Assembly: GCA_964619965.1 (NCBI GenBank)
Contig: CAZUGP010000055.1
Span: 1-63,992, forward strand
DNA length: 63,992 nt
Source of the DNA: an uncultured Acidobacteriota bacterium
GTDB taxonomy: Bacteria; Acidobacteriota; Polarisedimenticolia; Polarisedimenticolales; DASRJG01
Reading direction: 5' to 3'
The notes below the pieces were generated by a model. That model ran no database searches. It was not told the DNA's origin and saw nothing but the letters and a program-made list of their open reading frames with translations. Both the position numbers and the translations under genes were made by a program. Below, in pieces: positions 1-63,992 of this stretch; the stretch's first letter is position 1; each line of letters begins with the position of its first letter.

Positions 1-593
1 ATATCGGTCCGCGCGTCGATCGGCCGCCCCTCGGCCTGCTCGGGCGACATGTACCCGGGAGTGCCCAGGACGGTGCCGAATGCGGTCAGGCGCTCCTCCG
101 TGGGGCTCATCGAGTCCGGCTCGACGGAGAAGACGTGGGCGAGGCCGAAGTCGAGGATCTTGAGGTGGCCTCCCGTCGTGACCATCAGGTTTTGCGGTTT
201 GAGGTCCCGGTGAACAATTCCGGCCGCGTGGGCGGCCGCGAGCGCCGCCGCGGCCTGCCGGACATAGCCGAGCGCTTCGTCTACGGCGAGGGGTCCCGCA
301 TCGAGGATCTCGCGCAGGGTGCGACCGTCGACGTGCTCCATGACGATGAAGTGGACGCCCTGCTCGTGGCCCACATCGTGAACCGTAACGATGCCCGGGT
401 GGTTCAACGCGGAGGCCGACTCCGCCTCGCGCAGGAAACGCTCGCGCCTGACCGGCGAGCCGGCGTCCTGCGGGAGGACCTTCACCGCGACCGTGCGCCG
501 CAGCCGCGTATCCGTCGCCCGGTAGACGACGCCCATGCCCCCTCGGCCGAGCTCGGCCTCGATCAAGTAGTGGCTGAGTCGCTGTCCGATCAT
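1..593 (-). CDS. Ser/Thr protein kinase, N-terminal catalytic domain (3' end runs off the window)
   Basis: The reverse complement from the ATG at 593 reads MIGQRLSHYLIEAELGRGGMGVVYRA..VAVKVL..HRDLKPQNLMV..ILDFGLA..GTPGYMSPEQ. These are the Hanks kinase motifs: the Gly loop, VAVK, HRDLKPxN, DFG and the APE-like motif. It is not in the ORF track because no stop codon lies inside the window. Confidence 0.9.
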   Translation of the reverse strand, partial: MIGQRLSHYLIEAELGRGGMGVVYRATDTRLRRTVAVKVLPQDAGSPVRRERFLREAESASALNHPGIVTVHDVGHEQGVHFIVMEHVDGRTLREILDAGPLAVDEALGYVRQAAAALAAAHAAGIVHRDLKPQNLMVTTGGHLKILDFGLAHVFSVEPDSMSPTEERLTAFGTVLGTPGYMSPEQAEGRPIDARTD

Positions 594-689
594 GGGGCGG
601 CACGCTCCACCGCTGGTCGAATCAGGTCCCGGGGGTAGGAAGAATCGACGCTATCACGCTTTGGAACAGGAAGAGTTGAGCAGGGAGTA

Positions 690-768
<79 letters not shown>

Positions 769-857
769 ACCCGGAGAAACCGCTTGCAGGGCGGCCATGC
801 TATCGGACAGGTGTTCGGGCATCAAGTGCGCGTACGATGCAGCGGGAGGGAGCGGCT

Positions 858-1595
858 GTGAGGCAACTGACCTGCCTGGTGTGCGCGTTCGCAGCGCTTC
901 TGATCGTCTCTTCGGGCTGCGATGGCGGATCGACCGACATGGCGCCGGGAGGGACGCATGTGAGCATCGTTGCGTTTCCGACTTCCGGGGTCACCGGGTC
1001 ATCGGTCGCGTTCACCGTCACGGCGTACAACGCGCAGACCGTTCTCAAGTCTGTTTCGATCGATTTCGAAAACGACGGCACGTGGGACGACGCGCAGACG
1101 TTCGACCAACTCTCGGTCACGGCGAGCTTCATGCACGTCTATGACAGCGCCGGCGGTTACACCATACGCGCCGAGGTGAAAGACGCGAAAAACGCGTTCA
1201 CGTCGACCTCGATGATCTTGATCGTTTCCGCATCGCCGAGCCTCCCCGTTTCGTACCGGGTCGAAGGCGCGAGCGGGATCAGTGGCGGCGATTGTCTCGC
1301 TTTCGGACCGCCCATCACCTGTGCCGGCTGTTCGACCGTCATCTCCGCGGCGGGGGTGACGCGGTCTTTAGGGACGCTCCCACAGGGAGCCCCGGTCGGC
1401 ATCACGCAGGCGTTCGTTCAGAATCGTCTCGTGAACGGCACGCTCGACACTCACTACTCGTGCGAGTTCAGCGTCACTCTGTATGCCGGTGCGCCGGGGA
1501 GCGAAGTCCAGTTCGGTCAGGGTGCTTGCACGGCGACATCGTTCGATCCGGAGAGCCTGACGTGCAGCGTCACCGCGAGCGGGAGCGTTCCGTAG
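858..1595 (+). CDS. Probable secreted protein or lipoprotein with a PKD/Ig-like domain
   Basis: A GTG start lies after the SD-like GGGAGGGAG. The N-terminus [21 protein letters not shown] looks like a signal peptide ending in Cys. The segment [51 protein letters not shown] resembles a PKD repeat. Confidence 0.6.
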
Positions 1596-1599
1596 AGTT

Positions 1600-2184
1600 T
1601 TACGTCTCGAGCGCGGCGGCTAGGCGCACGGCGACGCGCCGGGTGCGCTCGCGCAGGGTGTCTAAATGCCCATCGGAGCGCGCCAACTCGCCCTTCACGT
1701 CGGTTAACGTCGCCATAGCCTCTTCGTACATGACGCGATAGCGCGCTTCTTCCTCGGCGGCGGCGCTCGCGAACGCTTCCGGCGCTTCGGGTCGTGACTC
1801 GCCGAAGAGCGACGAGGGAACTGCGGTCTCGGCTGTTTTCACCGATCTTTCGGGCTCTTCGGCGGGGGCCGTGCGACGCGAGCGTGACTTGCCGGGCGCG
1901 GGCTCGACGATCGTCTCCAGGTCATCCTCGATCGCCTTGCGCGCGCCGGCAATCGTGTACTCCTCCTGGTAGAGGAGCTTCTTGATGCGGAAGACGAGGT
2001 CGATGTCCGCACGGCTGTAGACGCGCTGACCGCTGCGGTTTTTTTCCGAGGCCAGCTGGGTGAACTCGCTTTCCCAGAAGCGAAGCACGTACGGCTGGGT
2101 GTCGGTGATCTGGCAGACCTCGGCGGCCTTGTAGAAGAGCTTGTCGGGGATCGAGGTTGTTCTCGTGGTCGTGGTGTGTTCCAT
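1600..2184 (-). CDS. MerR-family transcriptional regulator
   Basis: From the internal ATG at 2184 the protein reads MEHTTTTRTTSIPDKLFYKAAEVCQITDTQPYVLRFWESEF..RSGQRVYSRADIDLVFRIKKLLYQEEYTIAGARKAI. This is a MerR-type HTH followed by a coiled-coil-like tail. The longer ORF extension would overlap the cupin gene and is Arg/Gly-rich, so it is likely not coding. Confidence 0.75.
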   Translation of the reverse strand: MEHTTTTRTTSIPDKLFYKAAEVCQITDTQPYVLRFWESEFTQLASEKNRSGQRVYSRADIDLVFRIKKLLYQEEYTIAGARKAIEDDLETIVEPAPGKSRSRRTAPAEEPERSVKTAETAVPSSLFGESRPEAPEAFASAAAEEEARYRVMYEEAMATLTDVKGELARSDGHLDTLRERTRRVAVRLAAALET

Positions 2185-2225
2185 GGCGTGGCTCCGCGGG
2201 AAGTATACGGCGCTTGCGCGTCCGC

Positions 2226-2588
2226 TCACAAGACGTCTTTGACCCCCTCGCGCCCGTAGTCGTCCTCGATCCGCACGACGTCCTCGAGCTCGGGTGTTGA
2301 GACCTCGAACAGCAGGGTGTCGGTCACCGCGCGGAAGCGATGGACGGTCCCGGGGGTGATGTGCCGCGAGTCCCCCGGCTGCATGGTGAGAACCGTCTGG
2401 CTGACGCCGCGCCCCAAGACAAGCTCCAGGGTCCCGCTCTGCACGAAGAACGCCTCGTCCTTCTTCTCGTGATACTGGAGACTCAATTGCGAGCCCGCCT
2501 TGATGAACAGGACCTTTCCCGCGTATCGGTCGGTGCGGACGAAGCGCAGCTCGTACCCCCACGGCTTGTCGACGCGAACGAGGCTCAT
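2226..2588 (-). CDS. Cupin-domain protein (type II phosphomannose-isomerase-like cupin)
   Basis: MSLVRVDKPWGYELRF..GKVLFIKAGSQLSLQYHEKKDEAFFVQSGTLELVL..PGTVHRF matches the cupin motifs. Its ATG overlaps the ptsI TGA (ATGA at 2585-2588). Confidence 0.75.
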   Translation of the reverse strand: MSLVRVDKPWGYELRFVRTDRYAGKVLFIKAGSQLSLQYHEKKDEAFFVQSGTLELVLGRGVSQTVLTMQPGDSRHITPGTVHRFRAVTDTLLFEVSTPELEDVVRIEDDYGREGVKDVL

Positions 2589-4264
2589 GCCGGTTTCTCC
2601 TCGATATCCCGCACCGCGCGGGCGATCTCGGTGGCCCTGATCGCCTCTCTCACCCGAGGCACCGCCCGCGGCGGGCACGACAACTCACGAAGGCCTAGGC
2701 CCAGAAGCGTCGGTACGAGCTCGGGATCGGCGGCCATCTCGCCGCATAGCGCCACCGGGACGCCGGACGCCTTGCCCGCGCGCACCACGAACCGCAGCAT
2801 CCGCAGCACGGCCGGGTGCCCCGGCTCGTACAGCGCCGCTACTTTCGGATTCCCGCGGTCCACGGCGAGGGCGTATTGGATGAGGTCGTTGGTTCCGATG
2901 CTCAGGAAATCGACCTCGCGCGCCAGCAGATCGGCGGTCATCGCCGCGGCCGGTGTCTCGATCATCGCCCCCAACGGGACGTCGGGACGGCAGAGCGCGC
3001 CCGCGCCGCGGAGCACTGCCGCTTCGCGGGCGAGGATGCGGCGAACCTCCCGGACTTCTTCGACGGAGGTCACGAGGGGCAGCAGGATGCGGATATTCGC
3101 GTGCGCCGAAGCCCGAAGCAGCGCGCGCAGCTGCGGCACGAAGATCTCCGGCCGCATGAGGCAGAGGCGCAAGCCCCTCAGGCCTAAGACCGGGTTCAGC
3201 TCGGCACGATCGAGCACCTCGTGGAAATACTTTTCGCCGCCCAGGTCGAGCGTGCGGATGACCACCGGATGCGGCGCCATGCGTTGGGCCAAATCGCGGT
3301 ACGTCCGGAAGTGATCCTCTTCGTCGGGAAGTCGCGGCGCCCGTGCCACGAAGAGGAACTCCGAGCGGTACAGTCCGATCCCGCGGGCGCCGAAACGCAC
3401 CGCGACGGCCGCCTCGTCGGGAAACTCGATGTTGGCCCGTAAGACGACCTCCACCCCGTCCTTGGTGACCGCCGGAAGGTCCCGCGCGGCGGCCCAAGCG
3501 TCCTCGCGCGACACCCAGGCATCGTGTTGCGCCCGCGCCTCGACGAGCCGTGCAAGATCCGGGTCGACGACGATCTCTCCTCGATCGCCGTCGACGACGA
3601 CGATTTCACCCATGCGGACGGTTCGAGCGACGTCTCCCAAGCCGATAACGGCGGGAAGCCCGAACGCTTGCGCCAGAATCGCGGTGTGGCTCGTCGGCCC
3701 GCCCAGATCCGCAGCCAGCGCCACGACACCGTCACGAGCCAGCGCCACCGTGTCCGACGGGCCGACCGCCTGAGCGACGACGACGATCGGGCCGCTGGGC
3801 GGTGGCTCGTCCGCTCCCGCGGCGGGCGTAAGCAGACGCACCAATCGCCGCTGGAGATCTCGCAGATCGCCCGCCCGATCGCTCAGGTAGCGGTCCTCGA
3901 TGCTGGCAAACCGCGCCACGTAGCCGTCGATCGTCGCGTGGACCGCGAAAGAGGCCGAGACCCCATCCACCCGAACGCGGTTTTCGATCTCAGCTACTAA
4001 CGCCGGATCGTCCACGAGCAGCGTCTGCGCCTCCAGGATCGCGGCGTAGCTCTCGCCCAGGGTGCTCATGAGCCGGGATTTCAGCCCGCGCAGCTCGTCC
4101 CTAGCGCTCCGTCGGGCCGCATCGAAGCGCTCGATCTCGTCGGCGGGACTCGCGCTGGGAAGAGGGTCGCTCTGGGGAGAAGGCGAAGCCGTCGGTTGCC
4201 ACGGGAGGGCCCGTCCGACCGCGACGCCGGGAGAAACGCCCACGCCGCGAAGAACGCGGGCCAC
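2585..4264 (-). CDS. ptsI: Phosphoenolpyruvate-protein phosphotransferase (PTS enzyme I)
   Basis: VLRGVGVSPGVAVGRA.., ..GGPTSHTAILAQAFGLPAV.. (phospho-His region), ..IGTNDLIQYALAVDR.. and ..LCGEMA.. are EI signatures. I chose the GTG at 4264, which overlaps the ptsH TAG. The 5' part of the 670-aa ORF overlaps ptsH. Confidence 0.9.
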   Translation of the reverse strand: MARVLRGVGVSPGVAVGRALPWQPTASPSPQSDPLPSASPADEIERFDAARRSARDELRGLKSRLMSTLGESYAAILEAQTLLVDDPALVAEIENRVRVDGVSASFAVHATIDGYVARFASIEDRYLSDRAGDLRDLQRRLVRLLTPAAGADEPPPSGPIVVVAQAVGPSDTVALARDGVVALAADLGGPTSHTAILAQAFGLPAVIGLGDVARTVRMGEIVVVDGDRGEIVVDPDLARLVEARAQHDAWVSREDAWAAARDLPAVTKDGVEVVLRANIEFPDEAAVAVRFGARGIGLYRSEFLFVARAPRLPDEEDHFRTYRDLAQRMAPHPVVIRTLDLGGEKYFHEVLDRAELNPVLGLRGLRLCLMRPEIFVPQLRALLRASAHANIRILLPLVTSVEEVREVRRILAREAAVLRGAGALCRPDVPLGAMIETPAAAMTADLLAREVDFLSIGTNDLIQYALAVDRGNPKVAALYEPGHPAVLRMLRFVVRAGKASGVPVALCGEMAADPELVPTLLGLGLRELSCPPRAVPRVREAIRATEIARAVRDIEEKPA

Positions 4265-4533
4265 TAGGAGTCCTCGCCGAAGCGCGAGCGGACCAGTTCT
4301 CCGAGCTGCTGCCCCGCCTCGGCTTCGTCGTCTCCTTGGATCGTCAGGTGGAGCTTCGTCCCCTTCGAGGCCGCCAACGTCAACAGGCCGAGAATCGACT
4401 TCCCGTCGACCCGCGTGCCTTCGCGGGCAACGGTCACGCGCGAGGCGAACGCGCTCGCCAAATGCACGAACTTCGCGGCCGCCCGCGCATGCAGGCCCAG
4501 GCGGTTGACGATTGTGACCTCGATCGTGTTCAT
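4264..4533 (-). CDS. ptsH: Phosphocarrier protein HPr
   Basis: The 89-aa protein reads MNTIEVTIVNRLGLHARAAAKF...VDGKSILGLLTL. By my count His15 and Ser46 (preceded by Lys45) are both present. Confidence 0.92.
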   Translation of the reverse strand: MNTIEVTIVNRLGLHARAAAKFVHLASAFASRVTVAREGTRVDGKSILGLLTLAASKGTKLHLTIQGDDEAEAGQQLGELVRSRFGEDS

Positions 4534-4979
4534 CTCCCCGGCTTGCCCTCGGGTCCGGCGCGCTTCTCCAGGACCTCCGACGCGACCTGGATCGCATCCC
4601 GTCCCTGCTGGGCGATTCGTCTCACCGTCTCGTCGAATCCATCGACGGTCGACATGTTCGCGAACTTGATGAGCATGGGGAGGTTGACGCCCGTCACGAT
4701 GTCGACGCGCCCCGGCTCGAGGAGCGACAGGGCCACATTGGACGGCGTTCCACCGAACATGTCGGTCAGGATCAAGACCCGCCCATCGACGGCGACCTTG
4801 GCGATTCCTTCCTCGACGCGGCGCCTTGCGTCCACGACGTCGTCGTCCCAGCCGAGGGAGATCGACGAGAGCGTCGGCACCTCCCCGACGATGCGGCGCG
4901 CGGCCTTCTCGAGCTCGCCGGCGAGCTTTCCGTGTGTGACGACCAAGAGCCCGGGGGCGTTTTCCTTCATCCGCGTCAC
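4530..4979 (-). CDS. PTS EIIA component, mannose/fructose/sorbose family
   Basis: GLLVVTHGKLAGEL...VLILTDMFGGTPSN...TGVNLPML is an EIIA(Man) fold signature. A GTGA overlap with the rapZ stop marks one start; an alternative ATG lies at 4970. There is an ATGA overlap with the ptsH start. Confidence 0.8.
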   Translation of the reverse strand: MTRMKENAPGLLVVTHGKLAGELEKAARRIVGEVPTLSSISLGWDDDVVDARRRVEEGIAKVAVDGRVLILTDMFGGTPSNVALSLLEPGRVDIVTGVNLPMLIKFANMSTVDGFDETVRRIAQQGRDAIQVASEVLEKRAGPEGKPGR

Positions 4980-5842
4980 TCCTTTCCGAGATCGCGGTGC
5001 GTGACCGACACCGGCACGCCGTTTTTCTCAAAGTGCTCGCGGATCTGCTCCGCCAGAGCCACCGAGCGATGCTTGCCTCCCGTGCAGCCGATGGTGATCG
5101 TCAGGTAGCTCTTCCCTTCGGACGCGTAGTGTGGGATCAGGAAGTCGAGAAGCTCTTTGAGGCGGGCGAGAAACTCCCTTGCTTCCGGCCGCGCGTCCAG
5201 GAACTCCCGGACCGCGGCACTCCTCCCGTCCAAGGGGCGCAAGCCCTCGACGAAGAACGGGTTCGGAATGAAGCGGACGTCGAACAGGAGATCGGCCTCG
5301 GCGGGTACCCCGTACTTGAAGCCGAACGACACGACGTGGACGTTCAACGCGGTCTCTTGCTGGTGTTGTCCGAACGAGGCCTTCAGGAACGACCGGAGCT
5401 CGTGCGCGTTGAACTGGCTCGTATCGATGATCCTGTCCGCGATGTCGCGAAGAGGGGCGAGAATCGCGCGCTCGTCCTGGATCGCCTTTTCGAGCGACGC
5501 GCCGGGGTCTTGCATCGGGTGCGGCCGGCGGCTCTCGCTGAAGCGCCGCTTGAGGATCTCCCCCGTGCATTCGAAAAACAGCAAGGTGACCGGTGCGCCG
5601 TTCGCCTTGAGCGCATGGAGCGTCTCGGGAAACCCCGCCAGGAACTCCCGCTCGCGGGCGTCCACGACGATCGCCCCTCGCGGAATCGCTCCGCCGCTTC
5701 TTAGGAGCAGATCGTAGAACTGCGGAATCAGGTTTACGGGCAAATTGTCGACGCAGAAGAAGTTCATGTCCTCGAGACAGCGGGCCGCGAGCGACTTGCC
5801 GGATCCCGACAACCCCGTGATGACGACCAGGCGATCCATCAT
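4976..5842 (-). CDS. rapZ: RNase adapter / nucleotide-binding protein RapZ (YvcJ family)
   Basis: MMDRLVVITGLSGSGKSLAARCLEDMNFFCVDNLPVNLIPQF ... GCTGGKHRSVALAEQI covers the full-length RapZ signatures. Confidence 0.9.
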   Translation of the reverse strand: MMDRLVVITGLSGSGKSLAARCLEDMNFFCVDNLPVNLIPQFYDLLLRSGGAIPRGAIVVDAREREFLAGFPETLHALKANGAPVTLLFFECTGEILKRRFSESRRPHPMQDPGASLEKAIQDERAILAPLRDIADRIIDTSQFNAHELRSFLKASFGQHQQETALNVHVVSFGFKYGVPAEADLLFDVRFIPNPFFVEGLRPLDGRSAAVREFLDARPEAREFLARLKELLDFLIPHYASEGKSYLTITIGCTGGKHRSVALAEQIREHFEKNGVPVSVTHRDLGKE

Positions 5843-6855
5843 CGCGCTTCTCCGTCTCCCGGCTCGCGGTCCCCGGCGGGTCTCCCGGTCGCGTCGTCGG
5901 TTGAGCTCTGGATGCGCTCGCCGAGCTTGCGGGCCAGCTCGCGCGCGGGGTGATAGCCCTTCAGTTTAAGGAGGTGATTGCGCGCCGCGACCTCGATGAG
6001 AACCGAGAGATTGCGCCCCGGCCCCACCGGCATCTCGACGTACGGCAGGGTGACTCCCAAGATCTCGTACCCGTTGTCGTCCAAGCCCAGCCGGTCATAT
6101 TTCTTCCCCGGCTTCCACGGATCGAGTTTGATGACGTACTCGACGAACTTCGTCATCCGCACCGAGGCGACGCCGAACAGGTCCTTGACGTTGATGATGC
6201 CGACCCCGCGCAGCTCCATGTGATAGCGCGTCAGCTCCGGGCCCGTTCCCACGAGGCGATCGCCCAGCTGCTTGATCTCCACGACGTCGTCGGACACCAG
6301 CCGATGGCCGCGCACGACGAGGTCGATCGCGCACTCGCTCTTCCCCACGCCGCTGTCTCCGATCAAGAGCACGCCGAGCCCGTAGACATCGACGAGGGCG
6401 CCGTGAACCACCGCGCGAGGCGCCAGCTTGTCCTCCAGATAGCGGGTCAGGCGCTCGATCGTCGTCGACGACGACAGCTCCGTGCGGAAGAGCGGCACGC
6501 CCTGTCGCTCGGTCTCGTCTAAAAGCTCCGTCGGTGGATCGAGCCCGGTGGTCAGGACGAAGCAGCTGACACCCTGCCGGCACAGCTGCGAGACGATGCG
6601 TAAACGCTCGGCCGGCGCGCGCTCGTTGAGGAAGCTCGTCTCGGACTTGCCTAACACCTGGATGCGCCCGGGGTGGATGTACTCGAGGAACCCGGCCAAG
6701 GCGAGTCCGGGTTTCTGGATGCGAGGGCGGTCGACGATGTTTCCGATGCCGTCTTCCCCCGAAAGAAGCACGAGGTTGAGCGAGCCGGCGGCCTCGTCGG
6801 TGAGGAGCTCGCCGACGGTCATCGAGGGGATGGTGCTCTTTTCGTGATCGCCCAT
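5839..6855 (-). CDS. hprK: HPr kinase/phosphorylase
   Basis: HGALVDVYGLGVLLIGDSGVGKSECAIDLVVRGHRLVSDDVV...ELRGVGIINV contains the P-loop and the HprK signature. I chose the ATG at 6855 (MGDHEKS) because it lies downstream of a candidate extended -10 element. The longest ORF starts with TTG at 6912. Confidence 0.88.
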   Translation of the reverse strand: MGDHEKSTIPSMTVGELLTDEAAGSLNLVLLSGEDGIGNIVDRPRIQKPGLALAGFLEYIHPGRIQVLGKSETSFLNERAPAERLRIVSQLCRQGVSCFVLTTGLDPPTELLDETERQGVPLFRTELSSSTTIERLTRYLEDKLAPRAVVHGALVDVYGLGVLLIGDSGVGKSECAIDLVVRGHRLVSDDVVEIKQLGDRLVGTGPELTRYHMELRGVGIINVKDLFGVASVRMTKFVEYVIKLDPWKPGKKYDRLGLDDNGYEILGVTLPYVEMPVGPGRNLSVLIEVAARNHLLKLKGYHPARELARKLGERIQSSTDDATGRPAGDREPGDGEAR

Positions 6856-6896
6856 GACGGAAGCTCCGGGAGGCGGCTGGCGGCGCGTCCTTCTGG

Positions 6897-6905
6897 ATTC
6901 TAGCA
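6897..6905 (-). promoter_or_regulatory. Candidate extended -10 promoter element (TGCTAGAAT) for the hprK operon
   Basis: On the minus strand this reads TGCTAGAAT, about 40 nt upstream of the hprK ATG at 6855. I found no good -35 element. Confidence 0.3.
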
Positions 6906-6934
6906 GGCGCAACCCGCGGGCACGTGGGCTCGCC

Positions 6935-6964
6935 TTGACGCCTCTCTTACGCCTCTGGCATAGT
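6935..6964 (+). promoter_or_regulatory. Candidate sigma-70-type promoter for the type II GAPDH-like gene
   Basis: TTGACG, an 18-nt spacer, then TGgCATAGT. It ends about 28 nt upstream of the ATG at 6993, which is preceded by GGAGAA. Confidence 0.3.
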
Positions 6965-6992
6965 CCTCGCCCGCGATCCCCTGGAGAAACGC

Positions 6993-8066
6993 ATGGCCGA
7001 CAAAGCGATCGTCCACGTCATCGGCACGGGCACCATCGGCGAGCCGCTCATCGGACTCCTCACCCAAATGAAGGAGCCCTTGGGGATCGACGAAGTGACG
7101 TTTCACAAGAGGACGCCGCTCCTCCACGATCGGTCGAAGGTGGTGAATCTCACCAAGCGCGGGGCGAAGCTCTGCGTCGATGCGGGTGCCGCGCCGGGAT
7201 TCCGGGACCTCGGCATGGAGCCGACCTACGAGTCGATTCAGGCGTTGGAGCGAGCGGCCGTCGTTATCGACTGCACGCCCTCCGGCGTCGGGATCGCGAA
7301 CAAGAACGAGTTCTACAGCAAGTTCACCCACAACACTCGCGGATTCATCGCCCAGGGAAGCGAATTCGGCTTCGGGAAGCCGTACGCCCGGGGCATCAAC
7401 GACGGCGCGCTCCGGCACGGGGAAGACCAGTTCATCCAGGTCGTCTCGTGCAACACGCACAACCTGTCGATCCTCATCCACACTTTGGCGATGGAAGACG
7501 GCGGGCCCGATAATCTCGTCGATGGACGATTCGTCTGCATGCGCCGCGCCTCCGACCTCTCGCAGGACGACAGCTTCGTCGCCTCACCGGAGGTCGGGAA
7601 GCACAAGGACCCGCGATTCGGCACGCACCACGCACGCGATGCGTGGGCGCTGTTCAACACGATGGGCCACGACATGAATCTGTTCTCGTCCGCCGTCGTG
7701 CTGAACACCCAGTACATGCACCTGATCTTCTTCGATATCAGAGTAAAGAAGCCGACCACCCCATCGCGCCTGCTCGAAGCGGTCAAGCGGAACGACCGGA
7801 TGGCGATCACGTACAAGACTTCCGCGAACACCGTCTTCTCGTTCGGGCGCGACTACGGCCACTTCGGACGCATCCTGAACGTGACGGTGGTCGCCTGGCC
7901 GACCGTGGCGGTGCGAGACGGCACCGAGATCGTGGGGTACTGCTTCACGCCGCAGGACGGGAACTCGTTGCTCTCGTCCGTTTCCGCGGCAACCTGGTTC
8001 CTGAATCCGAAGGACTACGAGAACCGGATCCAGTGCTTGAAGCCGTACTTCTTCGATGAGGTCTGA
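6993..8066 (+). CDS. Type II (archaeal-type) glyceraldehyde-3-phosphate dehydrogenase family protein
   Basis: It aligns by eye along its whole length with archaeal GAPDH. Matches are: IVHVIGTGTIGEPL to the NAD-binding GYGTVGKR region; VVIDCTPSGVGIANK to IVIDCTPEGIGAKN; QVVSCNTHNL to the VVSCNTTGL catalytic Cys; CMRRASD to VRRGAD; THHARD to SHHGPD. Confidence 0.7.
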   Translation: MADKAIVHVIGTGTIGEPLIGLLTQMKEPLGIDEVTFHKRTPLLHDRSKVVNLTKRGAKLCVDAGAAPGFRDLGMEPTYESIQALERAAVVIDCTPSGVGIANKNEFYSKFTHNTRGFIAQGSEFGFGKPYARGINDGALRHGEDQFIQVVSCNTHNLSILIHTLAMEDGGPDNLVDGRFVCMRRASDLSQDDSFVASPEVGKHKDPRFGTHHARDAWALFNTMGHDMNLFSSAVVLNTQYMHLIFFDIRVKKPTTPSRLLEAVKRNDRMAITYKTSANTVFSFGRDYGHFGRILNVTVVAWPTVAVRDGTEIVGYCFTPQDGNSLLSSVSAATWFLNPKDYENRIQCLKPYFFDEV

Positions 8067-8069
8067 CTG

Positions 8070-9047
8070 TCAACTGCGAAGCTTCAAGATCGCTTCGGTC
8101 AGCTTGGGAAGCACTTCGAAGACGTCGCCGACGATGCCGTAGGTCGCCACCTTGAAGATTGGCGCTTCGGGGTCTTTGTTGATCGCGACGATCACCTTCG
8201 ACGAGGACATCCCCGCCAAATGTTGGATCGCGCCGGAAATGCCGCAGGCGACGTACAGGCTCGGCGAAACGACCTTTCCGGTCTGCCCCACTTGATGCGC
8301 ATGGGAGATCCAGCCCGCGTCGACCACCGCTCTCGAGGCGCCGACGGCGCCGCCCAAGGCTACGGCGAGATCGCGCACGATCGCGAAATGCTCCGGAGCC
8401 TTGAGGCCGCGTCCACCGCTCACGACGATCGAAGCCTCCGCGACGTCTAGCTCCTGGGCCGTCGGCTTCTCGATCCGCGTAACCGCCGCCCGTCGCGGGA
8501 CATCCGACGCGGCGCGCGGGACGACGTCGGCCGCTTTGCCGCCCGAAGTGACGGCCGGAAACACGTTGGGGCGCAGCGTGGCCATGGCAGGGCGGGCGTC
8601 GGCGACGGCGGCCCAGGCGTAGGCCTTCCCGGAATAGACCGGGCGCTTGCCGCGCAGCGCTCCACCGGCGGCTCGTTCGATCTCGACGACATCGGACAAC
8701 AGGCCGGTTCCGAGACGGGCAGAGGCGCGCGCGGCGACGTCGCGTCCGAAGCTCGTGCCGGCGGCTAGAATCGTGTCCGCGGGGGATTCCCTGCTTGCGT
8801 CGGCGAGCGTCGCCGAAAAGACCTCGGGGACGTAGAGATCGAGCGTCGCATCGGTGACGGCTATGAGGCGATCGGCCCCATGCGCCCCCGCCGGCTCCGC
8901 GCACGAAGCCGCACCCGAGCCGAATGCAATCGCGACGACGGCATCCCCCGTCGCATCGGCTAAACGTCTGGCGGTCGAAACCGCCTGGAGACTCGCCGCC
9001 TTCAGCTCGCCGCCGCGCCGCTCGAGAAGGACGAGAATCGCGCTCAT
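8070..9047 (-). CDS. etfA: Electron transfer flavoprotein subunit alpha
   Basis: [21 protein letters not shown]... and the C-terminal [37 protein letters not shown] are ETF-alpha FAD-binding signatures. Its ATG overlaps the etfB TGA by 1 nt. Confidence 0.9.
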
Positions 9048-9832
9048 CAGATCACCTTGGCTTCTTCGCGCAGCAGGCGGGCCAGAGTGCTCGCGGCCTC
9101 GCCCGCGTCCCCCGTCAAGATCCTCCCCGGGGGGCGTCCCGGCGGGAGCTCGAGCGACAGAGGAACGACGAGGGCGCCTGCGGCCGGCACGCCGAGCTCG
9201 GCAGTGCTCCGCACGACGAATGGTTTTTTCTTGGCCGCCATGATGCCTTTGAGCGAAGGGTAGCGAGGCGGGTGCTCGCCCTTGTCCCACGCGATCACCG
9301 CGGGGAGATCGCCCTGGACGATCTCAACCGCGCCCTCGATGCCGCGATGGGCGGTAAAGCGCCCGTCCGTCACGGCAAGCTCGAAGACGGCGCCGACGTG
9401 CGGACGGTCCAAAAGCTCCCCCAGCATCGGGCCGACCTGCCCCAGGTCGTCGCCGACGCCGATCTTTCCCGTGAACACCAGCTCGGGGGACTCCTCGCGG
9501 ATCGCGGCGGCGAGGATGCGCGCTCGCGTCAGCGCATCCGCCCTCGTCGACGACGCGTCCTGAACGTGGATGGCACGATCGGCTCCCATTGCGAGCGCCT
9601 GCCTCAGAGACGCTTGCGCACTTTCGTCGCCTAGCCCCAAGACGACGACCTCTTGCGCTCCTCCGCTTTCCTTGATCAGGAGCGCCTCTTCGAGGGCGAA
9701 TTCGTCGTAAGGGGAGACGACCATCTTGACGCCGCCAAGATCCGGGTTCTTCCCGTCCGGGCCGATCTTGATCTTCGCTTCCGTGTCGGGGACGTGCTTG
9801 ATGCAGACCAGGATTTTCATGGCGTCAGACAT
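9047..9832 (-). CDS. etfB: Electron transfer flavoprotein subunit beta
   Basis: MKILVCIKHVPDTEAKIKI...VVSPYDEFALEEAL is an ETF-beta signature. An alternative start, MKIL at 9820, would leave a 4-nt gap after the fabF stop instead of an 8-nt overlap. Confidence 0.88.
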   Translation of the reverse strand: MSDAMKILVCIKHVPDTEAKIKIGPDGKNPDLGGVKMVVSPYDEFALEEALLIKESGGAQEVVVLGLGDESAQASLRQALAMGADRAIHVQDASSTRADALTRARILAAAIREESPELVFTGKIGVGDDLGQVGPMLGELLDRPHVGAVFELAVTDGRFTAHRGIEGAVEIVQGDLPAVIAWDKGEHPPRYPSLKGIMAAKKKPFVVRSTAELGVPAAGALVVPLSLELPPGRPPGRILTGDAGEAASTLARLLREEAKVI

Positions 9833-11066
9833 CGTGCCGTGTCATCACAAGGCACGCATTCGTGCCGCCGAAGCCGAAGGAGTTGTTGAGCGCCGCCCGG
9901 ATCGGCATCCGGCGCGCGGTGTTGGGAACGCAGTCGAGATCACAGGAAGGGTCGGGCGTTACGTAGTTGATCGTCGGCGGGACGACGCCGTGGCGCACCG
10001 CAAGCGACGTGATCGCGCTCTCCAGCCCTCCGGCGGCGCCGAGAAGATGGCCGGTCATCGACTTCGTCGATGCGAACGCGAGCTTTCTCGCATGAGATCC
10101 GAACACGGTCTTCACGGCGGTCGTTTCGATCGAGTCACCGACCGGTGTGGATGTGCCGTGGGCGTTGATGTAGTCGACTTCCGGCCCGTCGATGCCCGCG
10201 TCCTTGAGCGCGCCGCGCATAGCGCGGGCCGCGCCGTCACCGTTCGGGGAGGGCGCGGAGATGTGGAACGCGTCGCCGGACAGACCGTATCCCGCGAGCT
10301 CCGCATAGATCGTCGCCCCGCGAGCCAACGCGTGCTCGCGCTCTTCCAGCACGAGGATTCCCGCGCCCTCGCCGATCACGAAACCGTCGCGATCGGCGTC
10401 GAACGGGCGAGACGCCTTCTCGGGCTCGTCGTTGCGCGTCGAGAGCGCCTTCATCGCGCAGAAGCCGCCCACGGCCAACGGCACGATGACCGCGTCGGTG
10501 CCGCCGGCGATCATCGCGTCGGCGTAATCCTCGCGAATGAGACGCATGGCTTCTCCGATGGCGTGGTTCCCGGTCGCGCAGGCGGTCGCGCAGGCGAGGT
10601 TGGGACCCTTGGCCCCGAAGAGGATCGAGACGTGCCCCGCGGCAAGATTCACGATCATTCCCGGGATGAAGAACGGCGAGATTCTCCGGGGCCCCTTGTC
10701 GAGATACGCCTTGTGGGTCTCTTCGAAGAGGGGCATGCCCCCGATGCCGGACCCGATGTACACGCCCACCCTCTCGCCGTTTTGCGCATCGATCTTCAGG
10801 CCGGAATCGGCAACGGCCTCATTCGACGCGGCGATCGCGAAGTGGATGAAGGTGTCCATCTTCTTGACGTCTTTACGGTCGATGTAGCTCTCGGGCACGA
10901 ATCCGCGAACCTCTCCCCCGATCCGGCACGTAAACGCGGATGCGTCGAACTTGGTGATCGGACCGATGCCGCTCTTCCCGGCAACGAGCGCCGACCAAGT
11001 GGACGGCGTGTCCAGGCCGAGCGGGGAGACGACCCCGACTCCGGTGATGACGACGCGGCGGCGCAC
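9825..11066 (-). CDS. fabF: Beta-ketoacyl-ACP synthase II
   Basis: RRVVITGVGVVSPLG, the active-site ACATGNHAIG, NAHGTSTP and NSFGFGGTNA are all present. The start codon is GTG. Confidence 0.93.
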   Translation of the reverse strand: MRRRVVITGVGVVSPLGLDTPSTWSALVAGKSGIGPITKFDASAFTCRIGGEVRGFVPESYIDRKDVKKMDTFIHFAIAASNEAVADSGLKIDAQNGERVGVYIGSGIGGMPLFEETHKAYLDKGPRRISPFFIPGMIVNLAAGHVSILFGAKGPNLACATACATGNHAIGEAMRLIREDYADAMIAGGTDAVIVPLAVGGFCAMKALSTRNDEPEKASRPFDADRDGFVIGEGAGILVLEEREHALARGATIYAELAGYGLSGDAFHISAPSPNGDGAARAMRGALKDAGIDGPEVDYINAHGTSTPVGDSIETTAVKTVFGSHARKLAFASTKSMTGHLLGAAGGLESAITSLAVRHGVVPPTINYVTPDPSCDLDCVPNTARRMPIRAALNNSFGFGGTNACLVMTRHDV

Positions 11067-11068
11067 GC

Positions 11069-11308
11069 TCAGGCCTTGGCGTGGGCCCCGATGTAATCGA
11101 TGGCCTGCTTCACGGTCGTGAGCTTCTCGGCGTCCTCGTCGCTGATCTCGAGCTTGAATTCTTCTTCGAGAGCCATGACGAGCTCGACGACATCGAGGGA
11201 ATCCGCCCCCAAATCGTCGACGAAGTGCGCTTCGGGCTTGACTTCTTTCTCGTCGACACCCAGCTGCTCCACGATGATGTTCTTGACCTTGTCTTCGATG
11301 GAAGCCAT
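11069..11308 (-). CDS. acpP: Acyl carrier protein
   Basis: The 79-aa protein [18 protein letters not shown]...[20 protein letters not shown] contains the DSL phosphopantetheine attachment site. Confidence 0.95.
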
Positions 11309-11373
11309 CGCGCGTTTCCTCCGTTTCAAATTGCGGCCGGCTTTCGCACCTGCGTCCCGCCCGCTGGGCCTAC

Positions 11374-12120
11374 TTACATGTACATTCCGCCGTTGATGTC
11401 CAACGTAATTCCCGTCACGAACGAGGCCTGCTCGCTGAGGAGGTAGGTCACCCCCGCAGCGACGTCTTCAGGACGACCGAGGCGCTTCATCGGAACCTGG
11501 GCGAGCAGCGCCTCGCGCTGCGCTTCCGTCAGCGTCTCCGTCATGTCGGTTTCGATGAAACCCGGGGCCACGCAATTCACCGTGATGTTACGCGACGCAA
11601 GCTCTCTAGCGAGCGATCTCGTGAACCCTTCCGTCCCGGCTTTGGCGGCGGCGTAATTGGATTGGCCCGGGTTTCCGCTGCGGGCGACAACCGACGTGAC
11701 GTTCACGATTCTTCCGTATCTCGCCTTGACCATGGAGGGGACCATCGAACGACAGATTCGGTAGATCCCCGAGAGATTGGTGCCGATCACCTGGTCCCAA
11801 TCCTCCTTTTTCATCCGCAACAGGAGGTTGTCCCGGGTGATTCCAGCATTGTTCACGAGGAGCGGGATTGTAGCATGCTCCTTCAGGACCTCCGCCATCG
11901 CGGAGTCGACCGACCGGTCGTCGGCGATGTCCAGGGCGAGCGCCTTCGCGGTCCCTCCCCCGTTCACGATCTCGTCGACCGTGCGGCCTGCGGCCTCCAG
12001 CGAGCGCGCGCCGGCGATCACCGTGGCGCCGCCTGCAGCCAACGCCAACGCGATCGCGCGACCGATTCCTCGCGAGGCGCCCGTGACGAGCGCCACCTTC
12101 CCGGCGAAGCTCCGGTCCAT
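11374..12120 (-). CDS. fabG: 3-oxoacyl-ACP reductase
   Basis: [21 protein letters not shown] and YAAAKAG (YxxxK) are SDR signatures, in the canonical fab position. I use the internal ATG (MDRSF); the upstream ORF extension overlaps fabD. Confidence 0.9.
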
Positions 12121-12122
12121 AA

Positions 12123-13061
12123 TCAGCTCTCCAGCTCGTGAAGCGCCGCGGCAAGGCCGTCGGCGTCCGCGACGGAATGCACACGCGCGTCCTTTCGGAT
12201 GCGCCGCACGAGCCCGGCCAAAACCCGCCCGGGGCCGAACTCGACGAACGTATCGATTCCGTCGTCGGTCATCCTGAGGACCTCCTCGTCCCAACGCACC
12301 GACGACGCGACCTGCCGCACGAGGGCGTCTCTTGCGGCGGCGGCGGAGCGGACCGGTGCGGCATCGGCGTTGGTGTACACCGGAATCGACGGATCGCAAA
12401 ACGTTACGGAGTTGAGCACCGTGGCCAGGCGCGCTCCTGCCGGCTCCATCAACGCGCAGTGGAACGGAGCGCTCACTTGCAGCGGAACGGTTCGTTTGGC
12501 GCCGGCGGCGAGCGCAGCCTCGCAGGCCCGATTCACCGCCCGGGTGTGGCCGGCGATCACGATCTGCCCGGGGCCGTTCGCATTGGCGCAGCTGACGACC
12601 TCGCCGCCCGCGACGGCAACGCACACGCTTTCGACGCTGGCACGATCGAGGCCCAAGATCGCGGCCATGGCGCCTTGCCCCTCCGGCACGGCCTCTTGCA
12701 TGAATCGTCCGCGGTCCCGCACGACCCGGACCGCGTCTTCGAATCTCAAGGTGTTGGCAACGACGTGGGCCGCGTATTCGCCCAGGCTGTGACCGGCGGC
12801 GGCGACCGGCTGCGGCCCGCCCCGTGCCGTGAACGCGCGGAACGCGGCCACGGCTAAGGTTAAGATCGCGGGCTGCGTGATCTCCGTTCGGACGAGCTCA
12901 GCCTCCGGTCCTTCGAAGCAGAGCGCGGTCAGTCCGAAACCGAGCGCGTCGTCCGCGGCCCGGAAGACCGCGGCCGCAGCGGGCTCGATCGCAGCGAGGT
13001 CCTTCCCCATGCCGGGGTATTGCGATCCTTGACCTGGAAACAGCGCGGCGAAAGGCCTCAC
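12123..13061 (-). CDS. fabD: Malonyl CoA-ACP transacylase
   Basis: FAALFPGQGSQYPGMG, the active-site GHSLGEY and VSAPFHC are present. The GTG start overlaps the fabH TGA. Confidence 0.9.
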   Translation of the reverse strand: MRPFAALFPGQGSQYPGMGKDLAAIEPAAAAVFRAADDALGFGLTALCFEGPEAELVRTEITQPAILTLAVAAFRAFTARGGPQPVAAAGHSLGEYAAHVVANTLRFEDAVRVVRDRGRFMQEAVPEGQGAMAAILGLDRASVESVCVAVAGGEVVSCANANGPGQIVIAGHTRAVNRACEAALAAGAKRTVPLQVSAPFHCALMEPAGARLATVLNSVTFCDPSIPVYTNADAAPVRSAAAARDALVRQVASSVRWDEEVLRMTDDGIDTFVEFGPGRVLAGLVRRIRKDARVHSVADADGLAAALHELES

Positions 13062-14044
13062 CAGCGCACCGCGCTCGCCGCCCAAGTGAGGCCCGCCCCG
13101 AAAGCCGCCATCAGGATGACGTCGCCCCGCTTGACGCTGCCGGATCGCACGGCTTCGTCGAGCGCGATCGGGATCGACGCCGCGGAGGTGTTGCCGTAGC
13201 GGTCGATGTTGACGTAGCAACGTTCCGCCGGGATCCCGAGCCGCTCGCGTACCGCATCGATGATCCTCTGATTGGCTTGATGGGGGATGAACCACGAGAC
13301 ATCGTCGGGGGTCAGCCCGGCCATCCCCAGGACCTCGCGCGAAACGTCCTCGATCGATCGAACGGCGATCTTGAAGGTCTCATTCCCGCGCATCCTGATG
13401 AAATGCAGTCCCTCCGCGACGGTCTGCGGGCTTGCGGGGTGCTTCGATCCGCCACCTTCCATGCAGATGAAATCGCTCATGCTGCCGTCCGAGTGCAGCG
13501 CGGAGGCGAGGACGCCTTGCGGCAGTTTTCCTTCGCTCATCACCGCGGCGCCGGCGCCGTCGGCGAAGATGACGCAGGTCGTGCGGTCGGTCCAGTCGAG
13601 GAACTTGCTCAGCAGCTCGGCCCCGACGACCAAGACGTTGCGGCAGCGGCCGCTGACGATGAACTGCTTCGCGACCGATTGCGCATAGATGAATCCGGAG
13701 CAACCGGCCTGCATGTCGAACGCCGCAGCGTGCTGGCAGCCCAAGCTGTGCTGCAAGAGACAAGCGGTTGCCGGGATCGGCACGTCGGGCGTCACGGTGG
13801 CGCAGATGATCAGGTCGATGGCGCTGGGTAGGACACCCGCCATCTCCATCGCGTTTCGCGATGCCGCAAGGGCGAACTCGGACACCGTTTCGTGGGGCCG
13901 GGCGATCCGCCTTTCGCGAATTCCCGTTCGAGACCGGATCCAATCGTCGCTCGTGTCGACGATCTTCTCCAAGTCGGCATTGGTCATGACGTGGGAGGGA
14001 ACGCTCATGCCCGTTCCCGTGATGATCGCGCTACGAGTCCCCAA
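13058..14044 (-). CDS. fabH: Beta-ketoacyl-ACP synthase III
   Basis: SAIITGTGMSVP..MTNADLEKIVDTSDDWIRSRTGIRERR, the active-site Cys context AGCSGFIYA, HQANQRI and FGAGLTW are present. The start codon is TTG. Confidence 0.92.
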   Translation of the reverse strand: MGTRSAIITGTGMSVPSHVMTNADLEKIVDTSDDWIRSRTGIRERRIARPHETVSEFALAASRNAMEMAGVLPSAIDLIICATVTPDVPIPATACLLQHSLGCQHAAAFDMQAGCSGFIYAQSVAKQFIVSGRCRNVLVVGAELLSKFLDWTDRTTCVIFADGAGAAVMSEGKLPQGVLASALHSDGSMSDFICMEGGGSKHPASPQTVAEGLHFIRMRGNETFKIAVRSIEDVSREVLGMAGLTPDDVSWFIPHQANQRIIDAVRERLGIPAERCYVNIDRYGNTSAASIPIALDEAVRSGSVKRGDVILMAAFGAGLTWAASAVRW

Positions 14045-14070
14045 GGCCCCTCCTCCGCGGGCTCAGGCGC

Positions 14071-14089
14071 GGGAGGCCCTCGGCCTCCC
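14071..14089 (-). promoter_or_regulatory. GC hairpin between rpmF and fabH (possible attenuator or processing site)
   Basis: GGGAGGCC-ctc-GGCCTCCC forms a perfect 8-bp stem with a 3-nt loop in the 90-nt rpmF-fabH spacer. There is no U-tract. Confidence 0.35.
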
Positions 14090-14134
14090 TTCGGGATGCG
14101 TCACGCGGCGGACGATCATAACCCGCGTCGGCCC

Positions 14135-14317
14135 CTAGGCAGAGGGGGGTTCGACGACTTCGCGGCCCTTGTAGTGACCGCAATGGGGACATACCCGGTG
14201 GGGAAGCTTGCGCTCCTGGCAGTTCGGGCAAACCGAAGTTCCGGGCTGTGCCAACGCGTCGTGCGCGCGGCGTTTGTCGCGCCGGGCCCTGGAATGTCGT
14301 CGTTTTGGATTCGGCAT
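14135..14317 (-). CDS. rpmF: 50S ribosomal protein L32
   Basis: [19 protein letters not shown]...[16 protein letters not shown] is L32 with its Cys motifs. Confidence 0.95.
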
Positions 14318-14331
14318 GGTCTGAAACCTCT

Positions 14332-14865
14332 TTACGAGTCGTGCGGCTTTCGTCTGAACGGCAATAACGGGGCCAATCGGGGATCAGCGTCTTGGGGCAT
14401 GCATTCACACGCTCCCAGATTCTTGTTCGTTCCGCACGTTGGACAGAGTCCCTTGCATGACGGCAAACAGATCGGCTTCAACGGCAGATTGAGGTACAGT
14501 TGCTCCTTGGCGAGGTCCTCGAGGCCGATCTTGCCTTCGGGGGCGACCAAGACCGAGGCTTCGTCCTCCGAGTCGGCGCTTCCGGGTGCTGGAACCGTCG
14601 CAGCAACGCGTCGCAGCACCTTCCAAGCAAACACCATGTGAACGTCCCACGAGAAGGTCTCTAGACATCGGCTGCATGTCAGCGGAACGGTCGCTCCGAG
14701 GCGGGCGTTCAACTCGGCCCCACCCGGGATGGGGACGACCGTGCCCTCCAATCGCGCGTCGACGTCCGGGATCGACTCCCGGCTCGGACCTTCCAACCCG
14801 TGAAGGCGCACCGATCTCTCGAACGAGATCCCCTCGGAACCTATTGTGTTGATATCAATGAACAT
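14332..14865 (-). CDS. yceD: YceD/DUF177 family protein (23S rRNA accumulation protein)
   Basis: The position upstream of rpmF is conserved for this family. The C-terminal [16 protein letters not shown] motif is typical of DUF177. Confidence 0.8.
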
Positions 14866-14886
14866 TTCGCTTCCGGAGAAACGCGG

Positions 14887-14914
14887 ATTATACCAGGGGT
14901 GACCCCCCTGTCAA
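14887..14914 (-). promoter_or_regulatory. Consensus sigma-70 promoter for the yceD-rpmF-fab operon
   Basis: The minus strand reads TTGACA, a 16-nt spacer, then TATAAT. Both hexamers are perfect. The -10 element ends 22 nt upstream of the yceD ATG. Confidence 0.6.
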
Positions 14915-14942
14915 GAAATCCGGAAGGGGCGCGAGCGCGGGG

Positions 14943-16433
14943 TCAGGAGACGGAATCGAGCTCTTTCATGGCGATTTCGTGGGTGGGCGCGAGCGTGAGG
15001 GCTTCCTCGAACTGCTTTTTAGCGCGGAGTTTCAGTCCCCGGCGCTTGTAGAAGCGGCCGAGCGCAACCCTGTATTCGGCGTTCCACTGGTCCAGGCGCG
15101 CGGCCTCGACGAAGTTCTGCTCGGCCATGCGCTGCCAGCGCGCGTCCGGATTCTTGGCCTGGCATTCGGCGAGGAGAAAGTAGAAGCGGGCGTCCTCCGG
15201 GCTGTAGCTGATGGCCAGCTTTCCGTATTGGATTGCGTTGTACGGGTCCCCTTCCCGCATGAATTTCTTGGCCTGGGCGAAGTAGGTATCGGCGAGCTTC
15301 GCGTTTTCTTCGATCGCGACTTTCGTCTTGGTCTTGTCCATCTCGACGCGAACAAGAAAATCGTCCATGACATGGGGTTCCTTGGCCGGGCGTCCGTCCT
15401 CGGGACGCCCCCCATGATCGCCGCCCCGTGCCTGCACGAGGGTCAAATAGGCCTCGACGAACCGACTCTCGATGACCGCCAGCTCGGAGCGGAGGCGCTC
15501 CCTGATCCGGGGCAAGATCCGATCCCGGCTGAACCTGTCCTTCGCCTCTTCGTAGGCGCGTTCGATCGTCTCGCGGCGCGCGCTCGAGGGAAGCCCCAGA
15601 ACCTCGTGCGGGTTCTTGTTCTTCAGCGAGGCGTACGTCTCGACGACCATCTTTTCCTGCAACCCCTCGAGCGCAACGGTGTCCGCGTGATCCCGCAGGA
15701 TCGCGGTGACCCGGAACGCCCCTTCTCCTACCGGCGGGTCGTAGCTGATCACACCCATCACGAGAAGGCCGTAGAGAAAGCGGCACGCCAGCCCCTCCTC
15801 GGCCGGGGGCAGGAGCGCGAGGACGTCTTGAAGGCGGCTCGGTCCATCGACGCGCGACAGGATGTAGCCGTGCGCCGGGGAGAGTGCCAAGCGTTCGAGC
15901 GGGACGGGAGCGGGCTGCCGCAGCTTCAGTCGGTTGTCGAGCCCCTTCATCGCCGACTGGATCGGCTCGAATCCCGTCATCGCGCCAATCCCTTTGAGTA
16001 TGACCTCGAAGGTCAGCAGGATGTCGCTCTCGAAGATCTCCTGGAGGAGCCAGCCCTCGCTGAATCGCGCTGTCCCTCCTTCCCACTGGAAGATGGACTG
16101 CACGACGTGCTCGACGATGTAGCGCACGGTGTGGGAAAGGGTCTCCTTTCCGATCAAACCGCGATTCACCAACGCCTGTGCCAAATCCTTCGGCTCGCTG
16201 ATGTTGCGTCTGGCCTCGGCGAGAGCCCCGGGCGAGATCTTGCCTTCGTTGACCAAGCGACGCCCGAGGTCTTCGTCGTCGGCACCGGATTCTGCGAACA
16301 GGATCATCCCGCGGTCGAAGTAGATTCGCTTCTCGACGTTCCCGTGACTGACATTGAGGACGCCCGAGCGCTCCCCGACGTAGAGGTCACGGAAGATCTC
16401 CGCAAGCGTCTGGCTGCTGAAGTTGGCCTGCAT
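14943..16433 (-). CDS. DUF4388-like N-terminal domain / degenerate J-like domain / TPR-repeat protein
   Basis: From the ATG at 16433, MQANFSSQTLAEIFRDLYVGERSGVLNVSHGNVEKRIYFDRGMILFA is DUF4388-like. The central NPHEVLGLPSSARRETIERAYEEAKDRFSRDR is J-domain-like, but HPD is replaced by SRD. The C-terminal part has TPR-like helices (YFAQAKKFMREGDPYNAIQYGKLAI...). Confidence 0.6.
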   Translation of the reverse strand: MQANFSSQTLAEIFRDLYVGERSGVLNVSHGNVEKRIYFDRGMILFAESGADDEDLGRRLVNEGKISPGALAEARRNISEPKDLAQALVNRGLIGKETLSHTVRYIVEHVVQSIFQWEGGTARFSEGWLLQEIFESDILLTFEVILKGIGAMTGFEPIQSAMKGLDNRLKLRQPAPVPLERLALSPAHGYILSRVDGPSRLQDVLALLPPAEEGLACRFLYGLLVMGVISYDPPVGEGAFRVTAILRDHADTVALEGLQEKMVVETYASLKNKNPHEVLGLPSSARRETIERAYEEAKDRFSRDRILPRIRERLRSELAVIESRFVEAYLTLVQARGGDHGGRPEDGRPAKEPHVMDDFLVRVEMDKTKTKVAIEENAKLADTYFAQAKKFMREGDPYNAIQYGKLAISYSPEDARFYFLLAECQAKNPDARWQRMAEQNFVEAARLDQWNAEYRVALGRFYKRRGLKLRAKKQFEEALTLAPTHEIAMKELDSVS

Positions 16434-16524
16434 CCCCGACCTACCCCCAGAACCTATACTGTCCACGGTCGACAATATAGATATCGCGGCCAGAAAGGAA
16501 AGTGGCGTGAAGCGGGGGGTCCGG

Positions 16525-17865
16525 ATGCGGGCGGTCGCCGTAGCCCTGACGTTCGCCGGCGCGCCATCCGCGCAAGCGGAACCGAACCGCGCCGCGTTCC
16601 TTGCCGCGCTGCACGACGGACGATTCGAAAGGGCCCGCGAGACTCTGCGGGAACGGGGGGTGCCCACGCGCCCCGACGACCTTTTCTTCGATGCTTTCAC
16701 GACGTACTGGCAGCTGGTATTCGACGACGAGAACCCGAGCCTCCGGGAGTATTTTGAAAAGCAGCTGAATACGGTGATCGCGGCAGCCGAGAAAACATCA
16801 AAAACGGGGGGTGGCGACGCGCTCTGGGCCGGGTCGAGCCACCTCCTGCTCGCCGAGCTCCGTGCGTCCCAGAGGCGCCCGCTGGCCGCCGCATTCGAGG
16901 CGAAGAAGGCCAAGCGCCTCCTGGAATCAACGTCGATCACCGGCGCGGACCGGACCGACGCGCTGTTCGGGATCGGCACCTACAACTACGTCGCCGACAC
17001 GGTCCCCTCGTACGTGAAGGGATTGCGGGCGCTTCTCTTCTTGCCGAAGGGCAATCGCGCGAAGGGTCTCTTACAGCTCGCCGAGACGGCCGCCGGGAGC
17101 CACTCCTTCGCCCTCGAAGCACGCACGCTGCTCGTGACGATCTACGCGCACCGTCACGAGCGGCTCTACGGTCTGGCCTTGGAAGAACGCGACCGCCTCC
17201 TCGGCGCGTTCCCCGAACCGATCGCGTCGTCCTACGCCGCCGCGCGCCTCGATCTGTCTCTCGGCCGAAACAAATCCGCGATCGACCTTTTGGAAAGGGC
17301 CCAGGAGCGAGCGCGAACCTTGGGTGATGTCGATCCCGTCGTCTGGCGCTGCATCGATCTGCTGCGCGCGCGCGCCGAGCTGGCCTCGCTACGTCCCGAC
17401 CGCGCCTTGGCGACGGCAGGGCGCGCCTTGGCGACCGGGCAAGGGCTGGGATCCGCGATGCGGAACGATTTCGAAGCCATTCGCGCCACGGCCACGCGCC
17501 TGGCGGAGGGAATCGCCTGGTCTCAGCTCGACGGGCCAAGTGCCCCTTCGCACGAAGCGGCCGCCTACGGCTCTTTGGCGACGGCGCATCCCGAGCGCCC
17601 GCTTCTCGCCCTCCTTGCAGGCGACGCCGAGCTGCGCGCAGGACGGGCGCGCGAGGCGCTTGACTGGTGTACCCGCGCTGCGGAGGCGGGGCTTCCGCCC
17701 GAACTACGGGCGGGATGCCAGCTCCGCCAAGGCCAGGCGCAGGATCTGCTCGGTCTGAGATCGCAAGCGCAGGAGATGTACAAGCGCGCCGCGGCGACTC
17801 CGGGGTTCGTGGCGAAGGACGCTGCTTTCTACTACCAACAGGCGCCCTACCGGCTCGCACCATGA
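16525..17865 (+). CDS. Secreted all-helical (TPR-like) hypothetical protein
   Basis: MRAVAVALTFAGAPSAQA is a signal peptide. The rest is Ala/Leu/Arg-rich helical repeats. An ATGA overlap links it to the next gene. Confidence 0.5.
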   Translation: MRAVAVALTFAGAPSAQAEPNRAAFLAALHDGRFERARETLRERGVPTRPDDLFFDAFTTYWQLVFDDENPSLREYFEKQLNTVIAAAEKTSKTGGGDALWAGSSHLLLAELRASQRRPLAAAFEAKKAKRLLESTSITGADRTDALFGIGTYNYVADTVPSYVKGLRALLFLPKGNRAKGLLQLAETAAGSHSFALEARTLLVTIYAHRHERLYGLALEERDRLLGAFPEPIASSYAAARLDLSLGRNKSAIDLLERAQERARTLGDVDPVVWRCIDLLRARAELASLRPDRALATAGRALATGQGLGSAMRNDFEAIRATATRLAEGIAWSQLDGPSAPSHEAAAYGSLATAHPERPLLALLAGDAELRAGRAREALDWCTRAAEAGLPPELRAGCQLRQGQAQDLLGLRSQAQEMYKRAAATPGFVAKDAAFYYQQAPYRLAP

Positions 17866-19073
17866 AGCGACGCGCGATCGTCGCGGGGGTCGTCTTGCTG
17901 GCTCTAGCCGGCGCTTTCGCGATCTACGCCGTGAGGAGCGGTGCGCAGCGGCGAATGGGTCGCCATGGATCGCCCGCTTCGGGCTCAGGCCGTCCGGCGG
18001 ACGAAGCGACCGTCGCGCGATTACAAGGGATACCGTTTTATCGCGCGCTGCTCCGGGGCAACGCGCTCCGCTCGGGTTCGGTCGACCGCGACGGGACCCT
18101 GCACCTCGAGGTTGACCTTCGCGCCCTCGTTGCGACCCGGCTCAACACCCTTGGCTTCACGGACGCGGCCGAGCTCCTCCCGCTGACCGCGCGGGGAACG
18201 ATCGTCATAGAAAGCCCGAATGGAGCGACATCGGCCCGGGGGCTGCGCGAATCGTGGATCCTCGACGCGCCCGCCGCCGTATTCGACCTCTTGGACCGGC
18301 ATCCAGTCGGTGAAGGCGCCTCTTTGGCCCTGGATGCGATTCCCGGCACGCCCTCCGCCTTGGTACGCGTGCGCCTTAGCCCCTCGCATCTTGCCGACCC
18401 GTCGTTCGGCGGCACCGCCTTGGCGTCGTGGCGCGACCGCGCAGCGATCGCTGAGAAACTGCTTGGGCGCCCGTTACGTGCCGAGATTGCGGAAGATCTT
18501 GCCGGGCCCGCCGTCTTCGCGCTCTACGACACCGAAGGCGACACGGAGGCCGAGGCGATCCTCGCCGTCGAATTGCGGCGGTCGGATCGGATCGCGGGGC
18601 TCCTCGACATGCTGTTCGCCCTCGGCGCTTTGACCGAGCGCGCCACGGTTCGCCGGTACCGGGGGATCGCCTCAGGATCGTTTGTGTCGGACTCCTTACG
18701 TCCTGGTCTGGCTTTGGCGGTAGATGGCCCCATCCTCTTCGTGGCGACGTCGCGCGCGCGCCTGGAATCCGCGATCGACGCTCGTCGCGCCGGCCCGGAA
18801 CGCGTCGGGAGCTTGCCCGCGGTTGCCGGCGACTCCGCCGCGAGTTGGAACGCCGTTTCGGCATCGTCTTTCGTGGCCCATGGCTGGTCCCGCCTGGCCC
18901 GTTCGGTGGACGACCAAAAGCGGGGCAGTGCAACGACGAGGGCGGCGCTCTGGCCCGAGGGAAGTTCCGGGTGGCGCCTCGAGGGATCGGGACCGGCTCC
19001 GGCGATCACCGCAGATCCGCTCCTGCCTTTTCTTCGGGGGGTCTTCGGGCAGCGTCAGCGCGAAGGAGACTGA
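17862..19073 (+). CDS. Membrane-anchored hypothetical protein (possibly DUF3352-like)
   Basis: MKRRAIVAGVVLLALAGAFAIYAV is an N-terminal TM anchor. I recognised no catalytic motif. The family guess is weak. Confidence 0.45.
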   Translation: MKRRAIVAGVVLLALAGAFAIYAVRSGAQRRMGRHGSPASGSGRPADEATVARLQGIPFYRALLRGNALRSGSVDRDGTLHLEVDLRALVATRLNTLGFTDAAELLPLTARGTIVIESPNGATSARGLRESWILDAPAAVFDLLDRHPVGEGASLALDAIPGTPSALVRVRLSPSHLADPSFGGTALASWRDRAAIAEKLLGRPLRAEIAEDLAGPAVFALYDTEGDTEAEAILAVELRRSDRIAGLLDMLFALGALTERATVRRYRGIASGSFVSDSLRPGLALAVDGPILFVATSRARLESAIDARRAGPERVGSLPAVAGDSAASWNAVSASSFVAHGWSRLARSVDDQKRGSATTRAALWPEGSSGWRLEGSGPAPAITADPLLPFLRGVFGQRQREGD

Positions 19074-19756
19074 CTGGTCCGGGCGACGTGATCGAGGACC
19101 TTGAGCACGTACCAGGTGGTCTCCGCGAAGGGAGGAATGCCGTGATGGCGATCGACCGCCCCTTCTCCGGCGTTGTACCCGGCCAGCGCGAGATCGACTT
19201 GTCCGTCGAAGCGGTCGAGAAGCCAGCGCAGATACCGCGCCCCGGCGTCGATGTTCTGCGTCGCGTCGAAGACGTTTCTCACGCCGAAGCGCTTCACCGT
19301 CTGCGGCATGAGCTGAAGGATGCCGCAGGCCCCTTTCGGCGAGACGGCGTACGGATTGAAATTCGATTCGATCTTGGCGACCGCCGCGAGTAAGGCCCGG
19401 TCGAGCGCGTTGCGGTCGGCCGCCGCGGCGATAGCGTCCGCGTAGCGACCGGCGGCGGCGCGCCACTTCTCGTTCACGCGCAAATCGTCGACCAACGCGG
19501 CCGCTTCGATCGCGCGGCTTTCGTTCTCCGCAGGCCGCGGATCTTCGGCGTCGATCGCACGCTCGATCGCCATGATCGAGCTCGCGGGCACCCCCAGTTC
19601 GCCGCCGTCTTCCAGCGTCAGCCGCGCCAGGCCGTCAGCGAGCTCGAAACCGCTCACCCTTATGCCGCGGCCGTCCTCGAAGACGACGAGGTCGGTCGCC
19701 GAAATGGTCGTCCCGCCAAGGCAGGCGACCAGAATCACGGGGACAACGACGCGCAT
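19055..19756 (-). CDS. Lytic transglycosylase (SLT domain) protein
   Basis: After a signal peptide, the protein reads AVAKIESNFNPYAVSPKGACGILQLMPQT...ARYLRWLLDRF..ALAGYNAGEGAV. This contains the catalytic Glu in the ES motif plus the GLMQ-like and AYNAG motifs. Confidence 0.85.
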   Translation of the reverse strand: MRVVVPVILVACLGGTTISATDLVVFEDGRGIRVSGFELADGLARLTLEDGGELGVPASSIMAIERAIDAEDPRPAENESRAIEAAALVDDLRVNEKWRAAAGRYADAIAAAADRNALDRALLAAVAKIESNFNPYAVSPKGACGILQLMPQTVKRFGVRNVFDATQNIDAGARYLRWLLDRFDGQVDLALAGYNAGEGAVDRHHGIPPFAETTWYVLKVLDHVARTSQSPSR

Positions 19757-19790
19757 GGCTCCCCCTCTATACGGGGTATTCGTCCTGCCG

Positions 19791-21539
19791 TCAACGGCGC
19801 CTGAAGGCCCGCTCGATCTCGTCCAAGGTCAGCCGGAAGATAATGGGCCGCCCGTGCGGGCAAGTCGTCGGATTCTTCGTCTGAAAAAGGTCGTCCAGAA
19901 GACGCTGCATGCCCTCGCGGGTCAGGGGGTAGTTGACCTTGATCGCCGCCTGGCAGGCGGCGCTCGTCACCAGCCTGAGGCGCAGGTCGTCGAGGCCGGT
20001 CGCCACGCTTCGCGTTCGCGCGGCTTCCCCCAGGAGCTCACGGAGCAGTCGATCGGGGGCGACGTCCTTCGCGAACGCCGGAACGCCGTCCAATTTCACG
20101 GCGTTCCCGCCGAACGGCTCGAGGAGGAAACCGAGGCGCTCGAACTCCCCCGCCTCCGAGGCAAAAACCACGGCCTCGTCCGCGGCAAGCTCGATCATTC
20201 GAGGGAAAAGCAGACGCTGCACGTGAACCTCGCCGCGCTCGGCCTCCTCGAGGTAGCGCTCGAACAGGACGCGTTCGTGAGCCACGTGTTGGTCGACGAG
20301 CAACAAGCCCTCCCGATCTTGCGCGACGATGTACGAGTCTCTGTACTGCGCCAACGGAACCGCCCGCCGGCCGGGATCGACCGCAGCACTCGTGTCCTCG
20401 AGGAGGCTCGATGCCGAGCCGGGCTCGCGCGGCGCGTAGACCCGGGGGGGAGGCTCGGCGACCGCGGCGTAGCGTGAGAGCGCCGCCGCGACCGAAACAA
20501 GCGGGGCGGACGGCGGCGACGAGGGCAGAAGGTCCGCAAGGCCGGGTACGGCGACGCGGTGCGAGAGGGCCTGCGAGATCGCATCCCGTACCGCGTCGTG
20601 CACCTCGGACGAACGGTCGAAACGCACCTCGCTTTTTTGAGGGTGCACGTTGACGTCGACGCGCGCGGGGTCGATCTCGACGAACAAGAGCATGGCCGGA
20701 TAGAGGCCGCGGGCCACCGAATTGCCGTAGGCCGCGGCGATCGCATGCGTAAGGACGCGGTCGTGAACGAGGCGCCCGTTCACGAAGAGGTGCTGGGTGT
20801 CGCGCCGCGACAGGGCGTCAACCGGCCGTCCGGCGAAACCGCTGACCCCTAGGCCCGCACCCTCGGAGGTGAACGGCACCAGCTTTCCCGCGAGCTCACG
20901 CCCGTGGACCTGAGCGATACGCTCCGGTCGATCGACCGCCTTCGGCGCGTCGAGCAATCGCCGCCCCTCGTGCTCCAACAGGAACCGGACCGACGGATGC
21001 GCGACCGCGTAGTGCGAGAGCGTACGAATGATGTGAGCGAGCTCGGTCGGAGCGGCCCTCAAGAACTTACGCCGCGCCGGGACGTTGAAGAAGATCCCTC
21101 CCACCTCGATCGTCGTGCCCCGCGATCGCGCAACCTCGCGCACGCCTCCGATCCGGCCGGCCCGAACCTCGATCTCGGTGGCGCAGCTATCGCGCGCCGC
21201 GGTGCGTAAGAGAAAGCGGGAGACGGCAGCGATACTCGGCAGCGCCTCTCCTCGAAACCCGAGGGTCGCGATGGCCGCCAAGTCCTCGAAGCTCCTGAGC
21301 TTGCTCGTGGCATGCCGCTCCAGGGCGAGAAGCGCGTCGTCGCGCTCCATCCCTTCCCCGTCGTCGGCGACGACGATCCGACGCCGGCCCCCGTCCTCAA
21401 CACGCACTTCGATGGACCCCGCCCCGGCGTCCAGGCTGTTCTCGACGAGCTCCTTGACGACAGAGGCGGGCCGCTCGACGACTTCTCCAGCCGCGATGCG
21501 ATTGACGAGATGGTCATCCAGGACTCGGATCCGACCCAC
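19791..21539 (-). CDS. mutL: DNA mismatch repair protein MutL
   Basis: IRVLDDHLVNRIAAGEVVERPASVVKELVENSLDAGA and GFRGEALPSIA are present, and the C-terminal dimerisation and endonuclease region contains ACQAAIK and CPHGRP. I chose the GTG at 21539. In-frame ATGs at 21572, 21599 and 21629 are alternatives. Confidence 0.88.
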   Translation of the reverse strand: MGRIRVLDDHLVNRIAAGEVVERPASVVKELVENSLDAGAGSIEVRVEDGGRRRIVVADDGEGMERDDALLALERHATSKLRSFEDLAAIATLGFRGEALPSIAAVSRFLLRTAARDSCATEIEVRAGRIGGVREVARSRGTTIEVGGIFFNVPARRKFLRAAPTELAHIIRTLSHYAVAHPSVRFLLEHEGRRLLDAPKAVDRPERIAQVHGRELAGKLVPFTSEGAGLGVSGFAGRPVDALSRRDTQHLFVNGRLVHDRVLTHAIAAAYGNSVARGLYPAMLLFVEIDPARVDVNVHPQKSEVRFDRSSEVHDAVRDAISQALSHRVAVPGLADLLPSSPPSAPLVSVAAALSRYAAVAEPPPRVYAPREPGSASSLLEDTSAAVDPGRRAVPLAQYRDSYIVAQDREGLLLVDQHVAHERVLFERYLEEAERGEVHVQRLLFPRMIELAADEAVVFASEAGEFERLGFLLEPFGGNAVKLDGVPAFAKDVAPDRLLRELLGEAARTRSVATGLDDLRLRLVTSAACQAAIKVNYPLTREGMQRLLDDLFQTKNPTTCPHGRPIIFRLTLDEIERAFRRR

Positions 21540-21830
21540 GAGAGCCCCTGCAAAGGTCACGCGAAGCGTCATGTCCGCGCTCGACGTAAGGCGCGCCATT
21601 CTTGCACGGGCGCCCGTGGGCAGCGCCACCCCGGCGCGACTCCCGAGGGAGGAACTAAATCACCACGGAATCGATCGACTTTCATCGACATTCGAGACGG
21701 CGCGTAATCCCGCCGGATTGCGCCCGCATTTCGAGCCGCGACTTGTGCTCCGCGTCCGGATGGCAACCGGTGAGGACCCGGCACGCCGGTTGCTGTATGT
21801 CCTTAGCGAGGGGTTCCTCAGGAGAACGCG

Positions 21831-22190
21831 ATGATCTTCCCATTGATGCAAAAAGAGCTCTCCATCGATGACTACGTGGATCGCGACGAGGAATGCCGTT
21901 TCTCGACTCTTCTCGCGGACACCCACGCCGAGAGCCAGGAAGAGAAGATCTACCACCGCGAGGTTGGAGCGATCGTCGAACGGGCGCTGGGTCGCCTGGA
22001 TGAGCGAGAGCTTCACATCATCAGGAACCGTTTCGGCCTTCTCGGCGGGCAGGAGCAAACGCTCGAGGAGATCGGAAAGCGAATGAATCTCAGCCGTGAA
22101 CGGGTTCGTCAGCTCGAACGCGAGGCGAAGGACAAGCTCCGCGTTTGCCTCGGTCCCCAGCGCGGAAACCTCAGGTTCTCATTGGCCTGA
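21831..22190 (+). CDS. Stand-alone sigma-70 region 3.2/4 fragment protein (119 aa)
   Basis: LDERELHIIRNRFGLLGGQEQTLEEIGKRMNLSRERVRQLEREAKDKLR is a textbook region 4.1/4.2 HTH, preceded by a region 3.2-like acidic linker. An AGGAG lies 6 nt before the ATG. An in-frame TAG closes the frame about 28 nt upstream. No region 1-3 is detectable in any frame upstream. Confidence 0.7.
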   Translation: MIFPLMQKELSIDDYVDRDEECRFSTLLADTHAESQEEKIYHREVGAIVERALGRLDERELHIIRNRFGLLGGQEQTLEEIGKRMNLSRERVRQLEREAKDKLRVCLGPQRGNLRFSLA

Positions 22191-22206
22191 CCCTCTAATC
22201 CCCCCC

Positions 22207-22258
22207 GCGGCCGCCGCCGGTACCCCCCCAATCCCCCGCTTCAGCCGGCGGCGGCCGC
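22207..22258. terminator. Bidirectional GC-rich hairpin between convergent genes
   Basis: GCGGCCGCCGCCGG (22207-22220) is the exact reverse complement of CCGGCGGCGGCCGC (22245-22258), with a 24-nt C-rich loop between them. It lies 17 nt after the sigma-fragment stop and 20 nt after the stop of the giant ORF. Confidence 0.5.
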
Positions 22259-22278
22259 CCCTCTTCCCGGCTCTCCCA

Positions 22279-23270
22279 TCAGAAGACGGTCCCGATGGCG
22301 AAGATGAGCTCTCCCGCCGACTCGTCGGGCATGCGATCGAGCTTCCACCCGTACTCCACGCGAATCGGCCCGATCGGCGTCTCGAGGCGAAGCCCGAGGC
22401 CTGCCGAGGAGCGCAGGTTGGTCGGGTCGAAATCGCCCACGGTGGGGTAGACGTTGCCGGCGTCCAAGAACAGCTCCCCACGAAGACTGCGCCAGATCGG
22501 GAAATGCCACTCCTCGTTGAGCAGGAGGAGCGCCTCCCCTCCCCCCTTGAATCCGAAGACGTCGAGGCCTCCGACGGAGTCGGTGGCGAAGCCGCGCAGC
22601 GTGTTCGACCCACCGGCGAAGAAGCGCTCGGAGAGTGGGACGATCTGGGTGTCGGAGAAAGGCTGCTGCGCACCGACGCGAAGGAATGTGGCGAACCGGC
22701 TGCCGCGCTTCAACGTCACGGTCCACGATCCGCGCAGGAACAGCTTGACGAAGGAGGCCTCAGATCCGATCGGTTTCGAAAAGACGCTTCCCTCGATCGA
22801 GCCATACCCCCCGCGCGTCGAAACGAACGCGTCGTCACGCGTGTCACGAACGAGCCCGAGGCCGACATCGGCCAGCTGCAGAGCGGACACCTTGTCGTCG
22901 AACTTTTCTTCGAGCGCCGCCTGGAAGTCGCTGATGGCGGAGATCCTGACATCCTGGATGGTGTAACGGAGAAAACGGATCCAGCGCGGCTTCGGCCTCT
23001 GCTCGAGCCGGATCGACAAGGCGCGTCGCGACTCGGTGAACCAGTCTTGCGCCGTCTTCTCGAACAGGATCGAACCGAGCGCATCGATGGTGTTTCCGAA
23101 GACGCTTCGTCGCCGAAGGGTCAAGACTTCGCGGTCTTCCTTGCCGGTGACGCGGGCCTGGACGGCGATCGCGACACCGCGCCCGCCGAGGTTGGAATAG
23201 CCGAAGAGAAAGCTGGCCCGGGGACCGTCCTCCGAGTCGTATCCGACTCCGAAGCCCAGGGACAACGGCG
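22279..23270 (-). other. Omp85-family beta-barrel portion of the fusion ORF
   Basis: It has alternating-hydrophobicity strands, the conserved RGF/RGY-type loop-6 motif (NTLRGF), and a C-terminal aromatic residue (..GTVF). Confidence 0.7.
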
Positions 23271-26200
23271 GAGCCTCGTCGACTTTGACGGTGACCGTCT
23301 GGGCGGCGACGTCGTCACCGCCGAGCGGAACGTAGCTCAGCCTGACGCTGGAGAAGAGGCCGGTGCGGTAGAGCTGCTGCTGGCTCGTCAACAGCGACCG
23401 CTTCGCGACGAGATCACCGCGACCGAACGTCAGCGCCTTCGCGATCGTCCGCTGTTTGGTGACCCGGTTGCCCTCGATCGCGATCGTGCCGACCGTCTTT
23501 CGCTCGCCCGGGGCGATGTCGAACGCGATGTCCGCGGTCTCGCTCAAAAGCTCCACCCGGGATTCGACGTTGACCTCGGGATAGCCCAGGGCATCGAGTC
23601 GATCCTTGAGCAACTGCTCGGACTCCGCGAGGCGGCGCGGGGAGAACGTCTGACCGGGCGCAAGGGGCGTCGAGGCGCGCAACTCCGCCTCGGGCGCCGC
23701 CCCTCCGTCCGAGTACGTCACATCGCCGACCGTGAAGCGCGTTCCCTCGCGAATGGCGACGTCTACTTCCGCGGTTTCCCCCGTCGTGCCTAGAGCGACC
23801 TGAGGCTGCCCGATGAGAACCCGCGCGAAGCCTTCGTCGCGATAGAGGGCCCGCACCGAGGCCAGGTCGGCCGCCAGAACCGACGGGCGCAGCAGAGGCT
23901 TGCGAAGGGACTGGCTCTTCAGCGAGGTCATCTGCTTTTCGACTCGCGCAAGCGGGATCGATTGGACGCCCGTAAAGCGGAGCGCACGCAGCCGCACCGG
24001 CTTTCCGCGATCCACGAGAATGTGAATCGTCCGCCCGGAGGGTCGATCTTCGGGGTGCCACGTCACATCCGCTGCGTAGAAGCCGTCCTCCTGGAGTTGA
24101 TCGAGCAGCGCGCGCGTCGCCTCGTCCCAAAAGTCCGGCGTGTAAGGTGTCTCGCGCGCGAAGGCTTTGAGCGCCTTACGCATGGCGCGCTTCCCCTTGC
24201 CCCCGGCCATCACGAGATCGATCGTGACGCGCGGTCCCTGGACGACGCGGTAGACGATGCGATGCTCTCGTGGGGGGCCCTCGTCCAGGACCGCTTCGGC
24301 GCGGACGCTCGCCTGTGTAAACCCTTTGATCACGAGGGCCGCGCGAACGCGGTCCCCCCCCTGCAGCATGCGCCCACGGTCGAACGGATCGCCGGCGCGG
24401 ATCTTCGTGCTCTTGACGAGATCCGCCCTTGCGATGCCGTCGTCGGCCAGGACCTGGACGGAAGCGACCGTGCCGGTGACGCCGCCCGATGTGCGGGGCA
24501 GGCCGGACTCGCGCCCGGTAACCGCGGATCCGCCGAACTGGCGAGAGTACTGCAATTCTCCGCCCACGCCGGATTCCGTGTCGCTCTCGGCGACGAGGCG
24601 AATGCGTCGCGTGGTGTCCCACGCGATCTGGTACGTTTGCTTCTGCGCCGTTCCGATGTCCTGCGAGAACGCGATCTTGACCGTATCGCTCACCTGCTTG
24701 CCGACCGTGACGCGCGCGGTCGGATCGGACTCCCCCTTCAGCAGGAGCGGCGTGATCTCCAGCTGATCGATGCCGAGCGAATTCTGGATCTGCTTTCCGA
24801 ACGTCGAGCTCAAGAGGCCCGCGAAGTAGTACGCAGCCATGTCGCCCGGGAGTGCGGCAGCCGAGGCCGATCCGCTCAGCGAGTCGAGCGTTTTTCCGGT
24901 CACGAGCAGCGAGATGATGTCCTGCGACGCGAGCGGCGGCGTCGAGGTGATCTCGTAGTCGAACTTGTCCAGGGTGCCTTCGACGTGCAGGGAGATCTCG
25001 TACTCGGCAACGCGTGTCCGGCCGCGAAAGTCGACGTACGGATTGATGCGCGCCGGATCCGTCAAATCGAGCGTTCCGTACTCGATGCGGTAGTCCACGT
25101 CCCGGTACCGGACGGTGCCGCCCGGGATGAGAGCGAAGTGTCCCGTCACCTCCGGGCGCACCAGCTCGCCGCCGAGATGGATCTGTCCCTCCGCCTCGAC
25201 CTTCGCCACGTCGTTGCGGAGCCAGACGTTTCCCGGCGCCACGATGTCGACGTCGAGGAAGACGTTGCGCGGGAACGGCGATTCGGCTGCGGCATCGAAC
25301 TCGCGGTGCGCTCCGCCGAAGAGGCCGACGTCGAAGTCCTTGGAGTACAACCCGCGCACCAACTCGAGGCGGCCGGAGATCGTCGCGCGCTTCGGCGTCC
25401 CGTCGAGCGCGATGCGGCCCTCGTAGGTCCCCTTGAACCCCTCGGGGAACTTGACGACGACGTTCGCGCCGCCAAACTCGGCGTGCAGGGAGGCAGGGGT
25501 GATGCCTTTGAACTCGACGCGGCCGGTCGCGGTGATCTCGCCGCCACCCTGGAACGCGTGAAACGACGAGAGCGTGAGGGTCTGTCCCTGGAAGATCGCC
25601 TCGGCGTCGATCGACTCTAAGGACTGCGGGTAGCCGATGAGGCGCACTCGCCCGTCGCGCACGGCAACCCGCCCCTGCAAATCGGGTTGCTCGAGCCGAC
25701 CGCCGAGCGTTGCGTCGACTTCGACCGGACCCCCGCCGCGCATCTCGGACCAGAGCGACGAGACGACGGCCAGGTCGAGCGAGCCGCGGAGATACCCGGC
25801 GACCTCACCCCCGTCGATCGAACCGCTGCCGGCCAGCTCGACATGAGCGGCATCGCCCTCAAAGCGCGCCGGGCCGAGCACGAAGCGTCCGCTCTCTAAG
25901 CGGAGCGGGAAAGGCTCGGCGGCTTTTAGGACATGCGGTCCGAGGCGAACGGCGACCTGATCGAAAGCGCCGTTGATTTCCATCGCGCGAGGCTGGGTCA
26001 GATCCCCTTCCGCCTGAACTTGTCCCACCACGCGCAGGTCGAAGCTCTCGCCGAAGACTCCTCCCGCGCCGACGACTAAGTCCTCGAAATAGAGAACAGC
26101 CGAGAGCGGAAGCACGCGCGCGAAGCCGAGGAACGCATCGAACGTCCACGCCGCCTCCGGCATCGAGCGGACGGCGAGCTCCAAGCCCCGCGGCGAGATC

Positions 26201-28416
26201 GAGCCCGTCCCTTGGAGGTCCCCGAGCCGAATCTCGCGCAAGCCGTTTCGCCCGGTGTCTAAGAGCAGGTCGCTCGCGACGATCCGTAGCAGTCCCGCGG
26301 GGCCTTCGGGCGTGACCGTCATCGACCCCTGCGTCCGGATCGTCCCCGTCGCGGTGAGGCCGGCCTCGGCCAGTGTGCGGTTTGATCCAAGGTCGAGGAG
26401 AGCCGATACGAGCTCGACCTCCGCTTCGCTTTTCACGAGGTCGTAGATCACCCGTCCGCGCGCTTCGAGCCCGTGACCCCGCGCGACGATCCCGTCGAGA
26501 ATGACCCGATCGCCCTCGACGCGGACCGCCCCTTCGATCGTGTCGACGATCTCGTAACCGACGATCACCTTCTGTGCGGTGACGCGGCCCTGCGCGGCCA
26601 ACAGGCCTCCCTCGCGGGAGCCATGGAGGTCGAGGTCGACGCGTCCGTCGATCGGTGCGGCGACGCCGGCCTTGGCGAGGAGCCTCCCCACCACCACACC
26701 CCGCGCGGCAACGTCGAGCTCGTCGATCGCGCCGTTGCGCGCGTCGAAGCGAGCGCTTCCCACAACCGACGATCCTTCCGACTCGAGCTCGACGTGGCGC
26801 AGCGCGACCATCGTCTCAGAAACCGCGAGGTCGCAGCGCGCCGAGGTGAACGGCTCACCGGCGTAGGACCCGTCGACCAGATCGAGCGCTAAATCGAGCG
26901 TCGTGGACCGCCCCGAGGTTCGCACCGCCGCGCGCAAGCTCCCGGCCCCTTCCAGAGGCTCGACCGCGAACCGGTTGCGTGCGACGCCTAACGCATCCAG
27001 GAACGTAAGCGCGGCGAGCTGCGTCGTCCGGGCGGAACGCGTCGTCCCCTCGATTGCGAGCGTCATGGCCGGCGGCGTCGACTTGAGCTCGGCCGCAAGC
27101 GCCAAGCGCAACGACGCCTCCGCCAGCTGCAGTTTCTCCGTCTCGACGCGCACCCGGCCGGACTCGAAGATCAGGCGGCCGCGTCCACGCGCCTGAACGG
27201 CTTGGGCTATGCCTGCCGCGCGGGGCACGGCGTCGAACGTCCCGCCGCCGGTCCACGTCGCAGGCCGGCCCGGGTCTCCCGCAATCGCAAAGGTCACGTC
27301 GGCCGAGCTCGCTATCGGGAGCGCTTTTCCGGCCAATGCGATGAGGCGGGAGAGATCGGCGCCTTTCCCCGCGAGGTCGGTGACGAGCCCCAACGGCTGG
27401 CCGAACGTGAGGCCGACCGTGCCGGTGAATGCGCCGGCGTAGGCGTGCGCGTCAAGGCCGCCGACATCGAGGCGTCCCGGGCGGATCGTGAGCTCGCCGC
27501 GTGCCGTGTCCGTGGCGATCGGGCCGATGGACAGGCCCGTCGTTTTCGCCTGCATGGTGACGCGGATCGGCACGCCCCCCGTGTAGACGATCTGGAGGGG
27601 GCCTTCGACCTGCCCGGACAGCGGGAGATTGCCCGCCAAATACGGCGAGAGCGCCGCGAGGTCTGCGTCCAGCCGGCCTTGCGCGGTGAACGAGGCGCCC
27701 ACGCCCCAGGAGACGTTGCCTGCCAGCTCCCCACGAGCGCCGGGCCCCTCGCCGGTGGCGGCGAAGATCTCGAGCCGCCCTCCTCCGAGGCGCAAGCCTC
27801 CACGAACGTCGGCCGGCCACGGCTGGCCGAAAAGCGGCGCCTCGACCGTGGCGCTGGCACGCACCTCCCCGACCAGAAGCCGGCGCGACGTCGACCAGTC
27901 GCCGTGAAAGTCCATCGAGCGCGTCGCCACGCGCAGACGCTTTTGTCCATCGAGGTACTCGGCGGTCGCATCCTCGACGACGAGGCGGTCGATCTGGATC
28001 GCGACCGCCCCCCCGCCCTGCCTCTCCTTCGGTCTCCAAGCGTCGATCCATTCGCGGCTGCACGAAAAGGTCGCGCCTCGCGCCAGCACTTCGGTGATGT
28101 GAATGTCCCCGCCCGCGATGCCCCCCAGTCCGGACCAGGCGAGCTTGACGCGTCCTTCCGCCATGGTGGCGGTCAGCGGTGCCGCCCCTTCGGCGGGAAT
28201 CGAGATCGCGACATCCCCGATCGTGGCGGCGAGGGATGTCCAGTCGACATCCATGCGCCCGATCCGCACCGACCCGCCGAGCGACGTCGCCAGCCCCGTC
28301 TCGAGGCGTCTTTGGAGCCAGGAGGTGGAGCGCTCGTCCGCCTGCGTCTGCGCGCGTGCTCCTCCCGAAGCCAGCGCGAAGGCGAACGCCGCAACCAGCA
28401 CTAGTCTGCGGCTCAC
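22279..28416 (-). CDS. Fusion protein of about 2045 aa: TamB/AsmA-like translocation module, POTRA repeats and an Omp85 (BamA/TamA-type) outer-membrane beta-barrel
   Basis: A single open frame in the ORF track spans 22279-29016. I place the start at the GTG at 28416 (VSRRLVLVAAFAFALASGGARAQ, a signal or anchor sequence), which overlaps the rlmI TGA. The N-terminal 1290 aa or so consists of repetitive beta-rich TamB-like sequence ending in a DUF490-type tail (...VGKQVSDTVKIAFSQDIG..QTYQIAWDTTRRIRLVAESDTESGVGGELQYSRQF). The C-terminal 750 aa or so has POTRA-like units and a barrel (GFGVGYDSEDG...RFFAGGSNTLRGF...LDAGNV...GLGLRLETPIGPIRVEYGW...FAIGTVF) with a terminal Phe. Confidence 0.8.
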   Translation of the reverse strand: MSRRLVLVAAFAFALASGGARAQTQADERSTSWLQRRLETGLATSLGGSVRIGRMDVDWTSLAATIGDVAISIPAEGAAPLTATMAEGRVKLAWSGLGGIAGGDIHITEVLARGATFSCSREWIDAWRPKERQGGGAVAIQIDRLVVEDATAEYLDGQKRLRVATRSMDFHGDWSTSRRLLVGEVRASATVEAPLFGQPWPADVRGGLRLGGGRLEIFAATGEGPGARGELAGNVSWGVGASFTAQGRLDADLAALSPYLAGNLPLSGQVEGPLQIVYTGGVPIRVTMQAKTTGLSIGPIATDTARGELTIRPGRLDVGGLDAHAYAGAFTGTVGLTFGQPLGLVTDLAGKGADLSRLIALAGKALPIASSADVTFAIAGDPGRPATWTGGGTFDAVPRAAGIAQAVQARGRGRLIFESGRVRVETEKLQLAEASLRLALAAELKSTPPAMTLAIEGTTRSARTTQLAALTFLDALGVARNRFAVEPLEGAGSLRAAVRTSGRSTTLDLALDLVDGSYAGEPFTSARCDLAVSETMVALRHVELESEGSSVVGSARFDARNGAIDELDVAARGVVVGRLLAKAGVAAPIDGRVDLDLHGSREGGLLAAQGRVTAQKVIVGYEIVDTIEGAVRVEGDRVILDGIVARGHGLEARGRVIYDLVKSEAEVELVSALLDLGSNRTLAEAGLTATGTIRTQGSMTVTPEGPAGLLRIVASDLLLDTGRNGLREIRLGDLQGTGSISPRGLELAVRSMPEAAWTFDAFLGFARVLPLSAVLYFEDLVVGAGGVFGESFDLRVVGQVQAEGDLTQPRAMEINGAFDQVAVRLGPHVLKAAEPFPLRLESGRFVLGPARFEGDAAHVELAGSGSIDGGEVAGYLRGSLDLAVVSSLWSEMRGGGPVEVDATLGGRLEQPDLQGRVAVRDGRVRLIGYPQSLESIDAEAIFQGQTLTLSSFHAFQGGGEITATGRVEFKGITPASLHAEFGGANVVVKFPEGFKGTYEGRIALDGTPKRATISGRLELVRGLYSKDFDVGLFGGAHREFDAAAESPFPRNVFLDVDIVAPGNVWLRNDVAKVEAEGQIHLGGELVRPEVTGHFALIPGGTVRYRDVDYRIEYGTLDLTDPARINPYVDFRGRTRVAEYEISLHVEGTLDKFDYEITSTPPLASQDIISLLVTGKTLDSLSGSASAAALPGDMAAYYFAGLLSSTFGKQIQNSLGIDQLEITPLLLKGESDPTARVTVGKQVSDTVKIAFSQDIGTAQKQTYQIAWDTTRRIRLVAESDTESGVGGELQYSRQFGGSAVTGRESGLPRTSGGVTGTVASVQVLADDGIARADLVKSTKIRAGDPFDRGRMLQGGDRVRAALVIKGFTQASVRAEAVLDEGPPREHRIVYRVVQGPRVTIDLVMAGGKGKRAMRKALKAFARETPYTPDFWDEATRALLDQLQEDGFYAADVTWHPEDRPSGRTIHILVDRGKPVRLRALRFTGVQSIPLARVEKQMTSLKSQSLRKPLLRPSVLAADLASVRALYRDEGFARVLIGQPQVALGTTGETAEVDVAIREGTRFTVGDVTYSDGGAAPEAELRASTPLAPGQTFSPRRLAESEQLLKDRLDALGYPEVNVESRVELLSETADIAFDIAPGERKTVGTIAIEGNRVTKQRTIAKALTFGRGDLVAKRSLLTSQQQLYRTGLFSSVRLSYVPLGGDDVAAQTVTVKVDEAPPLSLGFGVGYDSEDGPRASFLFGYSNLGGRGVAIAVQARVTGKEDREVLTLRRRSVFGNTIDALGSILFEKTAQDWFTESRRALSIRLEQRPKPRWIRFLRYTIQDVRISAISDFQAALEEKFDDKVSALQLADVGLGLVRDTRDDAFVSTRGGYGSIEGSVFSKPIGSEASFVKLFLRGSWTVTLKRGSRFATFLRVGAQQPFSDTQIVPLSERFFAGGSNTLRGFATDSVGGLDVFGFKGGGEALLLLNEEWHFPIWRSLRGELFLDAGNVYPTVGDFDPTNLRSSAGLGLRLETPIGPIRVEYGWKLDRMPDESAGELIFAIGTVF
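23271..24465 (-). other. About five POTRA-like repeats of the fusion ORF
   Basis: The repeats are about 75-85 aa each and each ends in a beta-strand of the type G.R..I/V: (1) VQVLADDG..VVQGPRVTI; (2) ..ILVDRGKPVRL; (3) RALRFTGVQS..IREGTRFTV; (4) GDVTYSDG..IAPGERKTV; (5) GTIAIEGNRVTK..VKVDEAPP. The count is by eye only. Confidence 0.5.
24535..28416 (-). other. TamB/AsmA-like portion of the fusion ORF (includes the DUF490-like C-terminal region)
   Basis: I placed the domain boundary by locating the codons for ELQYSRQF at 24535-24558. It is followed by the linker GGSAVTGRESGLPRTSGGVTGT. Confidence 0.65.
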
Positions 28417-29603
28417 GGAGACCCTGACGCGTCCCGCAGCACGAAGCACTTGAGGTAGCGGCCCTCGGGAAAGGCGAGCCGGACGGGATGGTCTTGCGCT
28501 TGCCCGCGGCGTTGTTCGACGACCACGTCGCGGCCCGCGTCCGCGGCGGCTTCGCGCAGGAGACCCTCGAACGAGGGCTCGTCCAGGTTGTACGAGCAGG
28601 AGGAGGTGAAAAGGACGCCGCCTTTGGCCAAAAGCCGGAGCGCGCGCAGGTTGATCTCCTTGTATCCGCGGCGAGCGGCCGCCACGTCGCCGCGGCTCTT
28701 CGCGAACGCCGGGGGGTCCAGCACGACGAGATCGAAGCGTTCCCCGCGACGGTCCCGCTCGCGCAAATCCAGGAACGCGTTCGCCTCGACGAACGTCAGG
28801 TTGGTCGCGCCGTTCCGCTCCGCGTTCGCGCGCCCGCGGGACAGAGCCTCCGTCGATGCGTCGACGACGACGACTTCCGTCGCGTGGTGCGCCGCGTGCA
28901 AAGCGAATGAAGCGTGATACGAGAAGGCGTCCAGGACCCGCCCGCGGCCGTAAGCGCCGCAGGCTACGCGGTTTTCGCGTTGATCGAGAAACGCCCCCGT
29001 CTTTTGGCCGCGCCACGGATCGGCGGCGTAGCGAACGCCTCCCTCGTCGACGACGACTTCGTCGGGCGTCGTCCCCGCGATCTGTCGCACCTCACGCGTC
29101 AGCCCTTCGAGTGTCCTCACGGACGGGTCGTTCCTGGCGAGAACCGAATCCACGACAACGCGTTCGCGGACCCTGGCCACGACCTGGTCCACGATACGCT
29201 CGGTACCCGCCGTCAGGACCTGAATCACGAGATGGGTTCCGTAAATGTCGGCGACGAGCCCGGGCACGCCGTCCGCCTCGCCAAAGATGAGACGCCTCGC
29301 CGTCCATCGGGCGATCTCGACACCGCGGCGCTCCACGGCGTCGTCGACTCGCGCCGCCCAAAACGCGGCATCAGGGACCACGTCCTCGCGCGATACTATC
29401 CGCAGCGCGATTTTCGAGCGGGCCGACCAGAACGCGATGCCCAGAACCGCTCCCGCGCCGTCTCGGACCCGAACGAGGTCTCCGTGCGCGGCGGCACCGG
29501 ACGCCGTGACGTCGTCCGCGAAGATCCAGGGATGGCGAGCGTCGATTCGCCGCTTGGCCCGCAGTCGTACGGTGACATCGGGGAGCCGCCCGGGGGGGGA
29601 CAT
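28413..29603 (-). CDS. rlmI: Class I SAM-dependent rRNA methyltransferase, RlmI/RlmK-like (PUA-like N-terminal domain plus methyltransferase)
   Basis: KRRIDARHPWIFADDV.. is PUA/EVE-like. ..QKTGAFLDQRENR..VLDAFSY...DLVVLDPPAFAKS...YKEINLRALRLLAKGGVLFTSSCS is the RlmI family pattern. Confidence 0.75.
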   Translation of the reverse strand: MSPPGRLPDVTVRLRAKRRIDARHPWIFADDVTASGAAAHGDLVRVRDGAGAVLGIAFWSARSKIALRIVSREDVVPDAAFWAARVDDAVERRGVEIARWTARRLIFGEADGVPGLVADIYGTHLVIQVLTAGTERIVDQVVARVRERVVVDSVLARNDPSVRTLEGLTREVRQIAGTTPDEVVVDEGGVRYAADPWRGQKTGAFLDQRENRVACGAYGRGRVLDAFSYHASFALHAAHHATEVVVVDASTEALSRGRANAERNGATNLTFVEANAFLDLRERDRRGERFDLVVLDPPAFAKSRGDVAAARRGYKEINLRALRLLAKGGVLFTSSCSYNLDEPSFEGLLREAAADAGRDVVVEQRRGQAQDHPVRLAFPEGRYLKCFVLRDASGSP

Positions 29604-29609
29604 CTCAGC

Positions 29610-29640
29610 GAGTAGGAGGCGTCTTCAAGACGCCCTACTC
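29610..29640 (-). promoter_or_regulatory. Interrupted 12-bp hairpin spanning the dksA-like stop codon, just upstream of the rlmI start
   Basis: GAGTAG-ga-GGCGTC-ttcaa-GACGCC-CTACTC. The TAG stop at 29635-29637 lies inside the 3' arm. The rlmI ATG is at 29603. There is no U-tract. Confidence 0.4.
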
Positions 29641-30447
29641 TTCCGAGTCGTCGCCGTCCACGACGAGCGGGTCGTCGTCGAGAACCTCGTCCTCCACCTC
29701 CACCTCGGACTCCTCGTCGGGGGGCGGCAGGTCCTCGGGCTCGTCCGCAGGCTCCTCGTCGTCGCCGACGGCGAAGGGAAACTGCGGCAGCAGCCCTTTT
29801 TCCTCGAGCTCCTGGCAGCGGACGCAATGCCTGGCCCAAGGTTGGACCTCGAGCCGCTTGAGGTTGATGTCCTCGCCGCACTGCTGGCAGTAACCGTATT
29901 CGCCGCGGTCGATCCGGTTCAGCGCTTCCTCGACGAGCAGGAGGTGTTTCCGTTCCATCTCGGTCAACGAAAGCAGGAACTCGCGTGCGTAGGAGTTCAC
30001 CGCATAGTCGACATAGTCTTCGGTTCCGTTGTCGAGCTCGGCCTGGGAGTCCCCCTTGCTGATCGCATAGGCGCGCATCAAGTCCTGGCGCTTCTTCAGC
30101 AGCAGCTCGCGAAAGTGTGCCCGCTCCTTGCGTCTCGCCGCGATGGAGGCCGGTTTCGGAACGCGCCTGGCCTGTGGCTTGGGCTTGGGGGCGACCGGCG
30201 GCGCCTTCAGTACGGCCTTCAAGACGCGCGCGGCCTTGAACGTGGTGGCGGGAGCCTTGCCGGGTCCCTTGGCACCCGCCTTCGCGGTCGGCCGGACGGC
30301 GGTGAGCTTCTTCGCGATCGGCTTCGCGGCAGCCGCCTTCTTCTTCACGCCGGCAACCTTGGCGGGGACCGCCTTCGCGGGCTTTTTAGCCGCGCGCTTC
30401 ATCGTCTTGACGGCGGGAGCTTTGGCCTTCGAGGACTTCGCTTTCAT
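29635..30447 (-). CDS. dksA: DksA/TraR-family C4 zinc-finger regulator with an Ala/Lys/Pro-rich basic N-terminal extension and an acidic C-terminal tail
   Basis: The core reads ..NGTEDYVDYAVNSY.. (a DxxDxA coiled-coil tip motif) and CQQCGEDI..(17 aa)..CVRCQ (a C4 finger). The N-terminal 105 aa or so reads MKAKSSKAKAPAVKTMKRAAKKPAKAVPAKVAGVKKKAAAAKPIAKK.... The C-terminal 45 aa or so reads DDEEPADEPEDLPPPDEESEVEVEDEVLDDD.... Confidence 0.75.
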   Translation of the reverse strand: MKAKSSKAKAPAVKTMKRAAKKPAKAVPAKVAGVKKKAAAAKPIAKKLTAVRPTAKAGAKGPGKAPATTFKAARVLKAVLKAPPVAPKPKPQARRVPKPASIAARRKERAHFRELLLKKRQDLMRAYAISKGDSQAELDNGTEDYVDYAVNSYAREFLLSLTEMERKHLLLVEEALNRIDRGEYGYCQQCGEDINLKRLEVQPWARHCVRCQELEEKGLLPQFPFAVGDDEEPADEPEDLPPPDEESEVEVEDEVLDDDPLVVDGDDSEE

Positions 30448-30496
30448 CGGGAACCCTCGAACACGCGGGCGCAATCCGCGCTCGCGAAAGCGCGGC

Positions 30497-30525
30497 ACTA
30501 TACCGTCCTGCCCAACGAGCGTCAA
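30497..30525 (-). promoter_or_regulatory. Near-consensus sigma-70 promoter upstream of the dksA-like gene
   Basis: The minus strand reads TTGACG, a 17-nt spacer, then TATAGT. It lies about 50 nt upstream of the ATG at 30447. A short GC hairpin (CCGCGC-tttcgcga-GCGCGG) falls in the predicted leader. Confidence 0.55.
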
Positions 30526-30575
30526 GGAAAGTCAGGTGCGATGATCTCCACCTCTTCTTCGTCCACGGAGGCCGC

Positions 30576-31619
30576 TTGATGAAGGTGCTCGTGACCGGAA
30601 CCGATGGCTATCTCGGGTCCCTGCTCGCTCCCATTCTCATGCGACGGGGCTTCGAGGTCACGGGGGTCGATACCGGCTACTACAGGTCGGGCTGGCTCTA
30701 CAACCCGACCGGAGTGTCCGCCAAGACGCTGAACAAGGACCTTCGTCGGATCGCGCAGGAGGATTTGGCGGGCGTCGACGCGGTGGTCCATATGGCGGAG
30801 CTCTCGAACGACCCGGCGGGTGACCTCGCCCCGCACATCACCTACGAGATCAACCACAAGGGATCGGTGCGTCTCGCCGATCTCGCTCGAAAGGCGGGGG
30901 TCCATCGGTTCGTCTACATGTCGTCGTGCAGCGTTTACGGCGTTGGAACGGACGAGCACGTCGACGAAGCGTCGCCGACGAGCCCCCAGACGGCGTATGC
31001 GATTTGCAAGACCTTCGTCGAGCGCGACGTCGCAACGCTCGCGAACGACGCGTTCTCCCCCACCTTCTTTCGAAACGCCACGGCATTCGGCGCCTCCCCG
31101 CGGATGCGCTTCGACATCGTCCTGAACAACCTTGCGGGTTGCGCCTTCACGACGGGCACGATCGCAATGACGAGCGACGGGACGCCATGGCGACCTCTCG
31201 TGCACGGCCTGGACATCTGCCAAGCGATCGTCGCCGCGCTGGAATCGCCCAGGGAGCGTGTCCACAACGAGATCTTCAACGTCGGTGACACCGCCCAGAA
31301 CTACCGTGTGCGGGAGATCGCCGAGATCGTCGCCGAGGTGTTTCCCAACTGCGCGGTCTCGTTCGGCGCGACGGGCTCCGACAACCGCAGCTACAGGGTC
31401 TCGTTCGAGAAGATCCGGAAAGCGCTCCCCAGCTTCCGCTGCGCCTGGGACGCCCGGCGCGGAGCGCGGCAGTTGTTCGAATTGTTCAAGAGAATCAACT
31501 TCACCGCCGAGATGTTTCAGTACCGCGGCTTCACCCGGCTGAAGCAGCTCGAATACCTGCTCAAAACCGGCCAGATCGATCCGGATTTCTTCTGGACGCC
31601 GCTCGACTCCTTGGAGTGA
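30576..31619 (+). CDS. NAD-dependent epimerase/dehydratase (extended SDR) family protein
   Basis: MKVLVTGTDGYLGS is a Rossmann GxxGxxG motif, and YAICK is YxxxK. It is the first gene of the sugar-nucleotide cassette. Confidence 0.8.
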   Translation: MMKVLVTGTDGYLGSLLAPILMRRGFEVTGVDTGYYRSGWLYNPTGVSAKTLNKDLRRIAQEDLAGVDAVVHMAELSNDPAGDLAPHITYEINHKGSVRLADLARKAGVHRFVYMSSCSVYGVGTDEHVDEASPTSPQTAYAICKTFVERDVATLANDAFSPTFFRNATAFGASPRMRFDIVLNNLAGCAFTTGTIAMTSDGTPWRPLVHGLDICQAIVAALESPRERVHNEIFNVGDTAQNYRVREIAEIVAEVFPNCAVSFGATGSDNRSYRVSFEKIRKALPSFRCAWDARRGARQLFELFKRINFTAEMFQYRGFTRLKQLEYLLKTGQIDPDFFWTPLDSLE

Positions 31620-31706
31620 CGCCCCAAGGCGACCCGCGCTTGCCTCTAAGGGCGGAGGAGGACTACGTTTCAACCGGTTAGGACGCGTGGGGGGTAGAAA
31701 GCATCC

Positions 31707-32285
31707 ATGATTTTCACCGAGACGAAGCTCAAGGGCGCGTACATCATCGACTTGGAACGCAAGGAGGACTCGCGAGGGTTCTTCGCGCGTTCCTTCTGCC
31801 AGAAAGAGTTCGAGGCGCACGGGCTCAGGCCGGTCATCGCTCAGGCCAACCTCGCCTTCAACCACCAGAAGGGGACGCTGCGCGGCATGCACTTCCAATT
31901 CCCTCCGGCGGCCGAGACGAAGCTCGTGCGCGCCACGCGAGGGGCGATTCTCGACGTCATCGTCGACCTCCGCCCGGAGAGCGCGACCTATCTGGAGCAC
32001 GTCGCGGTCACCCTCGACGAGGACAATCACCGCGCGCTCTACGTTCCCGAGCGTTTCGCGCACGGGTATCAGGTTCTAGCCGACGAGACGGAAACGAGCT
32101 ATCAGGTCGGGACGTTCTACGCCCCGGACTGCGAGAGCGGATTGCGGCACGACGATCCGGGGCTTCGGCTCGTTTGGCCGCTACCCGTGTCCGTCATTTC
32201 GGACAAGGATCAGGTGTTCAAGCTCTTGGACCAAGTCGAGCCGGTGCTCAAACGCCGCATGAGCGTCGTAAGAGGATCCCGATGA
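31707..32285 (+). CDS. NDP-4-dehydro-6-deoxyhexose 3,5-epimerase (RmlC-like cupin)
   Basis: MIFTETKLKGAYIIDLERKEDSRGFFARSF...TLRGMHFQ...KLVRATRGAILDVIVDLR...ALYVPERFAHGY is the RmlC signature. Confidence 0.85.
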   Translation: MIFTETKLKGAYIIDLERKEDSRGFFARSFCQKEFEAHGLRPVIAQANLAFNHQKGTLRGMHFQFPPAAETKLVRATRGAILDVIVDLRPESATYLEHVAVTLDEDNHRALYVPERFAHGYQVLADETETSYQVGTFYAPDCESGLRHDDPGLRLVWPLPVSVISDKDQVFKLLDQVEPVLKRRMSVVRGSR

Positions 32286-33613
32286 TCATCGTCGACACCG
32301 CCCTTAGGGCACGCGAAGAGCAAGGGAAGCCGATCCGCGTCGGCATGTTGGGCGCCGGATTCATGGGACAGGGCCTCGCGAATCAGATCGTCAACAGCGT
32401 GCCGGGTATGCGCTTGGGCGCGGTGTACAGTCGGAGCATCGAGAAGGGTCGCCGCGTCTTCGAGTACGCCGGCCGCGAAGGCGTCGTGGTCGCGACGACG
32501 CAGGCGCAGATGGAAGACGCGCTCCGCGCGGGAAAACCGGTGGTCACCGAAGACGCCTTCCTGCTCGCACGCTCTGAGACCTTGGACGTCTTGGTGGATG
32601 TGACCGGGAGCGTCGAGTTCGGCGCGACCGTCTTCATGGAGGCGTTTCAATATCGCAAGGACGTCGTCCTGATGAACGCCGAGCTCGACGCGACGATTGG
32701 ACCGATCCTGCAGGTCTACGCGAAAAAGCACGGCGTGATCATGTCGGCCTGCGACGGGGATGAGCCCGGCGTCCAGATGAACCTCTGCCGGTGGGTCAAA
32801 GGCTTGGGCCTTATTCCGCGGGTGATGGGAAACATCAAGGGTCTCCAGGATCCGTACCGCAACCCGACGACCCAGAGGGGCTTCGCGGAGAAGTGGGGGC
32901 AGAACCCCGCCATGGTCACGAGCTTCGCCGACGGCTCGAAGATCAGCTTCGAACAGGCCATCGTGGCGAACGCCACGGGGTTCACGGTCGCCTCCAGGGG
33001 GATGACGCGCGGGTTGGAGTATCGCGGCGACGTCATGAGGATCGGGGACCTGTACGACATCGACGAATTGCGCCGGCTCGGCGGAATCGTGGACTACGTC
33101 GTCGGCACGCCGCTCACCAAGGTCTACTGCCTTGCCGAGCACGAAGACCCCAAGCAACGGCACTACCTCAACCTGTACAAGATGGGCGACGGGCCGCTCT
33201 ACCCCTTCTTTGTCCCGTACCACCTCGTCCATTTCGAGGCCCCCGCCGCGATCGCGCGCGTGGCCCTCTACAAGGACCCGGTCGCCCCGCCGTTGGGAGG
33301 CCCGGTCGTCGAGGTGTGCGCCGTGGCCAAGCAGGACCTCAAGGCCGGCAGTCTCTTGGACGACTACGGCATGTACATGACTTACGGCGAAGCGGTCAAC
33401 GCCGACGAGATGAGCACGAAACGCTATCTGCCCGAGGGCCTCGTCTTGGGCTGCAAGCTCAAGCGCGACATCGCGAAAGACGCGGTGCTCTCCTACGACG
33501 ACGTGGAGCTCCCCGGCAACCGCCTGGCCGACCGGCTGCGTGCCGAGCAGTACCGGCACTTCCGGAGCGAAACCTGGCTCGAGGATCTCACCCCCGTCGG
33601 AGGTCGCGCGTGA
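32282..33613 (+). CDS. NAD(P)-binding oxidoreductase with a C-terminal SAF domain (COG4091-like)
   Basis: The start overlaps the previous stop (ATGA). IRVGMLGAGFMGQGL is a Rossmann motif. The C-terminal LPEGLVLGCKLKRDIAKDAVLSYDDVEL is SAF-like. Confidence 0.65.
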   Translation: MIIVDTALRAREEQGKPIRVGMLGAGFMGQGLANQIVNSVPGMRLGAVYSRSIEKGRRVFEYAGREGVVVATTQAQMEDALRAGKPVVTEDAFLLARSETLDVLVDVTGSVEFGATVFMEAFQYRKDVVLMNAELDATIGPILQVYAKKHGVIMSACDGDEPGVQMNLCRWVKGLGLIPRVMGNIKGLQDPYRNPTTQRGFAEKWGQNPAMVTSFADGSKISFEQAIVANATGFTVASRGMTRGLEYRGDVMRIGDLYDIDELRRLGGIVDYVVGTPLTKVYCLAEHEDPKQRHYLNLYKMGDGPLYPFFVPYHLVHFEAPAAIARVALYKDPVAPPLGGPVVEVCAVAKQDLKAGSLLDDYGMYMTYGEAVNADEMSTKRYLPEGLVLGCKLKRDIAKDAVLSYDDVELPGNRLADRLRAEQYRHFRSETWLEDLTPVGGRA

Positions 33614-34392
33614 AAGTCGTACTCTTTTGCGGCGGCTTCGGGATGCGGATGCGCGAATTCTCGGAAAGCATCCCCAAGCCGATGGTCCCGATCGGCTACC
33701 GCCCGATTCTCTGGCACGTGATGAAGTACTACGCCCACTACGGCCACAAGGACTTCATCTTGTGTCTCGGGTACAAGGCCGATGTCATCAAGAACTACTT
33801 CTTGGAGTACGACGAATGCCTTTCGAACGACTTCGTCTTCTCGAAGGGCGGGAAGAGCTTGGAGCTCCTCAGTCGCGACATCGACGACTGGAACATCACG
33901 TTCGTGGACACGGGGCTTGCGACCAACATCGGCGGGCGGCTCAAGGCCGTCGAGAAGCACGTCAAGGGTGAAGACGTCTTCCTGGCCAACTACACGGACG
34001 GCCTCTCGGACGTCCATCTCCCGTCGGTCATCGCGTCGTTTCAGCGGAGCCGCAACGCGGCCTGCTTCGTGAGCGTGAAGCCTCGGGCCAGTTTTCACCT
34101 CATCAACTCGGACGACGCGGGGGTTGTCAGGAGCATCGAGCACATCGGAAGATCCGGCGCGAGGATCAACGGCGGTTTCCTCGTCCTGAGGCAGGAGATC
34201 TTCGACTACATCCACGAAGGCGAAGATCTCGTCGAAGAACCGTTCCGCCGGCTGATCAAAGACGGCAAGCTCATGGCGCACCCGCACGAGGGGTTTTGGG
34301 GCTGCATGGACACCTTCAAGGAGCGTCAGGAGCTCGAAGACGTCTACGGCCGTGGCAACGCGCCGTGGGTCGTGTGGAACGGAAAGGACTGA
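33610..34392 (+). CDS. rfbF: Glucose-1-phosphate cytidylyltransferase
   Basis: The start overlaps the previous stop (GTGA). VKVVLFCGGFGMRMREFSESIPKPMVPIGYRPILWHVMKYY...GFWGCMDTFKE is the RfbF signature, and the 260-aa length fits. Confidence 0.88.
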   Translation: MKVVLFCGGFGMRMREFSESIPKPMVPIGYRPILWHVMKYYAHYGHKDFILCLGYKADVIKNYFLEYDECLSNDFVFSKGGKSLELLSRDIDDWNITFVDTGLATNIGGRLKAVEKHVKGEDVFLANYTDGLSDVHLPSVIASFQRSRNAACFVSVKPRASFHLINSDDAGVVRSIEHIGRSGARINGGFLVLRQEIFDYIHEGEDLVEEPFRRLIKDGKLMAHPHEGFWGCMDTFKERQELEDVYGRGNAPWVVWNGKD

Positions 34393-34405
34393 GTCGACCG
34401 CCGGC

Positions 34406-37150
<2,745 letters not shown>

Positions 37151-39265
37151 TCAGATTCTCCTATCTGCCTCGCCCGCCAACTGACGCAGGTCGAAGTACT
37201 TCGTCAACGCATGGTGCTGGAGCTGATTGAGCGCCTTGAGCCTTGCGTGCGTTCGCGTCAGGTCCGATTCGTCAATCACGAGAGCATCCTTGAAGAACTG
37301 ATCGACGGGTGAAGCCAACGACTTCAACTCCATCGCGATGTCCAAGTACTTCCGCTGCTCGGCAAGACGCGGCAGTTTCGGCAGGATTTTGTTCACGAAG
37401 GACTGCAGCGCCTGCGCGGCGCCTTCGGGATCGCTGGCCAAATCCGGAAGATCTACACGCTCGAGAGCGCGCTGAAGCAGATCGGCGTTCTTTGCGCCAA
37501 TATTTGCGACACGAGCGGTGAGCTGAACGAGCAAGGCAAACTCCGGATCGTTCCGAACCTCTCTCAATGCTTGCAGCCTCGCGTCGATGTCCTCGAGACT
37601 CCAGAGCGGAGCCTTGTCTCCGTTGTCCGCCATTGCGACGCTGGCGATTTCGTTCGAGGTATATCCGCGATCGCGGAAGAACTCTTCGAGTCGCGCCGTC
37701 AGGAACGTGAATACAGTGGAAGCGGGACCCGAATCGTCTGACCTCGTGAGGTACGACAGATCGTTGACGGAAAGCGGCCACTGTTTCTGCAGCACAATCC
37801 TCAGGACCCCGTTCGCCGCCCTGCGAATACCGAACGGATCACGCGAACCCGTTGGGTTCTCGCCGGCGCCCAAAAGTCCGGCGATCGTGTCGAGCTTGTC
37901 GGCCAAAGAGAGGATGCACGCTTCGTTGGTTTGAGGTATGGCGTCGCTCGGACCCACCGGCTTGTAGTGCTCCGCTACGGCGTTGGCGACGGTTGAGGGC
38001 GCACCCTCGGCTCGTAGAAGGAGACCTCCGACAAGCCCCTGCAGTTCCGGAAACTCTCCGACCAGGCCGGTGACGAGATCGGCTTTGAGCACATGTGCAG
38101 CCTGCTTGACGGTCGCGGAGTCGCCTACGCTCGGACCGAGCGTTTGGGCGATCGACGCGGCGATACCGGCCACACGCTTCGTCTTGTCCTCGTAGCTGCC
38201 GAGCTTCTTGTGGAAGGTGACGCGCTTCAAGTCGTCCACACGCGATGCGAGCGGCCGCTTGCGGTCCTCGTTCCAGAAAAAGCGCGCGTCCTCGAGCCGG
38301 CCGACGACGACCCACTCGTTGCCGCGCTTCACGTGCCCAGCGGGGTCGCGATCGGTGTTCGCCACCGAGAGGAAGGCCGGAAGGAGCCCGTTCTTCCCCC
38401 GCACCGAGAATGATTTCTGGTGGTGCTTGAGCGTCGTGACGAGGATCTCGGGTGGAAGATCGAGAAACGCGGGATCGAACCGGCCGACGACGACACCGGG
38501 CCATTCGACGAGTTGGACGAGCTCTTCGAGGAGCTCGTCATCCTCGCTGAGCTCGCCTTTGACGGTCTTGGCGGCGTCGTTCAGTGCGTTCAAGAGCGCC
38601 GCCCGGCGCTCTTTCGGATCGACGAGAATCCGCGCCTCGCGCAGCGCGTCGACGTAGCGATCGGGGTGTTCGATCACGACGGGGCCGGGAGCGAGGAAGC
38701 GGTGGCCGGCCGAGCTCCTGCCGGACTTCGCACCGAGGATCTCGATATCGAGAACGTCCCCGCCGTGCAGTGCCACGACCCAATGCACCGGACGCACCCA
38801 GCGATGCGTGCCGTTCCCCCACCGCATCGTCTTGGGAAAGCTCATCGATGCGACCGACGCGGGAAGCGCCTCGGCGAGCACCTCCCCGAGCGAGCGGCCG
38901 GAAACGTTGCGCCGGAATCCTGCGTAGGTTCCCTTCGGGGTCTCCACCCTCTGTAACTCGGATGGAGCGATCCCCTGTTTCTTCGCGAATCCCGCGCCTG
39001 CGGGCGTCGGCTGCCCGTCGGGCGAAAACGCCGCCGAGGCGGGGGGGCCCAGAACCGTCTCCTCGCGCCCAACGAGTCCCGGGGCCACCGCCGCGACGCA
39101 AACGGCGAGCCGTCTCGTCCCGCCCCACGACCGGGCGTCGCCGTGCGCGAGTCCCGCCTGATCGAGAACCGCGAGCAGACGCGATCGAAGGTCGTCACCT
39201 GCCGCGACGATCATCCGCGCGGGAATCTCCTCGCAACCGATCTCGATCAGAAGCGGCGCACTCAC
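37151..39265 (-). CDS. glyS: Glycine-tRNA ligase beta subunit
   Basis: [18 protein letters not shown] is the canonical GlyS N-terminus. The GTG start overlaps the glyQ TGA. The length is about 704 aa. Confidence 0.9.
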
Positions 39266-40134
39266 CGGCGCACCAAGGGGAACCCTGCCGATTCGCGTTG
39301 GGCGACGTAGGCATCGGCCACCTGACAGGCGATCCTGCGGATCCGCTGGATGAACGCCGCCCGCTCGGTCGTCGACAGCGCGCCGCGAGCGTCGAGCACG
39401 TTGAAAAGGTGGGAGCACTTGAGCACCGCCTCGTGCGCGGGAACCACGAGCGGAAGCGCGACCAGGCGCACGGCCTCCTTTTCCCACGAGTCGAACAGCG
39501 AGCGAAACATGGAGACGTCGGCCTCGCGGAACGAGTAGATCGAATGCTCGATCTCCTCGCCGCGCCGCACGTCCCCGTAGGTGATCCCTTCGTCGTTCCA
39601 CGGAATGTCGAAGATGCTCTTGATGTCGTTCAAGAACATGCAGATGCGCTCGATCCCGTAGGTCAGCTCGACGGAGATCGGGTTGAGCTCGCGCCCCCCC
39701 GCCTGTTGAAAATAAGTGAACTGCGAGATCTCCATGCCATCCATCACGACTTGCCAGCCGACGCCCGCGGCACCCAAGGTCGGCGACTCCCAGTTGTCTT
39801 CCTCGAAGCGGATGTCGTGCTCCAGCGGATCGATACCGAACGCGCGCAAAGAATCGAGATACGTGGCCTGAACGTCGAGCGGCGAAGGTTTGAGAATGAC
39901 CTGAAACTGAAAGTGTTTGTAGACCCTCATCGGGTTCTCGCCGAACCGGCCGTCGCCGGGGCGCCGTGACGGCTGGCAATAGGCGACCCTCCACGGCTCG
40001 GGACCGAGCACGCGAAGGAATGTGTCCGGGTGCATCGTCCCCGCGCCCACCTCCATGTCGTAGGGTTGTTGGAGGATGCAGCCGCGATCGGCCCAGAAGC
40101 TCTGGATTCCCAGCAGAAGGCGCTGAAAGTTCAT
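39262..40134 (-). CDS. glyQ: Glycine-tRNA ligase alpha subunit
   Basis: [36 protein letters not shown]...[17 protein letters not shown] is highly conserved GlyQ sequence. Confidence 0.95.
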
Positions 40135-40898
40135 CAGCTCGCCCCCCCCGCCGCCGTGGCCGCGCGAAGATGCCGGTAGGAGCGGAAGGTCCGCTCCGCG
40201 AACGCCTCGATCGATCCGCGGAGAAGCACCTCTAAAGCTCCCAACGGACGCGCCACATCGTGAGGCAGGTCGAGGGCGTGAGGCGGGTTTTTGGCGAGCG
40301 CCGCGAGCGCCCTCAGGTCGCCGGACCGGAACGCGGCGGCGCCCACCCCCTTGGGACAGCGGCGACAGACCAGCCCGCTTCCGGCGACGGCCCACCGCAG
40401 GCCCGATGCCGCAAACGGCTCGCCGCAGATGGCGCAGTGCTCAAGGTCCGGAAGAACTCCGTGAAGCTTCAGCGTCCAGAACTCCGCATAGCGCACCGCG
40501 AGCCACGGGTGCAGCCCGCCCTCGAGCGCTTCGAGCACCGCGCCGAGCAGTCGGAACGTCTTCTCCTCGGGCTGCTCGTCGCGCACGATGGCTGCCGTGA
40601 TCTCACAGAGCACCGCACACGCCGCCTGGCAGGCCGGATCCGACTGCATGGCGGCGAACGAACGCACGGGCTCGAGCGACTCGATGCGGTGAAGCTCACG
40701 CCCTTCCCGCTCGACCCACGACGCGACGACGTGCGTCAGCGGCTGGAGGGCCCCGCCGAACCGGCGGCGGCTCTTGCGAGCCGAGGCGCCGACTCCGCGC
40801 ACGCGCCCGTGGTGTTCGGCCAGGAGGGTCACGATGAGATCCGCTTCTCCGAGCTCGCTCGTGCCCAGCACGTACGCTTCGTCACGACGCTGCCTCAC
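40134..40898 (-). CDS. recO: DNA repair protein RecO
   Basis: The N-terminal OB-fold pattern ([27 protein letters not shown]) is followed by Cys motifs (CAICGE...CRRC). The position next to era is conserved. Confidence 0.85.
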
Positions 40899-40938
40899 GA
40901 AGGGCGGATGATAGCAGGCCGGACGGGGAGGACGGGAG

Positions 40939-41829
40939 CTATCCGATCCCCAACTCCCCCAGGGCTTGCGGATCGTTGCGCCAGTCGGGACGGACCTCGA
41001 CGCGCAACGTCAAGAAAACCCGTCGCTCGAGCAGGTGCTCGATATCGGCGCGGGCCTCGGTCCCAACCTCCTTCAGCACCCCCCCGCCCTTCCCGATCAC
41101 GATTCCCTTCTGCGAGTCGCGCTCGACGAAGATCGTCGCCTCGATCTCGACGAGACCGTCCGCGCGCTCGACCCAACGGTCGACCACGACGGCCGCGGCG
41201 TGGGGAATCTCCTCGCGCATCCTGTGGAGAATCTTCTCGCGCACCCATTCGGCGGCGAGGACGCGCTGGGGCTGATCGGTGAGGAAATCGTCGGGGAAAC
41301 AAGGTTCGCCCTCGGGGAGGTGGTGCAGGATGCGCTCGTTGAGGAGATCGCATCCGCTCCCGGTTTCGGCCGAAACCGGGATGGCCTCGGCGAGCCCCCA
41401 TTGATCCACCGCCGTTCTCATCAGGGCGATGAGCTTGGTCTTGGGGAGGACGCGGTCGATCTTGTTCAGGACGGCGAGGCCGGGAACGCCGGTGTCGGCG
41501 ATCATCCGGGCGACCTCGGCGTCGCCGCGTCCGATCCCCTTTTCCGCATCGACCACCAGGAGGACGACCTCGACCGAGGTCAAGGCCTCCCGCGCCGCGC
41601 CGACCATCGCACGGTTCATCCGCTCCCTCGGGTGGTGGAAGCCCGGCGTGTCGACGAAGACGATCTGCCCGCGACCGGGCAACGACAAGACCCCCGTGAT
41701 GCGATGGCGGGTCGTCTGGGGGACATCCGCCACGGCGGCGATCTTCTCTCCGACGAGCCGGTTGAGCAGCGTCGACTTGCCGACGTTCGTCCATCCGGCG
41801 ATTGCGACATGCCCCGACTTGAAGCTCAC
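40939..41829 (-). CDS. era: GTPase Era
   Basis: GHVAIAGWTNVGKSTLLN is G1, DTPG is G3, NKID is G4, and a C-terminal KH domain follows. The GTG start overlaps the upstream stop. Confidence 0.93.
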   Translation of the reverse strand: MSFKSGHVAIAGWTNVGKSTLLNRLVGEKIAAVADVPQTTRHRITGVLSLPGRGQIVFVDTPGFHHPRERMNRAMVGAAREALTSVEVVLLVVDAEKGIGRGDAEVARMIADTGVPGLAVLNKIDRVLPKTKLIALMRTAVDQWGLAEAIPVSAETGSGCDLLNERILHHLPEGEPCFPDDFLTDQPQRVLAAEWVREKILHRMREEIPHAAAVVVDRWVERADGLVEIEATIFVERDSQKGIVIGKGGGVLKEVGTEARADIEHLLERRVFLTLRVEVRPDWRNDPQALGELGIG

Positions 41830-43106
41830 GATGGCCCCGAAGCAGGCGTCCCGCCGGGGAGGCCGGCCGTGACGCGCACGCGCCGCACGCGCCGCGGGTC
41901 CGCTTCGACGATCTCGACGCGCAGACCCGCGTGCTCGAATTGCTCCCCCTTCGCCGGAACGCGCCCGAGCGCCGCGGTGACGAAGCCTCCCACCGTGTCG
42001 TAGTCGCGCTCACCGAGGTCTACGCCGAACACGCGCTCGAGCTCTTCGGCGTGGGCTGCCCCCGAGACGAGCCAGGCGCCTTCGGCCTCGGCGGTTAGCG
42101 TCGCATCCTCCCGCTCGTGCTCGTCGCGAATCTCGCCGACGATCTCCTCGACCAAGTCCTCGAGCGTCACCATCCCCGCGAACCCGCCGTACTCGTCCAC
42201 CACGAGGGCGACGTGCGCCCGCGTTCTCATCTCGGCAAGCACCTCCGCGACCGTGCGGGTCTCCGGGACGAACACCGCCGGGCGGACGAGCCCGCGAATT
42301 CCGGCGTCGCCCCAGCCTTCCTCCCAGGCGCGAAGGAGGTCTCTTACGTGAAGGATGCCGATGACGTTGTCGATCGTCTCGCCGTACACCGGGAAACGGG
42401 AATGGGCCGCCGCGAGCGCGACGCGGCGGGCTTCGCCGACTCCGGCGTTCGCATGCAAGGCGACCACGTCGACGCGTGGGGTCATGATCTCGCGGACCAG
42501 AGTGGAGTCGAGATCGACGATGCCGCGGACCATCCGTCCTTCGCTCTTCTCCAATATCCCCTCGCGCTCGCCGACCTCGATGAAGGCCTCGACGTCCTCG
42601 TCGGCGTCCTCTTCGCTCTCCTCTTCCTCCGCGATCGTACCGGCCCAACGGCGAAACGCCGCGTGCACCGGGGCGAGCACCGGATACGTCAGTGCGTGCA
42701 CCGGGCGGACCAGGATCGCGGTGATCCGAAGCGCCAGCCGCGGATCCTTGAGCGCGAAGAGCCGCGCCAAAACCGTCTCGACGAGGAGCGTTCCCAAGAG
42801 CGCGCCGGCGGCGATGCCTCCCCACCATCCCCAGGGCCAGCCAGCCGAGGCCGCGATCCATCCGAAAAGACCCACGGCACCCACGAGCGAGAGCTGTCTC
42901 AGGATGTGAATCGCCGCGCGGTAGCTCGACGGAACGGTCTTGAACTCCTCGAGGAAAGGCAAGCGGTTGCCGGATTCGGCGTTCATGCGCCGCAAAGCCA
43001 CGCGTGAGAGCGCGGAGGCCGACAGCGTCATGATCGACAGGGCGAGATCGAGGAGGAGCAGGACGACGACGGCGCCCAGGGCGACGCTCATCGAGAGCGC
43101 GCTCAC
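41826..43106 (-). CDS. Hemolysin-family / CNNM (DUF21-CBS-CorC_HlyC) membrane protein
   Basis: An N-terminal multi-TM region is followed by a CBS pair (VREIMTPRVDVVAL..) and a CorC-type C-terminal domain (GGFVTAALGRVPAKGEQF...V). Confidence 0.85.
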   Translation of the reverse strand: MSALSMSVALGAVVVLLLLDLALSIMTLSASALSRVALRRMNAESGNRLPFLEEFKTVPSSYRAAIHILRQLSLVGAVGLFGWIAASAGWPWGWWGGIAAGALLGTLLVETVLARLFALKDPRLALRITAILVRPVHALTYPVLAPVHAAFRRWAGTIAEEEESEEDADEDVEAFIEVGEREGILEKSEGRMVRGIVDLDSTLVREIMTPRVDVVALHANAGVGEARRVALAAAHSRFPVYGETIDNVIGILHVRDLLRAWEEGWGDAGIRGLVRPAVFVPETRTVAEVLAEMRTRAHVALVVDEYGGFAGMVTLEDLVEEIVGEIRDEHEREDATLTAEAEGAWLVSGAAHAEELERVFGVDLGERDYDTVGGFVTAALGRVPAKGEQFEHAGLRVEIVEADPRRVRRVRVTAGLPGGTPASGPS

Positions 43107-43546
43107 CGGCGTGCCGAATCGATCAGGGCGCGCGCAAGCCGGGACTGCAGGCGCATCATCGTCCCGTCGTCCACCTCGTGATCATAGCCGAGCAGGTGGA
43201 GGTAGCCGTGCAGGACGAGAACCCGCAGCTCGCGAGCGAGCGAGTGGCCGCTTGCCTCGGCCTGGCGCGCCGCCTGGGCCACCGAGATGACGATCTCGCC
43301 GAGCGGCCGTGACCCGTCGGGAAGCTCGTCCCCGCCAGACGGAAACGAAAGCACGTCGGTCCTTGCATTCTTGCCGCGAAACTCGCGGTTCAGGCGACGG
43401 ACGGTCGCGTCGCCGGCGAGGACGATCGAGACGCCGGTGGCGTTTGTCTTGGGAGGAGCCTTGCGGGCGACGCGCCGCAGGAACGCCTTGAGTCGCGCCG
43501 CGGGCACGCGCTTCGCCCGCTGCTTCGCGATGATGGCGACGTCCAT
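43103..43546 (-). CDS. ybeY: Endoribonuclease YbeY
   Basis: TDVLSF...LHGYLHLLGYDH is the zinc-binding HxxxHxxxxxH motif. The length is 147 aa from the ATG at 43546. Confidence 0.9.
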   Translation of the reverse strand: MDVAIIAKQRAKRVPAARLKAFLRRVARKAPPKTNATGVSIVLAGDATVRRLNREFRGKNARTDVLSFPSGGDELPDGSRPLGEIVISVAQAARQAEASGHSLARELRVLVLHGYLHLLGYDHEVDDGTMMRLQSRLARALIDSARR

Positions 43547-43547
43547 G

Positions 43548-45752
43548 TCAGACCTTGCCGCGGAACGGGCGGACCTCGCCGGCGGTCCGGTCCGACTTCT
43601 GGCGACCGAAGTCGAAACCGGGGTAGTCGACACGATGATGGTACATGCCGACCAGCGACCGGTGGAACGCCTGCTCGATCTTCTCGAGATCGGCGAAGGT
43701 GAGGTCGCACGAGTCGAGCTGGCCGTCGAGGACGATGCGTCCGGCGATCTGTTGGATCATCTCCTTCAGCCGTGACGGCGTCGGTTCCTCGATCGTGCGA
43801 GCGGCCGCCTCGACCCCGTCGGCCAACATGAAGATCGCCGCTTCCTTGGTCTGGGGTTTCGGCCCCGGATAGCGAAAATCGTCGTCTCTCACTTCGCTCC
43901 CCGCCGGAGCCTGCCTCTTGGCCTTCTCGAAGAAGTAAGTCATCAACCGCGTGCCGTGGTGCTGCGGGATGATGTCCACGATCTGTTCAGGTAGCCGCGC
44001 CTCGCGGGCCATCCGGATCCCGTCCTTGACGTGGGCCGAGATGATCAATGCCGACATCGAGGGCTGCAGACGCTCGTGCGGGTTGACGCCGCGTTGATTC
44101 TCGATGTAGTACTCCGGCTTACGGATCTTTCCGATGTCATGGTAGAACGCCGCGACTCGGCAAAACAGCGAGTTCGCGCCGATCGCTTTCGCCGCTTCCT
44201 CCGCGAGCGTCCCGACCACGAGCGAGTGGTTGTAAGAGCCCGGCGCCTTCACCGCCAGCTGCGACAGGAGCGGATTGCTCACGTTGGACAGCTCGAGGAG
44301 GCGGATGTCGGTGAGCACGCGAAAGACCCCTTCGAGCAAGGGAAGGACGAACGAGACGATGAGGCCCACGCCCAGCGCCCCTCCCAAAAAAGCCAGCGCC
44401 GCGCCGAACAGGCTGTGCGCCCAAGGCTCGCGGGTGTGGGCGATCGCCTGAACCGCGAGCGCAACCACAGCTCCGGCGCCTCCGACGACGAGCCCGGCAC
44501 GCAGGAGCGCAGAACGCTCCCGGTAGGAGGTGATCGCGTAGATCCCAGCCCATTGCGCAAGGAGCGCCCAGAGCGCCACGGAGAGATCCCAAGCGTTTTG
44601 CGCGCCGAACAAGATGGCCGCGAAGGCGGCGTACACCATCGCGATGCGTCCGTTGGCGAGGAGGGTCACGAGGATCGCGCCGGCGCCGATCGGCACGAGG
44701 TAGACGTACGCGTTCGGGTCGTTGAATGGGCTCCTGAAGCGATGGCTCACTTGCTCGGCGATCCAGACGACAGCCTGCCCCAAGACCAGCATCGAAAGGA
44801 GGATCGAAACGAGCATCGCGTGCAGGTGCTTGACGCGCTTGAAGTACCTCTGGTGGTACGTCGCGTAGCGGAAGAGGAAGAAGGCGAGGAGCGATGCGAG
44901 GACGATCAGGCCGCCAAGCCGCAAGACGCTCGCACGCGGCGACGAGCGCGCTTCCACCAGATCGAGGCGCACCTGAGTGTCGGGCGTCACCCGTTGGCCG
45001 CGCGCGATCAGGATGGTTCCCTTCGGGACCCGGACCTGCACCGGAAGGACCGCGCGTTCGGCCTGATCGCGCCGCGCTGCCGTCGCGGCCGCGTCCGCCG
45101 ATAGATTGGCGTCCAAAAACGTCACGAGAAGCTCGGCGAGGGAGGCGCGTGTGGACGGTGCGAGCGAGGCGAGCGAGGCGACGCGCTGCCTGACGTCGTT
45201 TCTCGACGCCTCGAGATCGACGACCGATGCGAACTCGTGAAGGGTCTCCTCGCGTTGGGACGGAAGGTGTAAGACGGTGATCGTCTTTTCGCGCAGGAGC
45301 ATCGGCTTGTTGGCGATGACCAAACCCTGCATCACCTCGCGCAGCCAACCGACCAGGAGCTGCCTCTCCGCAGCGGGGAGCCGCTGGGTCTGGTCGAGCT
45401 CCTCGGCAAAGGCCTTTTCGAGGGTGGAGACTTTCTGCGAGTCGTGGACGAACACGTCCGGTATGAGAGCCCGGGCCGCGGCGCGCCGCTCTCCGGTCGC
45501 GATGTCGTCGGGAACGTCGACGTCTTCGATCGCGCGAATGTCGTACGGCGCCGTCTCTCCGGCTGCCAGGCGCGGGTACGAGGTCCCGCAGCGCTGGCTT
45601 GCCAGGAGCAGGGCCACGACCGCGACGAACGCGGTCGACCAGACGATGTGCGCGCCGAGGAGGATTTCCAGGCGCTTGCGGACCTCCTCGCGGAATTGCT
45701 GCAGCCACTTCGAGGCGCGAGGGACGCGGCGACGCTCGGCGCCCGACGTCAC
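43548..45752 (-). CDS. 7TM-HD (HDIG) membrane phosphohydrolase, PgpH/YqfF-like
   Basis: A large extracytoplasmic region and multiple TM helices are followed by HSLVVGTLAEEAA...FYHDIGK...HH, which is an HD/HDIG domain. The position between phoH and ybeY is conserved. Confidence 0.85.
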   Translation of the reverse strand: MTSGAERRRVPRASKWLQQFREEVRKRLEILLGAHIVWSTAFVAVVALLLASQRCGTSYPRLAAGETAPYDIRAIEDVDVPDDIATGERRAAARALIPDVFVHDSQKVSTLEKAFAEELDQTQRLPAAERQLLVGWLREVMQGLVIANKPMLLREKTITVLHLPSQREETLHEFASVVDLEASRNDVRQRVASLASLAPSTRASLAELLVTFLDANLSADAAATAARRDQAERAVLPVQVRVPKGTILIARGQRVTPDTQVRLDLVEARSSPRASVLRLGGLIVLASLLAFFLFRYATYHQRYFKRVKHLHAMLVSILLSMLVLGQAVVWIAEQVSHRFRSPFNDPNAYVYLVPIGAGAILVTLLANGRIAMVYAAFAAILFGAQNAWDLSVALWALLAQWAGIYAITSYRERSALLRAGLVVGGAGAVVALAVQAIAHTREPWAHSLFGAALAFLGGALGVGLIVSFVLPLLEGVFRVLTDIRLLELSNVSNPLLSQLAVKAPGSYNHSLVVGTLAEEAAKAIGANSLFCRVAAFYHDIGKIRKPEYYIENQRGVNPHERLQPSMSALIISAHVKDGIRMAREARLPEQIVDIIPQHHGTRLMTYFFEKAKRQAPAGSEVRDDDFRYPGPKPQTKEAAIFMLADGVEAAARTIEEPTPSRLKEMIQQIAGRIVLDGQLDSCDLTFADLEKIEQAFHRSLVGMYHHRVDYPGFDFGRQKSDRTAGEVRPFRGKV

Positions 45753-46768
45753 GGCCGCTCCTCCGTGACGCCGTTCACCCGGGCATCCTTCATACGCGCG
45801 TCACGCTCGTCATAGGCGACGACGATTCTCTGCACGAGCGGATGCCGGACGACGTCGGTCTTGTCGAAGTGCACGATGGCGATCCCGCTGATTCCCGAGA
45901 CGACCTCTTGCGCCTCCACCAGCCCGGAGGTTTTCTGCGCGGGAAGGTCGATCTGCGTGACGTCGCCGGTCACGGCGGCCTTCGAGTCCAAACCGATGCG
46001 TGTCAGGAACATCTTCATTTGCTCGGGCGTCGTGTTCTGCGCCTCGTCCAGGATGATGAAAGCGTCGTTCAAGGTGCGGCCACGCATGAACGCCAGGGGC
46101 GCGACCTCGATGGTGCCGCGCTCGACGAGCTGCTCGATCCTTTCGGGCTCGAGCATGTCGTGGAGGGCGTCGTAGAGCGGGCGCAGGTAGGGATCGACCT
46201 TCGCCGCGATGTCGCCCGGCAAGAATCCGAGCTTCTCCCCCGCCTCGACGGCGGGGCGGCACAGCAGGATGCGCTGAATTCGCTTCTCGTTCAGAAGAGA
46301 GATCGCCATCGCGACCGCGAGGTAGGTCTTCCCCGTGCCCGCGGGCCCGACGCCGAAGACCAAGTCGTTCGCACGCATCGCTTCGATGTAGCGCCGTTGG
46401 TTCGGCGACTTCGCGACGACCGCCTTTCGGGCCGAGGGCTTCAAGCGTGAGTCGAGAAAGTGCTCGGCGAGCTTCGATGATTCCGCACGCTCCATGATGC
46501 CGACCGCGGTCTTGATGTCGTCGCGCCCCAAAGCGACCCCATGGGCGTGAAGAGAGGCCAGCTGGGTGAAGAGATCGGCGACCCTCGCCTCGCGGTGGCC
46601 GCCACCCTCGCCGTCCCCCTGGATCGTCACCGCTCCCCCTCGGGCGGAGACCCGGACGTCGAATCGCTCCTCGATGAGTCTTAAGCTCTCGTCAAGCGGA
46701 CCCGCCAGGGCCTCTAAGGTCTTGCTGTCCAGGCTGAGCGTCTTCATCAGGTGGCCGTCGGGCCGCAC
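45749..46768 (-). CDS. phoH: PhoH-family ATPase (YbeZ-like)
   Basis: VFGVGPAGTGKTYLAVAMA is Walker A, followed by ILDEAQN and VTGDVTQIDLP. The start is either the GTG at 46768 or the ATG at 46747. Confidence 0.9.
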   Translation of the reverse strand: MRPDGHLMKTLSLDSKTLEALAGPLDESLRLIEERFDVRVSARGGAVTIQGDGEGGGHREARVADLFTQLASLHAHGVALGRDDIKTAVGIMERAESSKLAEHFLDSRLKPSARKAVVAKSPNQRRYIEAMRANDLVFGVGPAGTGKTYLAVAMAISLLNEKRIQRILLCRPAVEAGEKLGFLPGDIAAKVDPYLRPLYDALHDMLEPERIEQLVERGTIEVAPLAFMRGRTLNDAFIILDEAQNTTPEQMKMFLTRIGLDSKAAVTGDVTQIDLPAQKTSGLVEAQEVVSGISGIAIVHFDKTDVVRHPLVQRIVVAYDERDARMKDARVNGVTEERP

Positions 46769-46778
46769 TTAAGATAGG

Positions 46779-46795
46779 CCGTTCGAAAGGAACGG
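46779..46795 (-). terminator. Weak hairpin downstream of aspS
   Basis: CCGTTC-gaaag-GAACGG forms a 6-bp stem 25 nt after the aspS stop. There is only a partial T-run on the transcribed strand. Confidence 0.25.
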
Positions 46796-46820
46796 GGAAA
46801 GTGGGATGCGTAAATCGTTG

Positions 46821-48617
46821 TCACGCCTGAGTTTCGGGCTTCCCAAGGAGGCCGATCCGCAGCTCCATGAGCTGCTTGAGGTCGACCGGAGCGGGCGCAT
46901 CGCACATGAGATCGGATGCCGAGGTGGTCTTCGGGAACGCGATCACGTCGCGGATCGACTCGGCGCCGACGAGCATGGCGCAGATGCGATCGAACCCGAG
47001 CGCGATACCGCCGTGAGGTGGCGCACCCGATTGCAGGGCCCGGAGGAGGAACCCGAATTTCGCCTGCGCCTCGTCCTTCCCGATCGCAAGTGCGCGGAAG
47101 ACCTGCTCCTGGACGTCGCTGCGGTGGATGCGGATCGATCCGCCGCCGATCTCCGTGCCGTTCAGGACCAGATCGTACGCTTGCGCGCGAACGGACCCGG
47201 GATCGGTGTCGAGCTTTCCCAGGTCTTCCCACCGGGGAGCGGTGAACGGATGGTGCATGGCCGTCCATCGGTTCTCGGCGTCATCGCGCAAGAACATTGG
47301 AAACCGCTCCACCCAGAGGAGGTCCCAGCGATCCTTCGGGACGAGGCCGAGCTCTTCTGCGATCTTGAGTCGAATCGTCCCTAAAGCGCGATCGCAAGCA
47401 TCGCGCGTATCGGCCACGATCAGGGCGGCGTCGCCTGAGCCTGCGCCGACGGCCGCTGCAACCTCCCGGCACTTCGGTTCGCCCAGGAGCTTCAGGGCCG
47501 ACGAGAGAACGGCACCCGAGGCTTCGAGCTTGATCCACACGAGTCCCTTCGCCCCGGCATCCTTCGCCCAGGCGGTCCAGAGATCGAGCTGCTTGCGCGA
47601 GGCGACGCCTCCGCCCGGCACCGCGAGGCCGCGCACGGCTCCGCCCGAGGCGAGCGCACCCTCGAACACGGCGAATCCCGTGCCTTTTGCGCTCGATCCC
47701 GCGTCTACGAGCTCGACCCCGAATCGCGTGTCCGGACGGTCGACGCCGAAGCGCCGCATCGCCTCGTCGTAGGGCATGCGCGGGAACGGGGCGGGCAGGT
47801 CGACGCCGATCGCCCGGAACATCCCTTGGATGAGCGGCTCGATGACCCCGTAGATCGACTCGGGCTCGGCGAACGACATTTCGAGATCGATCTGCGTGAA
47901 TTCCGGCTGCCTGTCAGCCCTCAGGTCTTCATCCCTGAAGCACCGCGCGAATTGGTAATAGCGCTCGAACCCCGCGACCATGAGGAGCTGTTTGAACAGC
48001 TGAGGCGATTGCGGGAGCGCGTAGAAGCGCCCGGGATGCACGCGGCTCGGCACGAGATAGTCCCGCGCCCCCTCCGGAGTCGAGCGGGTCAGAATCGGCG
48101 TTTCAATCTCGACGAATCCTTCGGCATCCAACGCCTTTCGCGCCGCGGCCGCCAACTTGTGACGCAGACGGATCGCGCGCTGGAGACGGGGGCGGCGCAG
48201 GTCCACGTAGCGGTGCTGAAGGCGCAGCTCCTCGTTGGCCTCCGCCTCGTCGTCCACGGGGAACGGCACGCCGGTCGCCGGGTTGTGGACGACGATGTCG
48301 CCGACGCGCACCTCAACGTTGCCCGTCGGGTGCTGGGGGTTTCTCGCCTCGCGGATCACCACGGTCCCCCTCACGCCCACGACGTCTTCGGCGTGAAGCT
48401 TCTCGGCGATGGCGTGCAGTTCCGCGTTGTCCGGATCGAAAACGATCTGCACGCGGCCGGTCGCGTCGCGAAGCTCGACGAAGATCAGTTGGCCCAGGTC
48501 GCGGCGGCGGTGCACCCACCCGGTGAGCACGACGTCGCGCTTGACGTCGGCATCCGCGGTCGTGACTTCGCCGCAGCCGATCGTACGGTGGAGCAATCGC
48601 GAGACATCAGCGGCCAT
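46821..48617 (-). CDS. aspS: Aspartate-tRNA ligase
   Basis: GWVHRRRDLGQLIFVELRDATG is the OB fold. FRDEDLRADRQPEFTQID is motif 2, and GGIALGFDR is motif 3. The length is 598 aa from the ATG at 48617. Confidence 0.93.
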   Translation of the reverse strand: MAADVSRLLHRTIGCGEVTTADADVKRDVVLTGWVHRRRDLGQLIFVELRDATGRVQIVFDPDNAELHAIAEKLHAEDVVGVRGTVVIREARNPQHPTGNVEVRVGDIVVHNPATGVPFPVDDEAEANEELRLQHRYVDLRRPRLQRAIRLRHKLAAAARKALDAEGFVEIETPILTRSTPEGARDYLVPSRVHPGRFYALPQSPQLFKQLLMVAGFERYYQFARCFRDEDLRADRQPEFTQIDLEMSFAEPESIYGVIEPLIQGMFRAIGVDLPAPFPRMPYDEAMRRFGVDRPDTRFGVELVDAGSSAKGTGFAVFEGALASGGAVRGLAVPGGGVASRKQLDLWTAWAKDAGAKGLVWIKLEASGAVLSSALKLLGEPKCREVAAAVGAGSGDAALIVADTRDACDRALGTIRLKIAEELGLVPKDRWDLLWVERFPMFLRDDAENRWTAMHHPFTAPRWEDLGKLDTDPGSVRAQAYDLVLNGTEIGGGSIRIHRSDVQEQVFRALAIGKDEAQAKFGFLLRALQSGAPPHGGIALGFDRICAMLVGAESIRDVIAFPKTTSASDLMCDAPAPVDLKQLMELRIGLLGKPETQA

Positions 48618-49884
48618 GGCCCTTCCTTTCCACACGGACGGCGGCTTCGATGCCGGCCTCGTCCACCTCGATCTGATCGCCGCTTGCGAGGTCCTTGAGA
48701 CCGAACCGCCCGCGCTGAAGCTCCGCTTCGCCGACGAACAGGGCGTAACGTGCGCCGACACGCGGTGCGCGCTTCATTTGCGCCCCCAACGGGCGCTCCG
48801 TCAACGGCATCGTCACGCGCAATCCGCGCGACCGCAGCTTGCGCGCCAGATCGACGGACGCACGAAAACCCTTCTCCCCCAAACCAACGAGCAGGAGATC
48901 CGACGTGAGGCTCGCCCTGGCCGATTCTCCCATCATGAGAACGAGACGCTCCATCCCCGCGGCGAACCCGAATCCGGGGATCGCCGGGCCGCCCAACTCT
49001 TGGACGAGCCCGTCGTACCGTCCGCCGCCTAAGAGTGCGTTCTGCGCACCGAGACCCATGGCTACGACTTCGAAGACGGTGCGTTCGTAGTAATCGAGCC
49101 CGCGGACGAGACGAGGGTCGACCACGTACGGGATCAGGAAGCCGTCGAGAGTCTTGCGCACGGCGTCGAAGTGCGTCGCGCAAGGCGCGCACAGGCTGCC
49201 GATCACGTCGGGCGCCCCCTCGAGGAGTTTGCGGTCCGCCTCGACCTTGCAGTCGAAAACACGCAACGGATTCTCGATCGCGCGCCGTTGACAGTCCTCG
49301 CACATCGAGGGTAGGCGCGGCGACAACCACTGCGTGAGGGCTTGGCGGTAGCGCGGGCGGCAAGCCGAATCGCCCACCGTGTTCAGGCGCAGCTCGCGAT
49401 CCCGGATGTCGAGCGCGTCCAAGAGCGCCCAGACCATCTCGATCGTTTCGGCGTCGGCCAACGGCTCGGGCGCGCCCAAGACCTCGGCTCCGATCTGGTG
49501 GAACTGTCGCTGGCGTCCCTTCTGGGGGCGTTCGTAGCGGAACATCGGGCCAAGGTAGTAGAGGCGCGTGGGAAAACCTTCGGCGATCGTGCGGTGCAAC
49601 GAGTGCTCGACGACGGCACGCACGACCGGCGCGGTGTTCTCCGGCCGCAGCGTCACCGACTCATCGCCGGCCTTGAAGGTGTACATCTCCTTGCGAACGA
49701 TGTCGGTTGCGGTCCCGACCGAACGAGCGAACAGCTCCGTCGTCTCGAAGATCGGTGTGCGGATCTCGCGGAACCCGTAGCGCGAAAACACGTCGTGCGT
49801 GGCGTCTTCGAGAGATCTCCAGACTGCGACCTCTTCCGGAAGGATATCGCGCGTGCCCCGCAGGGCTTTGTAACGTTCCGCCAT
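48607..49884 (-). CDS. hisS: Histidine-tRNA ligase
   Basis: MAERYKALRGTRDILPEE, YYLGPMFRYERPQKGRQRQFHQ and GGGRYDGL are present. The 3' end overlaps the aspS start by 11 nt. Confidence 0.93.
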   Translation of the reverse strand: MAERYKALRGTRDILPEEVAVWRSLEDATHDVFSRYGFREIRTPIFETTELFARSVGTATDIVRKEMYTFKAGDESVTLRPENTAPVVRAVVEHSLHRTIAEGFPTRLYYLGPMFRYERPQKGRQRQFHQIGAEVLGAPEPLADAETIEMVWALLDALDIRDRELRLNTVGDSACRPRYRQALTQWLSPRLPSMCEDCQRRAIENPLRVFDCKVEADRKLLEGAPDVIGSLCAPCATHFDAVRKTLDGFLIPYVVDPRLVRGLDYYERTVFEVVAMGLGAQNALLGGGRYDGLVQELGGPAIPGFGFAAGMERLVLMMGESARASLTSDLLLVGLGEKGFRASVDLARKLRSRGLRVTMPLTERPLGAQMKRAPRVGARYALFVGEAELQRGRFGLKDLASGDQIEVDEAGIEAAVRVERKGHGR

Positions 49885-49907
49885 CGTGCGCATGGTATCG
49901 TGACCGG

Positions 49908-50825
49908 GTGCGCGCGTGCCGCCTTTCACACCTTGTCGCCGGGTCCTTCGCGCTGGCTTTGCTCCTGTCCCCGGCCATTGCACAGTACGGATCCTCGAGC
50001 CCCGACACAAACCAACCCAATAACTACCCCCCGGCGCTGCCGCCGCGCCGAGGACCCGGCCCGATGCTCGTTTTCGAGCGGCTCGGCGAGATCGCGCTGC
50101 CGGGACCACTCGGGGTGCCGTCTTTGTTCGTGGACGACGGTCTCGTCGTGATCCCCGTCTTAGGCGGTTTTGCGCGTGTCGCTCCCGAAGCCGACGCGAC
50201 GCCGTCGATCGTCCCCACGGTCGATGTGCCCGAGGCCGTGGAGTGGATCACATCGTCCAACGGGAAACGCCGCTTCCGGACAGCCCCCAAGGGCCTCGTC
50301 GAGGCGGAGCACAAAACGCGCGGGCGCAAGAAATGGGCCGCCTCGTGGAGAATCGTCGCGCCGAATTCGATCCTGTCACCGCCGATCCTCCTCGGCCAGC
50401 GCCTGTGCTACGCGGGGTTGGACGATCGCGTGACCTGCGTGCGCGCGAGCAACGGGCACCGTCTCTGGACGGTCGACCTCGGCGACCGGCTCTCGCGGGG
50501 GCTGACCTCCTGGCCCGCCGCGGGAGACGGCACGGTCGATGGAGAGATCCTGCTCGCGGTGCCGGACGGCGGCGCCTCCGTGATCGCGCTCGACGCCTAC
50601 GACGGCCGCCGCGTCGCGACGTTCGACCTCCCCGCGACCCATCATTTTTCCTCTCCCGCGCTCGTTGTGTCTCGCGATCGAATCGCGATCTCGCGCAAGG
50701 GTTACGACGACAAGGAGGCCGCCCTCGTGCTGCTTCATTTGACGGCCCCACCTCAGGCCGCGCCGCCTTCGACCGTACCCTATAATGGCGACTCCCCCGC
50801 GCGGACCGAGCCTTCCGGGAGGTGA
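49908..50825 (+). CDS. Secreted hypothetical protein with PQQ-like beta-propeller repeats
   Basis: From a GTG start, VRACRLSHLVAGSFALALLLSPAIAQ is a signal peptide. I see two recognisable repeats of the type V.CVRASNGHRLW and VIALDAYDGRRV. The start lies only 23 nt from the divergent hisS start. Confidence 0.45.
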   Translation: MRACRLSHLVAGSFALALLLSPAIAQYGSSSPDTNQPNNYPPALPPRRGPGPMLVFERLGEIALPGPLGVPSLFVDDGLVVIPVLGGFARVAPEADATPSIVPTVDVPEAVEWITSSNGKRRFRTAPKGLVEAEHKTRGRKKWAASWRIVAPNSILSPPILLGQRLCYAGLDDRVTCVRASNGHRLWTVDLGDRLSRGLTSWPAAGDGTVDGEILLAVPDGGASVIALDAYDGRRVATFDLPATHHFSSPALVVSRDRIAISRKGYDDKEAALVLLHLTAPPQAAPPSTVPYNGDSPARTEPSGR

Positions 50826-50828
50826 TTC

Positions 50829-52934
50829 GTGGCTCCGAAGACTGAGACCCCGAGCCTCAGAGGGCTCGATCGAAAATCGCTGCTCGAAATGTATCGCGCG
50901 ATGCTCCTATCCCGTAAGGTCGACGACAAGGAAATCCAGCTCAAGCGCCAGAACAAGACCTACTTCCAGATCAACGGGGTTGGACACGAGGCGGTCGGCG
51001 CGGCGATGGCTCAGGTCTTCCGACCAGGGCACGACTGGTTCTTTTTCTACTACCGCGACCGCGCCGCCTCGTTGGCGCTGGGCGTCACCCCTCTCGAGAT
51101 GTTCCTGCAAGCGGTCGGCGCGAAGGACGAGCCTCAAAGCGGCGCGCGGCAGATGCCCTCTCACTTTTCGTCCCCGAAGCTCCACATCGCCAACACGTCG
51201 TCGCCGACGGGGACGCAATTCCTCCAGGCGTGCGGATGCGCCGAGGCCGGGCTCTATTCCGCCGCGCACGGGAAGCTGACGGGGGTTCCGTTCGAAAGCG
51301 ACGAGGTCGTCGTGGTCACGACGGGCGACGGCACGACGAGCGAGGGCGAGTTCTGGGAGTCGGTCAACACGGCGTGCACCAGGAAGCTCCCGGTCGTCTA
51401 CGTCGTCGAGGACAACGGCTACGCGATTTCGGTCCCGGTCGAGGTCAACACCGCCGGTGGCAGCATCTCCAGGCTCTTGGGGTCATTTCCGAATCTCTTG
51501 ATCCGCGAGGTGGACGGATGCGATCCGCTCGCGACGGTCGAGGCGTATCGCGCCGCGGCCGCTCATGCGAGGGCACGCTCGGGGCCTGCGCTCGTTCACG
51601 CCCACGTCGTCCGACCGTACAGCCATTCCCTGTCGGACGACGAGACCAACTACAAGACGAAGGACGAGCGCGCGGCGGAGGGCAAGCGAGATCCCGTCAC
51701 GACGTTTCGCGACACTCTCGTCCGCGAGGGCATCGTCGAGCAGGAAGTCTTGGACGCAATCGACGCGCAGCTCGACGAGGAGGTCGCCCGGGCGGTGGAC
51801 GAAGCGCTCCTGGCGGCGCGCCCCGAGCCAAGCTCGGCCCTCGAGTTCGTTTACTCGCCCACGGTTGATCCGACGTCGCCGGCGTTTGCGACCGAGCCGT
51901 CAGCCCTAGGCCAGCCGACGACGATGGTCGACCTCCTGAACGCCTGCATGAAGGACGAGATGCGCCGCGATCCGCGAATCGTCGTTTTCGGGCAGGACGT
52001 CGCCGACGCCTCCCGGGACGAGGCGCTCTCACAGGTCAAGGGAAAAGGCGGCGTCTTCAAGGTGACCTGGGGACTGCAGAAGGAGTTCGGGGGATCGCGC
52101 GTCTTCAATTCGCCGCTCGCCGAGGCCAACATCTTGGGTCGCGCGATCGGAATGGCGCTCCGCGGGATCAAGCCCGTCGTGGAGATCCAGTTCTTCGACT
52201 ACATCTGGCCCGCGTACATGCAGATCCGGGACGAGCTCGTCACGATGCGGTGGCGTTCGGGAAACGCGTTTAGCTGCCCGCTCGTCATCCGAGTCGCCTA
52301 CGGCGGCTACATCACAGGGGGGGCGATCTACCACAGCCAGTCGGGGGCGGCGCTGTTCACCGCCAACCCGGGGATTCGGGTCGTCTGCCCGTCAAACGCC
52401 GTGGACGCGAACGGACTCTTACGCACGGCGATACGTTGCGACGATCCCGTGCTGTTCCTCGAGCACAAACATCTCTATCGCCAAACCTACAACAAGGGGG
52501 CGAACCCGGGTCCGAACTACATGATCCCATTCGGGAAGGCCTCCTGCGTTCGTGAAGGGCTAGACGTGACGGTCGTCACCTACGGCGCGACGGTCCATCG
52601 CGCGCTCCAGGCCGCCCGCCAGGCCGCCGAACGCGGGGTCTCGCTGGAGATCCTCGACCTCCGCTCGCTGAATCCGGTCGATTGGGATGCGATCGCGGCG
52701 TCGGTGAGAAAAACCAGCAAGGTGCTCGTGCTCACGGAAGATTCCCGGTCTTGGGGGTACGGGGCTGAGATCGCCGCTCGCATCGGCGAGGAGCTCTACG
52801 CCGAGCTCGACGGCCCCGTGCGGCGCCTTGCCGCGACGGACACCTTCGTCGCCTACGCGCCGGAGCTCGAGAATTTCATCCTCCCGCAGACGGCGGATAT
52901 CCTGAAAGCGGCCGAGGAGCTCGCCGCCTTCTGA
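50829..52934 (+). CDS. Fused alpha/beta thiamine-diphosphate-dependent 2-oxoacid dehydrogenase E1 component
   Basis: The N-terminal half carries the TPP motif [15 protein letters not shown]..(..)..[10 protein letters not shown]. The C-terminal half is E1-beta-like ([27 protein letters not shown]..; transketolase C-terminal-like [11 protein letters not shown]). The length is 701 aa with a GTG start. Confidence 0.8.
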
Positions 52935-52977
52935 GCTTTGGACCTCTCTCTGGCCCGTCGACGCTTGCGGAACCATA

Positions 52978-53619
52978 TTGAACAGCGTGATCCGCCGCGC
53001 CGAATCGGTCCTTTTCCTTGGCGTCTTGACGCTCGCCCTCGCATGCTCTAGCGAGACCCCGCGCGTCACGGCGCCCGCTGATGCGCCGCCGGCCGCGCCT
53101 CGACAGGACGTCGACCTGCAAGGAGGCACCGGCAAGCGCGGCCCCGGCGAGATGTACAACGCGTGCGAGCGAATCTGGTGTCTGACCCACGAACGGAACT
53201 TCGATCTCGAACATTACTCGAGCGGTCACATCGGCTGGATTCTCCACGACGACGGCAGCGGCGACGTCTTCGTACCCAAGCACCGTATCGGAGGCCCCGC
53301 CTTTCCCCACGCGAGGCTCAACGTGCTCGCGCTCTGCGGGAGGCACGTCCATCCGTACTGGCTCGGGCCACGCCGCGGTCCGCTCACGAAACCGGGTTAC
53401 AACGTCGCTCTGGGATTCGACCGGGCGCACTTCCGCGCCTACGGGACGCGCGTGACGCCGGCGTTCGTCAACGCGGAGGCTTGGGGCTTCCTGCATGCGT
53501 CGGCCCCGAGGGAGTACCGGTTCGGTGACCGACAGGCTGCGGCGGAGATGGCGGGGTCGGGGTGGCAAAAGGCGTTTCCGTCGCAGACGGCTCTGGCGTC
53601 CGGTCCCGGCTCTCGCTAG
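52978..53619 (+). CDS. Hypothetical secreted protein or lipoprotein
   Basis: The start is TTG (or the GTG at 52987). VLFLGVLTLALACSSE is a signal peptide with Cys. I recognised no family. The 3' 152 nt overlaps the convergent ORF 53468-54676. Confidence 0.4.
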   Translation: MNSVIRRAESVLFLGVLTLALACSSETPRVTAPADAPPAAPRQDVDLQGGTGKRGPGEMYNACERIWCLTHERNFDLEHYSSGHIGWILHDDGSGDVFVPKHRIGGPAFPHARLNVLALCGRHVHPYWLGPRRGPLTKPGYNVALGFDRAHFRAYGTRVTPAFVNAEAWGFLHASAPREYRFGDRQAAAEMAGSGWQKAFPSQTALASGPGSR

Positions 53620-54676
53620 CCCGTCCAAGCAGCTCTGCAAGACGATTGGACAAACCGTCGATGCGTCCCGAAAACTCCATCCCGAAGTGCCCGCTCGGGC
53701 GTGCGCCGTCCCCGTCGATTGCGATCGCGCCGACGGGAACCCCGGGAAGAAACATCGAAACAACCGATGAGCAATCTTCCGGCGTTCCCCCAAAAGGATC
53801 CTTCTCCTCGATCGCGCCTAAGGGCTCGACGATGATGCGGAAGGCCAGCTCGTCGCGTTCGTTGACATCGAAAGACGCCGCCGCTCGGTTTCCGATCCTT
53901 GGCATCGAGAAATCGCCGGCGCGACTTCCCGAAAAGAACGCCCAGGCGTCCTCCCCATCGAGCTTGATCGCGTCATGAAGGGCGAGCAACTCGGACAGCG
54001 CTGGAATCGGCGTCGCCGGGACCGTTCGCAAGACCGAACGCATGCGCGCCGCATCGTTGGCGACGAGCATCCGATTGCCCACCGTGGCGACGGCAAACCC
54101 GATGGCATCGCCACGAACTTCGGTCACCGCAATGCCGTCGACGTCGCTTGTATTGCCTTTTTCCCGGTCGCGGCTGGCGAAGAAGCGCATCATCTTCAGC
54201 GCGGCGCGCATCTTGAACATGCCATGGGAAAACGTCGCGCGCGCCGCCCACCCGGGTGGATCCTTCAGCTCTTTCGCCGGGGAGCTCGTGAACAGCGAGA
54301 GCTCCAGGGTAAACGGCGCGAGTGCCTCGAGTTGTGCACGTCGGTGCGGAAACGGAATGCCCTCGAGGAACGTCCCGCTTAGCGCGTTGCGCCGCGTTTC
54401 GTCGTTGATCGCGTCGAGCCGTGCGAAAAACGCAGCAAGCCCGGCGTCGTTCGGCTTCAGGTCGAAACGCCAATAGCGCGTCTCGTCTCCGACGAGAAAG
54501 ACCTCAAGAGCGTGCCCCGGCGTCTCGTCGCGCGTCAGATTCCATCCCACGCCGATGGCGACGCAGACGACGATCGCCACGAAAATCAGTGCGACGACGG
54601 CGCACCCTAAAAGGAAGCGCACGACCGGGTCCCGTTCCTTGCCGACGGGTTGTCCGTCGGTGCCGTAACCGCTCAC
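53468..54676 (-). CDS. Membrane-anchored hypothetical protein
   Basis: From a GTG start, FLLGCAVVALIFVAIVVCVAIGV is a TM anchor, and the C-terminal tail is Pro/Thr-rich. Its architecture is similar to the 17862-19073 product, including a shared ..VA....AR..S.. segment. The paralogy is only suggested. Confidence 0.45.
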   Translation of the reverse strand: MSGYGTDGQPVGKERDPVVRFLLGCAVVALIFVAIVVCVAIGVGWNLTRDETPGHALEVFLVGDETRYWRFDLKPNDAGLAAFFARLDAINDETRRNALSGTFLEGIPFPHRRAQLEALAPFTLELSLFTSSPAKELKDPPGWAARATFSHGMFKMRAALKMMRFFASRDREKGNTSDVDGIAVTEVRGDAIGFAVATVGNRMLVANDAARMRSVLRTVPATPIPALSELLALHDAIKLDGEDAWAFFSGSRAGDFSMPRIGNRAAASFDVNERDELAFRIIVEPLGAIEEKDPFGGTPEDCSSVVSMFLPGVPVGAIAIDGDGARPSGHFGMEFSGRIDGLSNRLAELLGRASESRDRTPEPSATETPFATPTPPSPPQPVGHRTGTPSGPTHAGSPKPPR

Positions 54677-54716
54677 GGCCCGAACTTACCAGATTTTGCC
54701 GTGTTACCATGGCGCA

Positions 54717-56288
54717 ATGATGCTCGAAAACAGCAGCTACGATGTCGCCGTCGTTGGAGGTGCGTTTTCGGGATCGGCGACCGCCCTCCTTTTGAAGCGC
54801 GAACATCCCGAGCTTCGCGTCGTTCTCATCGAGAAGAAACCGGTCTTCGATCGGAAGGTCGGAGAGTCCGTGATCGAGCTGGGCTCGTGGTTTCTCACGC
54901 GCAAGCTCGGCCTCGACCGGCACTTGGCGACCAAGCACCTACCGAAATACGGGCAGCGATACTGGTTTCAAAACGATCGCGTGGGGACCCTTTCCGAGGC
55001 GTCGGAGCTGGGCAATTACTACCAGTCGCTCCTCCCCAGCTACCATGTCGATCGTGCGGTCTTAGACGAGCACGTCCACGCTTTGGCCGTCGCGGAGGGC
55101 GTCGTCGCCCTTCGCCCCGCGCGCGTCGTCGACCTCGAGCTCAAGCCGGGCGCAACCTCCCGCGTGACCGTCGAGACCGCCGAAGGACGCGATTCGATCA
55201 CCGCGCGCTGGATCGTGGATGCCACGGGGCGCGGGGCCTTTTTGGCCCGACGGCTCGGGCACTTCCAGCCGATGCCGGAGCACCCGATCCGCTCGGTTTG
55301 GGCCCGATACCGCAACCTGAGGGATTTCGACGGCGACTGGCTGGCGGCGCGGGACTTCTCGCGCGGGCCGGGACGGTCCGGTCGCTGCGGCGTCGCCTGC
55401 TCGCGGTCCCTTTCGACGAACCATTTGACCGGGCTCGGTTGGTGGATCTGGGTGATCCCGCTTGCCGGCGGCGACGTCAGTGTCGGCGTCGTGTGGGACG
55501 AAAGGCTGTTCGATCTCCCGGCGGGCGGCAGCCTCGCGGAGCAATTCGACGCTTTCATGACGAGCTTTCCGGCGGGGCGGGAGCTGGTCGCTGGGGCCAC
55601 CCGGGTCGAGGACGACCTGCACGCGTTGAAGGCGCTCCCCTATCGCGTGACCCGGCTTGCGGACGATGGATGGGCGGCGGTCGGAGACGCGGCCGGCTTC
55701 ATCGACCCGTTCTACAGCCCCGGACTCGACTGGGCGGCGCTGACCATCACGAAGACGGTCAACCTGATCGGCCGCGTGCTTGGCGCGGGATCGACGGAAT
55801 CGGCGACGTCCCTTGAGCTGGCACGGCACAACCGCGAGTTCACGGTCGGCTTCTCGCGCTGGTTCGAGGCCCTCTACCGGGACAAGTACTACGTGATCGG
55901 CGACGCCGAGCTGATGGAGATCGCCCTCCGCAACGAGGTTTCGCTGTATTACCTCGGCATCTTGACGGGTCCGTACCGCAGGGGTGAAGCGGGGCTCGAC
56001 GTCCCGTTTTCCCATCCCCTGTCCCTTCCGTTCTACGTCTTGATGCGGTTCATGACCCGCCGTCTCGCGTCCGTCGGGCACGCGCGCATGGAGGCGGGGA
56101 CGTGGGGCCGGCACAACGCGGGGAGGCACATCTATCTGCCGGGGTTCAAGCTCGGGCCCCGAATGTTGAAGTACCTTCCCGGCGCGCTGGCACGCCTGGC
56201 GCGCGTCGAGCTTCTCGCGGTACCCGACCGGTTGCGAGTGCGATTTCGCGGCAAGGCCGCGACCGTGCCTCCGCTCAGAGCGTCTTGA
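54717..56288 (+). CDS. FAD-dependent oxidoreductase of the flavin-dependent halogenase-like family
   Basis: YDVAVVGGAFSGSATA is a GxGxxG-type FAD fold. GWWIWVIPL matches WxWxIP. FIDPFYSPGLD matches the FxDPxxSxG motif. KVGESVIE resembles the GES segment seen in phenol/pyrrole-type halogenases. Confidence 0.6.
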   Translation: MMLENSSYDVAVVGGAFSGSATALLLKREHPELRVVLIEKKPVFDRKVGESVIELGSWFLTRKLGLDRHLATKHLPKYGQRYWFQNDRVGTLSEASELGNYYQSLLPSYHVDRAVLDEHVHALAVAEGVVALRPARVVDLELKPGATSRVTVETAEGRDSITARWIVDATGRGAFLARRLGHFQPMPEHPIRSVWARYRNLRDFDGDWLAARDFSRGPGRSGRCGVACSRSLSTNHLTGLGWWIWVIPLAGGDVSVGVVWDERLFDLPAGGSLAEQFDAFMTSFPAGRELVAGATRVEDDLHALKALPYRVTRLADDGWAAVGDAAGFIDPFYSPGLDWAALTITKTVNLIGRVLGAGSTESATSLELARHNREFTVGFSRWFEALYRDKYYVIGDAELMEIALRNEVSLYYLGILTGPYRRGEAGLDVPFSHPLSLPFYVLMRFMTRRLASVGHARMEAGTWGRHNAGRHIYLPGFKLGPRMLKYLPGALARLARVELLAVPDRLRVRFRGKAATVPPLRAS

Positions 56289-56855
56289 CGACGACGAGCG
56301 CCTGACCGGCCCGGACCTCCTGTCCGTCCACGGCGAGGACTTCCACGATCTCCGCCTCGTCGGGAAATCCCGCTCCGCCGTAGGCGATCGGATTGAAGGT
56401 CTTCATCACCTCGATCAACCCGACCGGCTGCCCGGTTCTGATCCGGTCGCCGGCGACCACGTAGGGCTTGGCATCGATCGCGGGTGATCGGTAGAAGACG
56501 CCGTCCGTCGGTGCGCCGACCGCAAGTCCGGCCTCAGACGCTGGAGTCGCCGCGGGAGGACCCGAGTCGATACCGGAGTCGCGGCCGGCCAGCGGCGTGA
56601 CGCGCAGGAGGGTCTCCCCGTACTCGACCGGTGCAATCCCCTGGGGCCGCCCCTCGATCGTGACGCGGCCTGTGACTCCGTCGGGGACGACGAGAACAAA
56701 TCGGCGGCGAAGCTGTGTGAGCGTCCCGACCCTCGAGCCGGGTTGGACGTAGGCGCCGTCTTTCGGCTGAGCCGACCAGACCCCGACGGTCGGCGCGGAC
56801 AGGATCGTCCCGCCGTTTGGGTCCTTAGCAGAGAGCACCTTGATCGAGATTTCCA

Positions 56856-56859
<4 letters not shown>
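56275..56859 (-). CDS. Biotin carboxyl carrier protein (biotinyl domain) with an extra N-terminal domain
   Basis: The C-terminal [22 protein letters not shown]...GQALVVV carries the biotinyl-Lys in the VMKT context. An ATGA overlap links it to the upstream carboxyltransferase. Confidence 0.8.
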
Positions 56860-58580
<1,721 letters not shown>

Positions 58581-58587
58581 CTGAGCC

Positions 58588-59964
58588 TCAGGCCCCGGCG
58601 GCCGCAGGGGAAACCAGCCCGCTCCGGGCGAGGTGGGCGAGGTCGTAGTCGCCGCGCGCGAACGCGGCATCGTCTAGAAGGCGCAGGTGCAAGGGAATCG
58701 TCGTCTTGATGCCCAAGACCTGAAGCGAGCCCAGCGCCTCTTTCGAGGCCGCGATCGCCTCTCCTCGCGACGCCGCGTGGACGATGACCTTGCCGATCAG
58801 CGAGTCGTAGTGCGACGGCACACGCCAGCCCGCCGCGACTCCTGCGTCCCAGCGCACGGCGGCCCCGGGGCGCGTGACTGTGGGCGCGACGACGGCCGTG
58901 ACGAGCCCCGGGTCGGGACGGAAACCCCGATCGGGATCCTCCGCGTTGATACGAAACTCGATGGCGTGCCCGCTGAACGCCACCGCGCTCTGCTGCACGG
59001 CGAGCGGCTCCCCCGCGGCGATGGCGAGTTGCGCCTTCACGATGTCGATGCCGGTCACCATCTCGGTGACGGGGTGCTCGACCTGGAGGCGCGTGTTCAT
59101 CTCCATGAAATACATCGCGCCGTCGCTCGCGCGCAGGAACTCGAGCGTCCCCGCATTGACGTATCCGAACGAGGCCGAAGCCAAGGCCGCGCGCAGCCCG
59201 AAATCGGCGCGCTCTTTCGGGTCGAGCGCGGGTGAGGGCGACTCCTCGACCAGCTTCTGGTGGCTCCGCTGAATCGAGCACTCCCGCTCGCCCAGGTGAA
59301 CGACGTTTCCGTACGCGTCGGCTAAGACCTGGAACTCGATGTGACGCCCGCCTTCGACGTACTTCTCGAGGTAGAGCTCGGCGTTCCCGAACGCCTTGTC
59401 CGCCTCGATTCCGGCTTCGGCGAATGCGCGCGCCACGTCCGTCGCCTCATCGCAACGCCTCATCCCCTTCCCGCCGCCGCCGGCTACCGCCTTCAAAAGG
59501 ACGGGATAACCCACCTCGGCTGCGAGGCGGGCGGCGTCTTCGGCGGAAGCCAAGGGGTCGAGCGATCCCGGGATGACCGGCACGGACGCGGCGGCCATCG
59601 TGCGCTTCGCGCCGATCTTGTCCCCCATCCGGCGGATCGCCCGGGGTCCGGGACCGATGAACGCGATCCCGTGCTGGGCGCATCGGGCCGCGAACACGGC
59701 ATTCTCCGAGAGAAACCCGTACCCGGGATGGATCGCCCCAACCTCCGTCTGCTCGGCCGCCTGCAAGATCGCGTCGGCGTCCAGGTACGAACGTGCCGAG
59801 GCTGAGGGACCGAGGCAGACCGTCTTTTGCGCCCCGGCGAGCCACGGCGCGTTCGCGTCGGCCTCGGAATGAACCGCGACAGTCGCGACGCCCAACTCGC
59901 GGCATGCGCGCATCACGCGCGCGGCGATCTCGCCGCGATTCGCGATCAGGACCCGTTGAAACAA
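58588..59964 (-). CDS. accC: Biotin carboxylase subunit
   Basis: (M)[39 protein letters not shown] and [14 protein letters not shown] are present. I chose the TTG at 59964 because it gives the canonical N-terminus. The longest ORF (ATG at 60093) and the ATG at 60054 would both run across the divergent aminotransferase start. Confidence 0.88.
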
Positions 59965-60052
59965 GGCGCCCTCCGCCAAACGACGCGAGAGTCTAGCACC
60001 CCCGTCGGCTTCCGATTGGTACACTGTCGCCCTCGCCCCGGAGGAGTCGCTC

Positions 60053-61261
60053 ATGACCGGAAAGTCCGTGCTGTCCCACCGCGCGCGCATCATGCCGGCG
60101 AGTCCGATAAGGCGTCTCGCGCCGTTGGTCGCCGCCGCGCGCGCCGCTGGAAAGACGGTTCACGCGCTCAATATCGGGCAGCCCGACATCGAGACGCCGC
60201 GCGCCATCCTGGACCGGCTGCGCGAATACGACGCGCGGTTCATCCCCTACGGGCCCTCCCAGGGATTGCCGGAGTTCATCGGCGCGTTGTGCTCCTACTA
60301 CGGCGGGCTCGGCCTTCATGTCTCACCGGCGGATGTGTTCGTCACGACGGCCGGCAGCGAGGCCATCCTGTTCACGCTCGGCGCCATCTGCGATCCCGGC
60401 GACGAGGTGCTCGTCTTCGAGCCGTTCTACACGAACTACAACGGCTTCGCGGCGATGGTCGGCGTCGTGCCCGTCCCGGTGACGACGCGCGCCGACGACG
60501 GCTACCACCTCCCCGACAGCTCCGCGATCGTGGCGAAGATCGGTCCGAGGACGCGCGGCATCCTGATCTGCTCGCCGAACAACCCGACCGGCACCGTCTA
60601 CACCGACGAGGAGATGGCGCGCCTCGCCGCGATCTGCCGCGATCGAGGCCTCTACTTGATCGCCGACGAGGTTTACCGCGAGTTCGTCTACGACGGAGCG
60701 AGGCATCACTCGGCCCTTACGCTCCCCGGGCTCGATCAGCAGGTGATCGTGGTGGACAGCGTGTCGAAGCGCTACTCCTTGTGCGGGGTGCGGGTCGGCA
60801 ACATCGTCTCCCGGAACCGTGATTTGATGGATGCGTTCTTACGGTTCGGACAGGCGCGCCTCTGCCCGCCGACCCTGGGCCAGTACGCCTGCACCGCGCT
60901 GACCGAGATCCCGGCGGGCTACATCCAAGGGATCATCGCCACCTATGAGCGGCGGCGCGACGTCGTGTTCGCGGCGCTCGACGCGATCCCCGGCGTCTTC
61001 TGCCTCAAACCCGAGGGGGCGTTCTACCTGTGCGCGCGCCTCCCCGTCGACGACGCCAACGGGTTCGCGGAATTCCTCGTGCGCGATTTCGACGTCGACG
61101 GCGAGACGGTGACAATCGCCCCGGCGGACGGTTTCTACGCGACACCGGGACTCGGACGCGACGAAGTGCGCATCGCTTACGTCCTCGCCGAAGACAAGCT
61201 CCTCCGTGCCATGACGATCCTGAGGAAGGCGCTCGCGGCGTACCCCGGTCGGATGCGCTAG
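60053..61261 (+). CDS. Pyridoxal-phosphate-dependent aminotransferase, class I/II (aspartate/aromatic-type)
   Basis: ..SPIRRL..LNIGQPD..Y.PSQG..SPNNPTG..SVSKRYSLCGVRVG carries the PLP Lys in the SxSK motif. Confidence 0.85.
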   Translation: MTGKSVLSHRARIMPASPIRRLAPLVAAARAAGKTVHALNIGQPDIETPRAILDRLREYDARFIPYGPSQGLPEFIGALCSYYGGLGLHVSPADVFVTTAGSEAILFTLGAICDPGDEVLVFEPFYTNYNGFAAMVGVVPVPVTTRADDGYHLPDSSAIVAKIGPRTRGILICSPNNPTGTVYTDEEMARLAAICRDRGLYLIADEVYREFVYDGARHHSALTLPGLDQQVIVVDSVSKRYSLCGVRVGNIVSRNRDLMDAFLRFGQARLCPPTLGQYACTALTEIPAGYIQGIIATYERRRDVVFAALDAIPGVFCLKPEGAFYLCARLPVDDANGFAEFLVRDFDVDGETVTIAPADGFYATPGLGRDEVRIAYVLAEDKLLRAMTILRKALAAYPGRMR

Positions 61262-62223
61262 CGGCCCGAGTCGCGGCGGGCGCGCTCCAATCCACAGGCT
61301 GCCGCCAGTAGGGGCACGTTGATCTCGTGGTGGCCCGTGAGCGAAAAGCTCCGGCCGGTGCCGAGCGTCGGCCGGCGCAGCACGTTTTCGTCCGTGCGGT
61401 AGTGACGGACCATATCCAGATTGGCGGTCGCGAGGCCTGTCAGCTCGTGCCCGAGGTTCTGCGCGATAGACACCGCCGTCAGGAAAACCTCGGGGAGCTG
61501 CACGGCCGATCCCATGTTGATCCAAACACCCCCCGATAGCGACGAGACGATCGTGACGATCTTGCGGAAATCGGTGAAGGTGGCCGTCCCGATCGCGGCG
61601 CCGTCGGCCGAGGGGTGTTGGTGCACGACATCGCTTCCGATCGCTACGTGCACGGTCACCGGAATCTCGAGCTCGAAGGCGCGCGCCAGGAGGCTCGACG
61701 CGCGTTGCGGCAGCGCGGCTTCGACGATCCGCCTCCCCAAGACATGGCCAAGTCCGAGACCCGACGAGGCCGCCTCCCTCGCGGCGTCGTTCAACGCGCG
61801 GCCCGTCTCGTCGGCCATCCCGTAGCGCCCTTCGTGCAACCCGCGGCCCACGTCTTCGGACGTGGCCCCGATCGCCGCGATCTCCCAGTCGTGGATCGCG
61901 CCCGCCCCGGTCAATGCGATGGCCGAGATCGTCCCCTCTTCCATCATCCCGATGAGAACCGGACTCAGCCCGACCTTGACGACGTGAGCCCCCGCGGCCA
62001 CGACGACCGGATGGTCCTCGGCGCGCGCCTGGACGATCGCCGCAGCAAGCTCGCGGAGAACCTTCACCGCGAGCACGTCCGGGAGCCCATCCAGAAAATC
62101 GCCGAGAGATGACGAAGCGGTGACCGGCCGCGCGAACTCGTCGACTCGAACCTTGTTCGAGCGTGAGGCCAGCGGATAGGTCGTCACCTGCGACAGATCG
62201 ACGGGGAGGACGGGTTTGGACAT
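61258..62223 (-). CDS. Deoxyhypusine synthase-like (DS-fold) family protein, function unknown
   Basis: VVAAGAHVVKVGLSPVLIGMMEEGTISAIALTGAGAIHDWEI aligns with the eukaryotic DHS segment AGAMISSGLR..VDVLVTTAGGVEEDLI. IPVTVHVAIGSDVVH aligns with IPVFSPALTDGSLGD. GGVWINMGSAV aligns with ILGGGVVKH. The alignment was made by eye only. Confidence 0.45.
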   Translation of the reverse strand: MSKPVLPVDLSQVTTYPLASRSNKVRVDEFARPVTASSSLGDFLDGLPDVLAVKVLRELAAAIVQARAEDHPVVVAAGAHVVKVGLSPVLIGMMEEGTISAIALTGAGAIHDWEIAAIGATSEDVGRGLHEGRYGMADETGRALNDAAREAASSGLGLGHVLGRRIVEAALPQRASSLLARAFELEIPVTVHVAIGSDVVHQHPSADGAAIGTATFTDFRKIVTIVSSLSGGVWINMGSAVQLPEVFLTAVSIAQNLGHELTGLATANLDMVRHYRTDENVLRRPTLGTGRSFSLTGHHEINVPLLAAACGLERARRDSGR

Positions 62224-62229
62224 CGGATC

Positions 62230-63018
62230 CTAGCGCCCCGTGAACTGCGGGGGGCGCCTCTCGACGTAGGCCGCGAGACCCTCTTGGGCATCGTCGGACT
62301 CGAACAAGCGTTGCTGCAGCTCGCGCTCCAACGCGAGTCCTTCGGTGAAACTCGCCTCGAGCCCCGAAACCACAGCACGCTTGATGAACCCCACAGCCCG
62401 GGACGCCGAAGACGGGGGCAGGAACCGTTTCGCGTACTCTTCTACTTTGGCGTCGAATTCCGCGGCCTCGAAGACCTCGTGGACGAGGCCAAGCGCAAGG
62501 GCCTCCTCGAAGGCAAACGTGCGGCCCGTCGCCATGAGCTCGAACGCGCGCGCGCGCCCCAGAGCGCGAGCGAGGCGTTGCGTCCCGCCGGTGCCGGGGA
62601 GGACCCCGAGGCTGACCTCGGGAAGGCCGATCTTTCCGCCCCCATTCTTCGCGACGCGCAGATCCGCGGCGAGCGCGATCTCCAGCCCTCCGCCGACACA
62701 GTGCCCGTTCAAGGCTGCGATCACGACCTTGGGCGTCTGCTCGAGGCGGTTCAACGTCTCGTTGGCGTGCAGGCAGAAGAAGTACTTGAAGACGGGATCC
62801 GCCTCTGTGAGCATTTTGATGTCCGCGCCGGCGCAGAAGAACTTGTCGCCTTCCCCGCGGAGGACGATTGCGTGGACGGCTACGTCCATGCGGGCTTCCA
62901 GGATGGCGGTATCGAGCTCGCGCATCATTTCGTAGCTGTAGGTGTTGGCCGGCGGGTTGCACAGCGTGATCCAGGCGATCCCACCGCGCGAGTCGTAGCG
63001 AATCTTGTCGTTTCTCAC
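62230..63018 (-). CDS. Enoyl-CoA hydratase/isomerase (crotonase) family protein
   Basis: IAWITLCNPPANTY...VLRGEGDKFFCAGADIK...AALNGHCVGGGLEIALAADLRVA...GLPEVSLGVLPGTGGTQRL are crotonase oxyanion-hole motifs. Confidence 0.88.
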   Translation of the reverse strand: MRNDKIRYDSRGGIAWITLCNPPANTYSYEMMRELDTAILEARMDVAVHAIVLRGEGDKFFCAGADIKMLTEADPVFKYFFCLHANETLNRLEQTPKVVIAALNGHCVGGGLEIALAADLRVAKNGGGKIGLPEVSLGVLPGTGGTQRLARALGRARAFELMATGRTFAFEEALALGLVHEVFEAAEFDAKVEEYAKRFLPPSSASRAVGFIKRAVVSGLEASFTEGLALERELQQRLFESDDAQEGLAAYVERRPPQFTGR

Positions 63019-63028
63019 TCCGTCTCCC

Positions 63029-63992
63029 TCACGCGGCCGTGGTCAACCGTCGCACGACCGCGTCGGCGGCCGCCCGGGTCCCCAACGATCCAAGGACATC
63101 GGCCGTGCACTCTCCCGCCTCGAGGCACGAGACGACGGCGGCTTCGATCGCCTGGGCCGCTTCCGGCAGGCCCGTGTGCTCGAGCATCATCCCCGCGGTC
63201 AGGATCGCGCCGAAGGGGTTCGCGGTGTCGGTCCCGGCGTACTTGGGCGCGCTGCCGTGGACCGGCTCGAACATCGAGGTCCTGCCGGGGTGGAGATTTC
63301 CCGAAGCCGCCATCCCCAGCCCCCCCTGGAGGGCGGCGCCCAGATCGGTGACGATGTCGCCGAACATGTTGCACGTGACGATGACCTCGAACTGTCGCGG
63401 GTCCTTGATCATCTGCATCGTCAGCGCATCGACGTAAAGGTGGTTCGACTGGATGCCGGGGTACTCCCGGGCGACCTCTGAAAAGACACGCTGCCAAATG
63501 TCGTGGGCGTGGCGCAGGGCGTTGGACTTGTCCGACATCGTGACCTTCTTGCGCCCGTTCGCCGCGGCGAACACGAAGGCGGCACGCACGATACGCTCCA
63601 CCCCCTTGCGGGTATTCACGTCCTCCTGAATTCCGATCTCGTCGGCCGTCCCCTTCTTGAATATCCCGCCGATCCCCGCGTACGCGCCCTCGGTGTTCTC
63701 CCGAAAGACCACGAAATCCACGTCGCTCGCCTTGTAGTTTCGCAGCGGGCACAAGCGCTCGGCGAGGCATCGCACCGGCCGCACGTTGGCGTAGAGATCC
63801 ATCTTGAAGCGCGTGCCGAGGAGGATGTCGGCGGCGTGCCTCATGTCGGGGACGCGGGGATCCCCGAAAGCACCCATGAAGACCGCATCGAACGACGACC
63901 AGAGCGTAAGAGCCCCGTCGGGAAGGGTCTCCCCGGTCCGCAGATAGCGCTCGGCGCCGTAGTCGAACTGCTCGAGGGTCAGACCGAAACCG
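63029..63992 (-). CDS. Isocitrate/isopropylmalate dehydrogenase family protein (IPMDH or tartrate-dehydrogenase-like), with the 5' end outside the window
   Basis: FRENTEGAYAG, SDKSNAL, NMFGDIVTDLGAALQGGLGMAASGN and EPVHGSAPKYAG are beta-decarboxylating dehydrogenase signatures. Confidence 0.85.
   Translation of the reverse strand, partial: GFGLTLEQFDYGAERYLRTGETLPDGALTLWSSFDAVFMGAFGDPRVPDMRHAADILLGTRFKMDLYANVRPVRCLAERLCPLRNYKASDVDFVVFRENTEGAYAGIGGIFKKGTADEIGIQEDVNTRKGVERIVRAAFVFAAANGRKKVTMSDKSNALRHAHDIWQRVFSEVAREYPGIQSNHLYVDALTMQMIKDPRQFEVIVTCNMFGDIVTDLGAALQGGLGMAASGNLHPGRTSMFEPVHGSAPKYAGTDTANPFGAILTAGMMLEHTGLPEAAQAIEAAVVSCLEAGECTADVLGSLGTRAAADAVVRRLTTAA

Follow-up and report, generated by a model that had tools for sequence, protein, structure and literature searches.

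Our analysis provides evidence for a real, conserved gene that quite probably encodes a single-chain counterpart to TAM (the translocation and assembly module), in which a TamB-like bridge and an Omp85 barrel are joined in one polypeptide. The gene, of 2045 codons, lies at 22279..28416 on the minus strand of the analysed stretch of acidobacteriotal DNA (the window; 63,992 nucleotides), as given by the ORF list and an analysis of its start. A literature search found no paper describing a single-chain TamB–Omp85 fusion. The gene, its domains and their fold, its conservation, its split relatives and the covariation between the last strand of its TamB module and barrel strand beta1 were observed directly, and the mechanism proposed below builds on them.

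The ORF list gives a single minus-strand frame across 22279..29016. Its first ~200 codons were rejected as part of the gene; they are Arg-rich and overlap a methyltransferase gene in another frame. Judged from the sequence, translation realistically starts with the GTG of position 28416, which overlaps the TGA of the upstream gene (GTGA) and yields an N-terminus, MSRRLVLVAAFAFALASGGARA followed by QTQ, that agrees with homologue N-termini. An earlier note on this DNA had described one frame of about 2045 codons, and this start gives exactly that number. The features are as follows (window coordinates).

28413..29603, minus strand: upstream RlmI-like SAM methyltransferase gene (Pfam PUA and Methyltrans_SAM)
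28351..28416, minus strand: GTG start and putative export signal, aa 1-22, MSRRLVLVAAFAFALASGGARA (GTGA overlap, homologue N-termini, AF2)
25555..28350, minus strand: TamB-like module, N-terminal ~930 aa, aa 23-954 (AF2 model, Foldseek)
24535..25554, minus strand: TamB/DUF490 domain, aa 955-1294 (Pfam PF04357, E 7e-43)
24535..24564, minus strand: internal beta-signal-like strand, aa 1285-1294, GGELQYSRQF (homologue alignment, covariation)
24472..24534, minus strand: flexible linker, aa 1295-1315, GGSAVTGRESGLPRTSGGVTG (AF2 pLDDT below 50, variability across the family)
23275..24471, minus strand: five POTRA domains, aa ~1316-1714 (Pfam POTRA, AF2)
22282..23265, minus strand: Omp85 barrel of 16 strands, aa ~1718-2045 (Pfam Omp85 at aa 1742-2045, E 3e-41; AF2)
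22279..22281, minus strand: stop codon of the fused gene (ORF list and translation)

Since the methyltransferase stop overlaps the start of the fused gene, it is probable that they share a transcript and that their translation is coupled. The methyltransferase also neighbours the fused gene at three loci of relatives (L001, L006 and L007); it is genomic context and stands outside the TamB–Omp85 machine.

The whole beta-groove before the linker measures about 1270 aa and ends in Pfam TamB/DUF490. In the AF2 model of aa 1-950 (pLDDT 85.7) two helices, the second at 33-46, precede ~60 strands, and aa 23-954 form an amphipathic helix and then a long beta-groove of the AsmA-like or bridge-like lipid-transfer fold. 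Foldseek matched this module to ApoB100 and to the BLTP1 homologue LPD-3 (9cap_A) with probability 0.99 and low TM-scores. A Pfam search of the window protein gave no match in aa 23-954; the N-terminal modules of homologues match Pfam TamB_N, DUF748, AsmA and YhdP. The PF04357 match spans profile positions 7-381 of 381, and the domain takes in a helical segment that is conserved (..SQDIISLLVTGKT..) as well as the final five or six strands (AF2 secondary structure). A profile of the DUF490 region built from 11 fused proteins matches E. coli TamB (23sp_B, E 7e-18; 9xdc_B, E 7e-16). The Pfam match and the AF2 groove thus agree with the earlier reading of ~1290 aa of TamB-like sequence with a DUF490 tail ending in ..ELQYSRQF.

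Residues 1-22 contain RR, a hydrophobic core of 12-16 aa and then A-x-A, and a pattern of RR, short hydrophobic core and AxA-Q is common to the N-termini of 41 close homologues; AF2 places a helix at 4-18 with low confidence. Distant fused homologues instead carry a TM helix of ~20 aa and HTPPxRR. In the clade of the window protein the N-terminus therefore looks like a Sec signal peptide that would be cleaved, not like a membrane anchor. The hydrophobic segment that had been noted as signal or anchor is present, and the homologue N-termini point to the former; insertion of the single chain in both membranes, presupposed by a question in the earlier note, is uncertain. If the signal is cleaved, the protein would be without an inner-membrane anchor, and the inner-membrane end of the bridge then lacks an explanation.

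In the C-terminal half, Pfam at a lax threshold finds five POTRA stretches. In the AF2 model of aa 900-2045 (mean pLDDT 78) the beta-groove leads through a disordered linker to five beta-alpha-alpha-beta-beta POTRAs, and a barrel of 16 strands follows; the inter-domain arrangement is uncertain at a pTM of only 0.58. The barrel has the L6 motif ..LRGF.. and ends in ..FAIGTVF. The NCBIfam BamA model TIGR03303 scores 303 bits (cut-off 297) in an alignment that begins at POTRA2, whereas the TamA and TamL models stay far under their cut-offs (TamA 130 bits vs 625). PDB sequence matches rank BamA (1e-25) above TamA (5e-20), and Foldseek ranks full-length E. coli BamA highest (E 4e-47, ~800 aligned columns). 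By profile scores and modelled fold, the Omp85 half thus resembles BamA and not TamA. Profile searches and structure prediction, both suggested in the earlier note, hence recovered all the predicted parts: TamB/DUF490, about five POTRA-like units (a count closer to BamA than to TamA) and an Omp85 barrel of 16 strands with a terminal Phe.

The junction itself is well conserved. Residues 1285-1294 are homologous to the C-terminal strand of stand-alone TamB; of 185 fused proteins, 166 close this strand with F, L, Y or W (136 with F), and Gly follows in 117. The junction is kept in 48 aligned homologues, all in frame across the variable linker. In the window protein the linker GGSAVTGRESGLPRTSGGVTG has 21 aa, 57% of them Gly, Ser or Thr, much as had been noted (~22 aa); across the family linkers have a median of 20 aa (range 6-38), are G/A/P/R-rich and non-hydrophobic, and vary in sequence. 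The linker sits where a stand-alone Omp85 has its signal peptide (split relative L008). No signal peptide or hydrophobic stretch was found in the C-terminal module after the linker, which therefore would be exportable only within the fusion.

In a covariation analysis of 185 fusions (Neff 162), barrel beta1 scored highest, among ~1050 possible ladders, with the internal beta-signal strand (z 4.1), which was also the second partner of beta16. The statistic, MI-APC on sequences that are related to one another, is crude, and the signal reaches a moderate z of ~4; for 12 of the 16 barrel strands the best-scoring partner was a true neighbour in the barrel. In E. coli cryo-EM structures the last TamB strand, beta-signal-like and ending in F, is hydrogen-bonded to TamA beta1 in a stable and functional hybrid barrel, and POTRA1 contacts TamB residues ~892-994, far from the C-terminus (PMC12800296, PMC13119328). 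The earlier note had seen the fusion as fixing a known contact between the DUF490 end and POTRA1, a view that these structures do not bear out. By analogy the fusion does appear compatible with the known complex, though for another reason: the E. coli strand pairs with beta1. With the POTRA1 contact elsewhere, the linker would have to lead from the barrel's periplasmic rim to POTRA1.

At E<=1e-10, 186 homologues from four independent sources (JGI, ENA, NCBI and Logan assemblies) carry TamB, POTRA and Omp85 in one protein, nearly all of 1900-2350 aa. The 150 clusters (50% identity) nearest to the Omp85 half include 81 full-length fusions and a further 14 that are truncated. The architecture is common to many uncultured relatives, and its named members are Acidobacteriota (Polarisedimenticolia, Vicinamibacterales, Bryobacteraceae). 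A survey of relatives for fused and split versions, another suggestion of the earlier note, also returned true split pairs: the closest unfused relatives are tamB->omp85 pairs whose genes overlap by 19 bp (L008, JGI 3300057031) or lie 1 bp apart (L009, GCA_041629955.1). In both, module order is that of the fusion, and the Omp85 is ~30% identical to the C-terminal half of the window protein and passes TIGR03303 like its barrel. Unlike the fusion, they are two genes; the Omp85 carries a separate signal peptide and is ~165-250 residues longer at the N-terminus, a length of roughly two further POTRAs. The L008 TamB, which has a long N-terminal hydrophobic helix unlike the window protein, ends ..ARWESRF* where the fusion's linker begins. 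The fusion thus probably arose when an adjacent tamB->omp85 pair lost the stop codon of tamB and the linker took the place of the barrel's signal peptide. Because the nearest unfused relatives already touch or overlap in this order, no gene rearrangement would be needed. The domain order had been called the reverse of the usual one, which holds against proteobacterial tamA-tamB and fails against these more relevant relatives; a TamB-BamA order is also reported in Spirochaetes (Heinz 2015, PMC4494059).

That a sequencing or assembly error merged two neighbouring genes, or that the gene is a pseudogene, is extremely improbable. Frameshifted or fragmented versions do exist in some assemblies (L006, L007), but these close 'split' copies were rejected as true split genes: they break inside POTRA1 or mid-TamB, never at a domain boundary, and mutL is fragmented in the same error-prone assemblies. 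More than 100 independent protein clusters, down to 25% identity and from all four sources, carry the same architecture intact with the same in-frame junction; the C-terminal half lacks a separate signal peptide, and both halves give confident AF2 models. By its sequence record the fusion is a genuine single-chain protein without a collapsed stop or frameshift, as the earlier note held, and the artefact scenario is effectively refuted. We also think it unlikely that the protein is a precursor cut in the linker after export, for instance after the conserved F-G(G), into a two-chain TamB and Omp85. The disordered, variable and exposed linker, the conserved Phe-Gly and the free C-terminal Phe that such a cut would restore, as in stand-alone TamB, would fit this scenario. 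Yet Pfam and NCBIfam searches of the window protein found no protease motif or autoprocessing domain, nothing is conserved past the first Gly in linkers of 6-38 aa, a tight turn would account equally well for a conserved Gly behind a membrane strand, and no data require cleavage.

It is similarly doubtful that the fused protein is the organism's only BamA, a general insertase with a covalent TamB and the extreme of the BamA-TamB partnership known from Borrelia and further lineages that have one Omp85. Since the barrel passes the BamA equivalog cut-off, if narrowly, it may have a general insertase role; the five POTRAs, the low TamA and TamL scores, the precedence of BamA in sequence and fold matches and the binding of Borrelia TamB to BamA POTRAs (PMC5582053, PMC11361582) point the same way. 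No second Omp85 was found in the 64-kb window, but the window is a small part of the genome and this absence therefore says little. Several distant fused homologues score well under the BamA cut-off (154-244 bits). Among stand-alone proteins the barrel is most closely related to the longer tamB-linked Omp85s, which match a second, TamA-like acidobacterial BamA found alongside the canonical one; this copy, in an operon with TamB, was proposed as the origin of TamA (Heinz 2015, PMC4494059). The neighbours of the fused gene, methyltransferase and mutL, differ from the bamA-skp-lpxD type, and a beta1 permanently held by its own TamB strand would restrict substrate access.

In the single-chain TAM scenario that we favour, Sec would export the polypeptide through the N-terminal signal. 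The first ~1290 residues would fold as a hydrophobic beta-groove of TamB type, whose length suffices to span the periplasm and which, by analogy with E. coli TamB, YhdP and YdbH, may carry glycerophospholipids from the inner to the outer membrane. The C-terminal 730 residues would form the BamA-like barrel with five POTRAs and 16 strands, presumably inserted in the outer membrane by the cell's BAM and so dependent on a separate BamA. The last strand of the TamB module, now internal, keeps a beta-signal-like sequence and would pair in cis with barrel beta1, making the same hybrid barrel as TamA and TamB in trans. The 21-residue linker would leave this strand on the periplasmic side and loop back to POTRA1.

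A bacterial precedent for one polypeptide from the inner to the outer membrane is VirB10 of type IV secretion systems, whose fold and function are unrelated to the fusion and whose outer-membrane part is helical, not a beta-barrel. Like E. coli TamA-TamB (PDB 9XDC, 23SP), the fusion has a DUF490 domain, a long beta-groove whose last strand resembles a beta-signal and closes with Phe, and an Omp85 that combines POTRAs with a barrel of 16 strands; the covariation also fits pairing of that last strand with beta1. It differs in being one polypeptide instead of two with the beta-signal strand internal, in the order TamB then Omp85, in five POTRAs instead of three with a barrel that scores BamA-like, and in an N-terminus like a cleavable signal peptide, not a signal anchor. 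The second acidobacterial BamA (Heinz 2015, PMC4494059) comes from the same phylum and is likewise a BamA-like Omp85 dedicated to TamB, but the genes are separate and in the order BamA-TamB; the words 'fusion' and 'fused' are absent from that text and no fusion is mentioned. In Borrelia burgdorferi TamB also partners a five-POTRA BamA-type protein, its C-terminal domain binding several POTRAs (PMC5582053, PMC11361582), whereas there each is a protein of its own and the BamA is the single, canonical copy of the cell. Plastid TIC236-TOC75 (PMC6683743; bioRxiv preprint) similarly couples a TamB-like bridge to an Omp85 barrel across an intermembrane space, but this eukaryotic system consists of separate chains and has been given a role in protein import. 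The fusion offers a natural way to test how the two proteins of the TAM machine fit together.

Every structural item of the anatomy proposed by the earlier note (a TamB-like module with a DUF490 tail, a linker, about five POTRAs and an Omp85 barrel in one chain) is borne out by Pfam, AlphaFold2 and Foldseek. Profile-HMM searches of the translated ORF detected all three expected families: the TamB/DUF490 model PF04357 is covered over its full profile by aa 955-1294 (E 7e-43), Omp85 matches aa 1742-2045 (E 3e-41), and POTRA was also matched. When the C-terminal 750 aa were scanned alone at a lax threshold, Pfam returned five POTRA stretches. The AlphaFold2 model of aa 900-2045, computed with 48 family sequences as input, reached a mean pLDDT of 77.9 and a pTM of 0.58. 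Its TamB part runs through a beta-groove, a helical stretch modeled at low confidence (around the conserved SQDIISLLVTGKT) and five or six final strands up to F1294; a disordered linker (pLDDT <50) is followed by five beta-alpha-alpha-beta-beta POTRAs and 16 barrel strands, so that the C-terminal part models as had been anticipated. In Foldseek this model matches PDB chains of full-length E. coli BamA best (E 4e-47, alignments of ~800 columns), and Pfam, AlphaFold2 and Foldseek agree on a BamA-type build of five POTRA domains and a 16-strand barrel.

The N-terminal part was modeled separately. For aa 1-950 AlphaFold2 predicts (pLDDT 85.7) a low-confidence N-terminal helix, a second helix and ~60 strands over aa 49-950; in the overlapping model the groove strands continue to aa ~1160, giving a long continuous beta-taco of ~1000+ residues. 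Foldseek matches of the aa 1-950 model, at low TM-scores, are long beta-sheets of a generic lipid-binding type, among them the BLTP1 homologue LPD-3; TamB chains were not among the best 50 matches, and the result supports the predicted fold weakly. A phmmer search of PDB sequences with the N-terminal 1295 aa gave no match, and the TamB equivalog NF047952, a model made for proteobacterial autotransporter-assembly TamB, reached 42 bits where its cut-off is 825. A profile of aa 945-1297 built from 11 fused proteins matches the E. coli TamB chains 23sp_B (E 7e-18) and 9xdc_B (E 7e-16).

The fusion is no assembly artefact, as the earlier note had also held: the junction is in frame across many homologues from four data sources. 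A full-length search at E<=1e-10 retrieved 186 proteins from JGI, ENA, NCBI and Logan assemblies, with identities from 76% down to ~23%, and nearly all of them are single chains of 1900-2350 aa in which Pfam recognizes TamB, POTRA and Omp85. All 48 sequences in a 48-sequence alignment read through the junction in frame, with the same pattern of a conserved strand with terminal Phe, usually Gly, a variable linker and then POTRA1. The few named family members are all Acidobacteriota (Candidatus Polarisedimenticolia, Polarisedimenticolaceae, Bryobacteraceae and Vicinamibacterales), and the two closest genome matches to the whole protein are Acidobacteriota MAGs (73% and 63% identity), which places the origin of the window in an acidobacterium near this group. 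The survey of relatives found both fused and split forms. When the Omp85 half alone was searched against 1.84 billion representatives clustered at 50% identity, the best 150 matches included 81 full-length and 14 truncated fusions, 31 stand-alone proteins of ~900-1000 aa and 21 short fragments. Two protein clusters, P0042 and P0126, were considered as natural fissions and rejected, being frameshift fragments. Their breaks lie at arbitrary places, inside POTRA1 in one and at a mid-gene gap (mid-TamB) in the other, and the neighborhood of PPDK, DksA-like, methyltransferase, fused gene, mutL and SLT genes is retained. The gene is in pieces at two loci of relatives in ENA metagenome assemblies, L006 and L007:

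L006, 8001-10352 and 3717-6428: fragmented orthologous gene, two pieces; mutL in this locus is split too
L007, 8001-14224: fragmented orthologous gene, two pieces

These fragments probably stem from indel errors and, in protein databases, look like split tamB/omp85 genes.

The single frame of about 2045 codons described earlier is likewise confirmed, since translation from a GTG codon at 28416 gives exactly 2045 codons. The relevant features of the window are:

22279-29016, minus strand: mechanical ORF of the ORF list, a single uninterrupted frame
28413-29603, minus strand: upstream RlmI-like PUA/SAM methyltransferase gene, well supported
29638-30525, minus strand: 296-aa ORF with a DksA/TraR C4 zinc finger at aa 208-243 only
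14946-16979, minus strand: protein of 678 aa, DUF4388/PatA_N domain in its N-terminal part, TPR repeats in its C-terminal part

The GTG overlaps the TGA stop of the RlmI-like methyltransferase gene (GTGA; 28413-28416, minus strand), and translation from it begins MSRRLVLVAAFAFALASGGARAQTQ, in register with the N-termini of the homologues; it is the realistic start. The first ~200 codons of the mechanical ORF (28417-29016, minus strand) were rejected as protein: they are Arg-rich and represent another frame of the methyltransferase gene, an out-of-frame read-through in a 66% GC genome and a trap for gene callers. Downstream of the fused gene lies mutL. A neighborhood of PPDK, DksA-like zinc-finger, methyltransferase, fused gene, mutL, SLT transglycosylase and PatA_N/DUF4388 genes recurs in L006, L007 and L001, another locus of a relative, and so does the pairing of the methyltransferase gene with the fused gene. 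The probable translational coupling of an envelope-biogenesis gene to an rRNA methyltransferase is a conserved but unexplained arrangement. The 296-aa ORF is about twice the usual length of DksA, and proteins of 270-278 aa are called in the same position in L006 and L007; the PatA_N protein, too, is kept in the corresponding neighborhood of both loci.

The nearest truly stand-alone Omp85 relatives share ~30% identity with the Omp85 half of the window protein, measure ~930-950 aa and are encoded directly downstream of tamB. Two such gene pairs, from GC-rich uncultured bacteria, were located in JGI 3300057031 (L008) and GCA_041629955.1 (L009):

L008, 4949-11637: tamB (1302 aa) overlapping omp85 (932 aa) by 19 bp
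L009, 5016-11847: tamB and omp85, 1 bp apart

Both pairs are preceded by ftsJ/tlyA and NAD kinase genes. In L008 the TamB protein ends ..ARWESRF* and the Omp85 protein has its own signal peptide ahead of POTRA1. The reversal of domain order noted earlier therefore stands in comparison with Proteobacteria and falls in comparison with the relevant relatives, whose genes are already arranged with tamB before omp85. The fusion would have arisen by loss of the tamB stop codon, with a hydrophilic linker replacing the signal peptide of the barrel. In a quick NJ tree of Omp85 modules the fusions are not monophyletic, the tree being too rough to count fusion and fission events. The stand-alone Omp85 partners are longer by ~165-250 residues at the N-terminus, to judge by length about two additional POTRAs, and in this they recall the seven-POTRA duplicated BamA copies in Acidobacteria described by Heinz et al. 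2015 (PMC4494059).

Sequence models and predicted fold alike mark the Omp85 half as BamA-like and set it apart from proteobacterial TamA. The BamA equivalog TIGR03303 is reached marginally (303.0 bits against a cut-off of 297.15, aa 1409-2045; 154 to 352 bits among fused homologues). In contrast, the NCBIfam models for TamA (NF047950, 130 bits against 625) and TamL (NF052279, 71.5 against 400) stay far below their cut-offs with the window protein. Features of TamA and TamL are absent, as there are five POTRAs rather than the three of TamA and the Omp85 half has no separate N-terminus of the kind that bears the lipobox in TamL; the BamA-like POTRA count in the earlier note was accurate by Pfam stretches and AlphaFold2 alike. 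Relatives and gene linkage place the Omp85 half with the TamB-dedicated Omp85s. Its local context is the methyltransferase and mutL genes. Given the BamA-type score and build, the fused protein might be the sole BamA of the organism, and no second Omp85 or TamB is encoded within the 64-kb window, a small part of the genome. We consider this improbable. Acidobacteria have a canonical BamA besides the TamB-linked copy, according to Heinz et al. 2015 (PMC4494059), and we favor a putative TAM-equivalent with a separate BamA elsewhere in the genome. The putative role of the fused family is phospholipid transport and/or OMP assembly.

How the two halves of the chain may meet is suggested by the E. 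coli system, in which TamB is an inner-membrane-anchored beta-taco lipid bridge whose DUF490 ends in a beta-signal-like strand (Phi-x-Phi-x-Phi-x-F) hydrogen-bonded to TamA beta1 in a stable and functional hybrid barrel (PMC12800296; PMC13119328). The window protein keeps the homologue of this last strand (..GGELQYSRQF, aa 1285-1294), although here it is internal, with the linker and the Omp85 module coming after it. The ..ELQYSRQF strand is conserved, its final position being F, L, Y or W in 166 of 185 fused proteins. The idea that the junction fixes a known contact between the DUF490 end and POTRA1 did not hold, because the E. coli structures pair the last strand with beta1, and the POTRAs contact TamB further upstream, POTRA1 at residues ~892-994 (PMC12800296; PMC13119328). 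The fusion is nevertheless fully compatible with these TAM structures.

Covariation was computed as MI with APC over 185 fusions (Neff 162), taking the best antiparallel-ladder partner of each strand. As calibration, 12 of the 16 barrel strands had a true neighboring strand as their best partner. Beta1 (aa 1718-1727) scored highest, of ~1050 ladders that it could form, with the internal beta-signal strand (z 4.1); beta2 and beta16 came behind, and beta16 in turn had the beta-signal strand as its second partner (z 3.4). This fits the prediction of a hybrid barrel formed in cis by the last TamB strand and beta1, and is suggestive rather than conclusive. The beta-signal strand would take the place of beta16 beside beta1, with its end on the periplasmic side, so that the linker could run back to POTRA1 without passing through the membrane. 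Since some linkers are as short as 6-15 residues, POTRA1 would have to adjoin the barrel seam, which constrains its position. There is also a weak covariation cluster: the beta-signal strand has its top-scoring partner (z 4.1) in a POTRA1 segment at aa ~1350-1354 (~24355-24369, minus strand), which ranks second among the partners of beta15 (z 4.7). This hints at POTRA1 near the seam, but phylogenetic noise would explain it equally well. Lacking its own signal peptide, the C-terminal half must be exported as part of the whole chain; the barrel, with its classical end ..FAIGTVF, would presumably be inserted by the existing BAM. Measured in 185 fused sequences, the linker spans 6-38 aa with a median of 20; it is rich in G, A, P and R and is never signal-peptide-like. 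That the exported chain is afterwards cleaved within this linker seems to us improbable.

The other end of the chain differs between clades. Distant fused homologues (~25% identity; clusters P0049-P0117, including Bryobacteraceae and Vicinamibacterales) start with the signal anchor usual for TamB, a hydrophobic helix of ~20 residues with a conserved HTPPxRR behind it. In this anchored clade the Sec signal anchor would stay in the inner membrane and BAM would insert the barrel, an unremarkable arrangement. The window clade (at least 55% identity, 41 clusters, P0001-P0041) shows RR, an Ala-rich core of 12-16 residues, often GG, A-x-A and then Q-T/S-P-P. In the window this segment is located as follows:

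28351-28416, minus strand: N-terminal export-signal segment of the fused gene

The pattern resembles that of signal peptides which signal peptidase I removes, a reading to which we give perhaps an even chance. The Q/H-T-P-P motifs of the two N-terminal forms appear homologous, which suggests that an anchor has turned into a cleavable signal. Cleavage here would leave a mature protein that is no integral part of the inner membrane and that would have to reach it through its amphipathic N-terminal helix (SWLQRRLETGLA) or by way of a partner. For the window clade, the problem of inserting one chain into both membranes may then not arise.

Two matters are still being worked out for the TAM, the way in which TamB binds its Omp85 partner and whether the module serves chiefly as lipid conduit or as insertase; the first hybrid-barrel structures date from 2026. 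The components, the TamB-Omp85 partnership and the hybrid barrel are already known, and sequence databases contain the one-chain form in abundance, annotated generically as, for instance, 'TamB domain-containing protein' or 'YaeT'. A term search of the two main evolutionary surveys, PMC4104836 and PMC4494059, a 2024 TAM review, the TamL study and the 2026 cryo-EM preprint PMC13119328 found no description of a natural TamB-Omp85 fusion. Phrase searches of the literature, covering few subscription journals, returned no paper on one; an earlier mention is possible. The fusion is not mechanistically surprising to specialists but is a useful natural experiment on TamB-Omp85 coupling. Being widespread, it offers an independent argument from evolution, of the 'Rosetta stone' kind, for a stable 1:1 pairing. 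It would also show that a beta-signal strand can work internally, with its end necessarily facing the periplasm, and gives a design hint for single-chain TamB-linker-TamA constructs in structural and genetic work. The family further bears on the evolutionary history of TamA, for which an origin from duplicated acidobacterial BamA copies is proposed by Heinz et al. 2015 (PMC4494059).

We advance a wider reading only tentatively and consider it doubtful as a whole: the TamB-Omp85 hybrid barrel would be permanent and obligatorily 1:1, with no need of a free C-terminal carboxylate, and in the window clade of Polarisedimenticolia-like Acidobacteriota the anchor would have become a cleavable signal. 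If this were true, loss of the anchor in one clade would mean that integration into the inner membrane is not required for a bacterial lipid bridge to work, and the fused family is a possible example of such an unanchored bridge. The mature machine of ~2020 residues would be held only in the outer membrane, its free chorein-like end reaching the inner membrane, possibly via a partner, as in the eukaryotic bridge-like lipid-transfer proteins.
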